A stretch of DNA of 64,000 nucleotides, taken from NCBI GenBank assembly GCA_003534295.1, contig DPDV01000008.1, forward strand, positions 9,460 to 73,459, written 5' to 3'. Within the stretch, counting starts at the first letter, position 1. Each line of letters begins with the position of its first letter. The stretch is from Clostridiales bacterium (GTDB lineage: Bacteria > Bacillota > Clostridia > TANB77 > CAG-508). The translations under genes were made by a program, and so were the position numbers. The notes beneath the pieces are model-generated. The model did no database searches, was not told where the DNA came from, and saw nothing but the letters and a program-made list of their open reading frames with translations. Of this stretch, positions 1 through 64,000 are shown piece after piece.

Positions 1-18873: not shown

Positions 18874-18912
18874 AAAAAGTTAATTTGATTTATCAAATTA
18901 ACTTTTTAATTT
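18874..18912. terminator. bidirectional intrinsic terminator hairpin
   Basis: AAAAAGTTAATTTGAtttaTCAAATTAACTTTTT flanked by A/T runs. Confidence 0.6.
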
Positions 18913-18958
18913 TTACTATGTTGAAATATGACTAATAATACAATATCGCAAAAAACAA

Positions 18959-18987
18959 TTGACATAATATAAAATGAGTGATATAAT
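18959..18987 (+). promoter_or_regulatory. perfect sigma-A consensus promoter upstream of the leuS cassette
   Basis: TTGACA, a 17-bp spacer, then TATAAT. Confidence 0.6.
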
Positions 18988-19155
18988 ATAAACGCTATTA
19001 GTATAATATTATAATTGTGCTTATGTGAAAATTCACAATGGCAGAACCAAAAATTTTTACAATGAGGTTGAAAATTATAAGCTTGTATTAATATGTACAT
19101 TGAAAATTTAATATGTATGTCGAAAAACATTAAAAACCAAATGGAGGGAAAAATC

Positions 19156-19284
19156 ATGAAGAAAATCCTTTTGCTGGACGCGATCTCTTTCCAGGTTGAT
19201 CCGAACGACGAAATTTGGAGATATGAAAACGTTGCTCAAATCAAGTACGCAGCGAAAAGGGAGAACTCAAGAATCATCGTTTAG
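19156..19284 (+). CDS. 42-codon upstream ORF of the leuS cassette (MKKILLLDAISFQVDPNDEIWRYENVAQIKYAAKRENSRIIV); possible Leu-codon leader peptide or small protein
   Basis: RBS GGAGGG 7 nt upstream. GC-rich codon usage like leuS. Three consecutive Leu codons CTT TTG CTG at codons 5-7. Confidence 0.4.
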   Translation: MKKILLLDAISFQVDPNDEIWRYENVAQIKYAAKRENSRIIV

Positions 19285-19392
19285 CAACCGAGATTTTGTA
19301 TCACATTTGTGTACAGGAAATCCTTTACAAAAACGGTAATAATGAGACTTTAACCTTTAGCTTGAACAATCTTATCTGAATGGAGGTATCTT

Positions 19393-21819
19393 ATGAATAT
19401 CGAGAAAATTAAGCAGATTGAAAAATTTGCAAAAGACAAGTGGGAGAGAGAAAGGCTTTCGGCCTTTGACCATTCCAAGATGGGAAAGAAACTCTATGTC
19501 ATGGATATGTTTTCTTATCCTTCTGGCGCTAAGCTTCATCTGGGCCATTGGTTCAACTTTGGCTTAGTAGATAGCTATGCTCGGTTCAAAAAGATGCAGG
19601 GCTTTAATGTGTTTCAACCCATGGGTTTTGATGCATTCGGACTCCCTGCTGAGAACTATGCAATAAAGACCGGAACTCATCCTTATGACAGCACCATGAA
19701 GAATATCGAAGTTATGCGTGGTCAGCTGAAAGAGATGGGCGGAATGTTCGACTGGTCTAATGAGGTTGTGACATGTGATCCAGAATACTATAAGTGGACC
19801 CAGTGGGTTTTCTGTGAGCTGTACAAAAGAGGTCTTGCTTACAAGAAAGCCGCACCCGCAAATTGGTGCCCGTCCTGCCAGACTGTTCTTGCAAGAGAAC
19901 AGGTAAAGCAGGGCAAGTGCGAAAGATGTGGCTCTGATGTCCACATTAAGAATATGAATCAGTGGTTTCTCAAGATTACTGATTATGCAGAAGAACTGCT
20001 TACCGGTCTTGATGGTCTGGACTGGCCTGAGAAAACGAAGGCTATGCAGAGAAATTGGATTGGTAAGTCTGAAGGTTCCTCTGTAATCTTCAAAAATGAT
20101 GTGGTTGGGGATCTTGAGATCTTCACCACTCGCCCGGATACCGTTTTTGGTGTGACTTATATTGTTATGGCTCCCGAACATGAGCTTGTTAACAAGCTTG
20201 TTACTGCAGAACATGCAGAGGAAGTCGAAGCATATGTGAGAAACACCGAGAGAATGACAGAAATCGAACGTCAGAGTACTTCTCATGAAAAGACAGGTGT
20301 ATTTACTGGCTCATATGCAGAGAATCCTGTGACTGGTAAGAAGGTCCAGATTTGGATTTCTGACTATGTACTGGAAAGCTATGGAACCGGAATCGTTATG
20401 GCAGTTCCTGCACACGATGATCGTGATTACGAGTTTGCTACCAAGTACGGGCTTGAAATTGTACCTGTTATTGATGCATTTGAACCCGATAACCATTGCG
20501 CATATACCGGTGAAGGAAAAATGATTAATTCTGCCTTCCTTGATGGTATGAGTGTTGAAGAGGCTAAGTCGGCAATTGTTGATTATCTGTCTATCAACGG
20601 CGTTGGAGGTAAAAAGGTTACATATCGTTTGAGAGACTGGCTGATTTCTCGTCAAAGATACTGGGGAGCACCTATCCCGATTATCTACTGTGATGATTGC
20701 GGAGAAGTTCTTGTTCCTGATGAACAGCTTCCTGTGCTTCTCCCGTATGATGTGGATTTCAAACCAGATGGCGAATCTCCTTTGGCAAGATGCGAAAGCT
20801 TTGTGAAAACTGTTTGTCCTTGCTGTGGTAAGGAAGCAAGACGCGAAGTGGACACCATGGATACTTTCATGTGTTCCTCTTGGTATATGCTGAGATATCC
20901 TGATGCAAGAAATGACAAGCAGGCATTTGACCCAGATTTTATCAATCAGATGCTTCCTGTTGACAAGTATGTCGGTGGTGCAGAGCATAGTTGTATGCAT
21001 CTTATATATGCAAGATTCGTAACAAAGGTTCTCAGAGATGCTGGTTATCTCAAATTTGATGAACCATTTACCTCTCTGGTTCACCAGGGTACCATTCTTG
21101 GCCCTGATGGTCAGAAGATGAGTAAGTCCAAGGGAAACACTGTTTCTCCGGATGAGTACATTGATAAGTTCGGTTCTGATGTATTCAGAACCTACCTGAT
21201 GTTTGGTTTCAATTACACTGAGGGTGGTCCATGGTCTGAAAGTGGTATTGCATCAATTCAGAAGTATTACGACAGAGTCGACAGGATTTTCGAGAAATAC
21301 TTGAGAATTGAGAAGCTTGAGGATATCTGCGAAGATGAGGAAATTAAGCTTTTGATTGCAGTGAATTCCACTATCGATAAAATTACCAACGGTCTTGATA
21401 CCTTCCAGTTCAACACAACAATCGCGAGAATGATGGAGCTGTTCAGCAACATTAGATCCTATCTTGACACTGGCAGAAATTCTAAGATTCTTATCGATGT
21501 CATGGAAAATGTAACCAAGTTGATGGCTCCGGAAGCACCGCACCTGGCTGAATACTACTGGGAATCTTTAGGACATACATGTAGCATTTTCAAGGAAAAA
21601 TGGCCTGAAGTTGATGAAAAAATCGGAATGTATGCAAATATCAATATTCCGGTTCAGATCAACTCCAAGAATATCACCGTGCTAAATGTCAAGAAGGATA
21701 TCAGCAAGGAAGAAATTCAGAAAATGGCTATGGACTATGTTAATGCAAAGCTCAACGGGTGCGAAATCAAGAAAGTGATTTTCGTTCCTAACAGAATCAT
21801 AAACTTCGTTGTAAAATGA
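19393..21819 (+). CDS. leuS: leucyl-tRNA synthetase, complete; compositionally foreign (G+C clearly higher than flanks)
   Basis: 808 aa. HIGH motif (HLGH), the KMSKS motif, a CP1 editing domain and a Zn Cys cluster. RBS GGAGG. Codons are rich in G/C at the third position. Confidence 0.95.
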   Translation: MNIEKIKQIEKFAKDKWERERLSAFDHSKMGKKLYVMDMFSYPSGAKLHLGHWFNFGLVDSYARFKKMQGFNVFQPMGFDAFGLPAENYAIKTGTHPYDSTMKNIEVMRGQLKEMGGMFDWSNEVVTCDPEYYKWTQWVFCELYKRGLAYKKAAPANWCPSCQTVLAREQVKQGKCERCGSDVHIKNMNQWFLKITDYAEELLTGLDGLDWPEKTKAMQRNWIGKSEGSSVIFKNDVVGDLEIFTTRPDTVFGVTYIVMAPEHELVNKLVTAEHAEEVEAYVRNTERMTEIERQSTSHEKTGVFTGSYAENPVTGKKVQIWISDYVLESYGTGIVMAVPAHDDRDYEFATKYGLEIVPVIDAFEPDNHCAYTGEGKMINSAFLDGMSVEEAKSAIVDYLSINGVGGKKVTYRLRDWLISRQRYWGAPIPIIYCDDCGEVLVPDEQLPVLLPYDVDFKPDGESPLARCESFVKTVCPCCGKEARREVDTMDTFMCSSWYMLRYPDARNDKQAFDPDFINQMLPVDKYVGGAEHSCMHLIYARFVTKVLRDAGYLKFDEPFTSLVHQGTILGPDGQKMSKSKGNTVSPDEYIDKFGSDVFRTYLMFGFNYTEGGPWSESGIASIQKYYDRVDRIFEKYLRIEKLEDICEDEEIKLLIAVNSTIDKITNGLDTFQFNTTIARMMELFSNIRSYLDTGRNSKILIDVMENVTKLMAPEAPHLAEYYWESLGHTCSIFKEKWPEVDEKIGMYANINIPVQINSKNITVLNVKKDISKEEIQKMAMDYVNAKLNGCEIKKVIFVPNRIINFVVK

Positions 21820-21852
21820 GAAAGTGATTTTGTTGTAACAAAACAGCGACTA

Positions 21853-21883
21853 GGGTACCTATTATTTAGGTACCCCAGTTTTT
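21853..21883 (+). terminator. intrinsic terminator after leuS
   Basis: GGGTACCTattatttAGGTACCC followed by CAGTTTTT. Confidence 0.7.
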
Positions 21884-21968
21884 CATATTTTTTAGTAGTA
21901 ACCCCTGTATAATTGGAAAATAATTGAAAAAATAGTAGAAAATAAAATTGCAAAGTTTGATTTTAAAA

Positions 21969-23214
21969 TTATCTTTCCAAATCCCATTCTTTTTCCATTT
22001 CTTCATGTTTTATTTGTTTTTCTGGATCAAGAAAAGTATTAGTTTCTTTTTGAAAATCTCTAATTAAATTATCTTCTTCAGCAATATCAAATTTAACACA
22101 AATCCAATGTATGAATTTATCAATAGTTTCGTAGAATTTATCAATTATTTTGTGTAATTTACTATTTTCTTTTTCTAATTTACTAACTTTATATTTGTAT
22201 TCATACTCTAAATTATAAGATTTTTCTTGATATTCCTTTTCAAGTTCTTTTTTTCTGTTATCATATTTTAAATCAAGAGTATTATTTTTATTTTGATATT
22301 CGTGTTTTATTTCTTTTACAGTATTGTGTAATTTCTTGTTATCTGCAATGATTTTATCTCGTTCTTTTTGATATTTTACAGCCTCATCAACAATTTTGGA
22401 TTGTTTTGATATTTCTTTATGCAATGATAAATTACATTATATAATTCTTTAATTAAATCATCTTTAGGTTTTATGATTTCTTTTAGTATTTTTTCATCTC
22501 TTTTTGTTGAAAACTTACTAATTTCATTTATATTTGGAACTTCTGGTATTTCTAGTTTAATTTCTTTTAGAACTTTCTTAGTATTTTCATAATTTGTAAT
22601 TTTCTTATATTCTTCAACTGTATAATGTTTTCTGTCAGTATCTTCTACAAACATACCGCTTTCTAAATTAAAACCCTTTGATTTTATATGATTAAAGTAG
22701 GCATCCTGTAATTTTCTATAACTGTCTTGACCTTTCCAAAAATCTCTTGCACAAATTTTATCAATGTCGTTTCCATCTTTGTCTTTGGTATGAACAACAG
22801 GAACAAACATTAAGTGCATATGTGGTACACCTTCATCTAAATGTACCACTGCTGATATTATATTTTTTCTCCTAGATTCTTATAACTGCATATAAATTTA
22901 TAACATTCATCAAAATATCTTTTGGTCTCTTTTTCTCCAATTTTATCAAAGAATGCTTGGTCAGATGTAAATATCATTTGACACATTATTATACTATTAC
23001 TCCTAAGATGACCTTGCACATTATTTTCTTTTAAATATTTATCAAATTCTTTGGCGTATGTTAGTCCATTTTTTTTAATGTAATAATTTAAGTGTGTTTT
23101 TGTAGGAGCAATATCTTTATTAGTATGATTTTTTGCTTTTCTATCATTATGAGTTCCTTTTCCATTTACTTCTGCTCGTGTTAATTTTTCATTTCTTACA
23201 ATAACATGACTCAT
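21969..23214 (-). pseudogene. mob: MobV-family relaxase (Mob/Pre plasmid recombination enzyme) split across three reading frames
   Basis: N-terminus MSHVIVRNEK... resembles MobM. The HxDE..PHxH motif VHLDEGVPHMHLMFVP sits in the second frame. The C-terminal coiled coil is in the third frame. The first junction is restored by A5 to A6 (NLGEKNIISAVVHLDE). Confidence 0.75.
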
Positions 23215-23261
23215 ATCTCCTTGCCCCTCCTTCTTTGCTCGAGATATTGTTTCAATGTCTA

Positions 23262-23295
23262 ACACACTAGACAAACAAAGTTTGTCTGTGTGGCA
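23262..23295. promoter_or_regulatory. candidate oriT: inverted repeat followed by GTGTGG just upstream of mob
   Basis: AGACAAACaaagTTTGTCT-GTGTGG. MobV oriTs have an IR next to a GTGTG-type nick region. Confidence 0.35.
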
Positions 23296-24190
23296 GGGTT
23301 AGGCAATCCCACACCCCAAAACCTAAAATTTCTTAATTGCATTTTAGATTTTTCATAAAAATTTGCTTATTGCAATTTTTATGAATGTGAGCAAAAAAAT
23401 AAATTTTTTACTCACAACCCAAAAGCATAAGCGCTTTTTGGCATTTACTTTAGCAACTACTAAGCAGAAACTAGAGGAAGAGAGCTAAAGTGAATTAGGT
23501 GTAATAATCCCATTGTTACAAATAGAATTATTACGCCTATATAAGTAGAAACCGTCGGTCGTTCGCCTCGTTTCATAGGTAGTCTAGTAAGTAGCTTTGC
23601 TACTATAATTGTTGATACTACTAAAGTATCTTTGTTCATACTTGTCCAAACTTTTTACAATTATAAATCCACACCAAAATATGCCACCGAATACTCTTTT
23701 ATTATTGTGAGTCTGTGTTCTAAAATCTCACTCACTCACCTTGTATAATTAGACTGCTTATACAAATACGAATGAACTTTATAGCATCGGCTCATTACAC
23801 CTATCACTTTTTAAGAGTTTGTGGCAATTCTCTTTTAAACATAAAAAACTACCTGTAGCTTAAAAACTACAAGTAGTCTATGTTTATTCTATTTAATTAG
23901 CCATCACAATCGATTTAAGGCAATTTATTGTGAGGATAGAGTAATTTTTTACGATAAAATTTTATAAAAAATTTTCAAAATCTATTTATCAATGGTAGAT
24001 TATCTGTTATAATAGTTCATAAATAACATCTAACCAATATCTAACCAAAACATTAAAAAATATGTTATTTTATAAATATTGTTTAATAGTAAGTTAGATA
24101 AATTAGTATGGGAAAAATGTTTGAGATAAAGCTATTTTAAGAAGTATTATATAATAATAAATAACAAAATATATAAAACACTTATAAAGG

Positions 24191-24266
24191 CTCTGACTCC
24201 GACATTCCTGTGTTCGAATCACAGTACCCCAACCACAAAGCAACTAGTTAATTTGACTAGTTGCTT
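24191..24266. repeat. attR: second copy of the 76-bp direct repeat (partial tRNA-Gln 3' half plus hairpin)
   Basis: Identical to 14475-14550. Confidence 0.85.
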
Positions 24267-24295
24267 CTTTCATTGCTTACTTTAGAATTCCTGTT

Positions 24296-25564
<1,269 letters not shown>

Positions 25565-25665
25565 TTAATACTCCCTTCTTATATGATATATTTAAATATA
25601 TTATATCTATTTATTAATTTTTTATTTAAAATTTCAATTGTTTAACATAATTTTGGTCAATAATG

Positions 25666-25694
25666 TTGACTTTTGTCTTATTATATATTATAAT
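25666..25694 (+). promoter_or_regulatory. perfect sigma-A consensus promoter (TTGACT-17-TATAAT) with no downstream protein gene
   Basis: TTGACT tttgtcttattatatat TATAAT. Confidence 0.5.
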
Positions 25695-25700
25695 AATAAC

Positions 25701-26068
25701 TAGTTTGGGAGTAATCACTCCCACATATGTAAACATATATATGTATATATTTTTACATATGTATTCTGTCTACCAGAACATATATCTGGTAGATTTCGTC
25801 GAGAGCGATGCTCTCATCCAAGAAAGAAATGGGCTTTCATCGTCCACTTTACGTCTTTGGTGGTACGATGAGTCACCTCACAAATTTGCTCATTTCTTTC
25901 TTTTCGGGGTACTCACCATGTTCTCCTTGTTCACCTTGGTAGTTTCCCCCCTGTATTGTGTATCAGGTGAGTATCCCCGAAAAAAGAGGCATTTTTTCAA
26001 AATGGTTGTTTGGAAAGGACAGCCATACGCCTCTGCAAAAGAGACACACGCAAGTGTGTCTTTTTTGC
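25701..26068 (+). ncRNA. candidate structured ncRNA 1 (about 370 nt, GC-enriched, several long stems, intrinsic terminator)
   Basis: Stems AAGAAAGAAATG/CATTTCTTTCTT, TTTTCGGGGTACTCACC/GGTGAGTATCCCCGAAAA and AGAGGC/GCCTCT. Terminator AGACACACgcaaGTGTGTCTTTTTT at 26043-26068. No credible ORF. Confidence 0.3.
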
Positions 26069-26078
26069 GTGGATTATG

Positions 26079-26107
26079 TTGACTTTTGATTTTCTTTGTA
26101 GTATAAT
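26079..26107 (+). promoter_or_regulatory. second perfect sigma-A consensus promoter (TTGACT-17-TATAAT)
   Basis: TTGACT tttgattttctttgtag TATAAT immediately after the terminator of unit 1. Confidence 0.5.
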
Positions 26108-26113
26108 TGTATT

Positions 26114-26430
26114 GTTACGAAGCAATCCGCTTCTGTAACATAAGAAGATGTGTTATACATATGAATTTATTTCATTTTTAGCGCATCTTCCAAAAGGAGA
26201 GAAAACTGCATAGTGCTTTCGGGGCATGCACATGTGGTATTGGGAAAGTTGTTATTTTTCTGCTTTGCCATACGGCTTTCCCTTTCTCTCTTTAAAAAAA
26301 ACAATCAAATATTCTCCTTATAATCTCCGTACGTAAGGAGGATATTGATTGCTTACATAGCAGACAGAATAATAATATATTCCGCCATTCTGTCTGCATC
26401 AAAAAACGCACATACTTTGTGCGTTTTTTG
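26114..26430 (+). ncRNA. candidate structured ncRNA 2 (about 310 nt) ending in a bidirectional terminator
   Basis: Hairpins GTTACgaagcaatccgcttcTGTAAC, GAAGATG...CATCTTC and CAGACAGAAT...ATTCTGTCTG. Terminator AAAAAACGCACAaagtaTGTGCGTTTTTT at 26401-26430. Confidence 0.25.
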
Positions 26431-26452
26431 TTTTATTTATGTTTGTTTTTTG

Positions 26453-27451
26453 TTATTTCATACTTTCCTCTACTGCAACTGCTATAGAAACGGTAGCTCC
26501 AACCATAGGGTTGTTTCCCATGCCAATCAATCCCATCATTTCTACATGCGCTGGTACAGAAGATGAACCCGCAAATTGTGCATCTGAATGCATTCTTCCC
26601 ATTGTATCTGTCATTCCGTATGATGCTGGTCCTGCTGCCATATTGTCTGGATGTAAAGTTCTTCCTGTTCCTCCACCTGATGCAACTGAAAAATATTTTC
26701 TTCCTGCTTCTAATCTTTCTTTTTTGTATGTACCTGCTACTGGATGTTGAAATCTTGTTGGATTTGTTGAGTTGCCTGTTATAGATACATCAACATCTTC
26801 TAGCCACATTATTGCAACTCCTTCTCTAACATCATTTGCTCCATAGCATCTAACTTTGCTTCTTTCTCCATTTGAATATGCAATTTCTTCTACAACATTT
26901 ACTTTTCCTGTATAAAAATCAAAATCTGTTTTAACATATGTAAAGCCATTTATTCTAGATATAACTTGTGCTGCATCTTTTCCTAATCCGTTTAATATAA
27001 CTCTTAAAGGCTCTTTTCTTACTTTATTTGCAGATTTTGCAATTCCTATTGCTCCTTCTGCTGCTGCAAAACTCTCATGTCCAGCTAGAAAAGCAAAACA
27101 TTTTGTATCTTCACTTAATAACATTGATGCTAAATTTCCATGCCCCAAGCCTACTTTTCTGTCATCTGCAACTGAACCTGGTATGCAAAATGCCTGTAGT
27201 CCTTCTCCTATTGCCTTTGCAGCTTCATGTGCTTTTGTACAACCTTTTTTTATAGCTATTGCAGCACCTAATGTATATGCCCAACAAGCATTTTCAAAAC
27301 AAATAGTTTGAATACTTCTTGTTATTTCATATGGATTAAATCCTTTATCCGTACATATTTTTAATGCTTCATCGAAATCTTTTATTCCATATTTCTCCAT
27401 TACTGGTTTTATTTGGTCTATTCTTCTTTCATAACTTTCAAATAATGCCAT
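26453..27451 (-). CDS. GGGtGRT family protein
   Basis: Signature SGGGTGRTLHP. 332 aa. Confidence 0.75.
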   Translation of the reverse strand: MALFESYERRIDQIKPVMEKYGIKDFDEALKICTDKGFNPYEITRSIQTICFENACWAYTLGAAIAIKKGCTKAHEAAKAIGEGLQAFCIPGSVADDRKVGLGHGNLASMLLSEDTKCFAFLAGHESFAAAEGAIGIAKSANKVRKEPLRVILNGLGKDAAQVISRINGFTYVKTDFDFYTGKVNVVEEIAYSNGERSKVRCYGANDVREGVAIMWLEDVDVSITGNSTNPTRFQHPVAGTYKKERLEAGRKYFSVASGGGTGRTLHPDNMAAGPASYGMTDTMGRMHSDAQFAGSSSVPAHVEMMGLIGMGNNPMVGATVSIAVAVEESMK

Positions 27452-27479
27452 TATTATTACCTCTTTCTATTTAATTATT

Positions 27480-28208
27480 TTATTCTTTTCTTGGATCTAT
27501 TTTCTTTACGGCTTCATCAAATCTTCCATATTTGCCACTTGCTTTTTCTATTGCTTCCATTGGTTCTATTCCTGCTTTTATATTTTGCATCATTTTTCCA
27601 ATATTTACATACTTGTATCCAATTATTTGATCATTTTCATCTAAGCCTATCTCAGTTATGTACCCTTCTGCTAATTCTAGGTATCTTGGTCCCTTTTCTA
27701 AGGTTGAATAAATTGTTCCAATCTGACTTCTGTTTCCTTTTCCTAAGTCTTCCATTCCCGCACCTATTGGTAATCCATTTTCTGAAAATGCTGATTGTGT
27801 TCTTCCATATACTATTTGTAAAAACAATTCCCTCATTGCAGTGTTAATTGCGTCACATACTAAGTCTGTATTTAACGCCTCTAGCAATGTTTTTCCAACT
27901 AAAATTTCACCTGCCATTGCTGCAGAATGTGTCATCCCACTACATCCTATTGTCTCTATTAATGCTTCTTGTATAATTCCATCTTTAACATTTAATGTTA
28001 ATTTACAAGCTCCTTGTTGTGGTGCACACCAGCCAACACCATGTGTTAAACCAGATATATCTTTTATTTCTTTGGCTTTTACCCATTTTCCTTCTTCGGG
28101 AATTGGAGCAGGTCCATGGTCAACACCTTTTGCTACCTTACACATTTCTTCTACTTCCTTTGAATAAATCATTTTCATTTCTCCTCTCATTATTGTATTA
28201 ATTTTCAA
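27480..28208 (-). CDS. NifU/IscU-like Fe-S scaffold-domain protein (partner of the GGGtGRT gene)
   Basis: GWCAPQQGACKLTLNV...IGCSGMTHSAAMAGE resembles NifU N-terminal-domain Cys motifs. Confidence 0.5.
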   Translation of the reverse strand: MKINTIMRGEMKMIYSKEVEEMCKVAKGVDHGPAPIPEEGKWVKAKEIKDISGLTHGVGWCAPQQGACKLTLNVKDGIIQEALIETIGCSGMTHSAAMAGEILVGKTLLEALNTDLVCDAINTAMRELFLQIVYGRTQSAFSENGLPIGAGMEDLGKGNRSQIGTIYSTLEKGPRYLELAEGYITEIGLDENDQIIGYKYVNIGKMMQNIKAGIEPMEAIEKASGKYGRFDEAVKKIDPRKE

Positions 28209-28268
28209 ATATCTAGTTCTAAACTATAAATTTTATTAAAAAGAATTGCCAAAATATTGGCAGTTCTT

Positions 28269-64000: not shown

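Follow-up and report, generated by a model that had tools for sequence, protein, structure and literature searches.

Leucyl-tRNA synthetase (LeuRS) has been validated as a target for both antibacterials and antifungals. To our knowledge, agrocin 84 and AgnB2 form the only natural pair of a LeuRS inhibitor and an immunity enzyme. AgnB2, the agrocin 84 self-immunity LeuRS of plasmid pAgK84 (Agrobacterium/Rhizobium K84), owes its resistance to changes around the synthetic site and the tRNA contacts, with adenylate binding kept (PMC5059758). Mupirocin-type resistance IleRS genes have been described both in producer clusters and on mobile DNA of non-producers (PMC5388404, PMC9437257), and LeuRS ranks with the least frequently duplicated synthetases (PMC5388404). 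Here we describe a leuS gene carried by a mobile island in an uncultured human-gut Clostridia species. The analysis covered a stretch of 64,000 nucleotides, hereafter the window, together with related loci from other assemblies (denoted by L numbers).

The ORF at 19393–21819 on the plus strand encodes an intact LeuRS of 808 amino acids. Its residues 6–808 are covered by the TIGR00396 (leuS_bact) model with a score of 947 bits (cut-off 548), and matches to PF00133, PF13603 and PF08264 mark the catalytic, CP1/LeuRS editing and anticodon-binding domains. The motifs HLGH (49–52), TTRPDT (245–250), HDDRD (341–345) and KMSKS (575–579) are the same as in housekeeping relatives, which bears out the full-length enzyme with HIGH, KMSKS and editing motifs reported in a first-pass annotation of this DNA. 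Two Cys clusters were also seen in the translation, and the protein is 57–60% identical to Clostridium LeuRS. The gene stands out in composition. G+C in 1-kb windows over 19001–22000 is 0.39, 0.44 and 0.37, whereas both sides have 0.23–0.26; in 150-nt windows it climbs from ~19125–19160 and drops at ~21830–21900. With a G+C of 0.423 and a GC3 of 0.430, leuS lies 15 SD in GC3 above 15 non-island genes, the other genes of the window having a GC3 of 0.113–0.195. The gene is richer in G+C than the surrounding DNA and the rest of the island (GC3 0.43 vs 0.11–0.20), as the first reading had it.

The gene is part of a 9,716-bp island (14551–24266) with the following frame:

14445–14519, plus strand: tRNA-Gln(CUG), target site of island integration (ARAGORN, Rfam tRNA)
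14475–14550, no strand: attL, a 76-bp perfect direct repeat comprising the 3' 45 nt of tRNA-Gln and 31 nt more, identical to 24191–24266
14646–15820, minus strand: tyrosine integrase pseudogene, ORFs 14646–15374 and 15488–15820 (Pfam Phage_integrase and SAM-like N-terminal domains on separate ORFs)
15908–16120, minus strand: excisionase-type HTH_17 protein, 70 aa (PF12728, TIGR01764)
16880–18025, plus strand: DUF6076 protein of the element backbone, adjoining the cargo (PF19553)
21969–23274, minus strand: MobV relaxase pseudogene in three reading frames (Pfam Mob_Pre on two fragments)
24191–24266, no strand: attR, the second copy of the 76-bp repeat (sequence identity with attL)

In tblastn comparisons, the integrase differs from an intact 406-aa relative by an in-frame stop and a frame change, and the relaxase differs from the intact 412-aa MobV of L102 by two frame changes. 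Both genes show further indel polymorphism within the species. The island is now immobile because its integrase and relaxase have decayed; it is a decayed integrative mobilizable element (IME), not an active one. A precise single-copy attB, the empty site, was found in one contig (L098) with flanks that are 100% identical and free of Ns; other contigs of the assembly series to which L098 belongs (L099, L125) have the island in place. L100 carries a variant element, which shares the relaxase end and continues with different cargo plus an additional integrase whose tRNA-fragment att differs; it was not accepted as a second island-free strain, being ambiguous between nested and tandem elements.

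Related elements show what the cargo used to be. In the intact element the gene order is DUF6076, PNP, then B12 radical SAM, PLP decarboxylase, GFO oxidoreductase and LeuRS as an operon, followed by MobV. L102 has this order, and its LeuRS is 97% identical to that of the window. Between the backbone genes, the island retains:

18115–18867, plus strand: PNP_UDP_1 nucleoside phosphorylase/nucleosidase, 250 aa (PF01048)
18868–18913, plus strand: A/T-only inverted repeat after the PNP gene, possibly a weak terminator (seen in the sequence)
18959–18987, plus strand: operon promoter TTGACA-17-TATAAT with TG extension (12/12 match)
18994–19155, plus strand: conserved operon 5' leader (alignment of 8 loci)
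19156–19252, plus strand: 97-nt remnant with the first 32 codons of the B12-binding radical SAM gene (MKKILLLDAISFQVDPNDEIWRYENVAQIKYA matches the L102 N-terminus)
19253–19379, plus strand: 127-nt remnant with the last 42 codons of the GFO_IDH_MocA oxidoreductase gene, ending in EKGELKNHRLATEILYHICVQEILYKNGNNETLTFSLNNLI and the stop at 19377–19379 (aligns to the L102 GFO C-terminus)
19393–21819, plus strand: LeuRS, 808 aa, intact (RBS GGAGG at 19382–19386)
21849–21885, plus strand: intrinsic terminator, also read on the minus strand, with a 13-bp G+C-containing stem (21849–21879) and a T-run

Window positions 17638–19252 align to 3901–5515 of L102, and 19251–23214 to 9859–13820. A deletion of 4.3 kb, with its junction between 19252 and 19253 and an AG microhomology, has removed the three enzyme genes; alignment to L091 gives the same pattern. 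What is left of the radical SAM gene runs into out-of-frame GFO sequence, forming a 42-codon ORF (19156–19284). LeuRS is therefore the last and only complete gene left of a horizontally acquired operon, and it adjoins the operon promoter and leader because the internal deletion removed the genes between them. In L102, GC3 is 0.35–0.48 from radical SAM to LeuRS vs 0.12–0.16 for the backbone, and in the window the high-G+C block begins at 19156, ~170 nt 3' of a promoter that itself lies in AT-rich DNA. Thus, the island does hold a compositionally foreign block nested within a mobile element, as had been proposed, but the unit of nested acquisition is the four-gene block from radical SAM to LeuRS. 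The first-pass picture of a self-contained leuS cassette with its own promoter does not hold, since the promoter, perfect as described, and the leader belong to the ancestral operon. The backbone of L102 encodes serine recombinases, and its relaxase is only 46–59% identical to that of the island; the cargo has therefore moved between backbones.

The neighbouring genes were also compared. The DUF6076 gene occupies the same place in L102, with 87% DNA identity in its 3' part. The PNP gene keeps its syntenic position in L091, L094 and L102, and in L106 it is found 3' of LeuRS; its dN/dS against L102 is 0.12, and its best solved relative is 5'-methylthioadenosine phosphorylase 1jds. No characterised close relative was found for any operon enzyme. 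PADLOC and PHROGs gave no match for PNP, DUF6076, radical SAM, decarboxylase or GFO. A defence-system reading, considered from the PNP domain and from L116, where the locus lies beside AbiE and a type I restriction gene, was rejected on the PADLOC result. Carriage by phages or plasmids was likewise rejected: no relatives were found in viral contigs, LeuRS proteins on plasmids reach 47% identity at best, and plasmid decarboxylases do not exceed 30% identity and stand in unrelated contexts.

The promoter is the sole 12/12 match within the 5.5 kb scanned. Six of the seven relatives retain its TTGACA hexamer at the corresponding position, and five have TGATATAAT or a sequence close to it; both are degraded in L094. 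The homologous promoter precedes the radical SAM gene in six relatives. In L096 it directly precedes LeuRS, and there the same leader is joined directly to LeuRS without the enzyme genes. The leader contains the palindrome TGTGAAAATTCACA at 19024–19037 and a conserved block at 19066–19122. Rfam search of the leader region returned no RNA element, and RNAalifold gave only −4.9 kcal/mol and a small hairpin with modest covariation; we do not claim a riboswitch. A Leu-rich leader peptide (MKKILLLD...) was discarded because these residues begin the deleted radical SAM protein. The absence of a T-box was confirmed: RF00230 had no match at the Rfam gathering threshold across the whole window and none at E ≤ 10 in 18800–19500, and no T-box was found upstream in L091, L094 or L096. 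As for the hairpin terminators reported on both sides of leuS, the downstream one stands with its 13-bp stem, whereas the upstream A/T repeat, conserved in L102, was not called by the terminator scan.

The window LeuRS belongs to a clade with distinctive substitutions. All 35 clade members examined have arginine at position 168, whereas none of 80 other LeuRS from Clostridia does. The clade-fixed changes are N168R, A533S, E38D, L489M, V493M and A546V, which in the window correspond to codons for R168 (19894–19896), S533 (20989–20991), D38 (19504–19506), M489, M493 and V546. A533S sits between the two pocket histidines. An E. coli structure shows Asn168 in contact with the acceptor end of the tRNA at the synthetic site (PMC13454842). 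We infer that N168R, at an otherwise invariant ZN-domain residue holding the tRNA 3' end, is a candidate resistance determinant. Three genomes (L096, L109 and L128) carry LeuRS genes in tandem, one with N168 and one with R168. Their R168 copies are 63–81% identical to the window enzyme; only that of L096 (81%) is a member of the clade as defined here, those of L109 and L128 being 65–66% identical outliers. The tandem pairs and the clade-specific R168, along with the empty site in L098 and the decarboxylase contexts given below, are evidence that the window LeuRS is an extra copy. A scan of a genome collection with the LeuRS protein yielded only relatives of 46–53% identity, saturated by the universal HDDRDYEF motif.

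With moderate confidence, we interpret the window LeuRS as an orphaned immunity LeuRS, most likely acting against a LeuRS-targeting metabolite. The operon in its ancestral form comprised the promoter and leader, the B12 radical SAM, PLP-dependent decarboxylase and GFO-type oxidoreductase genes and LeuRS, with the PNP-like gene as companion, and it travels as cargo of MobV-type IMEs among AT-rich gut Clostridia. One such element integrated at the 3' end of tRNA-Gln in the host species, and the 4.3-kb deletion, at the cost of the three enzyme genes, then brought LeuRS under the strong operon promoter and leader. LeuRS shows selection: its ORF is intact in 19/19 island copies compared, its dN/dS against L102 is 0.14 (part of this low value having accrued before the deletion), and within the species it has four synonymous and one non-synonymous codon changes. 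In the intact operon, LeuRS would shield the producer itself from a small molecule made by the three enzymes, possibly a leucine or leucyl-adenylate mimic or a leucine antimetabolite acting on LeuRS. The present host would keep a second, inhibitor-insensitive LeuRS, which could still charge tRNA-Leu when neighbours make the compound.

A recurrent link between the decarboxylase family and LeuRS speaks for this proposal. A distant homologue with 46% identity is directly followed by LeuRS in L115 and L116; in L118, IleRS2 precedes a pair of a nucleotidyltransferase-like protein and a decarboxylase; and in L117 a GNAT gene comes after the decarboxylase. We tentatively suggest that the operon, aided by the PNP/MTA-phosphorylase-like enzyme, makes a new LeuRS-directed natural product in gut Clostridia to which the R168 LeuRS gives dedicated immunity, N168R at the tRNA 3'-end contact being the key change, and that the compound is important enough in the human gut for a prevalent non-producer to have acquired this LeuRS and nearly fixed it. 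The decarboxylase family, partnered in other lineages by the nucleotidyltransferase-like protein, might then mark aminoacyl-adenylate-mimic or amino-acid-antimetabolite pathways accompanied by LeuRS, IleRS or GNAT immunity genes.

The alternative that survives best, named as such in the first-pass annotation, is xenologous replacement: the island LeuRS would be the sole, housekeeping LeuRS, the native leuS having been lost after the acquisition, for example once made useless by a producer's inhibitor. We consider it possible, though on the unlikely side. Sampling through two different flanking genes gave 48 long contigs, 46 of which have the island, and 2,526 blocks of assemblies list exactly this LeuRS protein; near-fixation of this kind is compatible equally with an essential and with a strongly beneficial gene. 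LeuRS stays intact under purifying selection while the mobility genes are decaying, and the promoter looks strong and constitutive. Moreover, two protein searches, one with the island LeuRS and one with the native-type LeuRS823, showed no native leuS of comparable abundance among the 120 top matches listed out of over 8,000, and no cluster whose membership was checked matched the host in abundance or contained an HCF65xxx accession. P0107, considered as the native gene of the host, proved to be the housekeeping leuS of another, rarer species. At this search depth, such a miss counts for little. Replacement is further opposed by the precise empty attB of L098, with its identical flanks and an assembly series that assembles the island in L099 and L125. 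The GC3 of 0.43 is unameliorated and the same as in the intact element, implying a recent arrival, and in the three tandem-pair genomes R168 LeuRS coexists with N168 LeuRS.

Synthetases encoded in biosynthetic clusters may serve biosynthesis rather than resistance; in valanimycin biosynthesis, the SerRS VlmL supplies the pathway. The window LeuRS could similarly be a leftover biosynthetic helper, which once supplied Leu-tRNA or leucyl-adenylate and is now a neutral passenger yet to decay. Synthetase paralogues with non-translational roles, including LeuRS-I and LeuRS2, have been reported (PMC9437257), and a tRNA-Leu gene adjoins the operon in L094. Within-species diversity of the island is very low, which fits a recent event. 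Yet the 2.4-kb ORF is intact in every copy, whereas the shorter integrase and relaxase genes carry several disabling mutations. The catalytic and editing motifs are all canonical, the operon contains no tRNA-dependent transferase, and in L096 a clade LeuRS has the same promoter and leader without the enzyme genes. Together, these observations make the helper reading improbable. Finally, conserved, highly expressed genes of AT-rich genomes are often somewhat richer in G+C, as are eno and the GGGtGRT gene here (0.32–0.35), but an ordinary native leuS with G+C raised by amino-acid composition or high expression can be dismissed, since GC3 is only 0.135–0.147 in those two genes against 0.43 in leuS, the 9.7-kb att-flanked island is missing from L098, a 97% identical gene resides on a different element in other assemblies (the L102 alignment), and remnants of two other enzyme genes lie directly upstream.

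If the immunity reading is right, the resistance gene of this locus points the way to a so far uncharacterised pathway of the human gut microbiota for a small molecule, and this compound would shape gut populations, a prevalent commensal having kept only the immunity gene. Experimental handles are provided by the intact operons of L102 and L091, the candidate substitution N168R, and the natural N168/R168 tandem pairs. Should replacement be true instead, the locus would represent a clean, recent and datable displacement of an essential translation gene through a mobile element.

Compared with known systems, the window LeuRS shares family and domain order with the native T-box leuS of Firmicutes; it has a conserved, operon-shared leader instead of the T-box, and its codon usage is foreign. 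The island has the layout of MobV IMEs at tRNA genes in Firmicutes, with integrase and excisionase at one end, MobV relaxase at the other, cargo between them and a repeat of the tRNA 3' end, but both mobility genes are pseudogenes here. As with orphan immunity genes of bacteriocin and toxin systems, the immunity gene would have been kept with its original promoter while the production genes were lost, and would have spread in a population of non-producers. The immunity proteins of those systems are usually small and dedicated, however, whereas the present case involves a full paralogue of an essential enzyme and a hypothetical toxin.

AgnB2 resembles the window enzyme in being a complete, canonical bacterial LeuRS on a mobile element, and both lack the leucine-specific domain, which is also absent in all Clostridia relatives. 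AgnB2 stays active while the housekeeping LeuRS is blocked, and we propose the same principle for the window LeuRS. The two are only 39.8% identical. AgnB2 stands beside the genes that make the inhibitor, whereas the biosynthetic genes have been deleted in the window, and the agn genes share nothing with the B12 radical SAM, PLP decarboxylase, GFO and PNP genes. No specific sign of the AgnB2 determinants Q573 (in KQSKS), T42 (Thr for the conserved Pro ahead of HIGH) and A102 (Ala for Asn104/105; E. coli N104) was seen in the window LeuRS: its KMSKS is intact, its Ser41 is common to 80/80 housekeeping Clostridia LeuRS, and inspection of residues 76–100 revealed no clade-specific change. AgnB2-type determinants were therefore rejected for the clade, and the candidates in the window LeuRS are different ones (N168R, A533S and others). 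The first-pass suggestion of a resistance or immunity determinant draws its support from the operon context and the R168 second copies.

The mupirocin synthetases, MupM in the producer and MupA, MupB and IleRS2 in targets, illustrate the same principle, resistance through a second, divergent synthetase of class I. They are IleRS enzymes and differ from the window LeuRS in amino-acid specificity; the NCBIfam MupA and MupB models score the window LeuRS at 103 and 96 bits against a cut-off of 1900. Within this comparison, the window LeuRS would correspond to the mupirocin-type case of a resistance gene found without its cluster.

Judged from its sequence, the island carrying the LeuRS gene is a decayed integrative mobilizable element, laid out as follows.

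14445-14519: tRNA-Gln
after tRNA-Gln, - strand: tyrosine integrase, split in two ORFs
after the integrase, - strand: excisionase-type HTH protein
+ strand, in this order: DUF6076 protein, PNP_UDP_1 family protein (PNP), LeuRS
18959-18987: promoter TTGACA-17-TATAAT with TG extension (12/12 match)
19393..21819, + strand: LeuRS, 808 aa by ORF reading
21849-21879: terminator with a 13-bp stem, downstream of LeuRS
after LeuRS, - strand: MobV relaxase, split in three ORFs

A perfect 76-bp direct repeat (14475-14550 = 24191-24266), in which the 3' portion of tRNA-Gln and a further 31 nt are duplicated, bounds an element of 9,716 bp, and enolase and glycolytic genes lie beyond its relaxase end. Searches by tblastn with intact relatives as queries showed the relaxase to be disrupted by two frame changes and the integrase by a stop and one frame change. 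The element has lost its self-mobility. Outside the island the window is core chromosome, encoding IF-2, NusA, LepA, DnaE, AddA, a PBP, CysRS, FtsH and 6S RNA. The 6S RNA was placed at 37471-37654 (-) by Rfam RF00013 (97.9 bits), and two neighbouring DUF6583 paralogues (532 and 604 aa; 46092-47690 and 48478-50292, -) flank a 260-aa ORF.

The window gene encodes a canonical LeuRS. It matched TIGR00396, the bacterial LeuRS equivalog, over its whole length (947 bits versus a cut-off of 548), and the catalytic, LeuRS-editing and anticodon-binding domains were all matched by Pfam. It has the HLGH and KMSKS motifs, the TTRPDT and HDDRD motifs of the editing site and the two Cys clusters, in agreement with the first-pass annotation of a full-length LeuRS with HIGH, KMSKS and an editing domain. 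Its foreign composition, claimed there even relative to the rest of the island, was likewise evident. In 1-kb windows G+C is 0.39-0.44 across the gene versus 0.23-0.26 on either side, stepping up at ~19150 and down at ~21850. GC3 is 0.430 versus 0.113-0.195 in all other window genes examined, the rest of the island included, and lies ~15 SD above the non-island genes.

The nearest relatives of this LeuRS are not native leuS; they stand last in a conserved operon, in the order PNP_UDP_1 (250 aa), B12-binding radical SAM protein (~470 aa), PF00282 PLP-dependent decarboxylase (555 aa), GFO_IDH_MocA oxidoreductase (GFO, ~477 aa) and LeuRS (808 aa). It was found at the following loci of public assemblies, with LeuRS identity to the window enzyme.

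L102-L105: 97%; in an element that also carries serine recombinases, DUF6076 and an intact MobV relaxase of 412 aa
L106-L108: 87%; chromosomal, PNP downstream of LeuRS
L091, L092: 83%; conserved operon
L094, L095: 76%; conserved operon
L114: 81%; LeuRS partial at the contig end (residues 3-157), conserved operon

Against L102, the intact-operon reference, the window aligned in two blocks (17638-19252 = L102 3901-5515; 19251-23214 = L102 9859-13820), and therefore 4,343 bp are missing from it. The junction falls at 19252|19253 with AG microhomology. A small ORF at 19156-19284, at the start of the high-G+C block, consists of the first 32 radical SAM codons followed by the out-of-frame end of GFO; the last 42 GFO codons are legible to their stop at 19377-19379, and LeuRS starts 13 nt further on. 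In L102 the foreign composition spans four genes, radical SAM to LeuRS (GC3 0.35-0.48), with an AT-rich signature in PNP, DUF6076 and MobV; the same operon genes come stepwise nearer to host composition in L091, L094 and L096. Because the foreign composition covers four genes in L102, the earlier proposal of a separate, nested acquisition was right in substance, but its unit was this four-gene block. LeuRS is the block's sole intact remnant, and its upstream companion, the PNP gene, is also intact. In L094, whose operon copy is chromosomal, the PNP gene is preceded at a distance of ~220 nt by a tRNA-Leu(UAG) gene (3759-3842), which may mark a site of integration or be functionally tied to LeuRS.

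The description of a self-contained leuS cassette did not hold: the arrangement is a deletion product, and the promoter and leader precede the radical SAM gene in relatives. The promoter and downstream terminator were as first described, whereas what was taken for an upstream terminator is an inverted repeat made of A/T alone, 3' of the preceding gene. The TTGACA hexamer is kept in 6/7 relatives and a TGATATAAT-like -10 in 5/7, both being degraded in L094. The leader of ~165 nt is conserved in all relatives and stands upstream of the radical SAM gene in six. LeuRS transcription, if any, starts from this ancestral operon promoter and leader. The noted lack of a T-box was confirmed with Rfam in the whole window, and in the leader even at E<=10; cysS (7389-8852, -) likewise has none, so the missing T-box is weak evidence in this lineage.

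The leader (18994-19155) is conserved across loci whose LeuRS are only 76-97% identical (also L096 9820-10000, L091, L094, L102 and L106). It contains a palindrome, TGTGAAAATTCACA (19024-19037), which co-varies in L096 as TGCGGAATTTCGCA, and a near-invariant block at 19066-19122, GTATTAATATG.AC.TTGAAAA. It matched no Rfam family and its RNA-fold signal was weak; it could be an operator or a novel cis-regulatory RNA.

We compared 35 members of the clade of the window LeuRS with 80 other Clostridia LeuRS. The fixed clade differences are E38D, N168R, L188M, L489M, V493M, A533S and A546V. S533 replaces Ala between the two histidines that correspond to H541 and H545 of T. thermophilus, and M493 follows the counterpart of F501; these three T. 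thermophilus residues line the leucine pocket. R168 is present in 35/35 clade members and N168 in 80/80 others, and the aligned enzymes of T. thermophilus and N. gonorrhoeae (PDB 6q89) likewise have Asn at this position. P0041, a sister sequence from L129, carries most of the clade changes and keeps N168; it looks like a housekeeping gene by context. In E. coli, Asn168 is part of a highly conserved ZN-domain motif, Thr164-Val171, and, with Glu169 and Gln190, holds the tRNA acceptor end firmly within the synthetic site (PMC13454842). From its position, N168R may change how the tRNA 3' end is handled.

Tandem LeuRS pairs occur in three further genomes (L096, L109 and L128), in which an R168 LeuRS of 805-809 aa adjoins one of 814-823 aa; the downstream member of each pair has R168 and the upstream member N168. 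Among the R168 copies, that of L096, with 81% identity to the window enzyme, is the only one within the clade as defined; those of L109 and L128 are outliers at 65-66% identity, with R168 and several further residues in common with the clade. A large family of LeuRS of 811-820 aa includes the longer partner; in a relative, L111, this family has an ordinary housekeeping context. The window LeuRS has a dN/dS of 0.14 versus L102. Within the species, at loci sampled independently of LeuRS, it shows four synonymous codon changes and one non-synonymous, with indel polymorphisms in the integrase, relaxase and spacer.

The tandem pairs (L096 480-12430, L109 8630-19234, L128 1-12418) adjoin a second, different gene cluster, which looks like another uncharacterised LeuRS-linked pathway. 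Methyltransferase and hyp385 genes are present in 3/3, an S66 (MccF-like) peptidase and a radical SAM gene each in 2/3, an AsnA-like class II synthetase paralogue (ligase) and PNP in L096 and L109, and an SDR in L096 and L128; L128 alone has a zeta-toxin-like kinase, and L109 alone a GAPDH-like gene.

Distant relatives of the decarboxylase (41-46% identity) also recurrently adjoin class I synthetases.

L115 (1-3752), L116 (9112-14068): nucleotidyltransferase-like protein, decarboxylase, LeuRS
L118 (45-5098): IleRS2, nucleotidyltransferase-like protein, decarboxylase
L117 (9189-13220): decarboxylase, then RimL-type GNAT and sulfotransferase

The recurrent pair comprises a Pol-beta-like nucleotidyltransferase-like protein of 268-285 aa, which matched no Pfam family above threshold and resembles CD-NTases weakly, and a 560-aa PLP decarboxylase. 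The L116 pair is surrounded by a defence island that includes HsdR and AbiEi/AbiEii.

The exact LeuRS protein (HCF65049.1 in NCBI) is present in 2,526 blocks of public assemblies, and its context was identical in 24/24 long contigs read; one record name gives a human gut metagenome as the source. Sampling from the enolase flank yielded ~22 contigs with the island, one precise empty site (L098) and one variant element (L100); from the YlmH flank the island was found in 24/24 contigs; over both flanks, 46/48 contigs carry it. L098, from sample SAMEA3449224, matches both flanks at 100% identity and has a single 76-bp copy, an intact tRNA-Gln and no Ns. An assembly artefact is unlikely there, since L099 and L125, from the same assembly series, place the island correctly within long scaffolds. 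The longest LeuRS-bearing contig is <10 kb (~island size) in 1,636 of the 2,526 blocks; assemblies are probably often interrupted by the 76-bp repeats where the island begins and ends, a point to weigh in judging empty-site contigs. L100 was rejected as a clear island-free strain, being ambiguous, with nested or tandem elements. Its composite element (11372-21266) occupies the same attachment site, with a relaxase end 96.6% identical to the window from 21961 on, followed by unrelated cargo, an intact 406-aa integrase, a 3' fragment from another tRNA and, in inverted orientation, a 43-bp copy of window 23775-23817.

The tandem pairs, the fixed substitutions, the recurrent proximity of this decarboxylase family to class I synthetases and the selection data speak for the LeuRS clade being accessory and linked to gene clusters. 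We propose that the three lost enzymes, aided by the PNP-like protein, made a small molecule that would interfere with LeuRS, that the R168 LeuRS would be the producer's immunity enzyme, and that the host species may retain it as an orphan immunity gene. The operon enzymes gave only superfamily-level matches. Among solved structures, an MTA phosphorylase comes closest to the PNP-like protein; an enzyme of this kind could clear 5'-deoxyadenosine, MTA or SAH, by-products of SAM enzymes. The serious rival is that the island LeuRS replaced the native leuS. The near-ubiquity of the island favours it, and no other leuS of the host was found in two protein searches, each listing the best 120 of >8,000 hits; we judge replacement less likely than orphan immunity but far from negligible. 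A biosynthetic or now-neutral role for LeuRS is less probable still, and an ordinary native leuS is excluded.

Resistant synthetase paralogues tied to an inhibitor pathway on mobile DNA are already known, as AgnB2 for LeuRS and MupM and MupA for IleRS. In AgnB2, resistance to TM84 comes from inhibitor binding that no longer depends on tRNA (PMC5059758), and the position of N168R is reminiscent of this tRNA-linked resistance. The substitutions of AgnB2 are not shared by the window LeuRS, and at 39.8% identity the latter is not of the AgnB2 lineage. In the literature we found no described aaRS-inhibitor cluster with genes related to those linked here. LeuRS is among the most stable synthetase families (PMC5388404), and the only LeuRS duplicates of unclear role in reviews are Sulfolobaceae LeuRS-I and haloarchaeal LeuRS2 (PMC9437257). 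The situation described here, an orphaned and nearly fixed LeuRS in a prevalent gut commensal, is new.

Follow-up and report, generated by a model that had tools for sequence, protein, structure and literature searches.

The locus under study lies between eno (enolase) and the gene of a PF14057 GGGtGRT protein, in a 64-kb stretch of DNA that was analysed as a whole (the window). The non-coding unit flagged by the original prediction (unit 1, 25666-26068, + strand) is the first of two adjacent hairpin-chain units; unit 2, of the same design, follows directly downstream at 26079-26436. In each unit a strong sigma-A promoter precedes the chain of hairpins and an intrinsic terminator closes it, both being predicted. 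The next gene after the units, GGGtGRT, is located on the - strand, convergent with them, and both units end at terminators. The elements of the locus are the following:

25666-25694, + strand: promoter P1, with a -35 box TTGACT (25666-25671), a 17-nt spacer and a -10 box TATAAT (25689-25694); 11 of 12 consensus matches.
25663-26082, + strand: 139-aa open reading frame (ORF) whose start lies within the -35 box and which extends through the terminator.
25701-26068, + strand: unit 1 RNA body, approximately 368 nt; eight consecutive hairpins, H1 to H7 and the terminator.
26035-26068, + strand: intrinsic terminator T1, a 15-bp stem (arms 26035-26049 and 26054-26068, 93% complementary) with a 4-nt GCAA loop and a T run.
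26079-26107, + strand: promoter P2, TTGACT-17-TATAAT, 73% identical to P1 over 44 nt.
26114-26436, + strand: unit 2 RNA body, approximately 320 nt; a hairpin array with a fold z of -11.6.
26400-26430, + strand: unit 2 terminator, bidirectional-looking and symmetric, preceded by an A run and followed by a T run.
25987-26191, no strand assigned: segment spanning H7, T1, P2 and the first two unit 2 hairpins, present in some strains and absent from others; its edges lie in AAAAG(G)AG microhomology.

The promoter of unit 1 had been described as perfect; it is present where it had been placed, but the adjective is slightly generous, as the -35 box reads TTGACT and not TTGACA. Transcription is predicted to start at about position 25701, and the exact 38-nt pattern of P1 was found in 18 metagenome contigs. 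The terminator was confirmed as well, with its GCAA loop and T run, and its two variable pairs are both still paired across alleles. T1 is missing from the + strand list of the consensus scanner, we infer because its T run is absorbed into the extended stem. As predicted from the sequence, unit 1 has what is generally expected of an sRNA gene, namely a promoter with 11 of 12 matches, a 15-bp terminator, and an ORF whose strain variants hop between frames. No gene lies downstream on the same strand, as a cis-regulatory leader (riboswitch, T-box or attenuator) would need. The likeness between units 1 and 2 is limited to their promoters; when the two bodies were compared as possible paralogs, their local alignment was no better than those of shuffled sequences (87 of 300 shuffles scored at least as high).

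Strains that do not contain the segment 25987-26191 (alleles L096-L099, L109, L110, L113 and L117) carry one fused unit of approximately 475 nt, in which all of the C/U-rich loops are retained and only H7, T1, P2 and two hairpins are gone. The locus would accordingly comprise two adjacent + strand ncRNA genes, predicted to be transcribed independently, that are fused to one in some strains.

The 368-nt transcript predicted for unit 1 displayed a minimum free energy (MFE) of -145.7 kcal/mol, whereas dinucleotide-shuffled sequences gave -82.5 +/- 5.5 (z = -11.6), none of the 100 shuffles matching the native value. In a GC-regressed MFE scan, positions 25600-26500 were the most structured stretch of the 64-kb window after GC correction, holding the six top-ranked 200-nt segments. 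The long complementary stems noted originally were borne out, with 19-nt, 20-nt and 15-nt arms complementary at 95%, 80% and 93%, respectively. The G+C content is indeed raised (0.37-0.445, the AT-rich spacer alongside having 0.17-0.21 and most nearby coding DNA about 0.29-0.36), but to call it far above the background was an overstatement, as the GGGtGRT gene reaches 0.43. Unit 2 has one small junction besides its linear chain of hairpins. The hairpins of unit 1 upstream of T1 are:

25707-25722, + strand: H1, a 6-bp hairpin (GGGAGU/ACUCCC), with a G-C to G-U change in one allele.
25723-25762, + strand: H2, an AU-rich hairpin of 11 + 6 bp.
25768-25794, + strand: H3, a 10-bp hairpin.
25801-25815, + strand: H4, a 6-bp hairpin, extended to 7 bp in some alleles by an AT insertion.
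25821-25901, + strand: H5, a 15-bp outer stem around an inner hairpin and a single-stranded stretch.
25902-25982, + strand: H6, a 17-bp stem that contains one bulged U and varies in its apical region.
25985-26034, + strand: H7, a hairpin of 6 + 10 bp in a nearly invariant block, missing in the fused alleles.

Variation within the hairpins was followed in alleles sampled from metagenomes (14 of unit 1 and 11 of unit 2). Two further sequences, L086 and L087, gave a first impression of diverged alleles, which was dropped since frameshifts break up the eno and GGGtGRT genes on either side of them; they were judged error-prone, probably long-read, and discarded. H2 occurs in three length alleles, its outer stem ACAUAUGU being kept in all of them, and its pair 32/53 is A-U in six alleles and U-A in six; the H6 pair 215/282 is found in G-C, G-U and A-U versions. 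Strain divergence in 26000-26099 amounts to 0.5%.

The RNAalifold consensus of unit 1 comprises 100 pairs, none of which is broken in 13 alleles (1298/1298 stem cells paired), and that of unit 2 comprises 99 pairs, with 99.4% of the cells paired in 11 alleles, the consensus structure having been derived from the same sequences on which pairing was tested. As a control, the 3' partners were slid by 1-3 columns, and the fraction of paired cells fell to 40-55%. Variable columns made up 8% of the paired ones (31/398) compared to 40% of the unpaired ones (119/298; Fisher p = 8e-25). Stem polymorphisms read on the + strand were of the G-U type in 22 cases and of the A-C type in 2 (binomial p = 3.6e-5), and the + strand MFE was below that of the - strand in all 25 two-unit alleles and in all fused alleles, with a mean + strand stability advantage of 9.6 kcal/mol for unit 1 (14/14 alleles) and 26.6 kcal/mol for unit 2. 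As all alleles come from one species, they offer little evolutionary depth. Only four pairs have changed on both sides, and the number of covarying pairs did not differ significantly from the shuffle controls (189/500 and 188/500). What is found, at this within-species depth and with four double-sided pairs, are the marks of a structured RNA under selection: pairs are maintained and wobble is strand-specific. To judge from these sequence data, the locus very probably encodes a genuine + strand structured ncRNA under selection. Within-species metagenome variation can thus establish the non-coding nature, the functional strand and the constrained loops of an RNA that has no cross-species homologues.

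Divergence between strains was unevenly distributed. It was 1.06% in 25562-25700, which includes P1, and 0.42% in P2 (0.4-1.1% for the promoters and tail), while in the RNA it was 3.0% at paired and 8.7% at unpaired sites, not counting indels, compared to 0.6-5.4% at the 4-fold sites of nearby genes. Unpaired positions therefore diverge at 2-3 times the 4-fold rate of gpmI and tpiA and at about 13 times that of eno; a first impression of extreme hypervariability of the loops was toned down after this calibration, the excess not being one of orders of magnitude. Compared to the unpaired sites of the body, divergence is 3- to 20-fold lower in the promoters, the terminators and specific loops. 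The changes in the loops include inversions, apical indels and clustered multi-nucleotide changes, and each hairpin has a few discrete haplotypes, which recombine to give mosaic alleles. Inversions were observed in H3, whose loop is found in both orientations among strains (ACATATA vs TATTATGT), in H5 of allele L101, where 85 nt of the interior match in reverse orientation at 90.6%, and in the loop of the unit 2 terminator of L114. Even where no selection acts, template switching between the arms of inverted repeats can invert loops and yield double changes that look 'compensatory' (PMC8604942). The fast turnover of the loops is most simply explained as a mutational by-product of the inverted repeats, with template switching occurring where constraint is weak.

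Against this variable background, a small number of loops are invariant or nearly so:

25873-25881, + strand: motif UCACCUCAC in H5, in 34/35 alleles; mean unpaired probability 0.92.
25920-25928, + strand: motif GUUCUCCUU in H6, the complement of AAGGAGAAC, in 35/35 alleles; unpaired probability 0.85.
26253-26271, + strand: loop UAUUUUUCUGCUUUGCCAU of the central unit 2 hairpin, invariant in the alignment; unpaired probability 0.83.
26324-26331, + strand: loop motif UCUCCGUA of unit 2, in 35/35 alleles, surrounded by a variable stem; unpaired probability 0.85.
26375-26386, + strand: loop AUAUAUUCCGCC of the last unit 2 hairpin, in 35/35 alleles; unpaired probability 0.95.

The invariant loops are predicted to be accessible (unpaired probability 0.83-0.99). 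Conserved unpaired C-rich motifs of the kind present in RNAIII and RsaE are found among them, as UCACCUCAC, GUUCUCCUU, UCUCCGUA and UUCCGCC occur in 34-35 of 35 alleles with an unpaired probability of at least 0.85; the one allele in which UCACCUCAC is inverted is L101. This motif resembles the 3' tail of Firmicute 16S rRNA in its textbook form. K-mers matching the anti-Shine-Dalgarno tail of 16S rRNA (again the textbook tail) were enriched 2.4- to 4.8-fold (p = 3e-4 vs the window, 0.002-0.006 vs shuffles), a modest enrichment to which polypyrimidine stem arms contribute. When duplexes were predicted with the 42 start regions of the window, only generic Shine-Dalgarno pairing was obtained, the best at -18 kcal/mol, with no outlier target.

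An Rfam scan, which had been proposed together with the original prediction, placed none of the 4227 Rfam 15 models at gathering score in 25500-26500, those of 6S, SRP, RNase P, tmRNA, OLE, ROOL, GOLLD, raiA, HEARO, the T-box and riboswitches included; at a permissive E <= 10 nothing credible appeared, and five other alleles were also without a match. The best sub-threshold matches, both to terminator-like features of unit 2, were SraG (25.1 bits, gathering score 50) and PK-repZ (25, gathering score 44). ARAGORN detected 0 tRNA or tmRNA genes in the same interval. The negative Rfam scan indicates that unit 1 is in none of the housekeeping RNA classes, and the initial view of a non-coding, stable structured RNA of no recognised class has held up as a prediction from the sequence. 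No described RNA matching the locus was found in the literature. If transcribed as predicted, the RNA represents a new orphan sRNA family, belonging to a very common uncultured small-genome human-gut species of Clostridia.

Several known RNAs are nevertheless worth comparing. OLE, ROOL, GOLLD and raiA, the functions of which are unknown or recently emerging, were discovered as GC-rich islands in AT-rich genomes (the GC-IGR approach). They are likewise GC-enriched and highly structured; the present locus differs from them in matching no Rfam family, in forming a linear hairpin chain without long-range helices or multi-stem junctions (bar the small one in unit 2), and in being limited to one species. 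RsaE is approximately 100 nt long and conserved across Bacillales, whereas the RNA described here has 320-370 nt and occurs in one species; no Rfam family, RsaE included, attained its gathering threshold, and the enrichment in anti-Shine-Dalgarno-like words here is modest. What is shared with RsaE/RoxS is a stable sRNA that ends in a terminator and has an unpaired C-rich motif where its conservation is highest, occlusion of the ribosome-binding site having been proposed (PMC2790875). Staphylococcus aureus RNAIII likewise measures several hundred nucleotides, has a promoter and a terminator of its own and consists of many hairpins in a row; its sequence diverges fast outside the conserved loops, a few of which, unpaired and C-rich, could pair with Shine-Dalgarno regions (PMC2790875). 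The units differ from it in that they have no sequence or covariance-model similarity to RNAIII, no embedded hld-like peptide gene and no nearby agr, in their loop motifs (CUCC/CCUC, as opposed to UCCC in RNAIII), and in being two in tandem, or one fused.

The locus is confined to one widespread uncultured human-gut species of Clostridia, and every copy in public data with long enough flanks sits between eno and GGGtGRT; in the public assembly collection, 563 blocks are indexed for the exact enolase protein of the host. In sister species the two genes are separated by a gap of 100-190 bp that does not contain the locus. Synteny, followed via GGGtGRT in 80 GTDB relatives, revealed no homologous DNA; in those relatives where eno adjoins GGGtGRT, the gap between the two was short or, in L009, occupied by a small protein gene. 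In the sister species L004 a terminator hairpin follows GGGtGRT, and eno has an apparent promoter and ribosome-binding site of its own. A search with the enolase protein gave no intermediate relatives among the matches listed, which were at least 99% identical. The paralog search in the 64-kb window returned AT-rich chance matches only, so that the locus is single-copy there. Dispersed palindromic repeats or MITEs (REP, BOX, RUP, Correia, IS200/605-derived) would be multi-copy, whereas no paralog was found in the window and a single locus in public data. Retron ncRNA, omega RNA, bridge RNA or CRISPR would call for an adjacent reverse transcriptase, TnpB/IscB, IS110 recombinase or cas genes, or for identical repeats in an array; the locus is instead flanked by enolase and by the GGGtGRT/gpmI glycolytic operon, and its hairpins are all different from one another. 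With regard to a phage- or plasmid-borne element, such as the single-strand origin of a rolling-circle plasmid, no match was found in 50,697 phage records, 72,556 plasmid records or three IMG/VR pattern scans. An integration site and a variable Mob_Pre element are situated near the locus; the Mob_Pre remnant is on the other side of eno and varies independently of the locus, and in some strains an accessory island with XRE and DUF4065-like genes, situated at the 3' end of GGGtGRT, abuts the locus.

One possible function is suggested by the invariant loops. The hairpin scaffold would render the RNA stable and abundant and expose a few accessible C/U-rich loops (UCACCUCAC, GUUCUCCUU, UCUCCGUA and UUCCGCC), and these may pair with purine-rich, Shine-Dalgarno-type sequences of mRNAs and so modulate translation or stability, as in Staphylococcus RNAIII and RsaE; the binding of unpaired C-rich motifs to Shine-Dalgarno sequences has a precedent (PMC2790875). 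By analogy with these RNAs, such an anti-Shine-Dalgarno mechanism is put forward tentatively. The explanation as a whole, a structured ncRNA that acts as an anti-Shine-Dalgarno regulator, we would place, as a compromise between its parts, a little short of an even chance. The practical importance of the RNA is for the time being limited.

A different possibility is that the RNAs work through their double-stranded or hairpin parts, as a decoy, sponge or scaffold titrating an RNA-binding protein (KhpB-, ProQ/FinO- or Hfq-type, or RNase III). We consider this unlikely, although several observations are in line with it: the stems are the main target of selection and most loops can vary freely, many helices are long and near-perfect (10-17 bp), hairpin number changes without loss of the locus (the fused allele, apical deletions), and the two strong predicted promoters imply high abundance. 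However, the hairpins have no loop or stem motif in common, whereas CsrB-type sponges carry GGA repeats; the few invariant loops are each of a different sequence, and no candidate partner gene adjoins the locus.

The same stems could also be viewed as functionless or selfish palindromic DNA, an inverted-repeat cluster, possibly a decayed mobile element, whose arms are kept perfect by template switching and whose transcription is incidental. Template switching yields Watson-Crick arms alike on both strands, and would leave unexplained both the 22:2 excess of G-U-type over A-C-type changes and the 10-27 kcal/mol advantage of the + strand in every allele; moreover, the locus is single-copy, all recovered copies being at the same place, and it shows 3- to 20-fold less divergence in its promoters, terminators and specific loops than at the unpaired sites of its body. 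This renders the proposal improbable, even though the stems are unusually perfect, loop inversions, apical indels and clustered changes form a template-switching signature (PMC8604942), sister species do not have the locus, and a variable Mob_Pre element and integration site are close by. Quasi-palindromes produced by template switching are similar to the locus in their loop inversions (here in H3, H5 and the unit 2 terminator), homogenised arms and multi-nucleotide changes (PMC8604942); they differ in that they reflect a mutational process and not a function, which accounts neither for the G-U bias of the + strand nor for the conserved promoters, terminators and loops. The structured ncRNA offers a case from nature in which mutation driven by inverted repeats (loop flips, arm homogenisation) and selection at the RNA level act side by side, and covariation analyses must separate the two.

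The position of the units, convergent with the gap-pgk-tpi-gpmI-GGGtGRT operon, raises the question of a cis-acting device, in which two promoters firing head-on into the operon, antisense RNA and bidirectional terminators would insulate or tune eno against it. The insertion falls precisely into the interval from GGGtGRT to eno, which measures only about 100 bp in sister species, and the symmetric unit 2 terminator, with its A run upstream and T run downstream, would fit such a role. Interference or insulation requires neither eight conserved hairpins nor invariant loops, though, and the sister species L004 already has the GGGtGRT terminator hairpin and the apparent eno promoter and ribosome-binding site; selection, in addition, is on the fold of the + strand and not on a - strand read-through RNA. 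A cis role accordingly appears quite improbable.

Still less probable, in our estimation, is that the variable loops are strain-specific recognition determinants under diversifying or balancing selection, for example in a hairpin-array decoy or immunity RNA directed against phages, plasmids or competing strains and possibly left over from a mobile element. Divergence at unpaired sites (8.7% plus indels, vs 0.6-5.4% at nearby 4-fold sites), the mosaic alleles with their recombining per-hairpin haplotypes, and the XRE/DUF4065-like island that abuts the locus in some strains would agree with it; if it were true, loop inversions and mosaic recombination would generate new specificities and would not be mutational noise. 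The excess over neutral divergence is, however, just 2- to 3-fold in comparison to gpmI and tpiA, most differences can be counted as a few multi-nucleotide events, the locus has no similarity to phage, plasmid or IMG/VR contigs, and there is no partner gene.

Finally, that the stretch codes for protein, through the 139-aa ORF, a 26-codon ORF of the invariant 3' block or a 36-codon hydrophobic ORF of unit 2, is hardly credible: the first is open and is annotated by gene callers in some assemblies, and the invariant block could conceal a conserved peptide, but the 139-aa ORF starts in the -35 box, upstream of the predicted transcription start, its strain counterparts hop between all three reading frames, and the small ORFs are interrupted by 1-2-nt indels among alleles. 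The absence of a credible ORF, as originally stated, is therefore upheld. A search of 5.8 billion proteins matched only ORF calls of the same locus, as did the search with the unit 2 frame; against 1.84 billion representatives, the 139-aa ORF matched same-locus variants and one weak, unrelated entry (P0153, E = 1.3e-4), a repeat protein suspected to be the translation of a tRNA array. With regard to a type I toxin-antitoxin system, the 36-codon ORF is among those broken by 1-2-nt indels, and no convergent or overlapping promoter pair was found. The protein-like conservation with synonymous substitutions that would have spoken against an RNA was looked for and not seen, as frames hop and stem polymorphisms keep their pairing on the + strand only. 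In the 26-codon ORF, the three substitutions observed (in L094/L114, L102 and L112) are all non-synonymous by hand translation, and all of them keep the RNA pair.

The spacer between the enolase gene (eno) and the PF14057 GGGtGRT gene is 891 bp long and holds two tandem units, both on the plus strand:

24296-25561, minus strand: eno, left flank of the spacer
25666-25694, plus strand: P1, promoter of unit 1, TTGACT-17-TATAAT, 11/12 against consensus
~25701 to 26068, plus strand: predicted body of unit 1
26035-26068, plus strand: T1, terminator of unit 1, a 15-bp hairpin (loop GCAA) followed by a T run
26079-26107, plus strand: P2, promoter of unit 2, TTGACT-17-TATAAT, of the same design as in unit 1
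~26114 to 26436, plus strand: predicted body of unit 2
26400-26430, plus strand: predicted symmetric terminator of unit 2
26453-27451, minus strand: GGGtGRT gene, right flank of the spacer

The proposed non-coding unit, with its promoter, stems and terminator, was confirmed at 25666-26068. The promoter is present as described, "perfect" being a slight overstatement for 11 matches of 12. Similarly, the G+C content of the locus is raised, up to 0.37-0.445, and exceeds that of the spacer and of most coding DNA, but not dramatically, and "far above" background was too strong. The predicted fold of unit 1 consists of eight hairpins in series, with a minimum free energy of -145.7 kcal/mol compared to -82.5 +/- 5.5 in shuffles (z = -11.6); unit 2 also yielded z = -11.6. 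When the whole window was scanned with GC correction, the six most structured 200-nt windows all came from 25600-26500. Next in structure after the RNA locus, and also GC-rich (0.42-0.46), was 19800-20300 on the plus strand, within an 808-aa tRNA-synthetase ORF; long shadow ORFs run opposite this ORF at 19564-20286 and 20311-21084.

The original prediction, made by eye, had matched the region to no tRNA, tmRNA, RNase P or SRP signature, and database scans agreed. Rfam 15 matched the window only twice, both times outside the locus:

37471-37654, minus strand: 6S (SsrS) RNA, RF00013, 97.9 bits, full length
14445-14516, plus strand: tRNA gene, RF00005, 62.4 bits

A permissive Rfam scan of 25500-26500 gave only sub-threshold noise, five further alleles had no Rfam match, and ARAGORN found no gene at the locus. 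Judged by its sequence, the unit belongs to no described RNA family; its closest parallel in presumed mode of action would be the multi-hairpin regulatory RNAs of Firmicutes such as RNAIII and RsaE, and the locus is best filed as a predicted new orphan sRNA family.

The 139-aa ORF (25663-26082), earlier dismissed as not credible, was used as a protein query and retrieved 27 ORF calls. In their alignment, segments switch among all three reading frames of one DNA, as non-coding DNA would do where indel lengths are not divisible by three; we therefore consider the ORF spurious and the locus not protein-coding. Two apparent variants (L086 and L087) were rejected and left out, since frameshifts fragment the flanking genes in those assemblies, which were judged error-prone. 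A unit-2 frame search and a search of 1.84 billion representatives returned the same locus only, plus one weak unrelated match. This match to the spurious ORF (E = 1.3e-4) is a 284-aa database "protein" (P0153) with four near-identical ~76-aa repeats; it is suspected to be a translated tRNA-gene array unrelated to the RNA locus. Protein-like conservation, named in the original prediction as evidence against an RNA, was not seen in the invariant 3' block of unit 1: its three substitutions are all non-synonymous in the small ORF (hand translation) and each preserves an RNA pair, which disfavours a peptide product.

Variation was examined in 14 distinct unit-1 alleles and 11 unit-2 alleles taken from metagenome contigs.

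Divergence by site class, measured against the window sequence
eno 4-fold sites: 0.64%
GGGtGRT 4-fold sites: 2.3%
orf242, gpmI, tpiA and pgk 4-fold sites: 3.1-5.4%
Spacer including P1: 1.06%
P2: 0.42%
Paired RNA positions: 3.0%
Unpaired RNA positions: 8.7%, with many indels besides

Variable columns made up 31/398 of the paired compared to 119/298 of the unpaired positions (p = 8e-25). Positions 26000-26099 (hairpin H7, T1 and the start of P2) are nearly invariant (0.5%), and the 3' half of unit 2, loops included, is better conserved than unit 1. Each hairpin has a few haplotypes, of which the alleles are mosaics; apices are gained and lost while basal stems stay, and loop orientation flips in H3, in the 85-nt H5 interior (L101) and in the unit-2 terminator loop (L114). 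A 205-bp presence/absence polymorphism (25987-26191), edged by AAAAG(G)AG microhomology, removes H7, T1, P2 and two unit-2 hairpins in eight assemblies (L096-L099, L109, L110, L113, L117), about a quarter of those examined. This deletion fuses the units into one predicted RNA of ~475 nt with unchanged fold density. The simplest account of the fast evolution of the loops is inverted-repeat mutagenesis on weakly constrained positions; a diversifying "specificity" role may also be considered.

The RNAalifold consensus has 100 pairs for unit 1, with 1298/1298 cells paired, and 99 pairs for unit 2, with 99.4% of cells paired; when the 3' partners were shifted by 1-3 columns, the paired share fell to 40-55%. 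Only four pairs changed on both sides and the number of covarying pairs was not significant against shuffle controls, so that classical covariation is weak, which is unsurprising at the depth of a single species. Even in the absence of selection, template switching between the arms of inverted repeats can yield both such double changes and inverted loops (PMC8604942). The decisive observation for selection on the predicted RNA fold is, in our view, strand asymmetry. On the plus strand, variable stem pairs passed via G-U in 22 cases and via A-C in 2 (p = 3.6e-5; manual tally of pair tables), the opposite mutational direction being seen only where G-U became a Watson-Crick pair. The plus-strand fold was also the more stable in every allele, by a mean of 9.6 (unit 1) and 26.6 (unit 2) kcal/mol. 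Taken with the pair-keeping 3' substitutions and the conserved promoters and terminators, this asymmetry supports the predicted functional transcript of the plus strand. Neutral palindromic DNA is disfavoured by the asymmetry and the conserved transcription signals, and a minus-strand read-through structure by the G-U excess and greater stability on the plus strand.

Besides stems and transcription signals, selection preserves a few single-stranded segments, all on the plus strand:

25873-25881: UCACCUCAC
25920-25928: GUUCUCCUU
26324-26331: UCUCCGUA
26375-26386: AUAUAUUCCGCC
26253-26271: UAUUUUUCUGCUUUGCCAU

Each of the first four occurs in 34 or 35 of the 35 alleles; the fifth shows no variation in the unit-2 alignment and is present in 27/35, several of these being, by our attribution, truncated contigs. 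All five have a predicted unpaired probability of 0.83-0.99, and the fused allele keeps every one of them. Several are rich in C and U and look like the anti-Shine-Dalgarno tail of 16S rRNA, taken here as the canonical sequence, which may differ from that of the host. In Staphylococcus, a signature of this kind is reported for RNAIII and for RsaE and further Rsa RNAs, whose unpaired C-rich loops bind Shine-Dalgarno sequences (PMC2790875). Our preferred model, a tentative one, is that a stable hairpin scaffold would display anti-Shine-Dalgarno-like loops that could act in trans on translation initiation. We rate it low because words of the canonical tail are only modestly enriched in the locus (2.4- to 4.8-fold), polypyrimidine stem arms account for part of this, and for the 42 start regions of the window generic pairing alone was predicted. 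Alternatively, the RNA units may serve as a protein sponge or as dsRNA, or may interfere in cis with the glycolytic operon.

No homologous DNA was found among 80 GTDB relatives reached via GGGtGRT. Where these carry eno beside GGGtGRT, the gap is 98-187 bp; in the sole relative read in detail (L004) it holds a terminator hairpin, then an apparent eno promoter and ribosome-binding site, and in another (L009) a small protein gene occupies it instead. Phage and plasmid collections and IMG/VR gave no match, and the 64-kb window holds no paralog. In public assemblies, mainly human-gut, 563 indexed blocks contain the exact enolase. Scanning with the 38-nt P1 sequence added 18 contigs, in all of which P1 opens the two-unit or fused sequence described here; those with long enough flanks align to the same neighbourhood. 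These results indicate a single-copy insertion of ~790 bp, confined to a single Clostridia species that is abundant, uncultured and AT-rich. Human guts commonly carry the locus, which offers an unusually clean within-species case for RNA-level selection. The longest contigs of the host species, like the chromosomes of related MAGs, measure ~1.4-1.5 Mb.

In two assemblies (L088, 1024-2259; L114, 12290-14644) only the last 23 nt of GGGtGRT (window ~26453-26475) remain to the right of unit 2. An accessory island follows, in which genes for an XRE-type HTH protein, a membrane protein and a DUF4065-like protein lie; this suggests integration at the 3' end of GGGtGRT in some strains. A Mob_Pre (PF01076) relaxase gene (21969-23274, minus strand), located between the tRNA-synthetase gene and eno, is split into three consecutive ORFs, and the adjoining 23275-24295 has no long ORF. 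Among other strains (L081-L085), Mob_Pre is more intact in L084 and L085 and absent from L083; the stretch looks like a decaying mobilisable element. Between strains, the 4-fold divergence of eno is 5-8x below that of gpmI, tpiA and pgk (28269-31873) in the same neighbourhood, possibly owing to strong codon selection, or else because recombination or a sweep has recently affected the region around eno.
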